The notes under the pieces: model-generated | Seen by the model: only the letters and a program-made list of their open reading frames with translations | Told to the model about the DNA's origin: nothing | Database searches by the model: none | Shown: one piece after another, positions 1 to 64,000 of the stretch | Numbering within the stretch: the first letter of the stretch is position 1 | How the letters are laid out: every line of letters starts with the position of its first letter | Source of the DNA: Nannocystales bacterium | GTDB taxonomy: Bacteria > Myxococcota_A > Polyangia > Nannocystales > Nannocystaceae | Direction of reading: 5' to 3' | DNA length: 64,000 nucleotides | Assembly: GCA_050633305.1 (NCBI GenBank) | Contig: JBOEGF010000043.1 | Location: 224,001-288,000, forward strand | Translations under genes and position numbers: made by a program

Positions 1-90
1 ACGACGGACCCGCACGAGGTAGTGGGATTCCTGTGGACTCAGCGTCAACGGACCGAGTTCGCTCGGAGACGCAAAAACACGAACGCTCAT
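1..90 (-). CDS. rsmE: 16S rRNA m3U1498 methyltransferase RsmE, N-terminal part (runs off window)
   Basis: Manual translation MSVRVFASPSELGPLTLSPQESHYLVRVRR resembles the RsmE N-terminus (HxxRVxR). ATG overlaps the prmA stop (ATGA), and prmA-rsmE is a common pair. Confidence 0.7.
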   Translation of the reverse strand, partial: MSVRVFASPSELGPLTLSPQESHYLVRVRR

Positions 91-1028
91 GGGAGCACGA
101 GGTCGAGCGCACTCCAGGTATCGAGATGACGGCGGCCACCTCCGGCGCGGGTGTCGAGCTCAAACCCGGCGGCCTCGTAGGCGTGCCAGACGCTGTCGAG
201 TTCTTCGCCAAGAATCCCGCTGACCGTGAGGGTCGCGCCGGAGGCGAGTCGGTCCCGGAGTTGCGGGGCAGCGGGGATGAGCACGATCGGGCGAATGTTG
301 GCGACGACCAGGTCGAACCGCTCGGCGGCGAGTGCCTCGAGGATTCCGGTTTGGACTTTGATTCGCCCCGTCAAACCCGCGTCTTCGATGTTCTCGGAGG
401 TTGTGTCCGTCGCCTCGGGGTCGATGTCGACCGCCAGCATGCGTTCGGCGCCCTCGAACAGTCGAGCCGCCGCCATGGAGAGCACACCCGAGCCGCAGCC
501 CAGGTCGAAGACCGATGCGGGCTGCAGACCGTGCCGGGCCAGTGCGCAGAGCCGGTGCAGGCACAGTTGAGTGGTCTGGTGCAGGCCGGTTCCGAAGGCG
601 CGCCCGGGATCGATCACCACCTCGAGCTCTGGGTCGCCCGGCTGTCGTTCGATCCAGCTGGGCCGCAGGAGCAGTTGGTGTTCGCCGAAGGTGAGCGGCT
701 TGTAGAAGGCCTTCCACGCGTCTTTCCACTCCTCGTCGTCTCGAACCTCGGCGCGGGTTGTCCCGGTGAGACCGAAGCTGCTCAGCAGCTCAGCGACCAC
801 GCCGTGCAGTGTCTCGATGCCGTCTGGACGCGTGTAGACGCAGAGTCGTGGGCGCTGGGTGGGGCTCTCGGCGGCGGTGAAACTCTGCACGCCGCTGACC
901 TCCTCGCGCATGGCCAGGATGGCTCCGAGCTCGTCGAGTGCGGCCGTTGCCTCGCGCAGCGCGTCGAGTTCGATGGGTCCTTGGGCAAGGTCGACCCACA
1001 CGATGGCCCACTGAGAGGTGTCGGACAT
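87..1028 (-). CDS. prmA: 50S ribosomal protein L11 methyltransferase
   Basis: IDPGRAFGTGLHQTT, DLGCGSGVL, AVDIDP and DLVVANI motifs. Start placed at MSDTSQ (1028); the ORF extension to 2195 is antisense to the bestrophin gene. Confidence 0.92.
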   Translation of the reverse strand: MSDTSQWAIVWVDLAQGPIELDALREATAALDELGAILAMREEVSGVQSFTAAESPTQRPRLCVYTRPDGIETLHGVVAELLSSFGLTGTTRAEVRDDEEWKDAWKAFYKPLTFGEHQLLLRPSWIERQPGDPELEVVIDPGRAFGTGLHQTTQLCLHRLCALARHGLQPASVFDLGCGSGVLSMAAARLFEGAERMLAVDIDPEATDTTSENIEDAGLTGRIKVQTGILEALAAERFDLVVANIRPIVLIPAAPQLRDRLASGATLTVSGILGEELDSVWHAYEAAGFELDTRAGGGRRHLDTWSALDLVLP

Positions 1029-1091
1029 GGGCGCCACAGTGGCACAGATTGAGGGTGTCGGGACCGCCGGGACTCGCGCTAGACATGACCT

Positions 1092-2120
1092 GTGATTTCC
1101 ACCCGCCGACTCCCACTTCGCATTGTGTTGCAGATCGGTGCCCTCGTCGTGGGCATGTCCTCGTTGTGGGCGTTCGCCGTATTTGCGATGTACGCCTACG
1201 CCGGGCTGACGTTCATTCGGGTGCCGTTCTTGCCCATCGCGACCATTGGAACTGCGGTGGCGTTCTATGTCGGATTTAAGAACAACGCCGCGTACGAGCG
1301 ATTCTGGGAGGGGCGGAAGATTTGGGGAGGCATCGTGAACGCGAGCCGAAGCTGGGCGACCGCGGTGCTCGCGTACATCGGGCCTGGCGACGAGTCCGAG
1401 GAGTCTGTCGCGCATCGCAAGTTGCTCGTCTACCGTCAGTTGGCGTGGATCAATGCTTTGCGTCTTCAGCTGCGGCGGACGTCGCGACTGTTCGACAAGC
1501 CTGCTCGAGCCACCAAGCGTCGGCTCGAGGCGCACGGCGACGCGATGCGCAACGATTGGGACCGCGAGCTCGCGCCGTTTCTTGGGGAGGACGAGCTTGC
1601 AGAACTCTCGAACCGGAAGAACACGGCCACCCATGTTCTTCAGCGGCAGGCGGGGCTGCTCGCTGAACTCGTCCGGAGCAAGCGTCTCGACCTGTTCCAC
1701 CAGATCGCGTTGATGGAGCTGATCACGGAGATGTACACGCTGCAGGGGAAAGCTGAGCGCATCAAGAACACCCCGTTCCCGCGTCAGTACGCGGAGTACA
1801 GCCGCATCTTCACGCGGGCGTTCGTGTTCTTGGTGCCGTTCGGGCTGCTCGATGTCTTCGCCGACCATATCGATGCGGCGACGGGTGCCACCGAGAACCT
1901 CATCTTGCTGATCCCCATGCTGCTTTCCGCCGGCCTGGTCAGCTGGGTCTTCATCACCATGGAGGGCATCGGGGACGCCAGTGAGGACCCATTCGAACGC
2001 AGCATGAATGACGTACCGATGAACGCGCTGTGTCGGACCATCGAGATTGACCTTCGCGAACTCCTCGGTGAGACGGACCTGCCGCAGAAGGAGGAGGCGG
2101 TCGGGAGGGTCTTGTACTAG
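1092..2120 (+). CDS. Bestrophin family (YneE-like) ion channel
   Basis: FKNNAAYERFWEGRKIWG, ERIKNTPFPRQY and EDPFE...NDVPMNALCRTIEIDL motifs; several TM segments. Confidence 0.9.
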   Translation: MISTRRLPLRIVLQIGALVVGMSSLWAFAVFAMYAYAGLTFIRVPFLPIATIGTAVAFYVGFKNNAAYERFWEGRKIWGGIVNASRSWATAVLAYIGPGDESEESVAHRKLLVYRQLAWINALRLQLRRTSRLFDKPARATKRRLEAHGDAMRNDWDRELAPFLGEDELAELSNRKNTATHVLQRQAGLLAELVRSKRLDLFHQIALMELITEMYTLQGKAERIKNTPFPRQYAEYSRIFTRAFVFLVPFGLLDVFADHIDAATGATENLILLIPMLLSAGLVSWVFITMEGIGDASEDPFERSMNDVPMNALCRTIEIDLRELLGETDLPQKEEAVGRVLY

Positions 2121-2283
2121 CGCCCATCCGCGCACCTCGTCACGGCGCCTCGCCGGTCGTTTGGGGTCCGATGGCGTTGCCGCGAAACCTTGCAATACTC
2201 GGTTCGGCTCTGCTGCCTAGCCCGCCGTCCCAGTCCTTCGGGAGTCCCCACGACGAGGTGAGCGGACGCCGCCTCATCCAACG

Positions 2284-2319
2284 AAAAAGCCCCGCAGTCC
2301 AAGCGGGACTGACGGGGCT
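2284..2319 (-). terminator. Rho-independent terminator of the atp operon
   Basis: Imperfect hairpin AGCCCCGCAGTCC..GGACTGACGGGGCT followed by a T run on the minus strand, about 25 nt after the atpC stop. Confidence 0.7.
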
Positions 2320-2344
2320 CGTCGTTCGAGCGAGGGGAGGGCGT

Positions 2345-2755
2345 TCAGCCGCCCGCGCGCACCTGGGCATCAGCCCAAGCCCAGCGGTCGTGAAGCGCTC
2401 GGTACTCAGGCGCGTCGACCGAAGCCTTGTACGCGTCGAGTTCCTTGCGAGCCTCGTCGCGCTCGGTCGTGGCGGCGGCCACGTCGACCTTGCCCGATTC
2501 GATGGCGCGCTCGACGAGGACCACCATGCGGCCGGCTTCTTTCACTTCGAGGAAGCCCGACCCCACCGCGATGCGCACGGAGTTGTTGCCTTCCTTGAAG
2601 CGGATGACGCCGGCGGTGACGGCGGTGACGAGCGACTCGTGGTGCGGAAGCAGCCCGAGCTCGCCTTGGATGCCGGGCACTTCCACGCCTGCGACCTCGA
2701 TGCCTTCGCGCACCGCGCCCAGGGGGGTGAGGATGTCGAGTTTGACGTCAGCCAT
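2345..2755 (-). CDS. atpC: ATP synthase F1 epsilon subunit
   Basis: LDILTP, PGIQGELGLLPHH and SGFLEV motifs; last gene of the operon. Confidence 0.95.
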   Translation of the reverse strand: MADVKLDILTPLGAVREGIEVAGVEVPGIQGELGLLPHHESLVTAVTAGVIRFKEGNNSVRIAVGSGFLEVKEAGRMVVLVERAIESGKVDVAAATTERDEARKELDAYKASVDAPEYRALHDRWAWADAQVRAGG

Positions 2756-2786
2756 CGTGCTCTAGCTCCGTGAGATGCAACGAGGA

Positions 2787-4394
<1,608 letters not shown>

Positions 4395-5336
4395 CTAGCC
4401 CTTGAGGGCTTCGGCGCCGCCGATGATTTCCATCAGCTCGCTGGTGATGGCGGCCTGTCGCTCTCGGTTGTACTCGAGGGTGAGGTCCGCGATGAGTTCG
4501 GATGCGTTGTCGGTGGCGGCATCCATCGCCACGCGCCGGGCTGCAACTTCGGCGGCCACGGAGTTGAACATCGCCTGCTGCAGCATCGACTCGATAGTCA
4601 CGGGCACGAGGTGCTCGAGAATCTCGCCGCGGCCAGGCTCAAAGATGGGCTCGCGCTGGAACGTGCCAGCGTGGTCCTCGGAGCCTTCGTCCGCAGCCGC
4701 CGGCTGAAGTGGGCAAAGCTGGTTGGGCGTCACCTCTTGGGTCAGGACGCTGACGAAGTGGTTGTAGAACAGAACCACCTTGTTCGGCTTCTTCGACCGC
4801 TCTTCGTCGGTCATGCCCTCGGCGGTTCCCAGGAACCGACCGGTGGCTTCGGCAGCGACAGCCTTGCTCAGCGAGACGATCGTATCGAGCGTCGGAGCGT
4901 CGTGCGTCCCGATGAGCCCTTCGTCACGAGAGAAGAAGCTGTTGCCCTTCTTGCCGATGGTGATCAGCGACGCGGTGTGCCCCGCTTCTCGGTCGGCGCG
5001 CAGCGTCGCGAGCACCTTGCGGTGGATGTTGCCGTTGAACCCGCCACACAAGCCCTTGTCGGCGGTCATGGCGATGTACAGGGTGTGATCGCCGCCAGCC
5101 TCTTTCGAGGCGCGTTCTTCGAGCAACGGATGCGCGGTGGAACGCTCAGCGGGGTCGATCCCCCCGATGAGGTGGGCGACGACCTCTTGCAGCCGCTCGC
5201 CGTAGGGGCGAGCAGCCAGCGCAGCGTTCTGCGCTCTGCGCAGCCGCGCGGTCGCGATCTGAGACATCGCGGAGGTGATCTTCCGCGTGTTCTTGACCGA
5301 GCCGATACGCAGCCGCAGCTCTTTGAGGTTGGCCAT
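4395..5336 (-). CDS. atpG: ATP synthase F1 gamma subunit
   Basis: KITSAM, DKGLCGGFN, RQAAITSELMEIIGGAEAL. Confidence 0.97.
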   Translation of the reverse strand: MANLKELRLRIGSVKNTRKITSAMSQIATARLRRAQNAALAARPYGERLQEVVAHLIGGIDPAERSTAHPLLEERASKEAGGDHTLYIAMTADKGLCGGFNGNIHRKVLATLRADREAGHTASLITIGKKGNSFFSRDEGLIGTHDAPTLDTIVSLSKAVAAEATGRFLGTAEGMTDEERSKKPNKVVLFYNHFVSVLTQEVTPNQLCPLQPAAADEGSEDHAGTFQREPIFEPGRGEILEHLVPVTIESMLQQAMFNSVAAEVAARRVAMDAATDNASELIADLTLEYNRERQAAITSELMEIIGGAEALKG

Positions 5337-5371
5337 GGGTTGAAACTCCTTGTCGCAGGTACGAGAGGGGC

Positions 5372-6886
5372 TCAGCCCTTGAAGACGGTCTTGAACTTGT
5401 CGAGGGCCTCGGCGAGCTCTTTCTCAAGAGCTTTGACGTCGGGCTTCTTCTTCGCGGTGCGAACCTTCTCGAGAAGGTCAGCGCGGTCCTCTTGCATCCA
5501 CGTGTGCATCTCTGCCTCGTAGGTGCCGACTTGGCTGATCTCGAGCTCGTCGAGGTAGCCCTTGGTACCAGCGTAGATCGAGGCGACCTGCAGGGCGACG
5601 TCGAGCGGAGCGTACTGGCCCTGCTTGAGCAGCTCGACCAGACGAGCGCCTCGGTTCAGCTTGGCGCGGGTCGCTTTGTCGAGGTCGGAGGCGAACTGCG
5701 AGAACGCTTCGAGCTCGCGGTACGCGGCCAACTCCAGGCGCAGCGTACCGGCGTATTTCTTCATGGCCGGGATCTGGGCGGAGCCACCGACGCGGGACAC
5801 CGAGAGGCCGACGTTGACCGCCGGGCGAATGCCGCGGTGGAACAACTGGGACTCCAGGTAGATCTGGCCGTCGGTGATCGAGATGACGTTGGTCGGGATG
5901 TACGCCGAGACGTCGCCCGCTTGGGTCTCGATGATGGGAAGGGCGGTCAGCGAACCAGCGCCTTCTTTATCGGAGAGCTTGCACGCCCGCTCGAGGAGCC
6001 GGCTGTGCACGAAGAACACATCTCCGGGGTACGCCTCGCGGCCCGGTGGGCGACGAAGAAGCAGCGAGAGCTGACGGTAGGCAACGGCCTGCTTGGACAG
6101 GTCATCGTAGACCAGCAGTGCGTGGCCGCCGTTGTCGCGGAAGTGCTCGCCGATGGTCACGCCCGTGTAGGGGGCGAGGTACTGCAGCGGCGCGGGCTCG
6201 GAGCTGGTCGACGCAACGACGATGGAGTACTCCATCGCGCCGGCCTTCTCGAGACGGTCAACCACACTCGCCACCGTCGACTGCTTCTGGCCGATGGCGA
6301 CGTAGACGCAGATCATGTTCTGCCCCTTCTGGTTGAGAATCGTGTCGATCGCGATCGCGGTCTTTCCGGTCTGGCGGTCGCCGATGATCAGCTCTCGCTG
6401 GCCACGACCGATGGGGATCATCGAGTCGATGGCTTTCATGCCGGTCTGCATCGGCTCGTGAACGGACTTCCGCTCAATGATGCCGGGCGCCTTCATCTCG
6501 ATGACCGCGGTCTTGTCGGTCTCGATGGGACCTTTGCCGTCGATGGGCTGACCCAGAGCGTTGACGACGCGGCCGATCATCGCCTCGCCCACGGGGACGG
6601 ACATGATCTTGCCGGTGCGCTTGGCTTCGTCGCCTTCTCGGACGAGGTGGCCGTCACCCAGGAGTGCAACGCCGACGTTGCCTTCCTCGAGGTTGAGCAC
6701 GAGTCCCGTCACGTCGTGCGGGAAGGCGAGGAGCTCGCCCGCCATCGCGTTGGCGAGGCCATCGACTCGGGCGATGCCGTCGCCGACCGTGAGCACGGTG
6801 CCGGTTTCTTGAACAGAGAGGCTCGCGTCGTAGCCCTCGACCTGCTCGCGGATGATTCGACTGATTTCGTCGGCGCGGATTTCCAT
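5372..6886 (-). CDS. atpA: ATP synthase F1 alpha subunit
   Basis: [35 protein letters not shown]. Confidence 0.98.
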
Positions 6887-6936
6887 GTGCTGTCCGTCTG
6901 TGGGGTCCGTTGGTTGGGTCCGATTCCAGGAATCGA

Positions 6937-7488
6937 CTAGGCCCGGAGCTCGTTGCGGAGCTGGGCAAGGGTGGCGCGGACGCTGCCGTCGAGGACGAAG
7001 CTTCCGACTTTGACCGCGACGCCACCGATGAGCTCGGGGTCGACGCTTTGCGTGGTGACGACCTGCTTGCCGGTCGCCTGGGAAAGAGCGGTCTTGATCT
7101 TGGCGACGGCGTCCATCGGGAGCGGCGACGCCGAAGTGATGTGTGCCTGCACGCGGCCGGCGTCATCGTCGGCCATGCGCTGGTACGCGCTGGCGATCTG
7201 GCTGATGCCGTCGATGCGACCGTTGCTGAGCACGACGTCGACGAACTTGGTGACGGTTGGGTCTGCAGCGACGCGGCGGCCAAAGGTGGCCGCAAGCTTC
7301 TGTCGTTGCTCAAGCGGGAATCGGTCCGCCGTGAGCACGGACAGCACGCTGGCGCCGTCCTTGTCGCGCTGGCGAAGGATGTTGGAGAGACCCAAGAGGT
7401 CCTTGGCGAACTTGTCGCGTTGGGCGGGGCTCTTGGCGAGCCCGATGAGGGCCCGTGCGTAGCGTCGTGCGAGTGCGCCTGGGATCAT
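6937..7488 (-). CDS. atpH: ATP synthase F1 delta subunit
   Basis: ARRYARAL and [17 protein letters not shown] motifs; operon position. Confidence 0.93.
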
Positions 7489-8213
7489 GCTGCACCTCCG
7501 GAATCGGCGGAGTTCGTGGTGGTGGTGGCTTGGCCGGGCGAGCCCAGCTTCATGCCACCGAGGCCCTGAACGTAGTCGTCCACCATGCGCCGCTGGTCGC
7601 CCGCGGCGATGGTCTTGCGGATCGCGGCTTCGGCTCGCTCCAGCGCCCGGTCGAGAATCTCGTTCTCCAGCGCCTTGCGCCGACCCTCGGCATCACGCTC
7701 GGCCGCAGCTTTGGCGGAGTCCTTGATGCGCTGAGCTTCGGCCTCGGCAGCCTCGATGATGCTCTTGCGATCGTTCTCCGCGCGCTTCTTGGCGTCGGCC
7801 TTGAGCTCCGCGATCTCGTCGTCGAGCTTCTCCATGCGCCCGCGGTACTCGGCGATGATGCTCGAGGCTTCGTCGTGCGCGGCCGTAGCCTTCTCGAGCG
7901 AGGCCTTGATGTCGTCGTGTTTGGCGGCGGTCTTCTTCCGCAGCGGGATGAAGAGCAGTTTGTTGAGGATGAACATCAACGCGGCGAAGTTGATGAGCAG
8001 CCAGAGAATGCCGGTCTTCTCCTCGCCCGCGAACGGGTCGTTGAAGAAGACGATGCCGCCGTCGTGGGCATCGGCGTGTCCGCCCGCGTCGGCGTGGCCT
8101 TCTGGTGCGCCGTGCGCAGGTGCAGCCGCGTAGGCGAGCGCCGGAAGCAAGAATGATGCGGCGACTGCAGTCGCGTGCGTCAGGGTTCGCTGAATGGGGT
8201 GGATGCGATTCAC
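7485..8213 (-). CDS. atpF: ATP synthase F0 subunit b (with N-terminal extension)
   Basis: TM segment WLLINFAALMFIL followed by a long charged coiled coil; overlaps the atpH start. Confidence 0.85.
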   Translation of the reverse strand: MNRIHPIQRTLTHATAVAASFLLPALAYAAAPAHGAPEGHADAGGHADAHDGGIVFFNDPFAGEEKTGILWLLINFAALMFILNKLLFIPLRKKTAAKHDDIKASLEKATAAHDEASSIIAEYRGRMEKLDDEIAELKADAKKRAENDRKSIIEAAEAEAQRIKDSAKAAAERDAEGRRKALENEILDRALERAEAAIRKTIAAGDQRRMVDDYVQGLGGMKLGSPGQATTTTNSADSGGAA

Positions 8214-8689
8214 GACGCCCTCCCGAGGACTTTTGCTGTGATCTGGTCGGCGAGTTCGTCGACCTTACCGCCGAGTGCCTCGCGGGCCTTGTCGGTCTCG
8301 GCTGCGATGCGCACGCGGTTGTCGTCGAGCTCTTTGCTGGCCGAGGCTCGAGCGCTGGCCAAGGTCTTGGCCTGCGTCGCTTCTTCTTCGCGTCGCATGT
8401 GCGAGCGCATGGTCAGGGCTTCGTCGCGGGCGGCGGCCAGCTTCGTGTCGTAGTCCGATGACAGTTCATCGGCTTCGGTACGGAGTGACTTCGCTTTGTC
8501 GAAGGCGCCGTCGATCGAGGCGACTCGCTTCGCTTGTGCTTCGAGCCATGGCGTGAAGAGCACGGGCTTGAGCACGAGGACGAGGGCACCGAAGATGCCC
8601 ATCTGGACGAAGATCGTCGCGTCGATGTCGACCACCGGAAAGGCGGCGAGCAGCGCGGGAGCGGAGGTGAGCAGAGTGAGAGGCGACAT
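8210..8689 (-). CDS. ATP synthase F0 subunit b'
   Basis: DATIFVQMGIFGALVLVLKPVLFTP TM plus coiled coil; second b-type gene. Start taken at MSPLT. Confidence 0.85.
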   Translation of the reverse strand: MSPLTLLTSAPALLAAFPVVDIDATIFVQMGIFGALVLVLKPVLFTPWLEAQAKRVASIDGAFDKAKSLRTEADELSSDYDTKLAAARDEALTMRSHMRREEEATQAKTLASARASASKELDDNRVRIAAETDKAREALGGKVDELADQITAKVLGRAS

Positions 8690-8815
8690 GGCGTCGGGCT
8701 TGCGCGGCCGGGCTAGCCCCGAAAAGGCTCGGGGACGGATGGTCGACGAGTCGTCGAGCAAAGGCGGTTGGGCAAAAGCCCCAAAAAGCCGCCTCAGGCC
8801 TCTGTAGGCGCGCGG

Positions 8816-8844
8816 TAGCTACCATGGGTGTTTGGCACCGTCAA
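8816..8844 (-). promoter_or_regulatory. Putative sigma70-type promoter of the atp operon
   Basis: TTGACG-N17-TAGCTA on the minus strand; same -35 hexamer as the tRNA and lexA promoters. Confidence 0.5.
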
Positions 8845-8937
8845 CGCTGTCAGGGCCTCCGCGGCGACCGCTCACAGGGCGCTTGCGCACGTATGAGAGA
8901 TCGCTCCGGTCCCTGCTTCAGGCCCGGGCGGGCGAGA

Positions 8938-9360
8938 TCAATCTGCGGGGCTGGCTTCGGGGCTGGGCTCGGCCCCGGATTCCAAATCCGCGTCGTTTGC
9001 GACCGGGGCGTCGGCAGCCCCCTCGGCCGGGCTGTCTTCGTCCATGATGCAGCTGCCGTCGAAACGCGCTCCCTTCTCGATTTCGACGCTGGGGCTCGCG
9101 ATGTTGCCGCGGACCCTAGCCGGGGTGCGCAGCTCAACCGCCTCCAAGGCGCGAATATCTCCATGAACCGCGCCGTGGACCACGACGTGCGCGCCTTCGA
9201 TCTCCGCGCGGATGTCCGCGGTCTCCCCGACGATCAGGGTTCCTTGGGTGCGGATCTCTCCCTTGAACGCTCCATCAATGCGGACCGCGCCTTCGAAGGT
9301 GAGCTTTCCTTCGAACGAACTGCCCTGGCCGAGAATGGTCGTGATCTCCGGGGTACTCAT
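8938..9360 (-). CDS. Bactofilin (polymer-forming cytoskeletal protein)
   Basis: TTILGQGSSFEGKLTFEGAVRIDG...GNIASPSVEIEKGARFDGSCIM beta-helix repeats. Confidence 0.92.
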   Translation of the reverse strand: MSTPEITTILGQGSSFEGKLTFEGAVRIDGAFKGEIRTQGTLIVGETADIRAEIEGAHVVVHGAVHGDIRALEAVELRTPARVRGNIASPSVEIEKGARFDGSCIMDEDSPAEGAADAPVANDADLESGAEPSPEASPAD

Positions 9361-9567
9361 GTGCGTCCCAATTGTGGACGAATCGGCCCACGCTTCCGGT
9401 GCGCAGTGTGGCGGAGATCGGCTGCAACGCCAACCCGGGCAGGTGCACAGGCCTGAATGGCTGCGACGAGCGAGCCGTGGTCGTCCCGGACGGCCCGGGT
9501 GTTCAATCTGTCTCTCCGCGCCGTTTTCCGTGGCGTATCGTCTTCAGTTCCCATAGGCTGCGAACCG

Positions 9568-10605
9568 GTGGGGCTCAAGCCCGAGGACAGCGCCGAGCAG
9601 GCGGTCGTCAGCAATGGCGGCGCGCAAGCGGCGCAAGACGGTAACAATCCGACGGCGTTGCTCGCGGGATGCTTCGAGCGCGCACGTCCGGTGTTGCGTG
9701 CGCTCGTGGCGGGTGTCGACGAGGGCGATTCACTCGTCGTCGCGACCGACCGCAAGGGGTTCCCCGTCGCGCAGCGAGTTCTGCGTCGTCCCCGTGACCT
9801 GCCTCGAGCACTGGTGATCGGGCGACACAACCGGTGCGCGCTGTCGATCCCCAACGACAACCGCGTCAGCCTCCGGCACGTCCTCCTCACGGCGTGGCCC
9901 TCGGGCGGCGAAGGGTCTCCCACACGATTCCGCGGCTACGACCTCGGCGGTCGGGCTGGCGTTTTGCTGGCCGACGGCAAGCGCGTGCCCGGGTTCTCCT
10001 TTCAAGGTCATGGGCTGATCAGCCTCGGTCGCACGGTCGTCTTCGTCGTCCCTGGCAGTGAGGAAGGGGTCTCTCTTCTAGAGGGCAGCGACGTGCAGGC
10101 GTTCGAGAACCTCACCGGGCTCGATCCCAACGGAAAAGGGGTTCGACAGGCAGCCGGTGCCGCGGCAGAGCCCGGCGTCGCGCATATCGGTGGCGACGAA
10201 CCGCGCGAGTTCGGCGGGTACCGGGGGCTCGACATGGACGCACGTCCGCAACCGCGAGGCGTATTGCGGTTGCGTTCGACCAAGCCTGCCGGTCGTGGAG
10301 AAGAGGTCCGAGAACTCGACCTCGATTCTCGCCAGCTGCAGCGAGGCTTGCTGATCGGCCGCTACAGCGATCGCTGCTCGCTCGCCGGTCACGGTCGCAA
10401 CCTCTCCCGGGTGCACGCGCTGGTCTCTGAAGAGTCGGCGCGCTCGCTGCTCGTCTACGACTTGGCCAGCACAAATGGTGTCCGTCCCGCCGGAATGACC
10501 GAGGGCCCGAGCCACGCCGTCGTGCGCTTGACCGAAGACAGCCCGGTGATGCTGGGCCACTTCGAGCTGGCTTGGGTGCCGAACCGCGGCGTCAAGCTGC
10601 ATTGA
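9568..10605 (+). CDS. Protein with two FHA-like domains
   Basis: IGRHNRC..VSLRH and IGRYSDRC..LSRVHA..DLASTNG motifs. Start uncertain (GTG 9568 chosen). Confidence 0.7.
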   Translation: MGLKPEDSAEQAVVSNGGAQAAQDGNNPTALLAGCFERARPVLRALVAGVDEGDSLVVATDRKGFPVAQRVLRRPRDLPRALVIGRHNRCALSIPNDNRVSLRHVLLTAWPSGGEGSPTRFRGYDLGGRAGVLLADGKRVPGFSFQGHGLISLGRTVVFVVPGSEEGVSLLEGSDVQAFENLTGLDPNGKGVRQAAGAAAEPGVAHIGGDEPREFGGYRGLDMDARPQPRGVLRLRSTKPAGRGEEVRELDLDSRQLQRGLLIGRYSDRCSLAGHGRNLSRVHALVSEESARSLLVYDLASTNGVRPAGMTEGPSHAVVRLTEDSPVMLGHFELAWVPNRGVKLH

Positions 10606-10692
10606 TCCATACGGAGGGGCCCTCGCGGCCCCTCCCCCAAGCCGATGGCTTGGGACCCCCTCCCCAGCGGTCGCCCGGGTGGGCTCCGCTCG

Positions 10693-10778
10693 CTTCGCTC
10701 GTGCGTCCGGGGGGCTTCGCTCGTGCGTCCGGGGGGCTTCGCTCGTGCGTCCGGGGGCTTCGCTCGTGCGTCCGGGGG
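10693..10778. repeat. Intergenic tandem repeat, 4 x CTTCGCTCGTGCGTCC-G5/6
   Basis: Four identical 16-mers at 10693, 10715, 10737 and 10758 separated by G runs; bracketed by GGGCTCCGCTCGCT at 10681 and 10776. Confidence 0.9.
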
Positions 10779-10872
10779 CTCCGCTCGCTCGATGGGGGGG
10801 GCGCTCTGGTGGGCTTGCGTGGCTTTGCGTGGGGAGACCGCCTTCTGCGGGGTGTGGCTGGTACTGTGAACT

Positions 10873-12267
10873 ATGGTCTGCGTGGGTCGACTGGTTGTGG
10901 GGTTGGTTGCGGTCTGTGGGCTTGCGGCCTGTGCGTCGGAAACCCGAGACTCGGATGACGCCCCGATGCAGCTGACGACGTTGTCGGACAGCGCAGGGAC
11001 GGACGGATCGGCGTCGGGCGGGGACACGACGGGCTACCTCGACGTGGGCAACGGCTCGGGCGGCGTTTCGGGAGCGGGTGACGAAGGCGGAGGGTGCGGG
11101 GCGGAGGACATTCTCGACCCCAACGCGACGTTGGAGGGGACGGTCTTTGCGCCCAACCTCGAGATCCCGATCAGCGGGGCGGTCGTGTACATCACCGACC
11201 GGCCCATTCCAGACATCCCCGATGAGTCCTACTGCGCGGAGTGTGTCGAGCTGGAGTGCGATGTGAACTTCGTGTTCACCGAGGCCGATGGCTCGTTCTC
11301 GCTTCCCGCTGTGGCCGCGCCCGGGCAGCAGCTTGTCGTGCAGAAGGGCGAATTCCGTCACGTGGTCGACTTCGATGTCGTGGAAGGGACCAACACCGTG
11401 GCACCGATGGACAGCGCGCTTCCGGGACGCTGGGATCCGGCCAACGGCATGTGGATCCCTCGGATCGCGGTCTACGAAGCGGACCCCGACCGCGTCTACA
11501 ACGTGTTGGCCAAGTTCGGTCTCGGGGAGGTCTCCGCCAGTGGCGACCTGATCCAAGGCACGGAACAGTTCGACCTGATCAGCAGCGCCGACGGATCGTG
11601 GATGGACGATCTCAACAACCTGCGCCCGTATCACATCGTCTTTGTTCCTTGCGCCACCACGAGCTTTTGGATTGGCGCCCCGGGAGTGCCCGGACTGCGG
11701 GCCCAGAATATTCGTGACTACGTCGCAGGGGGAGGCAAGTGGTACGCGACCGACCACGCCAACGAGTACATCTCGGTACCGTTCGACCCCTACGTGGACT
11801 TCCACAACGAAGCGATGCCCGATCTACAGCCGGCCTACGATGTCGTCGGGCAGGTGCTGGACCCGGATATGTTGGCGTGGCTGCAAGCCCTCCCGCCGGC
11901 GCTCAAAGACATCGGCGGCGGGTACCCGACGCTCAACCAGCTTCCGAGCGTCGAGTTGGAGCTCAACTACTCCGGCATCGATGCGGTGCACGAAGTCATG
12001 GTCGAGACCGATGAGGGCGAGCAGGTCAACGTCGGGCCATACACCTACGTTGGCGGGCCCTGTACGAGCTGCAGTGATTCCGGGAGCAGTCGGCCGATGG
12101 CGTTCGTCGGGCAGTTCGGCTGCGGTCGCATGATGTACAGCACCTTCGAGACGTCGTCTGTTGCCCACGCGGGTCTCAGTCCCCAAGAGCTCGCGCTGCT
12201 GTACATGATCCTCGAGATCGGCGTCTGTCACGACACGCCGCCCCCGCAGCCACCTCCGGTCGGATGA
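10873..12267 (+). CDS. Secreted lipoprotein with carboxypeptidase-regulatory-like (Ig-like) domain
   Basis: LAAC lipobox, Gly/Ser/Asp linker, LEGTVFAPN..PISGAVVY..TEADGSFSL. Confidence 0.65.
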   Translation: MVCVGRLVVGLVAVCGLAACASETRDSDDAPMQLTTLSDSAGTDGSASGGDTTGYLDVGNGSGGVSGAGDEGGGCGAEDILDPNATLEGTVFAPNLEIPISGAVVYITDRPIPDIPDESYCAECVELECDVNFVFTEADGSFSLPAVAAPGQQLVVQKGEFRHVVDFDVVEGTNTVAPMDSALPGRWDPANGMWIPRIAVYEADPDRVYNVLAKFGLGEVSASGDLIQGTEQFDLISSADGSWMDDLNNLRPYHIVFVPCATTSFWIGAPGVPGLRAQNIRDYVAGGGKWYATDHANEYISVPFDPYVDFHNEAMPDLQPAYDVVGQVLDPDMLAWLQALPPALKDIGGGYPTLNQLPSVELELNYSGIDAVHEVMVETDEGEQVNVGPYTYVGGPCTSCSDSGSSRPMAFVGQFGCGRMMYSTFETSSVAHAGLSPQELALLYMILEIGVCHDTPPPQPPPVG

Positions 12268-12411
12268 CGACCGCGACCTGCGCGACGAACGGCCGGCAGG
12301 AACGCGGAGTATCGTGCGTGTGCCCGGCCGGGCGTACAGCCCCCTGGACTCGCCTGGGCAGGCTCTTTGCAGCTACTCTCCGCCCCACTCGGCATGACTT
12401 TCACGTACACG

Positions 12412-13464
12412 ATGCGACACATCGCGACCTCGCTTGCGCTTGGCCTCTGCGTGGGAGCGGCTGCTTGCGGTGGTGAGCCTGCAAAGTCCGAAGCTGACGC
12501 GGAGTCGAAGGCGAAAGCCGAGCCCGCGCCCAAGCCCGCGCCCGAACCGGTGGTGCAGGCCGAGCCGGAGCCGCCACCGAAAACACTGCCCAAGACCCTG
12601 GCTTCGCTCGATGAGGTGATCGCGGCGGCCGTGGAGATCCACAGCCAGCACCGCCGGACCTTCTACTGCAACTGCGCCTATACCCCCCAGCTTCGGATCG
12701 CTCGAGGAACGTGCGGGTACAAGACGCGCGCCGACGAAAGCCTCTCCAAGCGCGTGGCTTGGGACCACGTGGTGCCGAACCGTGCGTTTGGAGAGCACCG
12801 CTCGTGCTGGCGAGAGCCGATCTGCCAGGACGAGGCCGGCGTGGCCTTCTCTGGCGTCCGTTGCTGCCGCGAGGTCGACGAGGAGTTCCGCGCGATGGAA
12901 CTCGATCTACAAAACCTCGTGCCTGCGGTGGGCGAGCTTCAGGCCGATCGCTCCGACTTCGACTTCGGTGAACTCGAAGGCGAAACGCGGATGTATGGAG
13001 CATGCGACTTCGAGGTGGACCGTTCGCTTCGGCGGGCCGAGCCCGACGAGGACACGCGCGGTGAGATCGCTCGTGCCTACCTCTACATGCAGGACACCTA
13101 CGGCGATGGCCTCCCGCTGACGGAGGCCGAGAGGACTCAATTCGAGGCGTGGCACGAGGCCGATCCTCCCAACGCCTGGGAGGTCCAGCGCAACCGACGA
13201 GTGGCGGCGGTGCAGGGAATCTCGAACAGCTTCTTGCCGATGATGGCGCCCGCAGGGGATGAGGATGTCGAGCCGGAGCGAGCTGGTGCCCCCACGAACG
13301 GCGGCGCAGCGAAGGCGCCGGCAGCGAAGGCGCCCGCACAGGAAGCCCCGGCAGAGGAGGCCCCCGCAAAAGCGGAGCCCGAAGGCGGAGCGGCTCCGGA
13401 GAACGACGCCGGCGGAGCGGAGCCTGTCGCAGCACCCGGCGCCGAGCCAAAGACCGCAGGGTAG
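12412..13464 (+). CDS. Endonuclease I (EndA/Vvn family) lipoprotein
   Basis: TFYCNC, WDHVVP, NLVPAVGE..DRS, RGEIARAYLYM, W..ADPP.AWE..RN..QG..N; AAAC lipobox. Confidence 0.88.
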   Translation: MRHIATSLALGLCVGAAACGGEPAKSEADAESKAKAEPAPKPAPEPVVQAEPEPPPKTLPKTLASLDEVIAAAVEIHSQHRRTFYCNCAYTPQLRIARGTCGYKTRADESLSKRVAWDHVVPNRAFGEHRSCWREPICQDEAGVAFSGVRCCREVDEEFRAMELDLQNLVPAVGELQADRSDFDFGELEGETRMYGACDFEVDRSLRRAEPDEDTRGEIARAYLYMQDTYGDGLPLTEAERTQFEAWHEADPPNAWEVQRNRRVAAVQGISNSFLPMMAPAGDEDVEPERAGAPTNGGAAKAPAAKAPAQEAPAEEAPAKAEPEGGAAPENDAGGAEPVAAPGAEPKTAG

Positions 13465-13524
13465 TCGCGTCCGGCTCGGCGCGGAGGCCCGCTCGCCCAA
13501 CGGATTCGGGCGAGCGGATGAACC

Positions 13525-14415
13525 TTAGAACCGCATGCTGAACGCAGCGCCGCCGCCGTGGCGGTTGAAGTAGGGCGCGACGGAGTACTGGCCCTGCTCG
13601 TTCGCCTTCTTCTGCTTGTAGCCCTTGCCCAGCAAGACGCCGCCGGTCACGACCATGGCGGCACCGAACACCGCAGTTCCGATGCTTGCGCCGAGCCCGT
13701 TTTTCTCGGCGGTGCTCGCCGTGCCGATCGTGGCCGCGGTCCCGCTGAGAAGAACGAGGGCGCCGATACCACCGACGGTCCAACCGATGGCGATCATGCC
13801 CTCGGCACGGTTGTTCGCCTTGGCTTTCTTCTGCTCACGCATCACCTCGGGAGGTGGCGTGTAGCCGGTATCGAACTCGATGCTGGTCCCCGGATCAGTC
13901 TGATCGGTGGCCACCACTCCAGTGGTGGTGTCCTCGCCCGCCTCGATGCGCTTGATCCGGGCGTTGAGTTCCTGGATCCGCTTTTGCGCCTTGCCGACCT
14001 CGGCCTCGGTCTCGGGCGTCTTCTTGAACATCGCCTTGTAGCTCCCGACCCATTGCTCGAGCAGAAGCACCGCTTGCCGAAGGTGCGCGACGTCCTTGTC
14101 GACATCGAACGCCTTCTCGCGGGCGAGCGCGATGTTGTAGACCATCGCGTTGCGAACCCCGGCTTGGTTCTCGGGGACCTTGGCCATGGCTTGCTGCCAC
14201 ACGTCGATCGCACCCTCGTAGTCGAACGTGTCGTACTTCGAGCGGCCGCGTTCGAACATCTCCCGCGCCTCAGCGAGCTGTGCCTCCTCATCCGCAGCGG
14301 GTGGCGCCGCGTTCACAACCGTCGGCGCGAGCGAAACCGCGACACCCGCCGGGCAAGCGAGGGCCACGGCGAGGGTCGGGCTGATGAAGCGCTGGACGAA
14401 CGGACGTGCCGACAC
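13525..14415 (-). CDS. TPR-like exported/membrane protein
   Basis: AREMFERGRSKYDTFDYEGAIDVW TPR-like helices; C-terminal Gly-rich hydrophobic segments. GTG start 6 nt after TATGCT. Confidence 0.7.
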   Translation of the reverse strand: MSARPFVQRFISPTLAVALACPAGVAVSLAPTVVNAAPPAADEEAQLAEAREMFERGRSKYDTFDYEGAIDVWQQAMAKVPENQAGVRNAMVYNIALAREKAFDVDKDVAHLRQAVLLLEQWVGSYKAMFKKTPETEAEVGKAQKRIQELNARIKRIEAGEDTTTGVVATDQTDPGTSIEFDTGYTPPPEVMREQKKAKANNRAEGMIAIGWTVGGIGALVLLSGTAATIGTASTAEKNGLGASIGTAVFGAAMVVTGGVLLGKGYKQKKANEQGQYSVAPYFNRHGGGAAFSMRF

Positions 14416-14473
14416 GGCGCAAGCATAACGCCGTGGGGCCATCGCGGGTATCGAACCGACAGGTGGGAGTGAT

Positions 14474-16438
<1,965 letters not shown>

Positions 16439-16444
16439 GAACGC

Positions 16445-16474
16445 GAACTAGCACCGACGCGGAATCCGCGTCAA
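16445..16474 (-). promoter_or_regulatory. Putative promoter giving a leaderless POT mRNA
   Basis: TTGACG-N18-TAGTTC-N6-GTG. Confidence 0.5.
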
Positions 16475-16544
16475 ACCCACCGGGATCAGCCGCGGACAGC
16501 GCGCGTGATTGTCTTTCCCGGCCGGGTGCGCTACGTGCAGCTTG

Positions 16545-17498
16545 GTGGATTCCCCGCAATCGGCCCTCCTGCAGCGCCGTTTTGTCCTGATGACCGGGAA
16601 GGGCGGCGTCGGCAAGACCACACTGGTGGCTGCGCTCGCGGTTCACGCCGCATCGCTCGGCATGCGGCCCCTGGTTGTCGAACTCGGCCATCGCGAGTCC
16701 ATGCGAAGCATCTTCGGGATGGACGACATCGGGTTCACCCCCCGAGACGTCGGGCTGGGCGTCCACGCCATGAGCGTCGACGTCGATGGCGCCGTGCTCG
16801 ACTACATGATCGAGCACATCCCCTCCAAGCGGGTCGCAAAGTCGATCGTGCAGAACAAGGTGCTCGAACGACTGTTCGCAGCAATGCCGGCCGTCGGGGA
16901 GATCGCCACCCTCAACAAGCTCCGCCAGCTCGAAGCCGAGACGCTCAGCTCCGGCGCTCGGCGCTGGGGACCCATCTTCGTCGACCTGGACGCAACGGGT
17001 CATGCGCTGATGTTTCTCGAGTTGCACAGTGTCATCGACAGCATCATGGGCGCGGGCCCGATGAAACGTCTGGTCGAGGAGACAGCGCAGATGCTCGCCG
17101 ACCCCGAGCTCACGCGGCTGTGCCTCGCGGCGACGCCCGCTGAGCTGCCGGTCACCGAAACGATCGAGCTCTACGAAAAACTGCAGGGCCGGGGGTTGAT
17201 CTCCTTCGGAGCCGTGTTCGCCAACCGCATGCCGCCGGCCGGGCTTTCCGAGCAGAGCGCCGCGGCTTTGGACAGCGTCGAGTCGGCGGCCCGCTCCGTG
17301 GGTCACCCCGACGTGCTGGCGGATGTCGCCTGGGCCCGCACGGTGCAGCGGCAGTCCGCCGCGGCGCGCGCTCAGATCGATCGTCTGCGAGAACACGTGC
17401 CGCTGCCGATCGTGGAGTTGCCGCAACTCCCGGCGGCCCGAATGGATGGCGAGGTACTTGGGCGACTGGGCGCGTTGGCGGTCGGAGGTGCAGCATGA
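16545..17498 (+). CDS. ArsA/Get3-like ATPase (first of pair)
   Basis: GKGGVGKTT, DLDATGH, ELPVTETIEL. Start uncertain (16509-16545). Confidence 0.85.
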   Translation: MDSPQSALLQRRFVLMTGKGGVGKTTLVAALAVHAASLGMRPLVVELGHRESMRSIFGMDDIGFTPRDVGLGVHAMSVDVDGAVLDYMIEHIPSKRVAKSIVQNKVLERLFAAMPAVGEIATLNKLRQLEAETLSSGARRWGPIFVDLDATGHALMFLELHSVIDSIMGAGPMKRLVEETAQMLADPELTRLCLAATPAELPVTETIELYEKLQGRGLISFGAVFANRMPPAGLSEQSAAALDSVESAARSVGHPDVLADVAWARTVQRQSAAARAQIDRLREHVPLPIVELPQLPAARMDGEVLGRLGALAVGGAA

Positions 17499-18670
17499 GC
17501 CTGGACAAGCTCGTTCGCGAACAATCGCTCATCGTCTGTGTGGGTCCTGGCGGGGTGGGAAAAACCACGGTCTCGGCGGCCGTGGGCCTGGCCGGAGCCC
17601 GGGCGGGTCGCAAGACCGTGGTGCTCACCATCGACCCCGCCCGCCGTTTGGCGGACGCGCTGGGTCTGCCCGGCCTCGACGACGAGATCCGCCCTGTCCC
17701 GGTCGAGTCGCTTCCCGAGCTCGCCGATGGCAGTACGACGGCGCCGCTTCATGCTGCGATGGTCGATACCGCGGCGAGTTATGCGTCGCTGATCCGCCGC
17801 GTTTCGCCCGACGAGTCCACGCACCAGCGCATCCTCGACAACCGGGTGTTTCAAGCCGTCTCTCGCTCGCTCGCACGCTCGCACGCTTACGTTGCGATGG
17901 AGCGGCTGTACGACGCGATGGAGAACCACGACTACGACTTGGTCGTGCTCGACACGCCGCCAGCCCGCAACGCGCTCGACATTCTCGATGCGCCGATGTC
18001 TCTGGCGAACTTTCTCGACAGTCGGTTCGTCGAATGGTTCTTGCCCGGAGAGAGCCCCAAGGGGATTCGGGACCGGCTCATCGCCAGCGGTGGAGCGGTG
18101 GCCAAGCGCATGCTTGGGCTCGTCACCGGTCGCAAGCTTCTCGACGAAATCGTCGCGTTCCTCGAGGCCTTCGCGACACTTCGCGAAGGCTTTGCGTCGC
18201 GTGCGACCCGAGTGGATGCGAGCCTTCGAGACCCCTCGACCAGCTTCGTCCTGGTCAGCTCGGCGAACCCCTCGAGTGCCGACGACGCGGCGTGGCTGCG
18301 CCACGACCTCGAGCGCCGCAAGGTCCCGGTCTCCGGCGTCGTGTTCAACCAAAGCTACCTCCCACTCGAGCCGTCGGACACGCTCGCCCGAGTGTCGCGG
18401 CTGCGCGACGACGACCTCGATGCACGCGCGGGCTCCCTGGCGCCGCACCTGCCCAGCGTCGCTGATCCCAAAAGCCTGCTGCGAGACCTGCGGGCCATGC
18501 GAATCGAGGCGGCGGACGAAAACGCCCGCTTTGATGCCATCGTCGATGGTCTGGCGGCAGAACTCGATTCGGGCTGTGCGCAGGTTCGTGCTCCACGATT
18601 CGACGACGAGATCCGGGATCTCGGTGGTCTGCTGCGGCTGGTGAGCGTGTTGGTCGGCAAGTCTCGCTGA
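17495..18670 (+). CDS. ArsA/Get3-like ATPase (second of pair)
   Basis: GPGGVGKTT, TIDPARRLADALG, VLDTPP; ATGA overlap with the first gene. Confidence 0.88.
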   Translation: MSLDKLVREQSLIVCVGPGGVGKTTVSAAVGLAGARAGRKTVVLTIDPARRLADALGLPGLDDEIRPVPVESLPELADGSTTAPLHAAMVDTAASYASLIRRVSPDESTHQRILDNRVFQAVSRSLARSHAYVAMERLYDAMENHDYDLVVLDTPPARNALDILDAPMSLANFLDSRFVEWFLPGESPKGIRDRLIASGGAVAKRMLGLVTGRKLLDEIVAFLEAFATLREGFASRATRVDASLRDPSTSFVLVSSANPSSADDAAWLRHDLERRKVPVSGVVFNQSYLPLEPSDTLARVSRLRDDDLDARAGSLAPHLPSVADPKSLLRDLRAMRIEAADENARFDAIVDGLAAELDSGCAQVRAPRFDDEIRDLGGLLRLVSVLVGKSR

Positions 18671-18731
18671 GTGCGCTGCCGTGCTCCGAGCGGGGGGACG
18701 CAGCTGATCCGCGGGCCGGCGTGATCGTCTG

Positions 18732-19943
18732 GTGTCCGGTCGGCACTACCCAGATGTGCTTGCCCTGACTCCCCGCTGTCGCGCATTCGCCGAGGTGGCC
18801 GCCGGCGCCGCCGCCCTGCTCGTTTGCGTCGCGACCAGTTCTGCGGACGAGAATCGGGGGCCCGGTCCGACAACGGTCGGAGATCCTGACTTCGAACCCG
18901 AACCCATCTCAGAGTTTGCGTCGGTCGTGTTGCACAACGTTCGCGCGGCGGACTCGGTCGTTCGCCTGCGACGGTTGGCGCCGGCGGTCGATGTCGACTG
19001 CGCCAGCATTCAGAGCAACCCCGGTGCACTGCTGACCGACGCGTTGCTGGGCCCCTCGGAGAGCTGGACCATTCCCGGCGGTGACAGTCTTGGGCTCGAC
19101 AGCACGCCGGGACGCTTGTGCGAGGTGATTCGGTTGGAAGCCGACGGAGCTGCCCCCCGCTGGTTGTTTTGGAACTCCGGTGCTCTATCGACCGAGCTCT
19201 TCCCAGGCGGCGAGCCTGTCGGCGACGGTGTCGTCCGACTGGTCCCCGAGGGGACCGGGTTGCGCTTCGAGGGCGCATCATCGTTTCTGTTTCTCCCCGA
19301 CGACCCCGCTCGCGGGCTCGAGCAGTGCGCACCGGTGCAAGACGGTCGGCGTCTCGAATGGGCGGATCCTTTGCCGACCGGCGGCGTGTTGCTGGACGCA
19401 TCGTGGGGGCCCGACGGGTGTGGTGCCGTGGTGCTCAGCGACGATGGTGAGACCCCCTCCAACCCCTGGTTCGTGTGCTTTCCGGAGACCTCGTGGCCGT
19501 TTGTCGCAGGGGACGTGCTCACCGTTCAGCCGGTATTCGGAACCGGGTTGGACGCGGTCGAGGTCATCGCCCACGATGCTCAGGGGGCAGTGACCCGGCA
19601 TGTCCAGGCCTACCGGGCCTCCGACGTCCCGAACGTGGACGGACTGTCGATGCGCTACCACAGCGACGATGACTGTGGATTCGATGTGGCCGCGAGCTGC
19701 GGCACGGTGAGCAAGGTGGGCGCCGTCGTTGTGCAGACCGCCGAGGGGGCGGACGTGGCGCTGGGGGCAGGGGAGTCGGCGTCCTCGTTGATGCTCCCCG
19801 ACACGAATCTGGAGACGACCGTCGCGGTCTTGGCTGCCCAAGAGCGTGTCGCGCTCGACCCCGAGTGCGCACGAGGACCCGACGTGTTGGGTCCTGACCT
19901 GGCGATCGTGATCACGCAGAACGAAGTGGAGGGCGAAGAATGA
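18732..19943 (+). CDS. Hypothetical exported Cys-containing protein
   Basis: Long ORF with host-like codon usage, coupled (ATGA) to the VWA gene. Start uncertain. Confidence 0.6.
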   Translation: MSGRHYPDVLALTPRCRAFAEVAAGAAALLVCVATSSADENRGPGPTTVGDPDFEPEPISEFASVVLHNVRAADSVVRLRRLAPAVDVDCASIQSNPGALLTDALLGPSESWTIPGGDSLGLDSTPGRLCEVIRLEADGAAPRWLFWNSGALSTELFPGGEPVGDGVVRLVPEGTGLRFEGASSFLFLPDDPARGLEQCAPVQDGRRLEWADPLPTGGVLLDASWGPDGCGAVVLSDDGETPSNPWFVCFPETSWPFVAGDVLTVQPVFGTGLDAVEVIAHDAQGAVTRHVQAYRASDVPNVDGLSMRYHSDDDCGFDVAASCGTVSKVGAVVVQTAEGADVALGAGESASSLMLPDTNLETTVAVLAAQERVALDPECARGPDVLGPDLAIVITQNEVEGEE

Positions 19944-21529
19944 CCAAACGAATGTGGATGGGTGCGCTGGCGATGGCGCTGTGTGGAATCGGTGGCTGTG
20001 ACGCGGACTCGGGTGGGTATGACGGGTCGGCCGCCGACGGATCCGCCGGGGTCGACCCGACGGTTGGCGGGGATGGTGAGTCCCCCGCAGACGACGGCGT
20101 GGGCCCGGCGGTCGGGCAGGGGGGCGCGCAGGACTTCGGGCAGTTTCGACAGATTCTCGAAGAGGGCAACATCCCGGGGCCCGAGACGCTCGACGATGTG
20201 GGCTTCTTCGCCGAGCACCGCATCGATCTCGGCCCGGCGACGTGCGAGGACGACGTCTGCTTGCAGGGCTCGTTGGCAGTGATGGGCAACATGGTCAACG
20301 GCAACAACTGCACGATGGTGATGATGGGGATGACGACGCCTATCGACATCGAGTCGATGCCGCGGCCCCCACTCAACCTCGCGATCGCGATCGACACCAG
20401 CGGATCGATGTTGGGCTCGCCTATCGACTACGTGCGTGACGGGCTCCTCGAGATGCAGCAGGTCCTGCGGCCTGAGGATCACGTGACGCTGATCGCGTTC
20501 TCCGACCGCGCCGAGGTGTTGGCGCAGGGGCTCTCCGGTGACGATCCTGCGCTGACCGACGCGATTGCATCGATCTCCGCCCAGGGCCGAACCGACGTGT
20601 ACGGCGGTCTTCGATCCGCGCTCGAGTATGTCGATTCTTCGGTGGACCCCACACGACAGAACCGAGTCCTGTTGCTCTCCGACGGCGAGTCGACCACCGG
20701 CGTGGTCAACGACGCCCGGGTCCTGACACTGGCCGAGTCGTATGCCGCTCGCGGGATCTCGGTCTCCACGATCGGCATGGGCGAGGCGTTCGATCCTGCC
20801 TTGATGCGCGGCCTCGCCGAGACCGGGGGGGGCGCGTTCTACTTCGTCGAAGACCCCGCGGCCGTCCACGAGGTGTTCGTGGAGGAAGCCCTGGCGTTCT
20901 TGCTTCCGCTGGCTCGCAACGTGGTCATCGACGCCGAGATCGCCCATGGGTATTCGTTGCGGGGGGTGTTTGGCACGCAGCGTGCCACGGTCACGCCGGG
21001 GCGGACTCGGATCGAGATCCCCTCGCTGCAACTCGCTCATCGTGTATCCAGCGGGGACAACGAGGCGGGCCGGCGCGGAGGAGGTGGTGCGATGGTGCTC
21101 GAGCTCACCCCCGAGGCCGGAGCCAGCGGCGCCGACGTTGGCATCCTGCGCATCGCCTACGACACGCCCTGGGGAGACTCGCGTGTGGAGCAAGAGGTCG
21201 AGATTCGCTCGCCGCTCGACCCGGGGGAGACTCCCGAAGATGGCTTCTTCGAGGCGGACGGAACCCACAAGGCGTTTGTCACGCTCAACCTCTACGCCGG
21301 GTTTGAGATGGCGGCCGTTCGCGCGGCTGCTGGGGACGGGCTTGGGGCGCTGCAGGTGCTCGAGCCCTTGGGGGAGGCCGTTGAGGCTTGGCTCGCGCAG
21401 AACCCCGATGCCGACATCGAAGACGATCTACGGTACGTGGACCTGTTCATCGAGAATCTCGAGCAGCGCGGGGTCCAGGCTCCGATGGATCTTCCGCCGC
21501 CGGCGGAGGACCCGTGGCCGCAAGACTGA
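19940..21529 (+). CDS. von Willebrand factor A domain lipoprotein
   Basis: DTSGSM MIDAS, LLSDG, TIGMG..LAETGGG; IGGC lipobox. Confidence 0.88.
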   Translation: MTKRMWMGALAMALCGIGGCDADSGGYDGSAADGSAGVDPTVGGDGESPADDGVGPAVGQGGAQDFGQFRQILEEGNIPGPETLDDVGFFAEHRIDLGPATCEDDVCLQGSLAVMGNMVNGNNCTMVMMGMTTPIDIESMPRPPLNLAIAIDTSGSMLGSPIDYVRDGLLEMQQVLRPEDHVTLIAFSDRAEVLAQGLSGDDPALTDAIASISAQGRTDVYGGLRSALEYVDSSVDPTRQNRVLLLSDGESTTGVVNDARVLTLAESYAARGISVSTIGMGEAFDPALMRGLAETGGGAFYFVEDPAAVHEVFVEEALAFLLPLARNVVIDAEIAHGYSLRGVFGTQRATVTPGRTRIEIPSLQLAHRVSSGDNEAGRRGGGGAMVLELTPEAGASGADVGILRIAYDTPWGDSRVEQEVEIRSPLDPGETPEDGFFEADGTHKAFVTLNLYAGFEMAAVRAAAGDGLGALQVLEPLGEAVEAWLAQNPDADIEDDLRYVDLFIENLEQRGVQAPMDLPPPAEDPWPQD

Positions 21530-21577
21530 GCGCTCGATCATTGCGCCGCCCCAGACCTTCGCGTCACACTGGGAGCG

Positions 21578-21832
21578 ATGGATCGGATGACCCGCGCGAA
21601 GGTGGACTCTCTCGTTCACCTGCTTCGCACGCGGCCCGACGGCGAGCTCGAGTCGCTCGATGGCCTCGACGAGCTGGCCCGGAAGCTTCAGCTCGACCCG
21701 ATGATCGTACGGCGAATCGCCGAGGAACAAGGCGTGAAGGTTCGGGACGGCCACCGGGCAGCGTCCCGCGAGACCGATCCCAACCAGAGCACCCAGGTGA
21801 TGTCGCTGGACGAAGTCCACGGCGAGCGTTGA
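21578..21832 (+). CDS. Hypothetical small protein
   Basis: 84-aa ORF with high GC3 and GGGAG just upstream. Confidence 0.55.
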   Translation: MDRMTRAKVDSLVHLLRTRPDGELESLDGLDELARKLQLDPMIVRRIAEEQGVKVRDGHRAASRETDPNQSTQVMSLDEVHGER

Positions 21833-21921
21833 GCTCCGGTAGAGCGCGACACATCGGGCCGCCCGGCCGCCCACTCGCGGGGATGGCACCGCCTTGCGCG
21901 GCGGGTGTATCGTGACGCCCG

Positions 21922-23190
<1,269 letters not shown>

Positions 23191-23198
23191 TCGGACCC

Positions 23199-23726
23199 AT
23201 GGCGACCTGGAAGCATTGCTCGACCTGCAAGAAGGACATCGCCTTCGAGGCGACCTACTACCTGTGCAATGTGTCGACGTGTCGTCGCAAGCGAACCGGG
23301 ATGTTCTTCTGTTCGGTTGACTGCTGGGAGGCGCACCTTCCGTTGATGCGCCATCGCGAGGCTTGGGCCGAGGAGGAAAAGGCGCCGACGCAGGCACAGT
23401 GGAAGGCCGAGCAGGAGGGGGGGGACAAGGCGACACGGCGCGTTGTTGCGAGTCCAGGTCCGGGGCCGAGCGGGGCCGTGAAGGACGGTGCTCCACGGCG
23501 CCGGGTGGTGGGGGCGAAGCCCACCGCTGTTCCGCAGGGCCCGCGCGAGGTGTTGATCGTGGCCAGTCGGCTCAAGCACTTCATTCGAGAAACGTGGGGC
23601 TTCAACACATCCGAAGGCGTGCTGGAGCCGCTGTCTGAAGAAGTGCGGCGGTTGTGTGTGAAGGCGGTCGAGCGAGCTCGAGAAGACGGGCGCAAGACCG
23701 TGCTCGAGCGCGACTTCGAGAGCTGA
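23199..23726 (+). CDS. Bacterial histone-fold protein with N-terminal Cys/His zinc finger (ZZ-type histone)
   Basis: C-terminus EVLIVASRLKHFIRE..NTS..LSEEVRRLC.KAVERAREDGRKTVLERDF carries the histone RKTVxxRD signature. N-terminus CxxC..CxxxxC..CxxxCxxxH..H. Confidence 0.85.
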   Translation: MATWKHCSTCKKDIAFEATYYLCNVSTCRRKRTGMFFCSVDCWEAHLPLMRHREAWAEEEKAPTQAQWKAEQEGGDKATRRVVASPGPGPSGAVKDGAPRRRVVGAKPTAVPQGPREVLIVASRLKHFIRETWGFNTSEGVLEPLSEEVRRLCVKAVERAREDGRKTVLERDFES

Positions 23727-23962
23727 TCTTGGCCGGCGGGTACGCGCACGGGTCACGGGGTTCCACGGTGGGCAATCCGGTTGCTCAACTTGAGCAGGCT
23801 CGTTGCCCGACCCGGGAATCGAGAGGCCCGGCGACCCGATGATCCGTACTTTCTCGGGCTGGCCCGCGGTTTGCATTTTTGGTGGGGGAGTCGCCAGTTG
23901 AACGTTGTTCGCCTTGCTTCGAACGACGACTGGCGGACCGATTCAGCTCGGAAGAACCGATC

Positions 23963-25240
23963 ATGGACCCCCTCGAACAAAAGCGAAACGGATACTCACT
24001 GGCGGACTGCGCGGAGATCATGACCCGCATGAGCGCGCTCAAGACCGAGCTCGGCGAGCCCGGCTACCAGGCGCCATTCCAACAGTTCCTACGCTCCAAA
24101 GGTCTCACGGAGAACACGTGGGCGCAGGTCTGGAATGACTGGCATCAGGTCACCGAGAACGACCCCGCCTTGGGAGCCAAGTTCCACACCTATATGGGGC
24201 AGGTCCGCCAGCGGCAAATGATGGCCAACCAGCCCAACGTCGGCGGCGAGTCGATGGAGGGGTTGTCGTTGGAGTCGTACGCGAAGATCAGCGCGCAGAG
24301 CCAGACTGGAGCGGCTGTCGAGGGACTCGTGGCCGCAGAGGGGCTCACGATGGACCAATGGCTGGGGGCCCAGGCCGCGTGGGGACAGCGGATGGGCAAC
24401 TGCAGTCCAACCGACCCCGTCATGATTCAGTTCGGACAGCTCTACCAGAAGTGGTCTCCGAACCACCAAGCTTCGATGGAAGCTGCCACCGCGCGCCACC
24501 TCGAGGACGCTGCTGCCAGTCAGGGGCGCGGGGGCGGGATGTCCAAGGAACTGACCATGGACAACGCGGCGGAGTTCTTTGACAACGCGGACGTCCGGGT
24601 TCGGGCCCGTGGGGTCCGCGAGGCGATTCGCATCTGGGAACTCAGCTGGGACGCGCGGGACGAGCGGATGCACCACTGGACGCAGCGGGCGTACGATGAG
24701 GCGATTCGAATCCTGAGCCAGGGGGCGGGGGACGACCGCCCGGGGATGATGGCGCTCAACGCTGCGCCCGATACCATGGACATCCACACGTGGTCCAAGC
24801 TCGCCGACGATGAGGAGGCACAGCAAGGAACGAGCGACTTGGTGTACGGCGCGCTCAAGGACTTGGCTTCGGAGAAGTTCATGAGCCCGCAGCAGAACGA
24901 GGCCGCGATTCATGCCGTCCGTCAGGCGATCGCACGGCTCGAACCGCGGGCCCAGCGGGTGAACCAGATCTTTCCTCAGGCGACCGACGAGCTCAAGAAG
25001 GTCCAGCTTCGGTCCCTAGTCGACGACTACCGCGAGACGCTCTCGGACATGCAAGAGGCGCTGGGCGATTGGGACTACAGTGGCCCGGAGGCTGCCGCGG
25101 CGGTCGCGGCTGCGGCGGTGGTACCCGGCCACGCCGTAAGCGTCCCGTCCGTCGCAGTTCGGCCACCTTCGACGGGGATCCTCGGCGTCCTCAAGTCGCT
25201 CCCGCTCATCGGGACTCTGCTCCGTCTGCTGGGGATGTGA
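23963..25240 (+). CDS. Hypothetical protein with two N-terminal helical repeats (DUF6620-like)
   Basis: Repeated SL..xA.I..GLT...W......W...D pattern; start at MDPLEQ. Confidence 0.6.
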   Translation: MDPLEQKRNGYSLADCAEIMTRMSALKTELGEPGYQAPFQQFLRSKGLTENTWAQVWNDWHQVTENDPALGAKFHTYMGQVRQRQMMANQPNVGGESMEGLSLESYAKISAQSQTGAAVEGLVAAEGLTMDQWLGAQAAWGQRMGNCSPTDPVMIQFGQLYQKWSPNHQASMEAATARHLEDAAASQGRGGGMSKELTMDNAAEFFDNADVRVRARGVREAIRIWELSWDARDERMHHWTQRAYDEAIRILSQGAGDDRPGMMALNAAPDTMDIHTWSKLADDEEAQQGTSDLVYGALKDLASEKFMSPQQNEAAIHAVRQAIARLEPRAQRVNQIFPQATDELKKVQLRSLVDDYRETLSDMQEALGDWDYSGPEAAAAVAAAAVVPGHAVSVPSVAVRPPSTGILGVLKSLPLIGTLLRLLGM

Positions 25241-25271
25241 GCGCTCCGGGCCCCGAGCGATTCGGGGTCCG

Positions 25272-26399
25272 CTACTCGACGACGTCCACGTGGAACCACC
25301 ACCAGTCCACGCCGTTGCGGCCATCTCGTAGGACGTAGAACAGGGTCGCGCGCTCGCCGGGCGGCAGCGTGCCCTCATCGTCCTGTGCGCCGCGCTCCAA
25401 GGACCAGGAGTTCAGCGAGAGTGGGTCGTCACTGCTGCTGCTCAGCAGCGTGCCCCAGGTCGTGTACCAGAGTCCGGTGTACGCTTCGTCCTCCTCGACG
25501 TACCCGTCCTCGGTTGGGATGACGTACACCTGGAGGTCGTCTTCGGGGGCCTGGGTCTCGATGTCGAGTTCGTGGCCGGCCGCGACCGTGATGACGTCCC
25601 CACGCTCGACCTGAAACACCGCGACCTCATTTCCCGCTGCGTCGAGGTCTCGGACGACGAAGTTCTGGATTCGCGGGTGTGTATCGGGATCAGGCTGGGT
25701 GTCCGGTGGCTCCGGGAGCCCGTCGAACTCAGGCAGGCCGAACTGCGCGGCCAGGTCGAGAAGCACGGAGTCTGGTCCCACCGGGACGCGGGATGTGACG
25801 TACAGACATCCAGACTCGAAGTTGGTTTCTCCGGCGAGGAGTTGCTCGACGCAGGTGTCGGTGTCGGCGCGGTCGGGCAGCTGCGCGACCATCGTCACTT
25901 CGATATCGCCACCGATGAGGTACCCGATGTCGAACGGGATCGTGAACTCCGGTTGGGACGCCGTCCCCGCGGTGAGCTCGCAGGGGCTCGGAAAGGTCGG
26001 GAACTCATCCGCATCGGGGTCGAGCGATGCAAGGTCAACTGGGGGGCACTCGGGGAGCTCAGAGGGGCTCAGCGGAGCGGCGGCGGCGAGGCAGCTCCCC
26101 AGGCCCTCGATGGGAGCGAGGTTGCACACCAGCCAGCGTGGCTGCAGTTCGTCCTCGATTCGTTGCAGTTCGAACGGACCGTCGACGTCGGCGATGAAGG
26201 GGTACATGCGGACGTTGTCGAACGGGAGCCCCTCGGTACGGACGGGTTCACCATCGGCGGCGTCGGCATCTTCGATCTCGACGCGGATCGCCAACGGGCG
26301 GACGCCGGCGATACGCTCCTCGAGCGGGAGGTCCATGCCGCACGCGGCGGTGACCGAGGCCGTGGCCAGGGCTGCGACGAGGGGGCGGAGGCGGGGCAT
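25272..26399 (-). CDS. Lipoprotein coupled to the TonB-dependent receptor
   Basis: MPRLRPLVAALATASVTAAC lipobox; C-terminal YVLRDGRNGVDW; TGATG overlap with the receptor stop. Confidence 0.75.
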   Translation of the reverse strand: MPRLRPLVAALATASVTAACGMDLPLEERIAGVRPLAIRVEIEDADAADGEPVRTEGLPFDNVRMYPFIADVDGPFELQRIEDELQPRWLVCNLAPIEGLGSCLAAAAPLSPSELPECPPVDLASLDPDADEFPTFPSPCELTAGTASQPEFTIPFDIGYLIGGDIEVTMVAQLPDRADTDTCVEQLLAGETNFESGCLYVTSRVPVGPDSVLLDLAAQFGLPEFDGLPEPPDTQPDPDTHPRIQNFVVRDLDAAGNEVAVFQVERGDVITVAAGHELDIETQAPEDDLQVYVIPTEDGYVEEDEAYTGLWYTTWGTLLSSSSDDPLSLNSWSLERGAQDDEGTLPPGERATLFYVLRDGRNGVDWWWFHVDVVE

Positions 26400-29167
26400 C
26401 AGAACTCGATCTTGGTCCCGACCGAAGGAATGATCGGAAGGCTGGCGATCTGCGACCGCTGGTTGAAATCGAAGGAGTAGTTCCAGAACTCGGTGTTCTG
26501 AGCGTTGTAGACGTTTTGGACGTCGAGGTAGAGGGTGAGGCTGGCGAGCTTCCAGATCCACGCTTTGTCGACGCGGATGTCGGCTTGGTGGAAGACCGGG
26601 AATCGTTCGCTGTTCGTCGCCCCTAAGGTCTCCACGTAGTAGCCGCCTGCCGCGTCGTACTGACTGCCCACAACCGGTGTGCTCGGGTTGCCGGACACCA
26701 ACCGGAATCGGGCTCCGACGGTCCAGTTCTTCGGCAGCTTGTAGGACCCGATCAGCGTGAGGATATGGGTCTGATCGAAGTCGAAGACGGCGTAGGGGTC
26801 GGACGACGAGTCGCGGCGCTCGCTCCGGCTGAGCGTGTAGGCGATCCACCCGAACACGTTGCCCGTGAGCTGCTTGCGCGCGAGCAGCTCGAGTCCGTAG
26901 ACGCGGCCCACCCGCGAGTTGGCGAAGTTCTCCGGTCCAACCGTACCGTTGGGGCGCCGGACGGTTTCGGGGGATTGGCCGACGTTGTCCCAGAGGTAGT
27001 TGTAGAAGGCCGTCGCGTCGACCTCGATGCCGTAGTCAAACTCCTGGGTCACCCCGAGGCTGTTTTGGACCGCGCGCTCTGGGCCGAGCCGGGGGTTGCC
27101 GAACGCCGCGCTCGACTCGACCGGTTGTGGGGCCTGGGAGTAGATCCCGGTGCCGCCCTTGAGCGTGGTGCGTTCCGCAACCTGCCATCCGAACCGCAGC
27201 CGGGGATCGACCGTGGCGGTGTAGTAGGGCGATGCGTAGTACGCGAAACGAACCCCTGGGTAGAACGTGAAGTCTTCCGAAATGCCGATCTCACCGGTGG
27301 TGTAAAGGGCCGGGATCGCGGTGTAGTCGTTGATGTTGACGTCGAACGCGCCGGTCGTGGACCCGCCGTTGCTGTCGGGCAGCGGAGGCGCTTTGACGTC
27401 GACGTCGAAGAGGAACGACTGGAATTCGGTTCCGAACGTGATCGCGTGCCGCTTGGTGAGTTGGGCTCTTGCCTCGGCGCGACCGTTGAAGTTGTGCACC
27501 TTCAGCCCAAACGACAGGAACTCGCCGATGCCGAGATCGAAATAGTCGTAGCGGTAGCTAGGGCTGACCAAGAACGACCACGGCCCTTGCTTCTTTGTAT
27601 ACGCGATGTCGGCGCGGTGGAAGTACTGCGTCGTCTCGAACTGGTTGCGCTGATCGGGCTCTACGTCGTTCGGGTTGGCTGCCACGACCTTGGTGCGGTC
27701 GTCGGAGCCGAAGCCGCGGATACTGAAGTTCCCCCCTGCAAGGGGGTAGTCGAACAGCACCTGGTAGTCGTAGTACCGGGGCGCGATGGTGAGATCGAGT
27801 CCGGCGTCGTCGGGCAGGAAGACGGGCAGGAGCGCATCGATGTAGCTGCGTCGTCCCGACACCGCGAAGGAGCCCTTGCCGACGGGCCCCTCGAACAGGA
27901 TGCCGGTGTCGAAGACGTCGGAGTCGAGGTAGCCGTGATAGCCATCGCGCCGGCCCCGGCGGGGGGTGACGTTGATGATGCCCCCGATGGCGTCTCCGTA
28001 GCGGGAATCGTAGTTGCCCGGGATGAAGTCGATCTGCTCGATGATGTCGGAGTTGAAGACCGACGTCAGACCGCCGAAGTGAAACAGCGTGGGGATCTCG
28101 TGGTAGCCGAGATAGACCGCGGAGTCGTTGGGTCCGGTACCGCGAATCGCCAGGAGCCCGGCGCCGAACGGCGCTCGGGCCACGCCTGGGAAGTTCTGGA
28201 TGGCCTTGAGGGCGTCGCCCTGGGTGCCCGGGAGTACGTTGATCTCTGCCGCCGTGATCGTGCGGCGGGCGACCTCTTCGCGGCGGTTCTTCACCTCGAC
28301 GACGGTGCGGAACGGGTTCGTCGGGGAGCGGGAGACGTAGTACTTGACCTCGATCTGCATGCCCTCATAGAGGGCCTCGACGAACTCGATGCGCTCGAAC
28401 CCGGGGGCGAGCACGATGACCTTGGCCTTGCCGTCGCCCGTTCCGCGGATCTCGAAGGCGCCGGTCTCATCGCTGACGCCCTGCGTCTGCCATGCAGGCT
28501 CCTGGAGTGCCGCGTAGTCTTTCTTTTCGATCTCCCCGAGCTCCGCGTCCGCGTTGGCCGGGATGACCACGATGGTCGCCCCGACGATGGGCGTGCGCTG
28601 GCCAGCCTCGAGCACGACACCGCGGATGCGCACCGGTCCGTCGGCGTCGGGAGTCTCGGGTGAGGCCGCATCGGGTTCTTCCGCCAGTTCACCGGCGGGC
28701 TCCGGTTGGGGCTCAGCGTCGGGCGTGACGGGTGGAGTGGGTTCGGGAATGGGTTCGGGCGGCGGAGGCGGGGCAAAGTCGATGCCCAGCCTCGTCACGA
28801 TCTCCACGGGCTTGCCGTCGAGGGTCGCGGCATTCCACCGGAGCTTCTCGACCGCGCTCACCGCCAACGCATCGAGCGTGGGGTGAATGCTGGTCTCGAC
28901 CTCGAGGTTCTTGGGGATGCCGTCGGTCCCGATGGTCAGCTTGACGACGACTTGTCCCGCGGGCGGGTCTGGTTCGTCAGCCAACGCGTCGGGGTACTCG
29001 ACCGTGACGCTGTTGGTCAGCTCGGGGGGAACGAGACCCTCGGGCTGCGCGAGGGTGGCAGCGACGAGCCCCGGCAACCCGGCCTCAGCCTGGATCGGGG
29101 TGAGGCTCGAAGTCGCGCCGGCGAGCGCGGCCACAAAGAGGGCCCTGCGGTGATGGCGGTGTCGCAT
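26399..29167 (-). CDS. TonB-dependent receptor with N-terminal TonB C-terminal-like domain
   Basis: VEYP..GQVVVKLTIGTDG..LDALAVSAVEKLRW.AA (TonB-C), Ig-like domain, plug (PGVAR..IRG..FHFGGL..SRYG), barrel ending in Phe. Confidence 0.9.
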   Translation of the reverse strand: MRHRHHRRALFVAALAGATSSLTPIQAEAGLPGLVAATLAQPEGLVPPELTNSVTVEYPDALADEPDPPAGQVVVKLTIGTDGIPKNLEVETSIHPTLDALAVSAVEKLRWNAATLDGKPVEIVTRLGIDFAPPPPPEPIPEPTPPVTPDAEPQPEPAGELAEEPDAASPETPDADGPVRIRGVVLEAGQRTPIVGATIVVIPANADAELGEIEKKDYAALQEPAWQTQGVSDETGAFEIRGTGDGKAKVIVLAPGFERIEFVEALYEGMQIEVKYYVSRSPTNPFRTVVEVKNRREEVARRTITAAEINVLPGTQGDALKAIQNFPGVARAPFGAGLLAIRGTGPNDSAVYLGYHEIPTLFHFGGLTSVFNSDIIEQIDFIPGNYDSRYGDAIGGIINVTPRRGRRDGYHGYLDSDVFDTGILFEGPVGKGSFAVSGRRSYIDALLPVFLPDDAGLDLTIAPRYYDYQVLFDYPLAGGNFSIRGFGSDDRTKVVAANPNDVEPDQRNQFETTQYFHRADIAYTKKQGPWSFLVSPSYRYDYFDLGIGEFLSFGLKVHNFNGRAEARAQLTKRHAITFGTEFQSFLFDVDVKAPPLPDSNGGSTTGAFDVNINDYTAIPALYTTGEIGISEDFTFYPGVRFAYYASPYYTATVDPRLRFGWQVAERTTLKGGTGIYSQAPQPVESSAAFGNPRLGPERAVQNSLGVTQEFDYGIEVDATAFYNYLWDNVGQSPETVRRPNGTVGPENFANSRVGRVYGLELLARKQLTGNVFGWIAYTLSRSERRDSSSDPYAVFDFDQTHILTLIGSYKLPKNWTVGARFRLVSGNPSTPVVGSQYDAAGGYYVETLGATNSERFPVFHQADIRVDKAWIWKLASLTLYLDVQNVYNAQNTEFWNYSFDFNQRSQIASLPIIPSVGTKIEF

Positions 29168-29304
29168 CCGAAGCGCGGGGCGACTATGAAGCACGGATGG
29201 CGCCGTGTCGATTGAACCCGTTGTTTCGCGTGTTTGGGCGCACATGCTCCATGCGGATCTGGCGCTACTTGTCGTCGGTGAGAGCGAGGCGTACATAGCC
29301 GCCC

Positions 29305-30108
29305 ATGGCTCGGCTCACTCGCTTGTCTTTCCTTCTCGTCCTGCCCGCACTCGCGTTGGGCTGTCCCCTCGACAACGAGGAAGACACGGACACCGTCGCG
29401 GAGACCTCCGACGACGACACTGCGTCCAGCACTGGGGAGAACACCACGGCCGGAACCGAGGGGCCGGCGACCGGCGATCCCACCGGCGATCCCACCGGCA
29501 ACACGGAAGGTCCGACGACCGACCCCTCCGGAACCGACGGCAGTGGGGAGAACACGGACGAGCTGTGCTCAGACGGCGTCGACAACGACGGCAACGGCTT
29601 CACCGACTGTGATGACTTCGAGTGCTCGGCGGACAACGGTGTCAGCGTGTGCTCGGCCGGCGGTGGCGAGAACACCGACGAACTCTGCGCGGACGGCATG
29701 GACAACGACGACGACGGGTTTGTCGACTGCGAAGACTTCGACTGCACCAACCTCGACAGTGGCGTCACGGTTTGTCTCGACCTCTGCCCCGAGCAGGGCC
29801 CCGAGGACAACAAAGCAGCGTGTAGCGACGGTTGTGACAACGACGCCGATGGCTTTGCCGACTGCGACGACTTCGACTGCTCTGGGATCGGCGAGTGCGG
29901 CGAGACCACCGATGAGGAATGCGCCGACGGGAAGGACAACGACGGCAACGGCTTCACCGATTGCCTAGACTTCGGTTGTGCCACCGCCCCCAACTGCGAG
30001 ACGGGCGATGAGGTGTGCAGCGACAAGATGGACAACGATGGCGACGGCTTCATCGACTGCGAAGACTTCGGCTGCCAGGGACCTGACGTCACCGTCTGCC
30101 CCAAGTAG
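29305..30108 (+). CDS. Lipoprotein with five Cys/Asp-rich repeats (CxDGxDNDxxGFxDCxDFxC)
   Basis: LALGC lipobox; five copies counted in the translation. Confidence 0.85.
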   Translation: MARLTRLSFLLVLPALALGCPLDNEEDTDTVAETSDDDTASSTGENTTAGTEGPATGDPTGDPTGNTEGPTTDPSGTDGSGENTDELCSDGVDNDGNGFTDCDDFECSADNGVSVCSAGGGENTDELCADGMDNDDDGFVDCEDFDCTNLDSGVTVCLDLCPEQGPEDNKAACSDGCDNDADGFADCDDFDCSGIGECGETTDEECADGKDNDGNGFTDCLDFGCATAPNCETGDEVCSDKMDNDGDGFIDCEDFGCQGPDVTVCPK

Positions 30109-30201
30109 GCTCTCGTGAGGCTCGCGGGCGGCGTGCCCGAGGCGACCCCAAGGTCGTCTCGTGCCCCGTCCGCGTTTTCTTTGGTTGACGGCTTGTCGCC
30201 G

Positions 30202-31011
30202 CTAGGACAGACGGTCGAGGGCGGCTCGTGCTGCGTCGAACTCGTCCTGCGCCGCAGCCACACGGGCCTGGGTCCTGACCCGTGTCGCAGTGGCTTCGGC
30301 CACACTGCGCTGCGCTCGCGCCAACGCTCCCTGAGCGTCTTCAACGGCCAGCTCGGCGGCCTTGAGCACGCAGCGGGCGTCGCTGAGCTCGGCTTCCGCC
30401 CGATCTCGGGCACGCTCCGCGGATGCGCGCCGTGTTGCGTGAGCGGTCCGAAGGGCCGAGGCCGGCGCCGCAAATTGCTGGACCTGACCGAAGCCGGGCG
30501 GGGCAAGGTCGCCGTGCAGGCGCCCGAGGGTCGCGGCGGGTCCAAAGCTTCCGCCGGCCGCGCTCGCTTCGAGGCTTTGTGTGATCCGGCGCATCATCGA
30601 GATCGAGGTTGCGTGGCCCGCTTCGACGAGCACCTGCTCGGCCGTGTTCCGAAGCGCGAGGATGGCAGCCCGCCGGGCGTCGTTGGCCGGCTGACCCGCG
30701 ACCGACACGGCCTGCCGCTGGAGGGCCGCGAGTTCGGCTCCTGCCGCGTGAAGCGCGTCGTAGGCCTCGCGATGACTCCACCACAGCTGGTTGACCACCC
30801 ACGCCGATACGCTCGGTTTCGAGAGCGCACGAACGGACTCCGAGAGCGCGCGCTTCCCTGCTTCGAGGAGCCGGCGGGCCAACGCGTTCCTGCCCTTGAT
30901 GAAGTCCTCGCGGGGTCCGCGGTAGAGGTCGTCGATGGCGGCGTTGGTGGCGTCGTCGTGGGGAGGTGGATCGGAAGTCACGTACTCCTGCCGCAGTTGG
31001 GACTCCAGCAT
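30202..31011 (-). CDS. Hypothetical helical/coiled-coil protein
   Basis: LYRGPREDF..RNALA..KPSVSAWVVNQL looks conserved; C-terminal coiled coil. Confidence 0.7.
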   Translation of the reverse strand: MLESQLRQEYVTSDPPPHDDATNAAIDDLYRGPREDFIKGRNALARRLLEAGKRALSESVRALSKPSVSAWVVNQLWWSHREAYDALHAAGAELAALQRQAVSVAGQPANDARRAAILALRNTAEQVLVEAGHATSISMMRRITQSLEASAAGGSFGPAATLGRLHGDLAPPGFGQVQQFAAPASALRTAHATRRASAERARDRAEAELSDARCVLKAAELAVEDAQGALARAQRSVAEATATRVRTQARVAAAQDEFDAARAALDRLS

Positions 31012-31082
31012 ACGCCGCGCGGGCTGCTATGGTCCGCGGGTCGTGAAAGCATCGGCCGCACGGGCCGTTGAACTCCAAGACC

Positions 31083-31625
31083 ATGCGCACGCCGCCTCCC
31101 GCTCAACCGCCTCTGTGGCGTTCGCTGTTACTCGGTGCCGCCGCAGCGGTCAGCGTCGGCGTCATCTTGGTTTGGCTGATGCAGGACCCGCCGGCGCCCG
31201 ATGCCGTCCCCGAGGGCATGGTGGCCGACGAGGACGGCAGCCTTGTGGATCGCAAGGTCCGCTTCGAGGCCGACCGGGACTCCCGACGCCGAGCGGCCCT
31301 TCCCAGAACCGGCGCCTCGCTGATCCTCAAGACCTTCGAAGGCGCGGGGCCCGGAGTCGTTCCCGTCTCCGACTTGCAGAATGCTCGGGAAGGGTTCGAA
31401 GCCGTGATCGCGGAGATCGAGCTCAAGGCGGAGCGCCCCCGGGCCCTCAAGCAGCGGGAGTGGCGCGAGTACTACCGTGCGGCCAACGATGCCTTCGCTG
31501 CGCTGTCGACCCAACTCGATGGCAAGAACCCGAAGCAGGCCAAGGAGCTTGAAGAGGCGCACACCAAGTTGGTGACCGCCCTGTCGATCGTCCGGGTTCG
31601 GGGCGGCAAGTTCCGGATTCACTAG
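31083..31625 (+). CDS. Hypothetical single-TM protein
   Basis: N-terminal TM followed by a helical domain; host-like codon usage. Confidence 0.65.
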   Translation: MRTPPPAQPPLWRSLLLGAAAAVSVGVILVWLMQDPPAPDAVPEGMVADEDGSLVDRKVRFEADRDSRRRAALPRTGASLILKTFEGAGPGVVPVSDLQNAREGFEAVIAEIELKAERPRALKQREWREYYRAANDAFAALSTQLDGKNPKQAKELEEAHTKLVTALSIVRVRGGKFRIH

Positions 31626-31832
31626 GGGCCGTCCCCAATTCGGTGGAATGGTCAGAGGGGTGTCAGCAGAGTCCAGGCCAAGGCACGAAGAGGGCGTTTG
31701 TCGGGCACAAGCAACCGATGAGGAACGACGGCATGGGCTCTGGGGGCGCCGCTATGGCCGTTTCATCGAATTGGGGACGGCCCCTAGGCCATTCTCCGCT
31801 CGGGCCCGATGAGCCCGGGGTATGTTCGCTGC

Positions 31833-32717
31833 GTGCGTCGTCGCGACACGATCGTGGGGCTGGGTGCAGCGTTGCTGGTGCCCGGGTGCGCCTCGAACTC
31901 GAACAACGATAAGGATGAGTTCGCGGGGATAGGCCAGGTCGGGAACTCTTCCGAGCCGCCGCCCGGTGTGTTTCGGCCCCTTGTCGAAGGGGACCTCGCC
32001 GGGATCCAGACCCGCGGCGCCATGTTGTTCAATCTGCAGCGCGCGCTCCGACTGGGCTTCGAACACGGGGCGCAGTCGGTCGGCACCGCCGAGGGGGACA
32101 TCATTTTGCCGCTGGTCGATGTCGATCCCGGCGGTCGTTCGGCCCAAGCTCTGTTTGTCCGGTGGAGCCCGGACCGGGTGGGGGTCGACGGCAACTTGCA
32201 CCCCAAGTACGCCAAGCGTTGGCTGCTGGTCTCCTTGATGCTCGAGCCAGAACGGGTGCTCGATCGAGAGTTGCTCGCCGGTGACGTCGGCGAGGACACT
32301 GTCGAGTTCCACCGAATTGCCGCCATGCTCGCCGCCGCCAAGGCGCTGCAGTCTCGCGCGCCCGACACATCATTCCATCTGTTCACCGTCGCGGAGCTGG
32401 CCCCGTCCAAGAACCGGCGGCACTCTGCGATCATCGCCACGCGCGTCTACGCGATGGGCGTCGCGGAGGACGGCCCGGATTACGAGGTCCTCGTGGATGA
32501 GGCCAAGAAGTCCAAGATCCCCGGTGTGCTCGGGGTCTCCGAGGTCCATGCTCCTGGCGCAATCACCGGAAGCCAGATCCGCGTCCAGGGGCCTCAGCCT
32601 GCGCCCGCGTCGGTGGCTCGCGTGATGGGCCGAGGCACCTCGGGCCCGGCCGAAGTTGAGTCGGCTTCCGGCCTTTGGCTCGTCGATGGGCGCACCGGCC
32701 TCGTCACGCGGCCCTGA
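31833..32717 (+). CDS. Hypothetical lipoprotein
   Basis: RRR..GLGAALLVPGC signal/lipobox; GTG 6 nt after TATGTT. Confidence 0.65.
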   Translation: MRRRDTIVGLGAALLVPGCASNSNNDKDEFAGIGQVGNSSEPPPGVFRPLVEGDLAGIQTRGAMLFNLQRALRLGFEHGAQSVGTAEGDIILPLVDVDPGGRSAQALFVRWSPDRVGVDGNLHPKYAKRWLLVSLMLEPERVLDRELLAGDVGEDTVEFHRIAAMLAAAKALQSRAPDTSFHLFTVAELAPSKNRRHSAIIATRVYAMGVAEDGPDYEVLVDEAKKSKIPGVLGVSEVHAPGAITGSQIRVQGPQPAPASVARVMGRGTSGPAEVESASGLWLVDGRTGLVTRP

Positions 32718-32788
32718 AGCGGACACGTTGGTGACGTTGGCGGTGCCGCGGGTGACGGGACGGGGCTCCGTGGGCTACGGTCAAGGCT

Positions 32789-33712
32789 CTGGCACAGGAC
32801 GAACCACGCCTCGTCGGCCCTGAATCGACCGCCGACCTGCCCGCAGGCACCGACATCACGTTCGGAAAGACCTTCCGTGTTCTCGAGCCGCTGGGCGAGG
32901 GAGGCATGGGCAAGGTCTTCAAGGCCTTCGACCCCTTCATGAACCGCTACGTCGCCCTCAAGGTGATGAAGCACGACGTGCCCGAGGGAGAGCAGCGACG
33001 CTTTCGGCTCGAGGCTCGGTTGTTGGGGAGCTTCACTCACCCCAACCTGGTGAGCGTGCTCGATGTGGGCACCATGAAGGAGCGCGGCCTGTACTGGTTC
33101 GCGATGGAGTTCCTCGAGGGCACCGACATTCGTGGTGCGATGGATCGAGGCCGAAGCGTACCGCTGCACGTGCTCTGCGAGATCTTTCGGCAGACACTCG
33201 ATGCGCTGCACTACATCCATCTGCGGGGCATCGCCCACCGCGACATCAAACCGGCCAACATCTACGTCTGCCGAGATCCACACGACCCTCAGCTCCGGCC
33301 GGTGAAGGTGTTGGACTTTGGCGTTGCGCGGGATCTCAAGGATGAGGCCCCGGAGGAGGGCGGCTGGATCCTGGGCGACCCTCGCTACATGCCGCCCGAG
33401 CAGACCAAGCCGAACCTCGACCTCGACCACCGTGCCGATGTGTACGCGCTGGGCATGACGTTCTACGAGGCGATCACCGGACACCACCCGTTCGAGGATC
33501 TGGTCGGTCAGCACCCCAAGCTCCTGCTTCGTGCCCAACGTGAGCGGGACCCGTTGCCGCCCAGTACGCTCTTGGGTCCCGACACTCCGCAGCAGACCGC
33601 CGACATCGTCGATGCTTTCTTTGCGCAGGCCTGCGCCAAGAACAAGGAGCACCGCTTCCACGATGCTCGCGCAATGCAGCACGCGATGACGGTACTGCTT
33701 CAGTACGCCTGA
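32789..33712 (+). CDS. Hanks-type Ser/Thr protein kinase (probable CTG start)
   Basis: LGEGGMGKVF, VALK, HRDIKPANI, DFG, YMPPEQ, DVYALG. The first ATG (32906) lies inside the Gly-rich loop, so the start must be upstream. Confidence 0.85.
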   Translation: MAQDEPRLVGPESTADLPAGTDITFGKTFRVLEPLGEGGMGKVFKAFDPFMNRYVALKVMKHDVPEGEQRRFRLEARLLGSFTHPNLVSVLDVGTMKERGLYWFAMEFLEGTDIRGAMDRGRSVPLHVLCEIFRQTLDALHYIHLRGIAHRDIKPANIYVCRDPHDPQLRPVKVLDFGVARDLKDEAPEEGGWILGDPRYMPPEQTKPNLDLDHRADVYALGMTFYEAITGHHPFEDLVGQHPKLLLRAQRERDPLPPSTLLGPDTPQQTADIVDAFFAQACAKNKEHRFHDARAMQHAMTVLLQYA

Positions 33713-33746
33713 GCGCGGCTGTGTCTTGTCCTGCAGGCGCGAGGGC

Positions 33747-34949
33747 CTACTCGAGCCAGTCGCTGGGGATCCGCATTCCGGACATACTGTCGCCCGGCCC
33801 CATGCCGCGCAGGGCATCTCCGCCGACGCGGCGGGTGGCCAGGCCTGCGAAGGTCTGAAGGCTCGCCGAGCTGCGGGGGAGGTGGTGACGGTCGAGAAGG
33901 CTGGACATGTTCGCCCCCATCATCCACGCGGCATCGGAGTGCGCGAGCGTACGAACGACCAGCTGTTGCGTGGAGTCCAGCTCCTCGAACTCTGCGGCGG
34001 CAGGCTCGGTGGGATCGAAGGCCAGCCCGACGATGGTCTCGGCGATCGCCAAGGCGCTGCTGGGGTCGGACCCCGCGAGCAGCTTGGCGAGGGCGGGGAC
34101 GGTGTGTGAGGCCTTGTCTCGGCCGATGGCCAACAGGGCACGCGCCGTGGCGGCGGGGGTGTTCTCATCCGCCCACGGGGACTCGGCGTGCAGCGGCTCG
34201 ATCGCAGAGGGATCCTTGAGCGCGAACATCAATGACTCGACCACGGCGTCGTCGGAGTCGGTGGTCGCCAGGAACGCCAGAGACCGGGCTGCGGCCCACC
34301 GCACATAAGGTGCGTTGTCGTGCTCGACCAGGTCGAGCAGACGCATGCGGGTGAGCGGCTCATCACCCAGGCTTCCCAACGCCTCGGCGATGCTCGCTCG
34401 GACGACGGGGACCGACTCGCTCGCGAGCCGTCCGCCGAGCACGGCGATCGTGGTCGGTGCATCGTCACGGAGTCCGCCCAGCAGGAACGCGGCGGAAGCA
34501 CGGGTCCCAGGGTCGTCGTGGGACAGCAGCTGCCGGTAGGTTTGCAAACCCTTGCGCACCGCCAACGTGGCATCACCAACCCAGGACTGCTCTTGGGCGA
34601 TCTTCGCGGCGAACTCCGGAGTGTTTCGCTCCCCCTCGTAGATGCCGTGCTCCTGGTGCACTTCGTGGTGGGAAGCGCCGTTGGCCAGAGCGCTGAGGTA
34701 GATCAGCAACCACGGCCGGTCGACGTGCTCGGCATGCTCGAGCAACTCGACGAGGAACGGGATCGCTGGCGGCGCGGCCTCGCACACCGTGCCGTGCGAC
34801 CACAGCGTTCCGTACAAGTCGTACTGAGACCGGGCCCGGGGTTCGTCGTCTTCGGACGCGAGGTCTCGGATCAGATCGGGGACGTCGTCCGCGGGACCCT
34901 GGGCGTGACGCAACTTCGCCCACGGGACGTCTTCGAGGCCATCGAGCAT
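33747..34949 (-). CDS. HEAT-repeat protein
   Basis: W..L.HA.G.A.DVP.L N-terminus; repeated VRASIAEALG / VRWAAARSL helices. Confidence 0.8.
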   Translation of the reverse strand: MLDGLEDVPWAKLRHAQGPADDVPDLIRDLASEDDEPRARSQYDLYGTLWSHGTVCEAAPPAIPFLVELLEHAEHVDRPWLLIYLSALANGASHHEVHQEHGIYEGERNTPEFAAKIAQEQSWVGDATLAVRKGLQTYRQLLSHDDPGTRASAAFLLGGLRDDAPTTIAVLGGRLASESVPVVRASIAEALGSLGDEPLTRMRLLDLVEHDNAPYVRWAAARSLAFLATTDSDDAVVESLMFALKDPSAIEPLHAESPWADENTPAATARALLAIGRDKASHTVPALAKLLAGSDPSSALAIAETIVGLAFDPTEPAAAEFEELDSTQQLVVRTLAHSDAAWMMGANMSSLLDRHHLPRSSASLQTFAGLATRRVGGDALRGMGPGDSMSGMRIPSDWLE

Positions 34950-35172
34950 CGCCCAACACCATATTCCAAGCGGGGGCACTCGCGGCAGTTTCGAGTAAGC
35001 ATGCTGCTCATGACGGAAGTCACAGGCTGTGGCGCCCGGATCCAGTGCAACGCCGTACGGACGCTCGATTGTGCTGCGCAGCAGGCGCGGCCGATTCGCG
35101 GACGACGAGAGAGATCGCGGGTCGAACGTCGGGTGGGGGCCTGGGTCGCGACGGGAGCGACAAGCCCCAACG

Positions 35173-35209
35173 AAAAAACCGAGGCCGGCTCGTGAGAGCC
35201 GACCTCGGT
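35173..35209 (-). terminator. Rho-independent terminator after tRNA-Ala(GGC)
   Basis: ACCGAGGCCGGCTC-GTGA-GAGCCGACCTCGGT hairpin with a T run on the minus strand. Confidence 0.8.
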
Positions 35210-35211
35210 CA

Positions 35212-35284
35212 TGGAGGAGAGGGGGTTCGAACCCCTGACCTACGCGCTGCCAGCGCGTCGCTCTCCCAACTGAGCTACACCCCC
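35212..35284 (-). tRNA. tRNA-Ala(GGC)
   Basis: Cloverleaf GGGGGTGTAGCTCAGTTGGGAGAGCG..CT-GGC-AG..GGTTCGAAC; G3:U70 identity pair; CCA not encoded. Confidence 0.95.
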
Positions 35285-35317
35285 ATGGAGAACTTCCCCG
35301 CCGTTGACGGGGCGCTT

Positions 35318-35346
35318 GAACTACACCGGGCCGTCCGGGGCGTCAA
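35318..35346 (-). promoter_or_regulatory. Putative promoter of tRNA-Ala(GGC)
   Basis: TTGACG-N17-TAGTTC. Confidence 0.55.
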
Positions 35347-35505
35347 CCGAAAACCGACAGCCTTTCGAAAAACCGAGTCCGGCGACCCACGGTTGAGCTG
35401 CAAGCGATCAACAGGCCGGCCGTTCTTGCTCCCCGCGTGGACCCCGGGCCATGATCCGCCCGCGTCTTTGGGCCACTCGAAGCGCCCACGCACGCCGCAA
35501 CCATC

Positions 35506-36198
35506 ATGGATTTCGCCGAACTCTTCGCGCAGGGCGGGGCCCTCATGTGGGCCATTCTCGGCGCGTCCATCGTGGGCACCGCCGTCTTCATGGAGCGCCT
35601 CTGGTCGCTCCAACGATCCAAGGTGCTTCCTCGCGACTTCGTTGACCGAGTCCGTGGTTTGGTCGGACGTCGAAAAACCTCGGAGGCACAGGTGCTCTGC
35701 GAGGAGAACCGCTCGAGCATCGCGTCGATCATGGCGGCCGCGATTCGGACCCACGAACACGGGAAGACACGGGCCGAGATCAAGGAGGCGGTCGAGGAGG
35801 TTGGCAACCGAGAGATCGCCCATCTCGATCGCAACGTCGAAGTCATCGGAACCGTCGCCCAGGCGTCACCGTTGATGGGGCTGCTCGGTACGGTCATCGG
35901 GATGATCTTTGTGTTCCAGGACTTCGTGCAGTCCTACAAAGACGGAACCGTGGGCCCTGATTCGTTCGCACAGGGGATCTGGCAGGCCCTCATCACCACG
36001 GCGTTCGGTCTGACCGTCGCCATCCCGATGCTCGTCGCCTACAAGTATCTTCAAGGCCGCAACGACCGGCTGATCGTCGACATGGAAGAAGACGCGATGG
36101 GTCTTGTGGACCTGCTCGAGGACACGACCCGACGCGAGCCGAGTCGTTCGAGAGGCAAAGACAGCAAGAGCGAGGACGAGTCGGAGGACGGTTCGTGA
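35506..36198 (+). CDS. exbB: MotA/TolQ/ExbB proton channel
   Basis: SPLMGLLGTVIGMI, GIWQALITTAFGLTVAIP. Confidence 0.9.
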   Translation: MDFAELFAQGGALMWAILGASIVGTAVFMERLWSLQRSKVLPRDFVDRVRGLVGRRKTSEAQVLCEENRSSIASIMAAAIRTHEHGKTRAEIKEAVEEVGNREIAHLDRNVEVIGTVAQASPLMGLLGTVIGMIFVFQDFVQSYKDGTVGPDSFAQGIWQALITTAFGLTVAIPMLVAYKYLQGRNDRLIVDMEEDAMGLVDLLEDTTRREPSRSRGKDSKSEDESEDGS

Positions 36199-36614
36199 GC
36201 TTTAGGCCTCGGGGCCTTGGCGCTCGAAGTCATCGACGTCGGCGGGAGACGTTGGTTGATCTCACACCGCTCATCGACATCGTGTTCCAGCTGCTGATCT
36301 TCTTCCTCCTCACCGCGACCTTCCAGGAGACCCCGTCGTTCAAGGTCAAGCTGCCCAAGGCGAAGAACACGGACGTCAACAAGGAAGCCAAGGCGGTGAT
36401 GGTGACGCTGGGCTCCGATGGCTCCTACGGGATCGATGGCAAGGTCGTCGACTCGGCCGAACTCGAACTGCGCCTGTGTGCCGCGGCGCAGGGCGAGAGC
36501 ACCGGGGTGAGCATCAAAGCCGATGCCGACACCCCGCACCGCTACGTCGTCGAAGTGATGGGCTTCGCGAAGTCGTGCGGCCTCGAGAAGCTGAACATCC
36601 TGCATGGTCGGTGA
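36195..36614 (+). CDS. exbD: ExbD/TolR biopolymer transport protein
   Basis: DLTPLIDIVFQLLIFFLL, IKAD; GTGA overlap with exbB. Confidence 0.9.
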   Translation: MSFRPRGLGARSHRRRRETLVDLTPLIDIVFQLLIFFLLTATFQETPSFKVKLPKAKNTDVNKEAKAVMVTLGSDGSYGIDGKVVDSAELELRLCAAAQGESTGVSIKADADTPHRYVVEVMGFAKSCGLEKLNILHGR

Positions 36615-36726
36615 GACCCTGAGGTTCGTTTCGGGAATCGTCGGCTAGGTAGGCTTCGCTACGCTGCTGTCATCGTCTACTCTCTACGGCCAGGAGTCGT
36701 TGAATACAGGAAACGAAGTCGCGCGG

Positions 36727-37533
36727 ATGAAGAGTCTCGTCATTGCCAGCCAAAAGGGAGGGGTGGGGAAGACGACGGTGTCGCTCAACCTCGCCTACGC
36801 GTTCGCTCGGGCGGGATACCGGACGGTTCTTGTCGACACTGATCCCCAAGGGGCAATCGGGCTGTCGCTCTCGAAGTCTCTGACGACGCGGCTTGGCCTC
36901 GCGGACTACGTTGCCGGGGAAACCACCGTGGATGACGCGTTGGTCGCGACCAAGGTCGACGGCTTCTCGATCATCCCGGTCGGTACGGTCGCGCCGCTCG
37001 AAACGCAGAGCTTTGGCGCAGCCATGGCGGACGGAAGCCGACTACGGGGGCTGTTTGACGCCCTCGGCTCGCGTTTCGACCTGGCCTTGGTGGACACACC
37101 GTGTGGGTTCGGCGGCATCACCGCCGGCGCGCTCCGAGCTTGCTCGCATGCCGTCTCGCCGATTCAAGCGGAGCCAATCTCACTGCGCTCGGTGATGCAG
37201 CTGCTGGAGATGGTCAAGGCCCTGGGCGCGGAGGGGGAAGTCGCCGGTGTCGTCGGATTCTTGCTGAGCATGCTTCAAACGGACGACGAGGCGTCGCTTC
37301 AAGTTGCGCGGGATGTCTGGGAGATGTTCCCGCGCGAACTCTTGTTCGACGTCAGTGTCCCGCGCGATGGCGTGTTCCTCGAGGCGACCGCTGCGGGCGT
37401 CCCGGTGGGCCTGCTGCGCCGGCCTGCTCCCCCTGTCACCCACGTTTTCGACTTGGTCGCGTCCGAACTGGCGCGACGAATGGAACTGGATACCGCGAGG
37501 ATGGTCGATGGCCCACAGTCACTCCTGGATTGA
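36727..37533 (+). CDS. ParA/Soj-family ATPase (orphan, no parB nearby)
   Basis: SQKGGVGKTT deviant Walker A, VDTDPQG, VDTP. Confidence 0.9.
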   Translation: MKSLVIASQKGGVGKTTVSLNLAYAFARAGYRTVLVDTDPQGAIGLSLSKSLTTRLGLADYVAGETTVDDALVATKVDGFSIIPVGTVAPLETQSFGAAMADGSRLRGLFDALGSRFDLALVDTPCGFGGITAGALRACSHAVSPIQAEPISLRSVMQLLEMVKALGAEGEVAGVVGFLLSMLQTDDEASLQVARDVWEMFPRELLFDVSVPRDGVFLEATAAGVPVGLLRRPAPPVTHVFDLVASELARRMELDTARMVDGPQSLLD

Positions 37534-38182
37534 TCTCGACACGCTGCGGGCATTGGTCAAGGACACGGCGTACCGCCCGTTGGCTGGCGACGAGCTGCCA
37601 GGCGCCATGACGGATCGGTCTGCGCTGCTCGAGACGAGTTCGCCCCCACGTCCCCCCGAGCGTTCGGCGCCTGCCGAGCCCACCCTCGATCGTACGCCGA
37701 CTCCCTCGCGGCCCGTGGGGTCGGTCCGACGTGCGACACGGCCGACGCTGCCGAACCCCGACCTCGGTCCGCCGGGGTCGCCACCACCGGTTCGCGCATC
37801 GATGCTCGACCCGTTTCTCCCCACCCCCGGTCGCTTGGAGTCCCGCCTCGAGCAGCTCATGGTCTGGGCGTGCAAGGTGACCGGGCTGGCCCGGGCCTAT
37901 GTCGCCGACTCCGACGGTCTGCTCGTCGCATCCCTCAACGCTGGCGCGAACGCGGTGGATGACGCCGCCGCTGCGGTCGATCTCTGTTCCCGGTCCGTAC
38001 CCGCGGACATTGGGGGGGCGGACGCAGGCTCCATAACCATGGTGGCTTCGGAGCGAACGCATGTGATCGCTTGGGATCTCACGCGTCACGGGCGGACGTA
38101 CCTGGCTCTGTCCGGGACCGTCGAACCAACGTCCGAAGCCCTCTCCACTCTTTCCCGCGCTCTCCGTGACGCGCTTCGCTAA
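37508..38182 (+). CDS. Pro-rich linker plus C-terminal Roadblock/LC7 (MglB)-like domain
   Basis: LEQL..VTGLARAYVADSDGLLVAS matches the Roadblock alpha1-beta1-beta2 pattern; overlaps the parA end. Confidence 0.6.
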   Translation: MAHSHSWIDLDTLRALVKDTAYRPLAGDELPGAMTDRSALLETSSPPRPPERSAPAEPTLDRTPTPSRPVGSVRRATRPTLPNPDLGPPGSPPPVRASMLDPFLPTPGRLESRLEQLMVWACKVTGLARAYVADSDGLLVASLNAGANAVDDAAAAVDLCSRSVPADIGGADAGSITMVASERTHVIAWDLTRHGRTYLALSGTVEPTSEALSTLSRALRDALR

Positions 38183-38195
38183 ACGAGACTTGACC

Positions 38196-38906
38196 ATGAC
38201 GAATCCTGAGTTCGCCGCGCTGGTTCGCACCATCGAGCCGTTGCGCGCATGCTTCATCATCGAAGCGAGCAGTGGTGCACTGCACCGCGAGTTCCGTAGG
38301 GGCGCCCTTACCGTTGAGCCCGACGTGGTTGCGCGTGCTGTCGCCGGGTTGGCCCGGGCGCAAACTGAGCTCGTGGGTTCCTCCGAGCCTGCCACCCTCA
38401 CCACGCTGGAATGGCCGGGGGTGACGTTGATCGTTCGGTCGGTTTCAGCCTCCGCGCTCGTGGTGTTCTTCTTCGACGCCGAAATGTCGCTTGGGCTTGC
38501 CCGCATGCACATCACCAACGTGCTCGACCAACTCGACTCACACCTTCCGGTGGCGCACGCGACCACGGTCCGCGAGATGCCTGCGGTCCCTGCATCGCTG
38601 GCCTACTCGACGCCAGAGCCAGAGCCGGCGATCGAAAGGCCGCAACCTGCTGCAGCGCCAGCGCCAGCGCCCGAGCCGACTGCGACCGATGAGTTGCCGG
38701 CTCCGGGAGGCTCGAGGGCAGGAAAACTCCTGGGTTATCTCGATGACAACGCGCCCGACACCCACGCGGCGCTCCTTCGAGTGTCGCTGCAAACGGGTTT
38801 GCCGCTCTCCCTTCTCAAGACTCCCGAACGCCTCTCTGGGGAGGAATTCGATCAGGTCACCGCATCCGTCCGCCGAATCCTTGGCGTCGAACAACTCCCG
38901 CTTTGA
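38196..38906 (+). CDS. N-terminal Roadblock-like domain, linker and small helical C-terminal domain
   Basis: ACFIIEASSG..TLIVRSV..VVFFFD..SLGLARM pattern. Confidence 0.55.
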   Translation: MTNPEFAALVRTIEPLRACFIIEASSGALHREFRRGALTVEPDVVARAVAGLARAQTELVGSSEPATLTTLEWPGVTLIVRSVSASALVVFFFDAEMSLGLARMHITNVLDQLDSHLPVAHATTVREMPAVPASLAYSTPEPEPAIERPQPAAAPAPAPEPTATDELPAPGGSRAGKLLGYLDDNAPDTHAALLRVSLQTGLPLSLLKTPERLSGEEFDQVTASVRRILGVEQLPL

Positions 38907-38920
38907 GGAAGACCTGAGCG

Positions 38921-40180
38921 ATGACAAATACGATTGATTCGGCTCGGCTCCACGTGCCCGAGCATCAGTTCGACTTCCTCGCTGGGAGTCCCGTGGTGGT
39001 GCACTGCCACCACTTCAACCTGTTTTGGGACCAAACGATGGACGACGCGCTCGGCGAAGAGGTCGGCCGTCGGGTTCGGACCCATGCCGCGCACAAGTCC
39101 AGCTACAAGTTCCTTCGTGGCTTGGTCGACGAGGTGGGCGCAACGTCGCCGGTCGAACGACTGCGCCTCGCCGCGACGGTGTTCTCCGCCATGGGGCACG
39201 GCAAGTTGCACCTCGCGGTCGGTCGCAGCGGCGGACTCGTGCGGGGAGAGCAGCTTCACTATGGGTTCGGGTGGGGCGAAAAATACGGAGGACGCCTGTC
39301 TCGAAGCCACCCCGCGGATGCGTTCGCGACGGGGTTCAGCGCGGCGGCCACCGAGGTCGCGTACAACCTGGACCCGGGAACGCGGCGCGCGACCGAAGAG
39401 CGATGCATCGTCGATGGGAGCGCCGGATGCAGCATCCGGGTGTCCGGTGCCGACGCTGAGCCGATCCTCCCTCTCGGGGTGGATCCGCAGTCCGCGAAGG
39501 AGGTCCTGCCGCCCTCGTTCGACGGGATGTACGAAGATCAGATCGCACCGATCGTCTCGGGGCTTCGGGAGTTCCTCTCGGGAGTCGCGGGGGACAACCG
39601 CGGCGTGATCGAAGCGTTCGGCGTGCTGGTCACTGCGCACTTGGCCGACTACTACAACCACGCTGCGAACGACGTCCTGGACATCATCGCAGAGGAAAAG
39701 CCCGCAGGCGTGCAAGCGTTCCGGGCCCTGTTGTTGGAGGCTGGGACGGCCTGCGCGTTCCATACGTTCGGCGGGGTGTTGGCCTCTCCGGAATGGGAAG
39801 GGCTGGTCGGCCCTCCGACGGGGGACCCGCTCGAGGTCGTCATCGGATGTGCTGCACTGGCGCGTGCGCTTGGCTTTGGCCGTTGGGCGATCGAAGAGTT
39901 CGAACCCGAAACACGGCTCGTCATGACGAGCCCTGGGACCTACGAGTCGGTCTTCTCGCGGCTGATCTCCGCCAACGCGGCGGAGGGCCCCGGAGGCATC
40001 TTCGTCGGCGCTGGAATCGGGATCATGCAGCTCGCACACGGCGTCAACTGGCAGCCGCGGGCCAACATCGATGGCAAGCTCTATCTTGATCTCGCGAGGA
40101 GCAATCCGTGGGTCGTGACTCAGGAAAGCTCGTTTGCGGCGGGGGACGTTCTCGATCGGATCGTGGTGACCCGTCGATGA
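38921..40180 (+). CDS. Tandem V4R (4-vinyl reductase-like) domain protein
   Basis: MGHG..FATGF..EERCIVDGSAGC and LGFGRW..QESSFAAGD halves; HCHH motif. Confidence 0.65.
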   Translation: MTNTIDSARLHVPEHQFDFLAGSPVVVHCHHFNLFWDQTMDDALGEEVGRRVRTHAAHKSSYKFLRGLVDEVGATSPVERLRLAATVFSAMGHGKLHLAVGRSGGLVRGEQLHYGFGWGEKYGGRLSRSHPADAFATGFSAAATEVAYNLDPGTRRATEERCIVDGSAGCSIRVSGADAEPILPLGVDPQSAKEVLPPSFDGMYEDQIAPIVSGLREFLSGVAGDNRGVIEAFGVLVTAHLADYYNHAANDVLDIIAEEKPAGVQAFRALLLEAGTACAFHTFGGVLASPEWEGLVGPPTGDPLEVVIGCAALARALGFGRWAIEEFEPETRLVMTSPGTYESVFSRLISANAAEGPGGIFVGAGIGIMQLAHGVNWQPRANIDGKLYLDLARSNPWVVTQESSFAAGDVLDRIVVTRR

Positions 40181-40515
40181 GTCTTGCCCTGGGATTCGCG
40201 CGTGACGTTGGCTGTCGGGCCGACTTGTTGTGGCGCTGCGATTTGGTGGACGGGACGCAAACCGCCGCATGGGTTGCGCTCGCTACTGCAGCGGGGTTCT
40301 CGTCGGTCCCCGGTTCCTCGCGTCTGGGCGTTGCGGTGTTGGAAGAGCCCGGGTCGGGTCATCGCATCGTTGCCGTGTTGCGGACCGGGCGTCTGCAGAT
40401 CCGGTTGGACGCCATGACGCCGAAACCGACGCGTGTGCTGCAAGCACGGCGGCTCTTCGATCGACTCCGCGCCCTTGAGGCGCCCGTGGACAGCCCGCAG
40501 CTGGAGGCCCCATGA
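40177..40515 (+). CDS. Hypothetical small protein in the ParA/Roadblock operon
   Basis: ATGA overlaps on both sides. Confidence 0.6.
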   Translation: MSLALGFARDVGCRADLLWRCDLVDGTQTAAWVALATAAGFSSVPGSSRLGVAVLEEPGSGHRIVAVLRTGRLQIRLDAMTPKPTRVLQARRLFDRLRALEAPVDSPQLEAP

Positions 40516-41618
40516 GCATGAAAGTGTTGCTGGTCGACTCGGACCTCGCGCTGCTTCGCACGATGCGTGGTGCCGCCGCGGCGGAAGGCGGGACCATCGA
40601 GCTGCTGACCGCGCAGACCTGGGATGCCGCGTTGGAGCTGCTCACGATCGTCGAGCCCGCGTTGGTGGTGGGTGCCGTCGAGCGGACGACCGCGCCTGAG
40701 TTGTCCTCGCTCGTTCAGCTGCAGCGGCGGGGGCTCGCCGTGGCGGCGTTCGGACCCGACGTGCCCGAGTTGGTCCGGGTCGCGGCTGCCGCAGGCGTGG
40801 CGGAGTACATCTGCAAGCCGATCAGCAGCGCCGCGTTTTTTGTTCGACTCCAGCGACTGATCCGGGCTGCGGCCACAAGCAGCAAGGCTGGACTCACCGG
40901 GTTTGCGCTGGCGGACCTGCTTCAGCTGGTGTCGATGTCCCGCCAGAACATGACGCTGCGAGTTCGTAGCGGCGACAAAGCGGGCGAACTCGTCGTGGCT
41001 GAGGGGATGCTCGTGCATGCCGAGGCTGGGGAGCAACGCGGACTCGAAGCTGCGGTCGCGGTACTCGATTGGCCCAACAGTGAAGTGTCCTCCAGTCCCG
41101 AGGTCCCCGCGAAGGCATCGTGGACGACGGACGTTCCCTTGATGGAGCTCCTCGTCGATGCCGCTCGGCTGCGGGACGAGAAGCACCGGGACGATGCGAA
41201 CCGCCAAGTTGAGCAGCTCGTGTCCGAAGCCCTCGAGCTTCCCGGTGTGGTTGCCGCGGCGCTCATTCATGTGGCCTCGCGGACCGAGGTCCACGGGGAT
41301 GGTGCGGTCGGCAACGGTCGGACCCTCGGTCTGGGTTTGGTTCTCGACGCGCTCGCGCTTGGAGACGAGCGGGGGCAGGGGGAGCAGCCGCTGGAGATCC
41401 AGTTTTCGCTGGGCTCGTGCGACGTGCTCGGTTGTGCGGTTGGCGCGACCGGTGTGGTGATGGTGGTCTGGACCGATGCCGGGGAGCTTCGCTCGGGCAC
41501 CCAGCTTGCGCTGCGACGAGCGCGCGAGCGCGACGCCGAACAAACGGCGACAGCATTTTCGACGGTGGGGATCGACCTCGTCGACCACGACGTCGACGAC
41601 GACTTCCGGTTGGAATAG
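40512..41618 (+). CDS. Pseudo-receiver + DUF4388 (PATAN) + Roadblock-like protein
   Basis: KVLLVDSD..YICKP (REC); LADLLQLVSMSRQ..GMLVHAE..LDW..LMELLVDAARLRDE (DUF4388); ELPGVVAAALI (Roadblock). Confidence 0.8.
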   Translation: MSMKVLLVDSDLALLRTMRGAAAAEGGTIELLTAQTWDAALELLTIVEPALVVGAVERTTAPELSSLVQLQRRGLAVAAFGPDVPELVRVAAAAGVAEYICKPISSAAFFVRLQRLIRAAATSSKAGLTGFALADLLQLVSMSRQNMTLRVRSGDKAGELVVAEGMLVHAEAGEQRGLEAAVAVLDWPNSEVSSSPEVPAKASWTTDVPLMELLVDAARLRDEKHRDDANRQVEQLVSEALELPGVVAAALIHVASRTEVHGDGAVGNGRTLGLGLVLDALALGDERGQGEQPLEIQFSLGSCDVLGCAVGATGVVMVVWTDAGELRSGTQLALRRARERDAEQTATAFSTVGIDLVDHDVDDDFRLE

Positions 41619-41865
41619 ACGCCCGCGTTCGCCGCGGGCGGCCCGCTGGCCGTCCCGCGGGAGCCCAGGAGCCCAGGAAAGGGGCCCGCGGGACCCCGGA
41701 AGCCGTGGTTACGGCCGAGGGCAACCCCGGGTGGGGGCCGCACGGTGGGACTGCACAAATGGGGCCCCTGCCAGAGCGCGCTCGCGGGGTCCAGTTTTTT
41801 GGCGGGCACGGTCCAGATGCGTAGCTTGGCCGCGGGAAGCGTCCGCTCGGCGATCCCTCGGTCCC

Positions 41866-42168
41866 ATGCATTGGCTCAATCGCATTCTGCTCGCATTGTT
41901 GGTGGCCGGCGTCGTGGCAATCGCTCCGCGGCAGTTTGAGGCAGCGTCCGACAACGACGACCTGACGAGGGTCTCCGAAGAGAAAGCGGGGTTGCTGGAA
42001 ACCAATACGGTGCTCGCCGGAGAGATCGAACTGTTGCGGGCGGAAATCTCGGCGCTCAAGGGAGACAAGGCAGAGGTGGCTCGCATCGCGCGAGAGGACC
42101 TGAACCTGGTGCTCCCCGGCGAGGTCGTCTTCGAGGTCGACTACAGCAAGCTGGAGGACTCGAAATGA
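41866..42168 (+). CDS. ftsB: Septum formation initiator FtsB/DivIC family
   Basis: TM plus coiled coil plus ARIAREDLNLVLPGEVVF. Confidence 0.8.
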   Translation: MHWLNRILLALLVAGVVAIAPRQFEAASDNDDLTRVSEEKAGLLETNTVLAGEIELLRAEISALKGDKAEVARIAREDLNLVLPGEVVFEVDYSKLEDSK

Positions 42169-44351
42169 GCGCGTTCGCCCGAAGCCTCTATGGACTCCGA
42201 CGCCAGGTCAGCGGCCGTTGGCCGGTGCTCGTCTTGTTGCTCGTGTGGCCCATGTTGTGGACCGGTGCGCTCAGCGGTGCGGCGTTGTGGCAGGCCCGGC
42301 TTCCGCAGGTGTCGGCGGTCGCGCTGCTGACCGTCGCGCTCGTCTGGTCCGTGCTGCGCGAAGTCTCGGGGCCCCGCGCGAGCGCGGAGCGGTCCGCAGC
42401 CGCCGAGCTGGAGTTGGGCATGCTTCTTGTGACGGGCGTCTTTGTGCTGCTCGCTGCGACCGGGGGCGCACGCTCCTTCCTCTACCCGTTGGCGTACGCG
42501 GTCGTCTCGTTTCTCCTCGTCGTTCACCGACACCGCGTCGTTGCGATCGGCCTGTTGCTCTCGACCGTCGTCTTGGAACTCGCGCTGGGTTTCAACGCTG
42601 GGTTCGAGGGCGCCTGGACGCTCACCGCGTACCACCTCACCTTCCTCGGGTTCTTCGCTGCCGGCAACATGCTGGTGCTCTCGTCCCTGGTCCGTCGTCT
42701 GCGAAAGACGCATGTGACCGAGGTCGAAGCATCCCTGGAGCAGATGCGACAAGAGGCGCGAGACTTCCGCTTGATCGGGTCCTCGCTGCCCCCCGAGAGC
42801 CGGGCTCGCTCGCGCGAGGAAGAAGAACTCCGGATGGCCCATGCCGCGGTCGAGGGCATCCACGAGCAGCTGTTTCATACGCTCGAGCTTCTGCGCACCT
42901 CGATGCGGCTGCGCTCGTGTGTCCTGCTGTGGTGCGAGCAAAACGGGGGCGGCAAGATCAGCGCCCGAAATCCGCCGACCCTCGTCGTCAAAGAAATCGC
43001 CACGCAGAGCGAGTACGCCGCCGAAGAGCGGGTGCTGTCCGGGCCAGGCCTGCTGACCTCACTGATCGCCGACCCCAAAGAAGTTCGCCTTCACACCCTC
43101 AAGGGAAAGCGGCTCCCGCCGTACTATCAGGGGCCCGAGCCGGTCACGGACCTGTGCGCCGTGCCGCTGCTCGACGGCGCGAGCCTGCGCGGGATCTTGT
43201 GCGCCGACCGGATCGATGACCAACCGTTCTCGGATGAGGATGCCGCGGTGCTCAACCGTGCTGCGAACCACATCCGTCGCGTCATCGAGCACGAGCGCGT
43301 GTTTGCGGCCGTCGAACGCAGCAAGTACGAGCAAGAGCAGTTCTACCGAGCTTCGGAGATGCTCTCCGAGGCGCTGACGCTCGAGCAGGTCTGCGAGAAG
43401 ACGTTCTGCGCGATTCGGACGATCGCCGGCTACGACCTTGGGGTGATCAGCGTGGTCGGTCCCGGGGGAGAACACGATGCGCTGGCCGTCGATGCCAGCG
43501 AGCAAGAGGGCGAGTGGGCGTCTCTGGCGAGCGAACTGCAGGGCCATCGGTGGTCCAACACGCGCTCGTTGGTCTCGATGGCGGTCAAGAATCGTCACAC
43601 CATGCCCGCGACGGGTGACCTCGCGGACCCCGATGCTCCGGTGTTCGGAGAGGGTGTTCGCCTGCCCAACGCGAAGAGCATCATCGTGCTGCCGCTGCTT
43701 CGCGGGGAGCAGGTACTGGGCGCCATCACATTGCTCGCCAAGCGCGGGGCGGTGTTCCCCACGGCGACTCGGGAGATGCTGCGGGTCATCGGCCACCATG
43801 TTGCGGTGAGCCTGCAGAACGCTCGGATGTACCAGTCGATGGAGACTCGGGCGACGACGGACGGCCTCACCGGGCTGACCAACCACCGCGCGTTTCAGGA
43901 GCGGCTCGCTCAACTTCACGATCTGGCCGAGCGTACCGGCCAGAAGTACTCGGTCGTGCTCACCGACATCGATCACTTCAAGAGCATCAACGACACGTAT
44001 GGACACCCCGTTGGGGACCAGGTCCTCAAGCGTGTTTCGTCGATCTTCACGGGTCGAGCGCGCAAGGTCGACACCGTGGCTCGCTACGGTGGCGAGGAGT
44101 TCGTGCTCGTGCTGCCCGACACGGATGGCAAGAGCGCGGAGCAACTCGCCAACAAGCTGCGTGAAGAGATCGGCGAACAGGTGATGACCAGCGAGCACGG
44201 CACGTTCAAGATCACGATCTCGATGGGTGTTGCCGAGTTCCCGCTCGACGGCAAGGAGCGCCTGGGATTGATCGAGAAGGCCGATCAGGCGCTGTACTAC
44301 TGCAAAGAGCACGGTCGAAACTGCGTGCGTCGCTGGGCCGACGGAGCCTGA
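42165..44351 (+). CDS. dmxA: Membrane diguanylate cyclase, TM-GAF-GAF-GGDEF (DmxA-like)
   Basis: DGLTGLTN, DIDHFKSINDTYGH, RxxD I-site (RKVD) before GGEEF; two GAF-like regions; coupled to ftsB. Symbol inferred from architecture and synteny. Confidence 0.8.
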   Translation: MSAFARSLYGLRRQVSGRWPVLVLLLVWPMLWTGALSGAALWQARLPQVSAVALLTVALVWSVLREVSGPRASAERSAAAELELGMLLVTGVFVLLAATGGARSFLYPLAYAVVSFLLVVHRHRVVAIGLLLSTVVLELALGFNAGFEGAWTLTAYHLTFLGFFAAGNMLVLSSLVRRLRKTHVTEVEASLEQMRQEARDFRLIGSSLPPESRARSREEEELRMAHAAVEGIHEQLFHTLELLRTSMRLRSCVLLWCEQNGGGKISARNPPTLVVKEIATQSEYAAEERVLSGPGLLTSLIADPKEVRLHTLKGKRLPPYYQGPEPVTDLCAVPLLDGASLRGILCADRIDDQPFSDEDAAVLNRAANHIRRVIEHERVFAAVERSKYEQEQFYRASEMLSEALTLEQVCEKTFCAIRTIAGYDLGVISVVGPGGEHDALAVDASEQEGEWASLASELQGHRWSNTRSLVSMAVKNRHTMPATGDLADPDAPVFGEGVRLPNAKSIIVLPLLRGEQVLGAITLLAKRGAVFPTATREMLRVIGHHVAVSLQNARMYQSMETRATTDGLTGLTNHRAFQERLAQLHDLAERTGQKYSVVLTDIDHFKSINDTYGHPVGDQVLKRVSSIFTGRARKVDTVARYGGEEFVLVLPDTDGKSAEQLANKLREEIGEQVMTSEHGTFKITISMGVAEFPLDGKERLGLIEKADQALYYCKEHGRNCVRRWADGA

Positions 44352-44363
44352 TACGATCCGCGC

Positions 44364-44789
44364 GTGTCTCCGCTCGCAGGCGCAGCTGGGGTGGCGCTGA
44401 CCGTTGTTGTCGCTCGCCCGAACCCCGCCCCCTCAGGGGACGTGCAGGCGACGGCATTGCCCGCCGTTGCCCCGGGCGACACGGGGGAGTTGTCCGCGAC
44501 GATCCTCGAGACACCACAGCCAGGCGTGCCGATCGAGCTTCGACTGCGCGCTGGAGCGGTCCGGGTGACCGAGAATCGTCTCGGCTGGTCGAGCGTCGTC
44601 GATCCTCAGGCGCAACGGCCTCGGCTGAGGACCCGCTTCGTCGCTCCGAACGATCCGGGAACCTACAGCATCGACGGCGTCTTGCGATATGTGACCTGCG
44701 AAGACGATGGCTTGTGCCTGCCGCACGCCGCGGCCATACAGTGGACGCTGGTCGTGGTCGAACCGACGGTGCCCGTCGACGAAGGTTGA
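44364..44789 (+). CDS. Hypothetical Ig-like protein (DsbD N-terminal-like, Cx5C)
   Basis: GVLRYVTCEDDGLCLP; GTG 6 nt after TACGAT. Confidence 0.5.
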   Translation: MSPLAGAAGVALTVVVARPNPAPSGDVQATALPAVAPGDTGELSATILETPQPGVPIELRLRAGAVRVTENRLGWSSVVDPQAQRPRLRTRFVAPNDPGTYSIDGVLRYVTCEDDGLCLPHAAAIQWTLVVVEPTVPVDEG

Positions 44790-44913
44790 GCCCCTCGGAC
44801 GGCCCACCACGCCGGGGAGGGCAGAAACCGACGGCCTGCCGATGGCCTGCTCGGCAGGCCGAACCCCGGTTGCTCCCAGGGCCCCGGACGCGCTGCGGTC
44901 GACCGCGTGCAGC

Positions 44914-45987
44914 TCAACTCTCGCGCTTGGGCTCGCGCAGCAGTCGTTCGCGCACGCGCTGGTACTGGCGGCGCTTGTAGTTGCTGTGCGAGCTCTCGCC
45001 CTCTTCGTTGGCATCGCGACGGGCGAGGTCGACGACCTGAAACTCCGCGAGCACGAACACGACGTTGCCTTTGCCTTCGGGCAGTTCGTCGTAGAGGTCG
45101 TCCATTCGCACCGGGAGGTCGGCCACGAAGTTGAGGATCTGGTAGCCGCGCCCCGAGAACTCGTTGGCGAGGCCGGTCAGGGGGACCGTCGGAAGCGCGG
45201 AAAAATCTCGGGCCCGGCTGACTTTGCGCTCGATGGAGACCGCGTCGACCAGGGTGTTGACCGTCTGGGCGGGCACGACGAAGTTGAACGGAATGAACCG
45301 CTGCAGCATCACGTGCAGGGTTGGGATGATGTCGCGGGGGCGGTCGACGACCACCCGGAACCGGAGTCGGTCGAAAACCCGCGCAGCACTGGACTCCCGC
45401 TTCACCAGGAGTTTGGTGATCAGCGAATCCTGGGTCTTTCGTGACCACGCGAACTCCTTGACCGGAACGCCCGCGGAGACCAACTCGTCAAACAGCGTGA
45501 CGACGCTCTGCTCGACGTGGGCGTACAGCGCGTTGTCTGCGATGGGCAGCAACAGACGAAGCTCGCGCGCATCGAGGTGATAGATGATGTGCATCACCTT
45601 CAACAGCGTGCACGCCTCGCGGCGATGTTTGCCGCGAGTCGAGGCCATGAGGAAGACTTCCTCGATGGTGGCTTCGATGCCGACAGCCTCGCTCAGTCGC
45701 AGACCGAGTGTCTCGCGGATGTAGGTCAGCGACCGGGCGCGGACGTCCTCGGCGCGCTCGCGGTCGGCGGGAACGCTGGGGTCGATGCCATTGACCTTGA
45801 GGAGGCGCGTGACATCGCCTTCATCCCGCAGGCCGAGACGGTGCCAATCGATGACCGAGTCTCCGCGCAGCAGCAGCCGGATTTCGTGGACCTCCTGCAG
45901 GGAGAGACGGGCCAAGGCGGAGGCGAAGGGCTGCGTCGGTCCGGGAAGGAAGACGCGAGGTTCTGCCGGTGGTGGGCGCTCTGCCAT
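44914..45987 (-). CDS. TIGR04552-family protein (RelA/SpoT-like nucleotidyltransferase fold)
   Basis: SVIDWHRL, SLITKLL.K, FDRLRFRVV, NEFSG..Y, EFQV, SH..YK.RQ. Confidence 0.75.
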   Translation of the reverse strand: MAERPPPAEPRVFLPGPTQPFASALARLSLQEVHEIRLLLRGDSVIDWHRLGLRDEGDVTRLLKVNGIDPSVPADRERAEDVRARSLTYIRETLGLRLSEAVGIEATIEEVFLMASTRGKHRREACTLLKVMHIIYHLDARELRLLLPIADNALYAHVEQSVVTLFDELVSAGVPVKEFAWSRKTQDSLITKLLVKRESSAARVFDRLRFRVVVDRPRDIIPTLHVMLQRFIPFNFVVPAQTVNTLVDAVSIERKVSRARDFSALPTVPLTGLANEFSGRGYQILNFVADLPVRMDDLYDELPEGKGNVVFVLAEFQVVDLARRDANEEGESSHSNYKRRQYQRVRERLLREPKRES

Positions 45988-46170
45988 CGGGGCGGCGAAC
46001 TCTTACCACGAGGGATTCGCGACCCGGGGTGCGGCGGGCAACCGTTCGTCCGAAGCATGCGCGGTGCTCGGCGCGGATCGTAGCCGCGGAGGCGGCCAGC
46101 GGGAATTATATGGATCCTCAGCCGGCGGGTTGATCCCGCAGCCGGAGGAAGACGCTCGTGGGATTGCCCG

Positions 46171-46263
46171 CTAGCTCAGACCCCGCGTGAAGCGGAGCGT
46201 GCCGACGAGGAGTCCGACGGTGATGAGCGCGGCGCAGAGGTTTCCGAGGTAGATGGCGGTCAT
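46171..46263 (-). CDS. Small hydrophobic 30-aa protein (not in ORF track)
   Basis: MTAIYLGNLCAALITVGLLVGTLRFTRGLS; 26 of 29 non-start codons end in G/C; AAGAG just upstream of the ATG. Confidence 0.6.
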   Translation of the reverse strand: MTAIYLGNLCAALITVGLLVGTLRFTRGLS

Positions 46264-46521
46264 GGGCTCTTGGGGCGGGTCGTGGGTGAATGGCAGCGCC
46301 GACAGAAGTGTAGGTGCTGCGCTGACAGGACACTACCTGTCGGATGTATGGATTCACCAGAAACCCGCAAGGGCGAGGGGACATCCCAGAGACGCGAGCG
46401 GGTGCCTACCACATTCCGAAAGCCGAAGGGAAGGGCCCCGGCCGGCTTCCGCGGGATAGGCGCTCTCGCGAAAAAAGCACCGTGCGGGCCGGCCCTGGCC
46501 GGACTACGGTTGCGCCGGGTC

Positions 46522-46917
46522 ATGAACGACGAAGAAGACCGCGAAGACCGCAATCGCTTCAAGCGGTTCGGCGACCAGCTCTCAGGTTTCCTCGACCCCG
46601 AGTCTGCGTTGCGGCGTGGTCAGGGCCTGGTCAGCGGAGTGACCTCCACGACGAAGAACGAGATCACGCGCATCGTTGGCGCGGAGGTCCGGAACTTCCT
46701 CGACAAGATGGATATCGCCGACCTCGCCCAGCAGATCGTGGCGGGTCTGCAGGTCGACGTACAGATGACCGTGAAGTTCTCGCGGGACGAGAACGGCCGC
46801 ACCCAGCCGGAGATCACGAAGAGCGAGGCAAACGTGAAGACGTCGGGCGAGGACGAGGATGCCGACGGAGGGTCGGAGCCCGACCCCGCGGACCCCGCAG
46901 ACGCGCCCGAAGCCTAG
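46522..46917 (+). CDS. Hypothetical protein
   Basis: High GC3; TKNEITRIVGAEVRNFL helix and acidic tail. Confidence 0.7.
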   Translation: MNDEEDREDRNRFKRFGDQLSGFLDPESALRRGQGLVSGVTSTTKNEITRIVGAEVRNFLDKMDIADLAQQIVAGLQVDVQMTVKFSRDENGRTQPEITKSEANVKTSGEDEDADGGSEPDPADPADAPEA

Positions 46918-46918
46918 G

Positions 46919-47179
46919 CTAGGCGGCGCTTTCGGAGCCAGCGTTCGCCAGGTCGCCCGCCCCCTGCTCAGGGGTCGCGTCGCCGTCGGGCTCGGCATCG
47001 GGCTCGTCGGGGTCAGGGCCGTCGGTCATGCCCGTGGGGTAGCCGCTGTCTTCCTCGGCCTCCTTCTTCTCATCGGGCTTCTTGGCCAGACCGACCTTTT
47101 CAGCAACGAAACGGCCGAGCTCGGCTCCGATTTTGTAGCCGAAGCCGGTCACGATGGCGCGTAGCAAGAGGGCAGGCAT
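46919..47179 (-). CDS. Hypothetical small protein with acidic tail
   Basis: 86-aa ORF with host-like codon usage. Confidence 0.55.
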   Translation of the reverse strand: MPALLLRAIVTGFGYKIGAELGRFVAEKVGLAKKPDEKKEAEEDSGYPTGMTDGPDPDEPDAEPDGDATPEQGAGDLANAGSESAA

Positions 47180-47377
47180 GAACCCGTCAACTCTGACACG
47201 GATGGAGCCTCAGGCTCGCATCGAGTGTGATTCGACGGGCTGAGGGGATGAGCACGGGACACCCGCACACACTTTATGCGTGTTTCTTGGACAAATCGTC
47301 AGTCTGAGAGATCTCATCAGCGGGTGCCGAGGTCTCGGCGCCAATCGCCCGAATCGTCACGAGATCGCTCGCAACGC

Positions 47378-47414
47378 TTGACGTCGATCTCGTTTTTCAG
47401 TACACACGTTCAGT
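47378..47414 (+). promoter_or_regulatory. lexA promoter with overlapping candidate LexA box
   Basis: TTGACG-N17-TACACA. CAGTACACACGTTCAGT (47398-47414) matches 14 of 17 positions of the M. xanthus LexA consensus CTRHAMRYBYGTTCAGS (recalled). Confidence 0.6.
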
Positions 47415-47487
47415 AGGAAGGCGCATGATGCGCGGCTCCACCTTGTCCAGCACCTCGACCCCGACCCTCACCTCCGGAGATCGCTCA

Positions 47488-48135
47488 ATGCGGCCCATGC
47501 TCACCGACCGTCAGCGCCAAGCGCTCGACTACATCGCCGAGTGTCTCGATGTCCGAGGATACCCACCCACCCTTCGCGAGATCGGTGAACACATGGGCAT
47601 CCGTTCAACCAACGGCGTCAACGACCACCTCAAGGCACTTGAGCGCAAAGGTTACCTCCTTCGCGAGGAACTCAAGAGCCGAGCGCTCCGCCCGATCGAC
47701 TACGGCAGCAGCGCCAACAAGGAGAAGCGCGACGACTCGCTCGAGATCAACATCATCGGTCGCGTGGCCGCTGGTGAGCCGATCCTCGCCGAGGAGAACG
47801 TCGTCGACAAGGTGGTCGTCGATCGCCAGTTCCTTGGCGCCGTCGCGCAGCGTGAGGTCTTCGGCCTTGTCGTGCGTGGCGAGTCGATGATCGAAGACGG
47901 CATCTTCGACGGGGACTACATCTTCGTCCGTAAGCAGAGCACCGCCGAGACCGGCGAGATCGTCGTCGTGATGGTCGAGGGCGAGGCCACCTGCAAGCGG
48001 TTCTACCCCGAAGGTGACCGCGTTCGTCTGCAGCCCGCCAACGAGACGATGTCTCCGATCTACGTCGACCGCACCGAGTTCCGCGCCGTCGACATCCTCG
48101 GCAAGGTCTGCGGCGTCTATCGCCGCGTGCACTAG
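47488..48135 (+). CDS. lexA: SOS repressor LexA
   Basis: [28 protein letters not shown] cleavage site, GESM (Ser), ATCKR (Lys); GGAGA SD. Confidence 0.95.
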
Positions 48136-48142
48136 GTTTGCC

Positions 48143-48171
48143 CGTAGGGGTCTTTCGGCAAGACCCCTACG
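48143..48171 (+). terminator. Strong hairpin after lexA
   Basis: CGTAGGGGTCTT-TCGGC-AAGACCCCTACG perfect 12-bp stem, no U tract. Confidence 0.55.
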
Positions 48172-48441
48172 CCCGCTCCGGCGGAGCCCAAGCGGACGCC
48201 CTCCTGGGCTCCTGGGCCCTTCGTCCCTCCTGGCCTAGGACGGTCCGGGTTGCGCTGCTTGCAGCGCGTCGCCCGCTGGGCATTGCATTCTGGCGAGTTC
48301 GCCACGTTGGTGAGAGGCACAACCCTCTTTTCTGGCGTGGCGATTCGCTGTTAACGGCCCTGGTCACGGTTCGCGCGCACTGGACACCTGGGGCGACCCG
48401 GAGCGCGGGCGGGCGGGGAGCACATCCGGTACATTGGAGTC

Positions 48442-50487
48442 GTGCGTCGGCGCCGATCATCGCCGCTCGTGCTTGCAGCGTGTTTGTTGCTGTCGCTCGG
48501 GCTCAACGCCGCCGCGCTGATAGGTGTGGGGCTGTGGTGGAGCGATCGGCCTCGACCCCAACGCGAAAAGACGAAGCGTCCTCCAGAGCCGATCGAAATC
48601 GCTCTCGAGGATGTCGAGCTTCCCCCTGAACTCGAACGCGAACTCGAGAAGGACGAGCCGCCTCCGCCCAAGGACGAGGAGCGGAAGCCGGAGCCTCCCA
48701 AGCCGGAGAAGAAAAAACCCGAGCCGGAGATCGAGCTCGAGGAGCTTCCGGAGCCGGAGCCGGAGCCCGAGCCGGAGCCCGAGAAGGAAGAGGAAGAAGA
48801 AGAAGAGGAGAAGGAGGAAGAAGAGCAGGAGAAGCCCGACTTCGAGTTGTCGCAACTCAAGATGGTCGAGCAACCCGACGAGAAGGACGAAGACGACGCG
48901 CCCGAAGACGCCGAGTTCCTCTCGAACATCAACAACAACACGGCCGAGAACACCCAGGCCAAGGTCACGAACCTCGAGCGTGATGCGGTCGAGCCCGAGG
49001 CGGCGCAGCTCGAGCCCAGCCCCGAGAAGGAGCAAGGCACCGCCGCCGAGCAGGTCATCGCGCAAGACAAGACGCAGGAGAGCCGGCTCGACAAGCAGGC
49101 CCCGCGCGAGAAGGTCTCTCCCGAGGAGCAGCGACCCGAGCAGACCGACCCTCAGCCGAAGAGTCTGCTGGCCATGCGCGAGTTGGAACACCGCGACCAC
49201 GTGATGGCGCAGGAGGAGCACGAGGCTCTGGTCGATGAAGCCGAGACCGGCGTCATGCAGCGCAATCAGGACAAGGCGTCGAGCATCTCACCCCAAGAGA
49301 AGCAGGCGCGGATCGATCGCAAGGACAAGGCGTACAAGTTCAAGCTCAGCCAAAACCAGCTTGAGGCGTTGCACGGCAAGGACAAGACCGCCCGGCGCGA
49401 CACTGAGTCGGCCAAGGAGTCGAAGGAAGTCGGCGTTTGGGAGAAGCAGCGCGAGCGCTACCAGTCGCCGCTGCAGAACTTCGTGCCCGAGGTCCAGCCT
49501 GGCAACCAGACCGCGTTGCGCAGTCGCAAGCACCCCTTCGCCCGGTACATCGCGCGGATTCACCGGAAGATCCACGAGGCGTACGCCTGGGGATTCCTCG
49601 AGCAACTCGATGGCCGCGGGCCGAACCACCCTCTCAACGACCGTGAGCTGTGGACCCGGGTCGAGATTGTGCTCAACAGCGACGGCACCTTGGACAAGGT
49701 GACCACCATCAAACACTCGGGAAAGACCGCCTTCGACGCCGCTGCGCGAGAAATCGTGTTCGCGGCCGGGCCGTTCCCGGATCCGCCGGCGTCGATTCGC
49801 AGCCCCAACGGCAAGATTTACATCCACTGGGCATTCCATCGGGACCAGCGGGCTTGCGGCACGTTCGGTGCGGACCCGTTCATTCTCGATGGGACTGCGA
49901 GCGGTGGTGACCGCCCGGATCCCAAGCGTGTGGTCCGAGCCGGCAAGGAGAACATGCGCCGGCTCAAGCGCAAGCCCAAGGCGAAGGGTCCCGAGGGGCC
50001 TGCTCGCCCCGCGGCTCCCTCGGCGGGAGGCTCTGGGCACGACCACGACCACGACCACGAGAAGCACGCCAAGCCTTCCCCGGCCCCCGCGCCCAGCCTG
50101 AGCGCAGACCCGGAGACGATGGCGGGCGACGTGGAGGCCCAGAAGCACGCCAACGCGTGGCTGGCCTACTTCCACAAGAAGGCGATCGACCGCGTGGTCG
50201 CGAAGTCGTCGTTGCCGTTCCGCTCCGGCGACCAGGTCGTCGCGCGCAGCCGCAACGAGCTCAAGGAGCTGGTGCGGACAATGGTCGAGGAAGCCGAGGG
50301 CAAGAAGCCGAAGAAGCCCAAGCTGTTCACCGCGGCGGGCCTGCGCAAACTCTTCGGCTCGGTTCCCGCCGGGGTCAGCGAAGGACAGGCGCGGGTCTAT
50401 GCGCTCACGAAGATCGGCGGCGACTTCCTGATCCTCGTGCTCGAGAAAAAATTCGGCGCCTACAAAGTCGTCGGCATCACTCGCTGA
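48442..50487 (+). CDS. TonB/TolA-like protein with internal TonB C-terminal domain and extra C-terminal domain
   Basis: N-terminal TM, Glu/Pro-rich linker, VEIVLNSDG..SG..AFDAAAREIV..AGPFPDPP. Confidence 0.75.
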   Translation: MRRRRSSPLVLAACLLLSLGLNAAALIGVGLWWSDRPRPQREKTKRPPEPIEIALEDVELPPELERELEKDEPPPPKDEERKPEPPKPEKKKPEPEIELEELPEPEPEPEPEPEKEEEEEEEEKEEEEQEKPDFELSQLKMVEQPDEKDEDDAPEDAEFLSNINNNTAENTQAKVTNLERDAVEPEAAQLEPSPEKEQGTAAEQVIAQDKTQESRLDKQAPREKVSPEEQRPEQTDPQPKSLLAMRELEHRDHVMAQEEHEALVDEAETGVMQRNQDKASSISPQEKQARIDRKDKAYKFKLSQNQLEALHGKDKTARRDTESAKESKEVGVWEKQRERYQSPLQNFVPEVQPGNQTALRSRKHPFARYIARIHRKIHEAYAWGFLEQLDGRGPNHPLNDRELWTRVEIVLNSDGTLDKVTTIKHSGKTAFDAAAREIVFAAGPFPDPPASIRSPNGKIYIHWAFHRDQRACGTFGADPFILDGTASGGDRPDPKRVVRAGKENMRRLKRKPKAKGPEGPARPAAPSAGGSGHDHDHDHEKHAKPSPAPAPSLSADPETMAGDVEAQKHANAWLAYFHKKAIDRVVAKSSLPFRSGDQVVARSRNELKELVRTMVEEAEGKKPKKPKLFTAAGLRKLFGSVPAGVSEGQARVYALTKIGGDFLILVLEKKFGAYKVVGITR

Positions 50488-50488
50488 A

Positions 50489-51319
50489 CTACTTGCGACT
50501 GATCGCGATCGACTCGAGCTTGATCGGATCGAAGGGCCGGTTGTTGCGCGCCGGGTTCACCTTCGCCTTGGTGATCTTCTTGACCACCGAGGGGTCGCAC
50601 TTGCCGAACACGGCGTGTTTTCCGTCGAGGTGGGCGGTGGGTTTGACGGTGACGAAGAACTGGGAGGTGCCGGTGTTGGGCTTCTCGCTGTTGGCCATCG
50701 ACAGCGTGCCCTTCCATTTGTGGCGCAGCTTCTTCGTATCGATTTCGTCGACGATGACAAACCCCGCGCCCCCCGAACCCGAGCCCGAGCGGTCGCCGGT
50801 CTGGGCCATGAAGTCGGCCATGACACGGTGCCACACCATGTCGGCGTAGTAGGGCTCGCCCTCTTTCCAGGAGTCCGACTTCTTGTCGTACCAGGGCCGG
50901 GTCCCCCGGGCGAGGCCGACGAAGTTCGCGACGGTGAGGGGGGTGTCCTCCTCAAACAGCTCGCAGTCGAACGCACCCATCGAGGTGGTGACCGTCGCGG
51001 TGAGCTTGCCCTTGCTGGAGTCGGCGAGCGTCTCATCGCCTGCAAATGCGTCCGCGAGACTGAAGACACCCTTCTTCGGGTCGCCCTGGGCCTCGGCGTA
51101 CTCCTGCACCTCCTCGGGGGTCATCCCGCCGGGTGCGACCTGGCCTTTGCGGTACTTGAGCTTCTTTGCAGGGGGCGCCTCCACTTCCGGCGCCTCGTCG
51201 GCCTTGGGCGCATCGGCCTCGGCTTCCGTCTTCGTTTCAGCCTTGGGCTCTTCCTTGGGCTTGCTGTCGCAGGCGACCAGGAGACACACGGAGGCGAAGA
51301 AGGCGCGGGTCGGCGTCAT
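50489..51319 (-). CDS. Cyclophilin-type peptidyl-prolyl isomerase (lipoprotein)
   Basis: TPLTVANFVGLA, HRV..FMAQTGD, GTLSMAN, SQFFVT, HLDGKHAVFG; LVAC lipobox. Confidence 0.92.
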   Translation of the reverse strand: MTPTRAFFASVCLLVACDSKPKEEPKAETKTEAEADAPKADEAPEVEAPPAKKLKYRKGQVAPGGMTPEEVQEYAEAQGDPKKGVFSLADAFAGDETLADSSKGKLTATVTTSMGAFDCELFEEDTPLTVANFVGLARGTRPWYDKKSDSWKEGEPYYADMVWHRVMADFMAQTGDRSGSGSGGAGFVIVDEIDTKKLRHKWKGTLSMANSEKPNTGTSQFFVTVKPTAHLDGKHAVFGKCDPSVVKKITKAKVNPARNNRPFDPIKLESIAISRK

Positions 51320-51351
51320 GGAATGCGAGTACCCAGGGAGGGCCGGGGGCG

Positions 51352-52020
51352 TCAACCTCGGGTGACTTCGACGTGGTCCAAGCTCGCCCGCTCGCCTCGG
51401 AGGACGGCCTGCTCGAGCTTGCGGAGTGTGGCTTGCCCGTCGCAGGACCCGAGGATGGTGTGGGCGCCGACCAGGTGCTTGGCGGGTCCGGTGGTGATGA
51501 AGAACTGAACCGAGCTGGTGTCGAGCTCTCCAACCCCGGCCATCGCCATGACGCCGGCGCGCCCGAAGTCGTCGCCCACGCCGATCTCGTCTTGCAGGAG
51601 GAAGCCGCCATCCGCGAGCTTTCCGCGCCGGCCCGTCTGCACGAACTGCCCCTCCATCGCGCGGTGCCAGGGCACTCCGTCGTAGTAGGGCGCTTGGGTC
51701 CAGCTGCCGTCCTCGTCGCGAAAGGGCCGGAGTCCACGGGCCAGTCCGACGAAGTTGGCGACGGCCAGCGGCGCGTGGTCAGGCTCGAGTGTGCATGTGA
51801 CGGTGCCGGCGCTGGTCTCGAGGGACGCTCGCAATGTGCCGGTCGGAGGCAGGCCTTGCACCGCCTCGGCATATGGAAAGCGTCCCGCGTAGGGGTCTCC
51901 AAGGCTTTCGTTGGCGAGCCTGAGGTCTTCATCGGCCGGGGGCAGCGCACCGGGCACGCCGGGGGTGCTCGCGCACGCCAGGCACAGCAGACACGGAAGC
52001 CAAAGGGCACGAGGCATCAC
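51352..52020 (-). CDS. Second, more divergent cyclophilin-type PPIase (lipoprotein)
   Basis: APLAVANFVGLA, WHRA..FVQTG, VQFFIT, HLVGAHTILG; CLAC lipobox. Confidence 0.85.
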   Translation of the reverse strand: MMPRALWLPCLLCLACASTPGVPGALPPADEDLRLANESLGDPYAGRFPYAEAVQGLPPTGTLRASLETSAGTVTCTLEPDHAPLAVANFVGLARGLRPFRDEDGSWTQAPYYDGVPWHRAMEGQFVQTGRRGKLADGGFLLQDEIGVGDDFGRAGVMAMAGVGELDTSSVQFFITTGPAKHLVGAHTILGSCDGQATLRKLEQAVLRGERASLDHVEVTRG

Positions 52021-52165
52021 CGCGCCACGCTACCCCAGCTGGACGCATGCCGAGGGCGCTGCGACGGGCGTGGGTCACGTGGCCCCGACGAAGGAGGGAG
52101 GCGGTGAGCCAATGAGGCACGGGTCCAGCTGGGCCGGGGCGGATCTGGCTGCTACCGTTGCGCCG

Positions 52166-52849
52166 ATGCGTTCAAAACGCTTCCCCCTGGCCTCCCGATG
52201 GATCGCCGTCGCCACCGTTGCGATGGGGTTGAGCCTCGGAGCGTGCAAGGACCACAGCGCCACCGGCGAGCTGTCGTCACCGCCGGATGCCAGCCCGTTC
52301 GAGAGCAAGCACCACAAAGCGTTCGACGACGACTACACCCCGCAGAGCGTCGAGCTGATGGGCAGGGCGCCCAACGACGTCCTCGACCAGCAACTGTTCG
52401 CCGAGCGGCTCGGGTTCTCGGACGTCCTGGTGAAGGTGCGGGTCCGGCAGGTGTTCGGGAAGGGACGCTACGAGGGCCGCAAGGACCAGTACATCGCGGT
52501 CGCGGTCGAGGAGGTGATCATGGGATCTCTTCCCGACGAGACCGAGGAGGAGCAGCTCCTGGTCATCAAGGGCGAGGATGAGTTGCCCCGGGATCTCAGC
52601 GATGCGCAGCTGCTTCTGTTCCTGAAGTGGGCGCCAGGGGAGGTGCCCTCGTATCACCACCACCTGATGCCGGCCGGGGATGAGCTTCTCGAGATGATCG
52701 GAGCGATGGTGAAGCACGCTCAGAGCGAGGGGATCCTGAACGGGGACGGAGAGATCTCGACGGGGCGGAAAAGTCGCAAGTCCCGCAAGAAAGACAAGGC
52801 CAAGAAGAAGAGCGATGCGGCCCTCGACGGCGACGGACCGGCGACGTGA
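52166..52849 (+). CDS. Hypothetical lipoprotein
   Basis: LSLGAC lipobox; Lys-rich C-terminus. Confidence 0.7.
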   Translation: MRSKRFPLASRWIAVATVAMGLSLGACKDHSATGELSSPPDASPFESKHHKAFDDDYTPQSVELMGRAPNDVLDQQLFAERLGFSDVLVKVRVRQVFGKGRYEGRKDQYIAVAVEEVIMGSLPDETEEEQLLVIKGEDELPRDLSDAQLLLFLKWAPGEVPSYHHHLMPAGDELLEMIGAMVKHAQSEGILNGDGEISTGRKSRKSRKKDKAKKKSDAALDGDGPAT

Positions 52850-52932
52850 AAGCGCGTCTCCTGCGCGAAGGAGCCTGGACCTACCCTGCAACGGGCTTTT
52901 GCGACCAAGCACCGAATCTTCGCACCGAACTC

Positions 52933-52961
52933 TTGACGTTCGGCTCGGGCCCGAGTACAAA
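52933..52961 (+). promoter_or_regulatory. Promoter of the tRNA-Ile/tRNA-Ala operon
   Basis: TTGACG-N17-TACAAA followed by a GC-rich discriminator. Confidence 0.65.
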
Positions 52962-52973
52962 GCGCGTCCGCTC

Positions 52974-53050
52974 GGGCGTGTAGCTCAGCTGGTTAGAGCG
53001 CCGCCCTGATAAGGCGGAGGTCGGAGGTTCAAGTCCTCCCACGCCCACCA
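52974..53050 (+). tRNA. tRNA-Ile(GAT)
   Basis: GGGCGTGTAGCTCAGCTGGTTAGAGCG..CT-GAT-AA..GGTTCAAGTCC..CACGCCCACCA. Confidence 0.97.
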
Positions 53051-53127
53051 CACCGGCACCAGACTCAAGACTGCACTTCAGATTAGACTAGACTCAAGAC
53101 CGCACAAGACAGGCGGCACACCAGTAC

Positions 53128-53200
53128 GGGGGATTAGCTCAGCTGGGAGAGCATCGGCTTTGCAAGCCGAGGGTCATCGGTTCGATCCCGATATCCTCCA
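53128..53200 (+). tRNA. tRNA-Ala(TGC)
   Basis: GGGGGATTAGCTCAGCTGGGAGAGC..TT-TGC-AA..GGTTCGATCC; G3:U70; CCA not encoded. Confidence 0.97.
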
Positions 53201-53204
53201 CACC

Positions 53205-53237
53205 AAGCCCCGCGAGGCAACTCGCGGGGCTTTCTTT
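53205..53237 (+). terminator. Rho-independent terminator after the tRNA pair
   Basis: AAGCCCCGCGAG-GCAA-CTCGCGGGGCTT followed by TCTTT. Confidence 0.9.
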
Positions 53238-53264
53238 GTTGGTTCCGGGGGCTACTGTGTTCCC

Positions 53265-54101
53265 GTGCGACTCGCGGTCCTGGTTCTCCTCCTGACGACC
53301 GGCTGCGTGGAGCGGCTGATCACGGAGCAGGACAGCGACGGCGGGCAGTCCGGGTCTCAAGACGGTGGTGAGGATGGGGAGTCGTCGGGGGACGAGAGCT
53401 CCGGTGCCGTGGACGAGCGTCCCCCGCCTACGCCGCCGGTGTTGCGCGAAGCGATCTACGTCAACAGCGGCGACACGTTGTTTTCCTTCGACCCGGTGTC
53501 GCTGACGCTGGCGCAGCTGGGACGCTTCACGTTCGACGATGGCGGCGCTGCGTCGGTGACCGACATCGCCATCGACCGTCACGGGCTCCTGTACGCGCTC
53601 TCGGCGGGAATGCTCTACGTGTGCGATCCGGTGAGCGTGGTGTGCACCCCGCGGGGCCCAAGCAGCGCGAACTCGGCGGGGTTTGCAGAGTTTGGGGCCC
53701 TGGATCCTGAGGACGACGTGTTGGTGTTGGTCGAGGGGAACGAGGTGGTGCAGGTGCGGGTCCACGAGGGAGGGACCGAGACCACGGTGGCCGGGACGCT
53801 GCAGGGGTTCAGCAGCAGCGGTGACGTCATGCCCTTCGGTGGCTCGACGATGCTCCTCAGCAGCACCAGCAGCGTGGGCGACCAATTGGTGGCCTTCGAC
53901 GCGGCAACCGCTGAGGTGTTGGGGCCGCCGATCGCGACACTGCCCCTGCTCAGCTACGGTCTCGCCGGATTCGCGGGGCAGGTTTGGGTGTTCACCGACC
54001 TCGGGGAGATCCTACGTGTGGACGGTGACGGGGGCGTGCAGGCGATGACCCGTGTCGATGTCCGACTCTGGGGCGCGGCGACACACCCCGACAGTCGCTA
54101 G
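53265..54101 (+). CDS. Lipoprotein, probable beta-propeller
   Basis: TTGC lipobox; LFSFDP, TDIAID..G.LY and WGAA repeats; GTG 6 nt after TACTGT. Confidence 0.7.
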   Translation: MRLAVLVLLLTTGCVERLITEQDSDGGQSGSQDGGEDGESSGDESSGAVDERPPPTPPVLREAIYVNSGDTLFSFDPVSLTLAQLGRFTFDDGGAASVTDIAIDRHGLLYALSAGMLYVCDPVSVVCTPRGPSSANSAGFAEFGALDPEDDVLVLVEGNEVVQVRVHEGGTETTVAGTLQGFSSSGDVMPFGGSTMLLSSTSSVGDQLVAFDAATAEVLGPPIATLPLLSYGLAGFAGQVWVFTDLGEILRVDGDGGVQAMTRVDVRLWGAATHPDSR

Positions 54102-54106
54102 TGTCC

Positions 54107-55372
54107 TCAGCGAGCTTGCAGGTAGAGCGAGAGCGGGAAGTTGCCCTGGGCGTCGGCGAACTCGGCGTCCGGGACGTCGATCACGAAGGTGTGAAGACCG
54201 GCCGGCAACGCACCCCACTCGATGATGCGCGTGTCGATGACGTCGCCCGGGCACCAGTTGCTGAAGGATTGCCACTCCTCGTCGGTCATCGGCGACGGCC
54301 CGTAGATGCCGTTGCCCTGGGTATTGACCTCACGGAATGGCTCGCAGGTGTCGCGCCCGGGGGTGTACTCGAGGGCGGGTCTTCCATCGAGGGTCACGAA
54401 GTGCTCACGACGGATGTACTCCTCGCCGCCTGCGTTGGCACCGTGGTTCGAGGTGATCAGCACGAGCTGGGCATACTCGGTGTCGTTCTCCAGCTCGAAC
54501 TCAATCGTCTTGGTGGTGGTCCCCAGCGCGTCGCTGGCATCTTCTTGGTAGTTGTTGAACGCAGCCTGCATCGCCAGCGGCATGAAGGTGGTGAAACCCA
54601 GCGGTTCGTCGGAGCTGCTGGTGTGCAGTCCCAGCCAGCCCCGGAACACGTCGTTGCGGCCCTCGCAGCCCGAGATCTCAGTGTTGGCGGCGTAGGGGAC
54701 ACCAAACACTTCGAGCTCGAACCAGAAATCGTGGGCCTCGCGAAGCGCCGGGTCCGTGAGAATCGCTGCGACCTCGTCGATGTCCCAGTTGTATCGGACG
54801 GTGTCGGGCTGCCGGTTCATGTCCATGAACGGTGTGACGAAGCGGCCGACCTCGATGCGGTCCACCTCGGAAGGCTCGTAGGTGTCCAAGCCCTTGGGGG
54901 TCAGGGCCAAGTTGACCGAACCCAGGCGATCGTAGTTGTCACACAGGGCACCGATGAGAACCTGGGCCTCCAAGTTCGGCTGGATGAGATCGAGCTGGGC
55001 CTCGGTCAGTCTGATCGTTTGCACGGCGTTGTTGATCCGGATGATCCCCTTGGCCGTCGGTTCGTCGACCGTCTCCGCGTACCCGTCGTAGAAGACCACG
55101 CTGTCCATGAGCAGCATGTCCGTGGGCTGGAGCGGTTCGACTCCCGTGCTGCTCGACCCCGCGTCCGAGCCCGAGTCGGCAGAGGAGGCGTCGGAGGAAG
55201 CGTCACGCCCTTCGGCTTCGGTTGTCCCCGACCCGGTTGCTTCGTCGCTCGTCGTGGTGGTGCCGCCGAGTGCGGACGGCTCCGAAACGCTCGTGCAGCT
55301 CGCCAGGAGTGCGGCTGCCGATGCTGCCCCAACGAAGCCTGCGAACTTCAGGCCGAATCTGGGGTGTTCCAC
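54107..55372 (-). CDS. Peptide-N-glycosidase F-related lipoprotein
   Basis: CDNYDR, IEVGRFVTPF, HG..GGEEY, NWCPG motifs; LASC lipobox. Confidence 0.8.
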   Translation of the reverse strand: MEHPRFGLKFAGFVGAASAAALLASCTSVSEPSALGGTTTTSDEATGSGTTEAEGRDASSDASSADSGSDAGSSSTGVEPLQPTDMLLMDSVVFYDGYAETVDEPTAKGIIRINNAVQTIRLTEAQLDLIQPNLEAQVLIGALCDNYDRLGSVNLALTPKGLDTYEPSEVDRIEVGRFVTPFMDMNRQPDTVRYNWDIDEVAAILTDPALREAHDFWFELEVFGVPYAANTEISGCEGRNDVFRGWLGLHTSSSDEPLGFTTFMPLAMQAAFNNYQEDASDALGTTTKTIEFELENDTEYAQLVLITSNHGANAGGEEYIRREHFVTLDGRPALEYTPGRDTCEPFREVNTQGNGIYGPSPMTDEEWQSFSNWCPGDVIDTRIIEWGALPAGLHTFVIDVPDAEFADAQGNFPLSLYLQAR

Positions 55373-55389
55373 CGCGAAAGCGTATCAAG

Positions 55390-55836
55390 CTACACCGGGC
55401 TGGTCTCGGGCTTGCTGCTCAGCAGTACGAGTCCCACGAAGGCACACACCAGGCCTGCGGCTTTGCGCGCATCCATGCCTTCATGGAATGCGAGCAGTCC
55501 GACTGGGAGCAGGAGCAGAACCACCGCGGCATTGCTGTACAGCGCTGCGACGGAGATGTTCCAACCCGCGCGATAGGCCAGCAGGAACCCGAGCTCCAAC
55601 GCGATGATCGCCAGTCCGAGCGCGGCGCTGGGCCAGCCGAGTTTGGCGAACTGTTGACCCAGCGGTTCGTCGCCGCGGAAGAACGGGAGGGCGAGCAGAC
55701 ACAACACCAACGCCGTCCCGTAGGTCGCGATCAGCGAGATGAGGGGGCTGAGGTCCGGCCGAATGCTCCGTTGCAGCAGGTGATACCCAACGTTGGCGAT
55801 GATCGTGAGGGCGATGGAGATGACGTAGAGGCTCAT
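55390..55836 (-). CDS. EamA/DMT family small transporter
   Basis: About five TM segments; ELGFLLAYRAGWNIS; ATGA overlap with the upstream gene. Confidence 0.8.
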   Translation of the reverse strand: MSLYVISIALTIIANVGYHLLQRSIRPDLSPLISLIATYGTALVLCLLALPFFRGDEPLGQQFAKLGWPSAALGLAIIALELGFLLAYRAGWNISVAALYSNAAVVLLLLPVGLLAFHEGMDARKAAGLVCAFVGLVLLSSKPETSPV

Positions 55837-56933
55837 GGGGTGTCTAGATGAAGGGCGACCTCGTCGGCGAGGGCGAGGGCGCTGGTGAGGCCGGGGGACT
55901 CGATGCCGAACAAGAGCACCAGGCCGGCGAGGCCGTGGTTGGCTGGGCCCAGAAGCGTGAAGTCGGCCATGGGGGTGCCCGGCGCCTGTGTCTTGACCCG
56001 AATGCCCGCGTAGTCGGGGACCAGCGCGTCCTGGGGGAGGCCGGGCCAGTATCGGCGCACGGCGGGTACGAACGCGTGAAGTCGTGCAGGGTCGACGGCG
56101 AGGTCGGGATTCTCGACCCATTCTTGGTCAGGCCCAAACCGAGCGGCACCCGCGAGATCGAGGGTGAGGTGTACGCCCAACGACGCGGAGTCCGGGACCG
56201 GGTAGACGAGGGTGCTGCACGGGCTGGGTCCGCGCAGCTTCGCGTAGGTCCCCTTGGCGAGGTACCGGCGGGGAACGTACTTGGGGTCCAAGTCTTCGAG
56301 CGTTGTCGCGAGAGCTTGTGCGCCCGCGCCGGCCGAGACGATGACGTTCTCGGCGAACAACGGGCCTTGAGAGGTCTGCAGGACGAAGCCGTTGTGTGCT
56401 CGGTGGAGGCTGTTCGCCTGGGTCTTCAGGGCCAGCATGGCGCCGTGCGCCTGTGCGTCGCGCAGCAGGGTTCGCATCACACCGTGGCTGTCGACGATGC
56501 CCGTCTCGGGGGACCACAGTGCGCCGCACGTCTTCAGCGCAGGCTCGCGTTGCTGGACCTGCGCCGCATCGAGCCACTGCAACGCTCCGCCCCCGCAGTG
56601 GGAGGCGTTGCGGGCGATCCGTTCGAGGACGGTGACCTCGGCAGGCTCGGTGGCCACGATGAGCTTGCCCACCATGTGGTGTTCGACGTCGTGGTCCCGG
56701 CAGAGCGCGACCAGCTGGGGGCGGCCTGCATTGCACAGGCGGGCCTTCAGGCTGCCCGGGGGGTAGTACAGCCCCGCGTGAATGACCTCCGAGTTTCGGC
56801 TGCTCGCGTGCTGTCCATAGGCCTCTTCAGCCTCGAGCACCACGACATCGTGGCCGCGATGGGCCAGCGCGCGGGCGATCGCGAGACCGATGACCCCCGC
56901 GCCCACCACCACCGTCTGCGCCCGCATCTGCAC
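55833..56933 (-). CDS. FAD-dependent oxidoreductase, L-2-hydroxyglutarate oxidase (LhgO) family
   Basis: GAGVIG, SSRNSEVIHAGLYY, GIESPGLTS. Confidence 0.9.
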   Translation of the reverse strand: MQMRAQTVVVGAGVIGLAIARALAHRGHDVVVLEAEEAYGQHASSRNSEVIHAGLYYPPGSLKARLCNAGRPQLVALCRDHDVEHHMVGKLIVATEPAEVTVLERIARNASHCGGGALQWLDAAQVQQREPALKTCGALWSPETGIVDSHGVMRTLLRDAQAHGAMLALKTQANSLHRAHNGFVLQTSQGPLFAENVIVSAGAGAQALATTLEDLDPKYVPRRYLAKGTYAKLRGPSPCSTLVYPVPDSASLGVHLTLDLAGAARFGPDQEWVENPDLAVDPARLHAFVPAVRRYWPGLPQDALVPDYAGIRVKTQAPGTPMADFTLLGPANHGLAGLVLLFGIESPGLTSALALADEVALHLDTP

Positions 56934-56958
56934 CGGGGCTCATGGTGCCACGCAGGCG

Positions 56959-58314
56959 CTACGAGGGGGCCAGCACCTGGCCCCACGTCGAGAACTCGGG
57001 GCTCTGGCCGCGCGACCAGGTCACGAGCCAACCGCCGTCGGTCCAGGTCAACGAGGGCGGGTAGGGCGGGGACTGGGTGTCCAGTTCGAGCTCGTCGCCC
57101 AGCGTCACCACGGTTTGGGCGTCCGCCTTGCCTCCGATCGCCAGGCGCTGGAAGACGACGGCATTGTTGAGTCCGCCGAGGTTGCGGTGGAAGACGACCG
57201 CCAGCGCCCCCTCAGGGCTCACGGCGACGGTAGGGCTGTGCTCGATTGTCCCTGCGGCGCCAAGCAGCAGCGGTGCAGCGGTGCCCAGGGCGACGCCGAC
57301 ATCGAGCGCAGATCCGGAGCCGATGGTGCCCGCGACGAGGGGCATCGTGGGTGCATCCGGCCGAGCGACGACCTGTCCTCCCTGCGCTGCGACGCCTTCG
57401 AAGGCCGCCGCGGCGGTCGCTTCAGGGCTCACCAGCCACACCTGGTCTCCCATGTCGTTGCTGCGCTGGTAGCTGAGCCAGGAACCCGAGCTGGCGGCGA
57501 GCAGGTGGCTGACACCCTCCTCCACGGGCGGGCCGAGGGCTTCTCCGAGGAGCGTGCCGTCGCCGTCAAGAGGTTGGCGGAACGCGACGAAGGCCGGGCT
57601 GTCCGGGTGCGCACGTAGACCCGCGACCGAGAACCCATCGTCCGTTCCGTTGACGAGGGCAAACGTATGGTTCTCGGAGATCTCTGTCCCTTGGACACTT
57701 GTCGTGACGCGAAACTGGCTGTCCTCCAGAGGCACTCCATCGCTGTTCAAAACCCGGCCGTGAATCTGCAGGTTGCTCGAACCGCCAGAGCCGTCGTCGG
57801 TGTTCCAAACGACTAAGACCCGGTCGCCTGAGACGGCCACGGATGCATCGATGTCGTTGCCGGGGGCTGTGCTGACGACCTGTCGCGGTACATCGACCAC
57901 GCCCGCGCACCGAAGGTGCAGCACCGCCACGTCGAACAGGCTCCCCGAAGGCTCTGGCTCGACGAAGCTAAACCATGCGCCCGAACCATCCCCAGCGGCG
58001 TGGGGGTGAATGCGGGTCGTCGAGGCGTCGGCGGCGATCTCGAAGGGGTTGCCGGGCTCGAATGCGTCACAGTCCGAAGTGTCTGTCGTGCTCGAGCTTC
58101 CGTCTCCCGTGGAGCTGCTCGTTCCCTCGCCGGTCGAGCCGCTGCCACTCGTACCCACGCCGGTGGTGCTCTCGCCCCCCGTGCCTGGAATGTCGGCCGT
58201 GCTTCCGCCGGAGGTCTCGCCGGTCGAGCCCTCAGCACCCGTGGACGCAGGGTCTGTGTCGCAACCGCCCAGCGCCAAGAGGAGGACGGCCAGATTCCAC
58301 CGTGTGCACACCAT
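56959..58314 (-). CDS. Hypothetical lipoprotein with Thr/Ser/Gly linker and beta-rich domain
   Basis: LALGGC lipobox; start at MVCTRW. Confidence 0.7.
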   Translation of the reverse strand: MVCTRWNLAVLLLALGGCDTDPASTGAEGSTGETSGGSTADIPGTGGESTTGVGTSGSGSTGEGTSSSTGDGSSSTTDTSDCDAFEPGNPFEIAADASTTRIHPHAAGDGSGAWFSFVEPEPSGSLFDVAVLHLRCAGVVDVPRQVVSTAPGNDIDASVAVSGDRVLVVWNTDDGSGGSSNLQIHGRVLNSDGVPLEDSQFRVTTSVQGTEISENHTFALVNGTDDGFSVAGLRAHPDSPAFVAFRQPLDGDGTLLGEALGPPVEEGVSHLLAASSGSWLSYQRSNDMGDQVWLVSPEATAAAAFEGVAAQGGQVVARPDAPTMPLVAGTIGSGSALDVGVALGTAAPLLLGAAGTIEHSPTVAVSPEGALAVVFHRNLGGLNNAVVFQRLAIGGKADAQTVVTLGDELELDTQSPPYPPSLTWTDGGWLVTWSRGQSPEFSTWGQVLAPS

Positions 58315-58361
58315 GGAACGCGTATATCTCGGCACTGTGTGCCAGGTCTGCGACGTAACTC

Positions 58362-59108
58362 TCAGGGCAGGGCGCGGTCGTCCGCCGCCACGGCCCGCGC
58401 GGCGAACATGCGCATGGCGAGGACCGAGCCCAGGATGACGAGCAACGGTGGGGCGTAGGCGAACACCGGGACGCCCCAAATCCCCAACGCCCACGTGGTG
58501 TGACCGTGGGCGATGGCCACGGGCACGGCGAAGAGGGAGGCGTCGTACAGGCCGTGCATCAAGACGCCGAGAAGGTAGCCACCGAGCATGCCCGGACCGG
58601 TTCCGTCGAAGCGGCGACGGGCTGCGAAGTAGCCGAGGATGGCTCCCCATGCAGCGTGTCCGGGGACGGCCAACAGAGCTCGGGCCACGAACAGGGACAG
58701 GAACTCGCTCAGAGAGTGCGGGACGATCAGCAGGTAGACGACGTTCTCGACCAGAGCGAAGCCAAGACCAGCGCGGGCGCCATACACGATGCCATCCATG
58801 CGCTCGTCGAACTCGGGCCGTCGCCAGGCCACGAGGAGGACACACGCGAGCTTTGCCGCTTCTTCGGGTCCGGCCGCGACGACGAACGCGTCGTAGAACG
58901 CGGATGCGTAGGTCCCAACTTCGGGGCCGAGCGGTCGCAGCAAAGCTCCGATCGCGACCACGACAAACCCCGAGAGCGCCCCTGCCAACGCCACGAGCCG
59001 TAAGGTCCGCTGGGGCTCGGGGCGCTTGGCGTCGAGGCGGTCCACGTAGGCCATCGCGAGGATGGCCGGGAGCGCGCCGAACAGCGCCAGCTGAAACTGA
59101 GCTGGCAC
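58362..59108 (-). CDS. prsW: PrsW-family intramembrane glutamic protease
   Basis: PEEAAK, GLGFALVEN, PGHA and HGLYD motifs. Confidence 0.88.
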   Translation of the reverse strand: MPAQFQLALFGALPAILAMAYVDRLDAKRPEPQRTLRLVALAGALSGFVVVAIGALLRPLGPEVGTYASAFYDAFVVAAGPEEAAKLACVLLVAWRRPEFDERMDGIVYGARAGLGFALVENVVYLLIVPHSLSEFLSLFVARALLAVPGHAAWGAILGYFAARRRFDGTGPGMLGGYLLGVLMHGLYDASLFAVPVAIAHGHTTWALGIWGVPVFAYAPPLLVILGSVLAMRMFAARAVAADDRALP

Positions 59109-59117
59109 GAGGGGGAG

Positions 59118-59438
59118 TTACGCGGTGCGCTGGATGATGTGATAGCCGAACGGGGTCTCCACGACACCGCTCGTTCCGCCGACAGGAAGGCCGAAGGCGG
59201 ACTCTTCGAACGCACCGACCATCTGGCCACGTCCAAACTTGCCCAGGTCGCCGCCTTGGGCGCTGGAGGGGCAGTCCGAGTGGGCTTTGGCGAGGTCGCC
59301 GAACGACTCGCCTGCGGTCAGCTTGGACTCGATCTCGGCGATCAGGGTCTTGGCCTCGTCTTGGCTACGGCTTGCGGAGCTGCGCATCGAGCCGGCGTAC
59401 ATGAGCAGGATGTGGGAGGCTTGAACTTGATCAGCCAT
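59118..59438 (-). CDS. Parvulin-type PPIase
   Basis: ASHILL, HSDCPS..GGDLG.F.RGQMV..FE, ETPFGYHII. Confidence 0.92.
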   Translation of the reverse strand: MADQVQASHILLMYAGSMRSSASRSQDEAKTLIAEIESKLTAGESFGDLAKAHSDCPSSAQGGDLGKFGRGQMVGAFEESAFGLPVGGTSGVVETPFGYHIIQRTA

Positions 59439-59460
59439 CGTTGGCCGGCAGTGTAGGCCA

Positions 59461-60366
59461 TCAGGGCGCACGGTGCTGGAGGGCGTTCGAGATGGCTTCC
59501 AGATGGGAGCGCTCGATCTGGCAGCATCCGCCGACAAGTCGTGCGCCAACGTCGATCCACGAACGCGTGAGGTCTGCCAGGGCCAGTGGCGAGATTGAAT
59601 CTCCGTGCCACGCGCCATCGTCATAGCGCCGACCGGCGTTTGGGTAGGCGACCAGCGGGAGGTCGCAGATTGCCCGGATGCGTCGAAGAAGGCCTAGGAC
59701 GTACTCGGGGGCGGTGCAGTTGACCCCGACCGCGGCAACGCGAGGGCTCTCCAGCACCGATGCGACACACAACTCGATCGCCTCGCCGCTGCACGCGTAC
59801 GCGTCATCGATTGCACTGAAGCTGACCCATGCGGTCAGTCCAGCGGGCAGGTCCTCGCAGGCCCTGGCGATGGCCTCGGCTTCGATACGGCAGGGCACGG
59901 TCTCAAACGCGACGACGTCGGCGGAGGCGAACGCGGGCAGCCGTGAGCGATGGAAGCCCTCGAGCGTTTCGAGCGGCACGCCGTAGTCACCACGATACTC
60001 GGAACCGTCGGCCAGGAAGGCGCCGTAGGGCCCCGCGGACGCTGCGACCCAGACCGGGTGTGGTGCACGTTCCGCGGCCTCGCGGGCTAGGTTGGTGGCC
60101 GACTCGATGCAATCGAGGGCGGCCTGCTCGGTCAGTCCTCGCGCCTGCAGCCCGGGCAGCGAGGCTTGGTACGACGCTGTGGTGAGCACCTCGGCGCCCG
60201 CGGAGATGAACTCCTCGTGCGCGGCGGCGATCGCATCGGGGGCGTCGAGCAGCAGTCGCGCGGACCACAGCGGATCGCCAAGGTCGTGGCCCTTGCGCTG
60301 CAGCACAGTGGCAAGCCCTCCGTCGAGGAGTCGTGGACGAGACAAAGCCGTGGCGAACGCGGACAT
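59461..60366 (-). CDS. mmuM: Homocysteine S-methyltransferase
   Basis: LLDGG, GPYGAFLADGSEY, FETVP, GVNC, YPN, GGCC. Confidence 0.92.
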   Translation of the reverse strand: MSAFATALSRPRLLDGGLATVLQRKGHDLGDPLWSARLLLDAPDAIAAAHEEFISAGAEVLTTASYQASLPGLQARGLTEQAALDCIESATNLAREAAERAPHPVWVAASAGPYGAFLADGSEYRGDYGVPLETLEGFHRSRLPAFASADVVAFETVPCRIEAEAIARACEDLPAGLTAWVSFSAIDDAYACSGEAIELCVASVLESPRVAAVGVNCTAPEYVLGLLRRIRAICDLPLVAYPNAGRRYDDGAWHGDSISPLALADLTRSWIDVGARLVGGCCQIERSHLEAISNALQHRAP

Positions 60367-60395
60367 GCGGCGACGCGGAAGGGTACCAGCGACGA

Positions 60396-61478
60396 CTATC
60401 GGGCCGGGGGGGCTGCAAGTCCGAGTTGCGCGGCGAGTTTGGGGTTGTCAGGTCCGGCTCTCCAGATGAACCGGTCCAGGACGTAGTGCGTGGCCTGGGG
60501 CACCGTGAGCAGTGCGACGACGAATGCCGTGGCTAGGCTCGAAAGCTCCGTAGGTGCAGAGCCGAACAGCTCCGGTCGGTCGTGCCACACCAACCGGTCC
60601 CACAGCGCCTCCTCGGTGACTGCCAGCACCAGCAGGACTCCGTAGAACACCAGCGCGAGTAGGGCTGGGCTCGCGTTCTTCAGGCGGGTGGCCACGGTGT
60701 CACGACCACCGGCGACCCAGACCAGGGCGAAGTACGGGATGCCATGAAAGAACACGTTGGTGATCGTGAAGACCCGGTCGTCGTCAAACACGACCATGCC
60801 CAGGTGCCAGTTGATCGCGGGGAGGACCACCAAGGCGAACAGAATCGGGTTGGCGTGGCCTTGCCTCCACCGAAGGACGCGGCGGGCGAGGAACGCCATC
60901 CAGACCGGGACCTGTCCCCACAGGGCAACCGTTCCCAGCCAGCCGGGCGCGCCCGCGACCAGGTCGCCGGGCACGAACCATGCGAAACGGGTGGGCAAGT
61001 GCGCGTGCCAATGCAGCACCGGGCCCAACGTGCCCGCCCAGATCGCCGCGACCGTGAGCTTGCGGTCGAGTGTCGTCTCGCGACCCGCACGGACGTAGAG
61101 CAGGGCGAACCCGAGATGCTGCTTGATGAAGTGGAAAATCGCGATGTAGGCGAGCACGCTCCAAAACAGCAGCGGTGACTCGAGGTGCAACAGGACTCCG
61201 ACCCACAGGCACAGCACCGGGATGAGCCACAGGCGTTTGCGGTGAAGCGCGCGGGCTTGAGCGTCCAGGTACGTCCGGTACAGCGACGCGTAGACATGGG
61301 CGACGTCGACCAGGAGGACGCCAAGGATCCAAAGGCCGAGCCCGCCGCCCTCACGGGTCTCGCTGGTGGCGGGGAGCAGGCCGATGGTCAGTCCGGCCAT
61401 CGCCGCCAGGACGCCGGGAAGGACAAACCACGTGAAGTCGTGCCGGGGGGACACGAGCGCTGGAGCGCTTCGGGGCAT
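60396..61478 (-). CDS. Polytopic membrane protein with conserved-looking His motifs
   Basis: DVAHVYASLYRTY, HFIKQH, HGIPY, HYVLD..IW. Confidence 0.75.
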   Translation of the reverse strand: MPRSAPALVSPRHDFTWFVLPGVLAAMAGLTIGLLPATSETREGGGLGLWILGVLLVDVAHVYASLYRTYLDAQARALHRKRLWLIPVLCLWVGVLLHLESPLLFWSVLAYIAIFHFIKQHLGFALLYVRAGRETTLDRKLTVAAIWAGTLGPVLHWHAHLPTRFAWFVPGDLVAGAPGWLGTVALWGQVPVWMAFLARRVLRWRQGHANPILFALVVLPAINWHLGMVVFDDDRVFTITNVFFHGIPYFALVWVAGGRDTVATRLKNASPALLALVFYGVLLVLAVTEEALWDRLVWHDRPELFGSAPTELSSLATAFVVALLTVPQATHYVLDRFIWRAGPDNPKLAAQLGLAAPPAR

Positions 61479-61583
61479 CGCTGGGCAAGAGCGTACCGAG
61501 CCTTCCGAGCGTTGGGGGGGCCGGGAACCTCCGTCGCGGCCAAGATTACAACGGGTGGTCGTGGATACGTCGCCGGGCGGATC

Positions 61584-62963
61584 TCACGTCCTTGACTCGT
61601 CGACCCATCCGACGAGCCGCGCGGTAAATCGATCCACACGGGCTTCTTCGTTGCAGACGTCGTCCATGATCGAGACTTCGTCCACGAGGAAGTCCTTCTC
61701 GAATCGAGTTTCGACCCATCGTCTCATCGCTTGCGGGTACAGCTGATCGAGTCGGTCCGAGTCGTAGAGGTCCATCGCCCCATAGAGGTGGAGGAGCTCG
61801 TGTGCGTAGATTCCGGCGGGTTCGAGCGATGCCACACACATCGCTCGGTCGAGGGGGTTTGCAAACCCTAGCGTGCCGACGTCCGAGACGACGATGACGA
61901 TCCCGTGGTGTCCATCGTCCAGCATCTGCTGCCTTATCTGTTCGACATGGGCCTCGGCATCGCAATACGCGGACTTGAGCGAGGCGCTGGCAGGTACGCG
62001 ACGATGCGCTGCAGGAGCGACTTCGCGAAACTCGACACCGCAGGCAAACCGACTGGCCTCGTGCGTAAGCCAGCGAAGTCCCTGATCGAGGCGAACGCGC
62101 CACTGTGCCTTATCCGCCGCCTCCGCGGTGATCTCGTCGTGGAGTTGGAACGGGAGGGGGCCGGTCGCGGTGGTGGAGACCTCGGCTGCCTCAGCGGTGA
62201 GGTGGAGTACCCTGAACGGGACCGTTCCGGTTAGGTGCCCGTGTCTTTGCCGATGCTGAACGAAGGCCGACGCACGGCGGTCGAAAGCGCGGAGCGAGCG
62301 TAGAAACAACGCGGTGACGACTCCGCTGAACAACCCCGCCGCGCCCCACGGGTGACCCGTGATGAGTAGCAGGGTCGACGCGGCGACTCCGAGTAGCAGG
62401 TACCGCTTGATGGGGACCGCCGTGACCCGGGCGTCCCAGCTGTAGATGCAGCCCCGCTCTCGGACAATCCCGTGGAGCGAACTCCCCCACGGATAGCGGC
62501 GAAAGAATGCTGGGAAGCGTTCGGCGAAGTCCTCGAGGGGGACGCCGGTGACGTCGAAACGGCTGGACGGGGGCGGCGACAGCAAGCGACGCCCCGTCAA
62601 TGCTTCGTGGCGGTCGCTGGCGAGCACGAGCAGTCGCTCGCACGTCCAGCTGCCCGTCTCGGTAAGTGGGAGCAGGTTGTCCGGGTTTGTGACGCCGGCC
62701 TGCCAGACTTGGCGCGGTGCGAGAATGAGGCGGCAGCAGAACGCTCGAAAGGAACTGTCGTCGAGTCTCAGCTCCGCGAGCGCGGCCGCGGTCTGGAGCT
62801 CGGGAAGGTCGAGCCAGTCGAGCAAGCCATGAAGCGTGTCGTGGAAGCCCTCGAGTGATTCGGCCGGGAGTTCTGCGAGACGCAGGTCAAGCGCGTCGCA
62901 GTGGCGCTGCGGGTCTGGCCTGTACGTCTCCTCGATGAGACGGCGGAACGCTACGGTCTCCAA
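61584..62963 (-). CDS. DUF4240-like N-terminus + TM hairpin + HExxH metallopeptidase-like domain
   Basis: FRRLIE..L..F..DDSSF..F...LI; YAHELLHLYGAMDLY..SIM. TTG start 6 nt after TATGAT. Confidence 0.6.
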   Translation of the reverse strand: METVAFRRLIEETYRPDPQRHCDALDLRLAELPAESLEGFHDTLHGLLDWLDLPELQTAAALAELRLDDSSFRAFCCRLILAPRQVWQAGVTNPDNLLPLTETGSWTCERLLVLASDRHEALTGRRLLSPPPSSRFDVTGVPLEDFAERFPAFFRRYPWGSSLHGIVRERGCIYSWDARVTAVPIKRYLLLGVAASTLLLITGHPWGAAGLFSGVVTALFLRSLRAFDRRASAFVQHRQRHGHLTGTVPFRVLHLTAEAAEVSTTATGPLPFQLHDEITAEAADKAQWRVRLDQGLRWLTHEASRFACGVEFREVAPAAHRRVPASASLKSAYCDAEAHVEQIRQQMLDDGHHGIVIVVSDVGTLGFANPLDRAMCVASLEPAGIYAHELLHLYGAMDLYDSDRLDQLYPQAMRRWVETRFEKDFLVDEVSIMDDVCNEEARVDRFTARLVGWVDESRT

Positions 62964-63057
62964 TGAAACATCATACTCGTCCGGCGGACCGCGTATTCCG
63001 CCCATTCGTCCTCGTCGTTGACGCTCCGCGAGGGGCCTGCTCTGGGAGAACCTCGGC

Positions 63058-64000
63058 TCAAGGGGAGGACGCACGTGACACGCTCAATGGCCCTTCGCGG
63101 AATCTCGATGACCACACCACGTACGCCGGTCCATCCGGTGCAACGGCGAGCTGTGCGGAGTGGTGCTCTCGGTCTTCGAACACATGTTCGTCCCCCCATG
63201 TTCCATCTGCAGACTCGAAACGCCTCGTGACGAGCCCGCGGATGTCCTCCCACGCGACGGTGATGTTCCCGCACGCATCGATGCCGAGCTGCGGGGGGGG
63301 TCTTCGGAGAGGACTTCTGAAGCGAAGCGCACCGTGTCGTCCCACGTCCCGGTGCCGACGTCACGGCGCCGGACATGCAGGGACTGCGATCCGTCTTCGG
63401 ACGCGAACCAGGCGATCGCAGAGCTGCCCCGTCCGTTCGCGACTTGGACAGGGGGTCGCAGTTTGGGTTGGGGTCCCGCGAGGCTCACCGGGTTGGTCCA
63501 GGTCTCGCGGTCGGTCGGTCGGGTTGCGGTCATGATTCGGCCGCCTTGCTCCCCGTGTTGCCACCACGCGGCGATGGCATGTTCGGCCGAGAGCCACCCG
63601 AGGGTCGCGTCTTCGGCGTACGTCCCGTGTTGTTCGGAGTCGAGGCGAACGGTTTTGGACCATGTTCCCTCGGAGAGTTCGCGAACGAGGACCTGCTGGA
63701 CGCTGGTCGTCCCCTGAGTCCAGACCGTCGCGACCCGGTCGCCCGGACTCGCGGCGATCCCCGTCGGGTAGGCGTGCATGGTGGGCTTCGAGAGTGGGCC
63801 GTCGTGTTGCCACTGCCCGTCGGCGCTCAGACGGGCAGCGAAGATTCGGGTTCCGCCATCGGCGTGGGCTGGCCAAACCGCGACCGCTGCGCCCCTGGCG
63901 GTCTGCGGTCAGGACGGGGAAGCCGCAGTCGTTGGCATGCGCGCAGAGTTCGACCGCGGGTTCCCACCCGCCGCCTCGCCGCTGCGCGACGGCGAGGACG
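63058..64000 (-). pseudogene. Beta-repeat exported-type protein interrupted by two homopolymer frameshifts (5' end outside window)
   Basis: The coherent repeat pattern (xAxW..G.W) is broken at a G4 run (63892-63895) and a C8 run (63293-63300) on the minus strand. Confidence 0.55.

Follow-up and report, generated by a model that had tools for sequence, protein, structure and literature searches.

A ParA-Roadblock-V4R gene cassette in a Nannocystales bacterium, predicted to be a new variant of Roadblock-NTPase switches

To our knowledge, the bacterial Roadblock proteins tested to date all involve small GTPases, as in the MglA/MglB switch (with MglC and RomY) of Thermus and of Myxococcus xanthus, a member of the same phylum as the organism analyzed here. 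In that system, as in the cassette described below, MglB-like Roadblock proteins adjoin a P-loop NTPase. PATAN proteins occur in its neighborhood as well, and the cited part of the same survey reports orphan MglBs as common (328 of 749) and predicts Roadblock proteins to be broad NTPase regulators (PMC4316618). A preprint devotes one sentence, in the sections available, to MglB systems in which a ParA, PriB1, takes the place of MglA (Li, Burroughs and Aravind 2026, bioRxiv 10.64898/2026.10.19.760177, Fig. 2B panel 16); the preliminary description of the present locus as undescribed was thus anticipated as to the idea of ParA for MglA. Orphan ParAs with an adjacent partner carrying a conserved N-terminal peptide, another trait of the cassette, are found in PomXYZ, ParC/ParP and McdAB, and known ParA activators carry a short, positively charged extension (PMC7993993). 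V4R and Roadblock folds accompany an NTPase, as they do here, in Ragulator and in the Asgard GTPase-Roadblock-TRAPPC3 sets, the genes of the latter lying, unlike those of the cassette, mostly outside operons (PMC10933270). A literature search returned no paper on this operon, and none joining roadblock, V4R and ParA, or DUF4388 and roadblock.

The cassette (36727-41618) of this soil myxobacterium lies within a window of 64 kb, the whole stretch of DNA analyzed, and consists of six tightly packed ORFs (Table 1), with spacings of -26, +13, +14, -4 and -4 nt and a GC3 of 0.72-0.79. Close packing on one strand, as first reported, is confirmed, while the limit of 14 nt then given is wrong at the ParA/g2 junction. 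Taken singly, g2, g3, g4 and g5 have no Pfam or NCBIfam match above cut-off. The position of the cassette, between housekeeping genes, is stable across the genus, and its GC is like that of the flanks; ftsB-dmxA-like genes border the cluster here and in one other locus (L064). Judging from sequence, the cassette is real and a candidate new variant of the Roadblock-NTPase switches, resembling the known cell-polarity switch but relying on another kind of nucleotide-binding protein.

Table 1. Features of the cassette (positions refer to the window)
Feature	Position	Strand	Description
g1 ParA	36727-37533	+	268 aa; orphan ParA/Soj-like ATPase, distinct clade
ParA/g2 overlap	37508-37533	+	26 nt dual-coded: ParA C-terminal tail and g2 residues 1-9, next frame
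g2	37508-38182	+	224 aa; amphipathic N-helix, Pro-rich linker, C-terminal Roadblock domain
g3	38196-38906	+	236 aa; MglB-like Roadblock (~1-120), linker, helical H domain (~171-236)
g4	38921-40180	+	419 aa; tandem V4R/Bet3-fold protein, pseudo-heterodimer
g5	40177-40515	+	112 aa; TBP/KA1-like alpha/beta protein, invariant Cys13
g6	40512-41618	+	368 aa; pseudo-receiver, DUF4388/PATAN and probable Roadblock domains; accessory, varies between loci

The order ParA-g2-g3-V4R, whose conservation had been proposed as a check, is kept in 26 of the 32 testable loci, defined by at least 2.3 kb of sequence upstream of g3; the other six have no ParA. Clustering at 70% identity leaves 18 groups, with a median of 46%; since the loci are related, these counts overstate their independence. 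The distribution is patchy, full-length g3 being found in 7 of 401 genomes of the phylum. Parts of the cassette also occur separately. The ParA-g2 pair is found with kinase/ODP oxygen-sensor genes, or alone: among 16 members of the ParA clade without V4R, 13 have an overlapping partner of at least 155 aa, one a short partner, one (L165) a partner that does not overlap, yet with ParA tail and N-peptide retained, and one none. The sensor core, made of tandem V4R, helical domain and small Cys protein, lies elsewhere beside kinases, chemotaxis genes, NifS or MglAB; by sequence, it is also present in low-GC lineages. L162 and L163, where it accompanies MglB, MglA and DUF4388, are the GTPase-bearing sister operons whose existence had been considered. 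The g6 gene varies between loci, and histidine kinases are present in some ParA clusters (L096, L147), so that the six genes, first taken as one unit, are better described as two modules, a ParA-g2 engine and a V4R/H/Cys-protein sensor. One further candidate link, between an accessory protein (c18) and the 293-aa gene of MglA loci, reached only 1.9% and was rejected.

The g1 product matches AAA_31 (E 7.8e-25), with ParA/Soj proteins as closest solved structures, and retains the ParA/MinD signature as defined in the cited part of the preprint (KGGxGK[ST], DxD and Walker B; Li, Burroughs and Aravind 2026), namely Lys10, Asp39 and Asp123. These three are invariant in the family (26/26), and K15 is found in 24 of 26 members. 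Altogether, 40 ParAs form one clade, separate from the chromosomal ParA (96/83). The sole parB of the genome, on contig C32, sits beside the chromosomal parA and not by the cassette, in agreement with the earlier statements that g1 is an orphan ParA and that its operon has no parB. Sites resembling the parS consensus, with one mismatch allowed, were found on contig C15 only. Of two residues compared with PriB1, a Gln two positions after DxD (Q41) is common to both and present in 23 of 26 members, whereas Walker A starts in 24 of 26 with Ser in place of the PriB1 Asn. PriB1 systems, too, are ParAs in MglB-type signalling loci, read as switches; the preprint text, as far as available, names no components and does not mention V4R, H domain, g5, the ODP link or the overlap (Li, Burroughs and Aravind 2026). 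The cassette clade may coincide with the PriB1 systems.

The frame of the 26-nt ParA/g2 overlap, and its TGA, are unchanged in all 22 loci. The g2 start is at -26 in 17 of them (simulation mean 5.1, maximum 13), and Trp or Leu stands at g2 residue 7 in 21 (simulation mean 10.9, maximum 17); both termini therefore look selected. On the ParA side, the overlap encodes the end of a C-terminus in which an acidic linker precedes a hydrophobic tail, P-x-x-L-hydrophobic-x; judged by sequence in the same 22 loci, this tail has no amphipathic membrane helix of the MinD/FlhG type. On the g2 side, it encodes the beginning of an amphipathic helix (W7, D9, L13, L16, V17), in which the TGA of ParA yields Asp or Glu at residue 9 in 22/22 loci, so that part of the 'SWID' motif is forced. 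In a profile of this peptide, the two loci that keep g2 but no ParA score 0.0 or nothing, whereas 28 others, mostly among those used to build the profile, score 14.9-35.1. The C-terminal domain of g2, as a 36-row profile searched against PDB, has MglB, LAMTOR5 or Robl_LC7 chains as the top 16 of 24 matches (best E 0.0012); singly, 7 of the 36 rows match Robl_LC7 and 7 LAMTOR5, the row of the window matching neither. A model of the ParA dimer with ATP, Mg and g2 reached an ipSAE of 0.34, against 0.00 for the best control, and passed our thresholds (agreement of the runs in 30% of contacts or more, and a pLDDT of 59 or more for the partner); in calibration, values of at most 0.60 include 18 of 157 solved complexes that met the mark and both of the 2 passing mismatches out of 215. 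This lends weak support to ParA-g2 binding, and since the weak pass gives no interface, the N-helix is not identified as the contact. Together with the overlap, and with the retention of a partner in 15 of 16 clade loci without V4R, the model agrees with the proposed role of g2 as the dedicated partner of ParA.

These features bear on whether the ParA positions a cargo. Under such a scheme, ParA would place a cluster of V4R sensors, as ParC/PpfA, McdA and PomZ place their cargo, with g2 as both cargo adaptor and ATPase activator and the Roadblocks as mere scaffold. The relation to ParA/Soj, the layout of g2 (activator-like N-peptide, linker, oligomer domain), the variety of sensors which the ParA pair accompanies, as expected of a generic positioner, and the retention of the first DNA-binding arginine of Soj in 18/26 family members would fit. 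However, g1 carries D186 and V216 at the positions of both DNA-binding arginines of Soj, other basic residues being possible substitutes, while the chromosomal ParA has Arg at these positions; in the family, the second Arg is absent from 26/26 members. The nucleoid-type positioning first suggested is accordingly not borne out, and the ParA tail offers no amphipathic membrane anchor. In contrast to the positively charged activators (PMC7993993), the g2 peptide, a neutral amphipathic one, has no invariant Lys or Arg; its best basic column is K/R in 10 of 22 loci, and the copy in the window has a net charge of -1. Together with the partly forced 'SWID', this disfavors its initial reading as an activator of the ParB/PomX type. 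The partner, moreover, is a Roadblock protein, unlike those of PomXYZ, ParC/ParP and McdAB. We regard positioning as rather unlikely.

Roadblock folds had been claimed for three proteins: those of g2 and g3 are supported, and that of g6 moderately so. The N-terminal domain of g3 matches Roadblock clusters in Atlas structures (TM up to 0.75 by target) and MglB by profile (E 7e-4), none of 39 g3 rows matching Roadblock Pfam models; in hhalign, the g2 and g3 domains match each other at 6.5% only. The H domain, fused to Roadblock in g3, forms a small protein of its own, encoded upstream of V4R, in loci without ParA: hhalign relates the two forms at 95% (E 2.6e-8; reversed control 0.3%), the match being strong in one subset (94%) and weak in two (19% and 5%), and 4 of the 15 small H proteins having first been found as weak matches of the H profile. 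The Roadblock-H fusion of g3 thus probably couples sensor and engine. In g6, a receiver-like N-terminus, with Ala55 at the usual place of the phospho-Asp, precedes DUF4388 (residues 128-224, E 5.5e-15) and a C-terminal domain matching Roadblock in hhalign at 54% (E 1.3e-4; reversed control 0.2%; 0.5% against the g3 profile).

The absence of a GTPase from the operon, noted at the outset, is borne out by an MglA profile, which found no match in the window nor in any of 31 ParA-V4R loci; having detected unseeded MglAs on contig C11 and in L176, this profile is sensitive to MglA, the one small GTPase group on which it was checked. A generic small-GTPase motif scan, which misses MglA itself, returned a SelB-like gene only. 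The genome encodes mglBA on contig C15 and a second MglA-like GTPase on C11; relocation from the cassette was considered and rejected for the C15 genes, an ordinary pair with no signs of it. Strict replacement of the GTPase by ParA, as first envisaged, is not supported: in G146, one run of genes encodes the ParA pair along with MglB and MglA, so ParA need not replace MglA. Such an arrangement would also suit a scheme in which the cassette gives sensory input to the ordinary MglA polarity switch. Its Roadblocks would then work on MglA in trans, as further proteins of the MglB or MglC kind, ParA being an accessory recruiter from a larger MglA operon that has since lost its GTPase gene. The sensor core beside MglAB in L162 and L163, the GTPases encoded elsewhere in the genome, the frequency of orphan MglBs and the ftsB-dmxA-like flanking genes point the same way. 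Nevertheless, the gene to which g2 is invariantly coupled is that of ParA rather than one for a GTPase, both g2 and g3 have diverged far from MglB (best E ~1e-3), and full-length g3 is confined to so few genomes; we consider this scheme unlikely. Besides its NTPase, the cassette differs from MglA/MglB in having its own tandem V4R sensor, and Roadblocks that bear an N-helix and linker (g2) or an H domain (g3).

The g4 product was modelled by AF2 with a pLDDT of 93 and has the V4R sensor domains of MopR/PoxR as best Foldseek matches (MopR, E 2e-4, TM 0.73 by target), a fold also shared with DmpR and Bet3/TRAPPC3. Its internal repeat is supported by hhalign (E 2e-4), and PF02830 is precomputed on many homologues, not on the copy of the window; a close homologue is encoded in cultured Haliangium ochraceum. 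The N-repeat has a predicted MopR-like metal site, D133/E159/C162/C170, invariant in 50/50 sequences, with the Cys-x7-Cys spacing of MopR C181/C189. Unlike MopR/PoxR/DmpR, g4 has two V4R repeats per chain and no AAA+ fusion, its first ligand is Asp or Cys, and it adds an HCHH motif (H28-C29-H30-H31) and a Cys partner; H113, C278 and E342 are also conserved. This partner, g5, accompanies tandem V4R in loci with and without ParA. Its profile (19 homologues, none named) matches any one Pfam family in at most 1 of 42 rows and has no solved relative; fold searches gave generic TBP/KA1/helix-grip matches only (Z 7-8), so its function is not assignable from fold. The small Cys proteins of one group of distant loci are related to g5 (83%, E 9e-6); homology is not supported for two other groups, including that of the NifS/MglA loci (0.09% and 0.14%), whose proteins resemble g5 in position, size and N-terminal Cys only. 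In the reading favored below, g4, g5 and the H domain would together sense either a small-molecule ligand or the state of a metal or redox partner.

A role in conflict or immunity, in which ParA would be the switch and V4R would sense a messenger, could be suggested by the patchy spread over 7/401 genomes and by the ParA-V4R fusions and profilin-like partners of predicted immune systems, in the accessible text of Li, Burroughs and Aravind (2026). The recurrent neighbors, however, include no nuclease, TIR or other effector, and the ConB marks (Arg for the Walker A Lys, ParA-V4R fusion, asparaginase) are absent; PADLOC returns a P-loop match for ParA only (E 4e-5) and nothing for the other five proteins. 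The stable genus-wide position between housekeeping genes, the flank-like GC and the association of sister loci with kinases and chemotaxis genes further make this role very improbable.

The reading to which we give about even credence is that of a cytoplasmic cassette in which a V4R sensor sets a Roadblock-gated ParA on/off switch, the two modules being exchangeable. The g4 and g5 proteins would assemble with the H domain as sensor complex. Co-translated with ParA, g2 would use its amphipathic N-helix to grip the ParA dimer, and present its Roadblock domain on a flexible linker; the H domain of g3 would dock on the sensor, and its Roadblock pair with that of g2. The state of the sensor would alter the engagement of ParA by the Roadblock dimer, and hence the ATP state of ParA, which would act as an on/off assembly switch, by analogy to MglA and MglB, and not as a motor walking on the nucleoid. 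Signals would probably reach a target, for instance the polar motility machinery, by way of g6, the PATAN protein.

More tentatively, and with less confidence, the cassette could represent a second bacterial family of Roadblock-controlled switches, in which a Roadblock heterodimer gates a SIMIBI ATPase instead of a Ras-like GTPase, and ParA-g2 serves as an engine into which oxygen, iron or redox sensors plug: either ODP, or a complex of tandem V4R and Cys protein that, considering its NifS neighbors, could contain an Fe-S or metal site between subunits. If so, one assembly would combine heterodimeric Roadblocks with a pseudo-heterodimer of the Bet3 kind, as a bacterial counterpart of Ragulator/TRAPP. 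Judging from its gene neighborhoods, the newly defined sensor (tandem V4R, H domain and Cys protein) appears, in Myxococcota, to signal to kinases, chemotaxis arrays, MglAB or ParA. The cassette, a compact and soluble set of six proteins, would make it possible to test whether paired Roadblocks gate a ParA ATPase, and what role orphan MglB-like proteins may have.

The cassette is real and conserved. Its six open reading frames lie where the preliminary description had placed them, with spacings of -26, +13, +14, -4 and -4 nt and coding-like GC3, in a genome of 11.0 Mb (92% complete). Their GC content is that of the flanking DNA, which carries exbB/exbD on one side and ftsB, then a GAF-GAF-GGDEF gene, on the other. 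The first gene is called as ParA and the fourth, g4, as a tandem V4R protein (model pLDDT 93, MopR/PoxR as top structural matches). Among the three Roadblock folds originally claimed, the C-terminal domain of g2 (Roadblock-family chains make up the top 16 of 24 PDB matches) and the N-terminal domain of g3 stand, while the C-terminal domain of g6, which follows a receiver-like N-terminus lacking the Asp and a DUF4388, is only probably one. The small protein g5 has a confidently predicted fold, for which the search returned no specific match, TBP/KA1-like only; its Cys13 is invariant in 42/42 rows.

A V4R orthologue is present in 6/6 other genomes of the genus. After prior removal of 4 duplicates, 115 loci had a tandem-V4R match, 64 of them with g3. 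Gene order, assessed in the 32 loci that reach 2.3 kb or more upstream of g3, is ParA-g2-g3-V4R in 26 (18 groups at 70% identity), g2-g3-V4R in 2 and g3-V4R in 4; g5 comes next in 35 of 41 loci with downstream room. Full-length g3 was found in 7 of 401 phylum genomes, in 8 copies, all immediately before a tandem V4R. The reported absence of a small GTPase was borne out, the MglA profile matching 0 of 31 ParA loci, 18 of which have at least 5 kb on each side. That the six genes form one unit is not borne out: g6 is not core, and its slot, in most cases upstream of ParA, is filled by TPR-only, DUF4388-TPR, REC-DUF4388 or DUF4388-Roadblock proteins. A histidine kinase gene is part of two ParA clusters. 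A same-genus copy (L020/L034, genome G004) shows apparent frameshifts in ParA, g3 and V4R and lacks g5 and g6, reflecting either decay or an assembly error. In seven loci (L022, L063, L076, L079, L083, L084, L091) g5 is followed by a recurrent protein of about 170 aa, with a beta-rich N-terminus, a TPR-like end and no Pfam match.

The ParA-g2 pair also occurs without V4R. At E <=1e-55 the ParA profile has matches at 24 places, spread over 19 of 401 genomes; 18 of these, not among the loci covered above, were examined, of which one is V4R-type, one falls outside the clade and 16 remain. These 16 have an overlapping in-frame partner of at least 155 aa (13 loci) or of 72 aa (one), a non-overlapping partner (one) or none (one). 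Five of them lie in kinase-Roadblock-REC(-DUF4388) operons; in four loci (L171, L172, L174, L180) kinase-REC-ParA-Roadblock operons with the same ParA clade contain a gene for ODP, described as an oxygen-binding di-iron sensor family (PMC7666581). In a tree of 47 rows, with 7 near-duplicates left out, all 40 ParAs of this type fall into a single clade (96/83) that is separate from the chromosomal ParA.

Since Lys10, Asp39 and Asp123 are invariant in 26/26 rows, ParA should hydrolyse ATP. It has Asp186 and Val216 where the chromosomal ParA of the same genome carries the Soj-type DNA-binding arginines; in the family, the first position is Arg in 18/26 rows and the second in 0/26. The missing arginines, together with the lack of a MinD-type membrane helix in the cassette ParA, favour a switch over a nucleoid-walking motor as the likelier role.

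The ParA/g2 overlap was analysed in 22 loci (30 minus 8 near-duplicates; kin are not independent). In all, ParA stops at TGA and g2 starts in a constant frame, at -26 in 17; the third-last ParA residue is Leu in 21/22 and a Pro is kept in 18/22. Residue 7 of g2 is W/L in 21/22, against 10.9 expected from synonymous resampling (maximum 17 in 2000 resamplings), while D/E9 is fixed because the ParA TGA forces it. In locus L165 the overlap is resolved and both motifs are retained; in the two g2 copies of ParA-less loci the N-peptide motif is lost. The conserved positions 7, 13, 16 and 17 are hydrophobic and no basic residue is invariant, unlike in the PomX-type activators described in PMC7993993; a reading of the peptide as an activator of the ParB/PomX type is not supported. 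A predicted complex of ParA dimer, ATP, Mg and g2 (ipSAE 0.34; best of 3 controls 0.00) weakly supports binding of g2 to the dimer: at least 30% of contacts agree between runs and partner pLDDT is at least 59, the interface not being given, and passes with scores as low number 18 among 157 solved pairs, while the 2 false passes among 215 are both of this kind.

Coordinates of additional features, in the window unless a genome or locus is named
Feature	Position	Strand
tRNA-Ala(GGC)	35211-35285	-
ftsB (DivIC), then TM-GAF-GAF-GGDEF gene	41869-44351	
357-aa protein, weak RelA/SpoT-region match (E 0.011)	44914-45987	-
Putative LexA-like ORF, read from sequence	47425-48135	+
Sensor paralogue without ParA, same genome	G000:C2:173258-176986 (L021:9258-12987)	
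Second, orphan MglA-like GTPase gene, same genome	G000:C11:207953-209038	
MglA and ParA-g2 gene run, genome G146	C719; L176:142-7439, L183:341-3125	

The ftsB/GGDEF pair shares its layout with M. xanthus ftsB-dmxA; PMC11255338 describes DmxA as being in an operon with FtsB and as resetting polarity proteins at division. Of the distant loci examined, only L064 (34.5% identity) also has the pair next to its ParA cluster.

MglA is not always remote from ParA-g2. In G146 one same-strand run comprises a Roadblock gene, a small, possibly V4R-like gene, an MglB-like gene, MglA, receivers, DUF4388-Roadblocks, a DnaA-like AAA+ gene and then ParA-g2, a possible ancestral or hybrid state. Given this operon, and since the genome of the window has its own mglBA (contig C15) and a second MglA-like gene, ParA may act beside or through MglA.

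The sensor, in turn, is also found in loci lacking ParA, where V4R pairs, either tandem or split, are followed by a small protein and adjoin PAS histidine kinases, CheA/MCP or NifS-like genes, and the C2 paralogue joins a tandem V4R, a 99-aa Cys protein and a PAS/Hpt/HATPase kinase. The operon of L162 and L163 (Roadblock-V4R-V4R-NifS-small Cys protein-unknown-MglB-MglA-DUF4388) is a GTPase-bearing sister of the cassette. In these two loci and in L158, L160, L161 and L164, the genes of the V4R pair and of a small Cys protein have a NifS-like cysteine desulfurase gene as neighbour, in flagellar, chemotaxis or MglAB contexts. In 15 non-ParA loci, picked by position from a longer list, a helical protein of 60-100 aa, the H protein, just precedes V4R. 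Three low-GC contigs (L110, L113, L115) carry the same H protein and tandem V4R; in L113 and L115 genes for hybrid histidine kinases follow, one of them including a FIST domain. Because the H protein matches the g3 C-terminal domain (hhalign 95%, E 2.6e-8; reversed control 0.3%; subsets 94%, 19% and 5%), g3 is read as a fusion of a Roadblock with a subunit of the sensor, which is the best clue to the sensor-engine connection.

The zinc site of MopR includes a Glu ligand. In the first V4R repeat, D133, E159, C162 and C170 are kept in 50/50 close homologues; of 86 distant homologues, 39 have Asp and 25 have Cys at position 133. The spacing matches that of the MopR zinc cysteines C155, C181 and C189 (PMC9556785). 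Most of these 86 also keep H28-C29-H30-H31, H113, C278 and E342 of g4; taken together with the g5 Cys and with the NifS genes near V4R in distant loci, these residues may point to a second site, for a metal or an Fe-S cluster. The exchange of V4R sensor and ODP may indicate oxygen or iron as input; a hydrophobic small molecule, the usual kind of V4R ligand according to PMC2253512, is equally plausible.

The headline idea, a ParA in place of MglA, is already in a preprint by Li, Burroughs and Aravind (bioRxiv 10.64898/2026.10.19.760177), which describes MglA-MglB systems where PriB1 ParAs displace MglA. Wuichet and Sogaard-Andersen (PMC4316618) reported PATAN genes near MglA/MglB and numerous orphan MglBs, PATAN has been linked to the pilus (10.1101/2021.06.11.447907), and Tran et al. 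(PMC10933270) treat Asgard Roadblock and TRAPPC3/V4R. Our literature search, with subscription papers mostly outside it, found no paper on the cassette operon, which is a further, candidate Roadblock-NTPase switch. We give about even chances to a two-module cassette in which the V4R sensor, via the g2 and g3 Roadblocks, would set the ATP on/off switch of ParA. A bolder and rather doubtful extension is that such cassettes may represent a second family of Roadblock-controlled switches, with a SIMIBI ATPase in place of the Ras-like GTPase and ParA-g2 as a plug-in engine.
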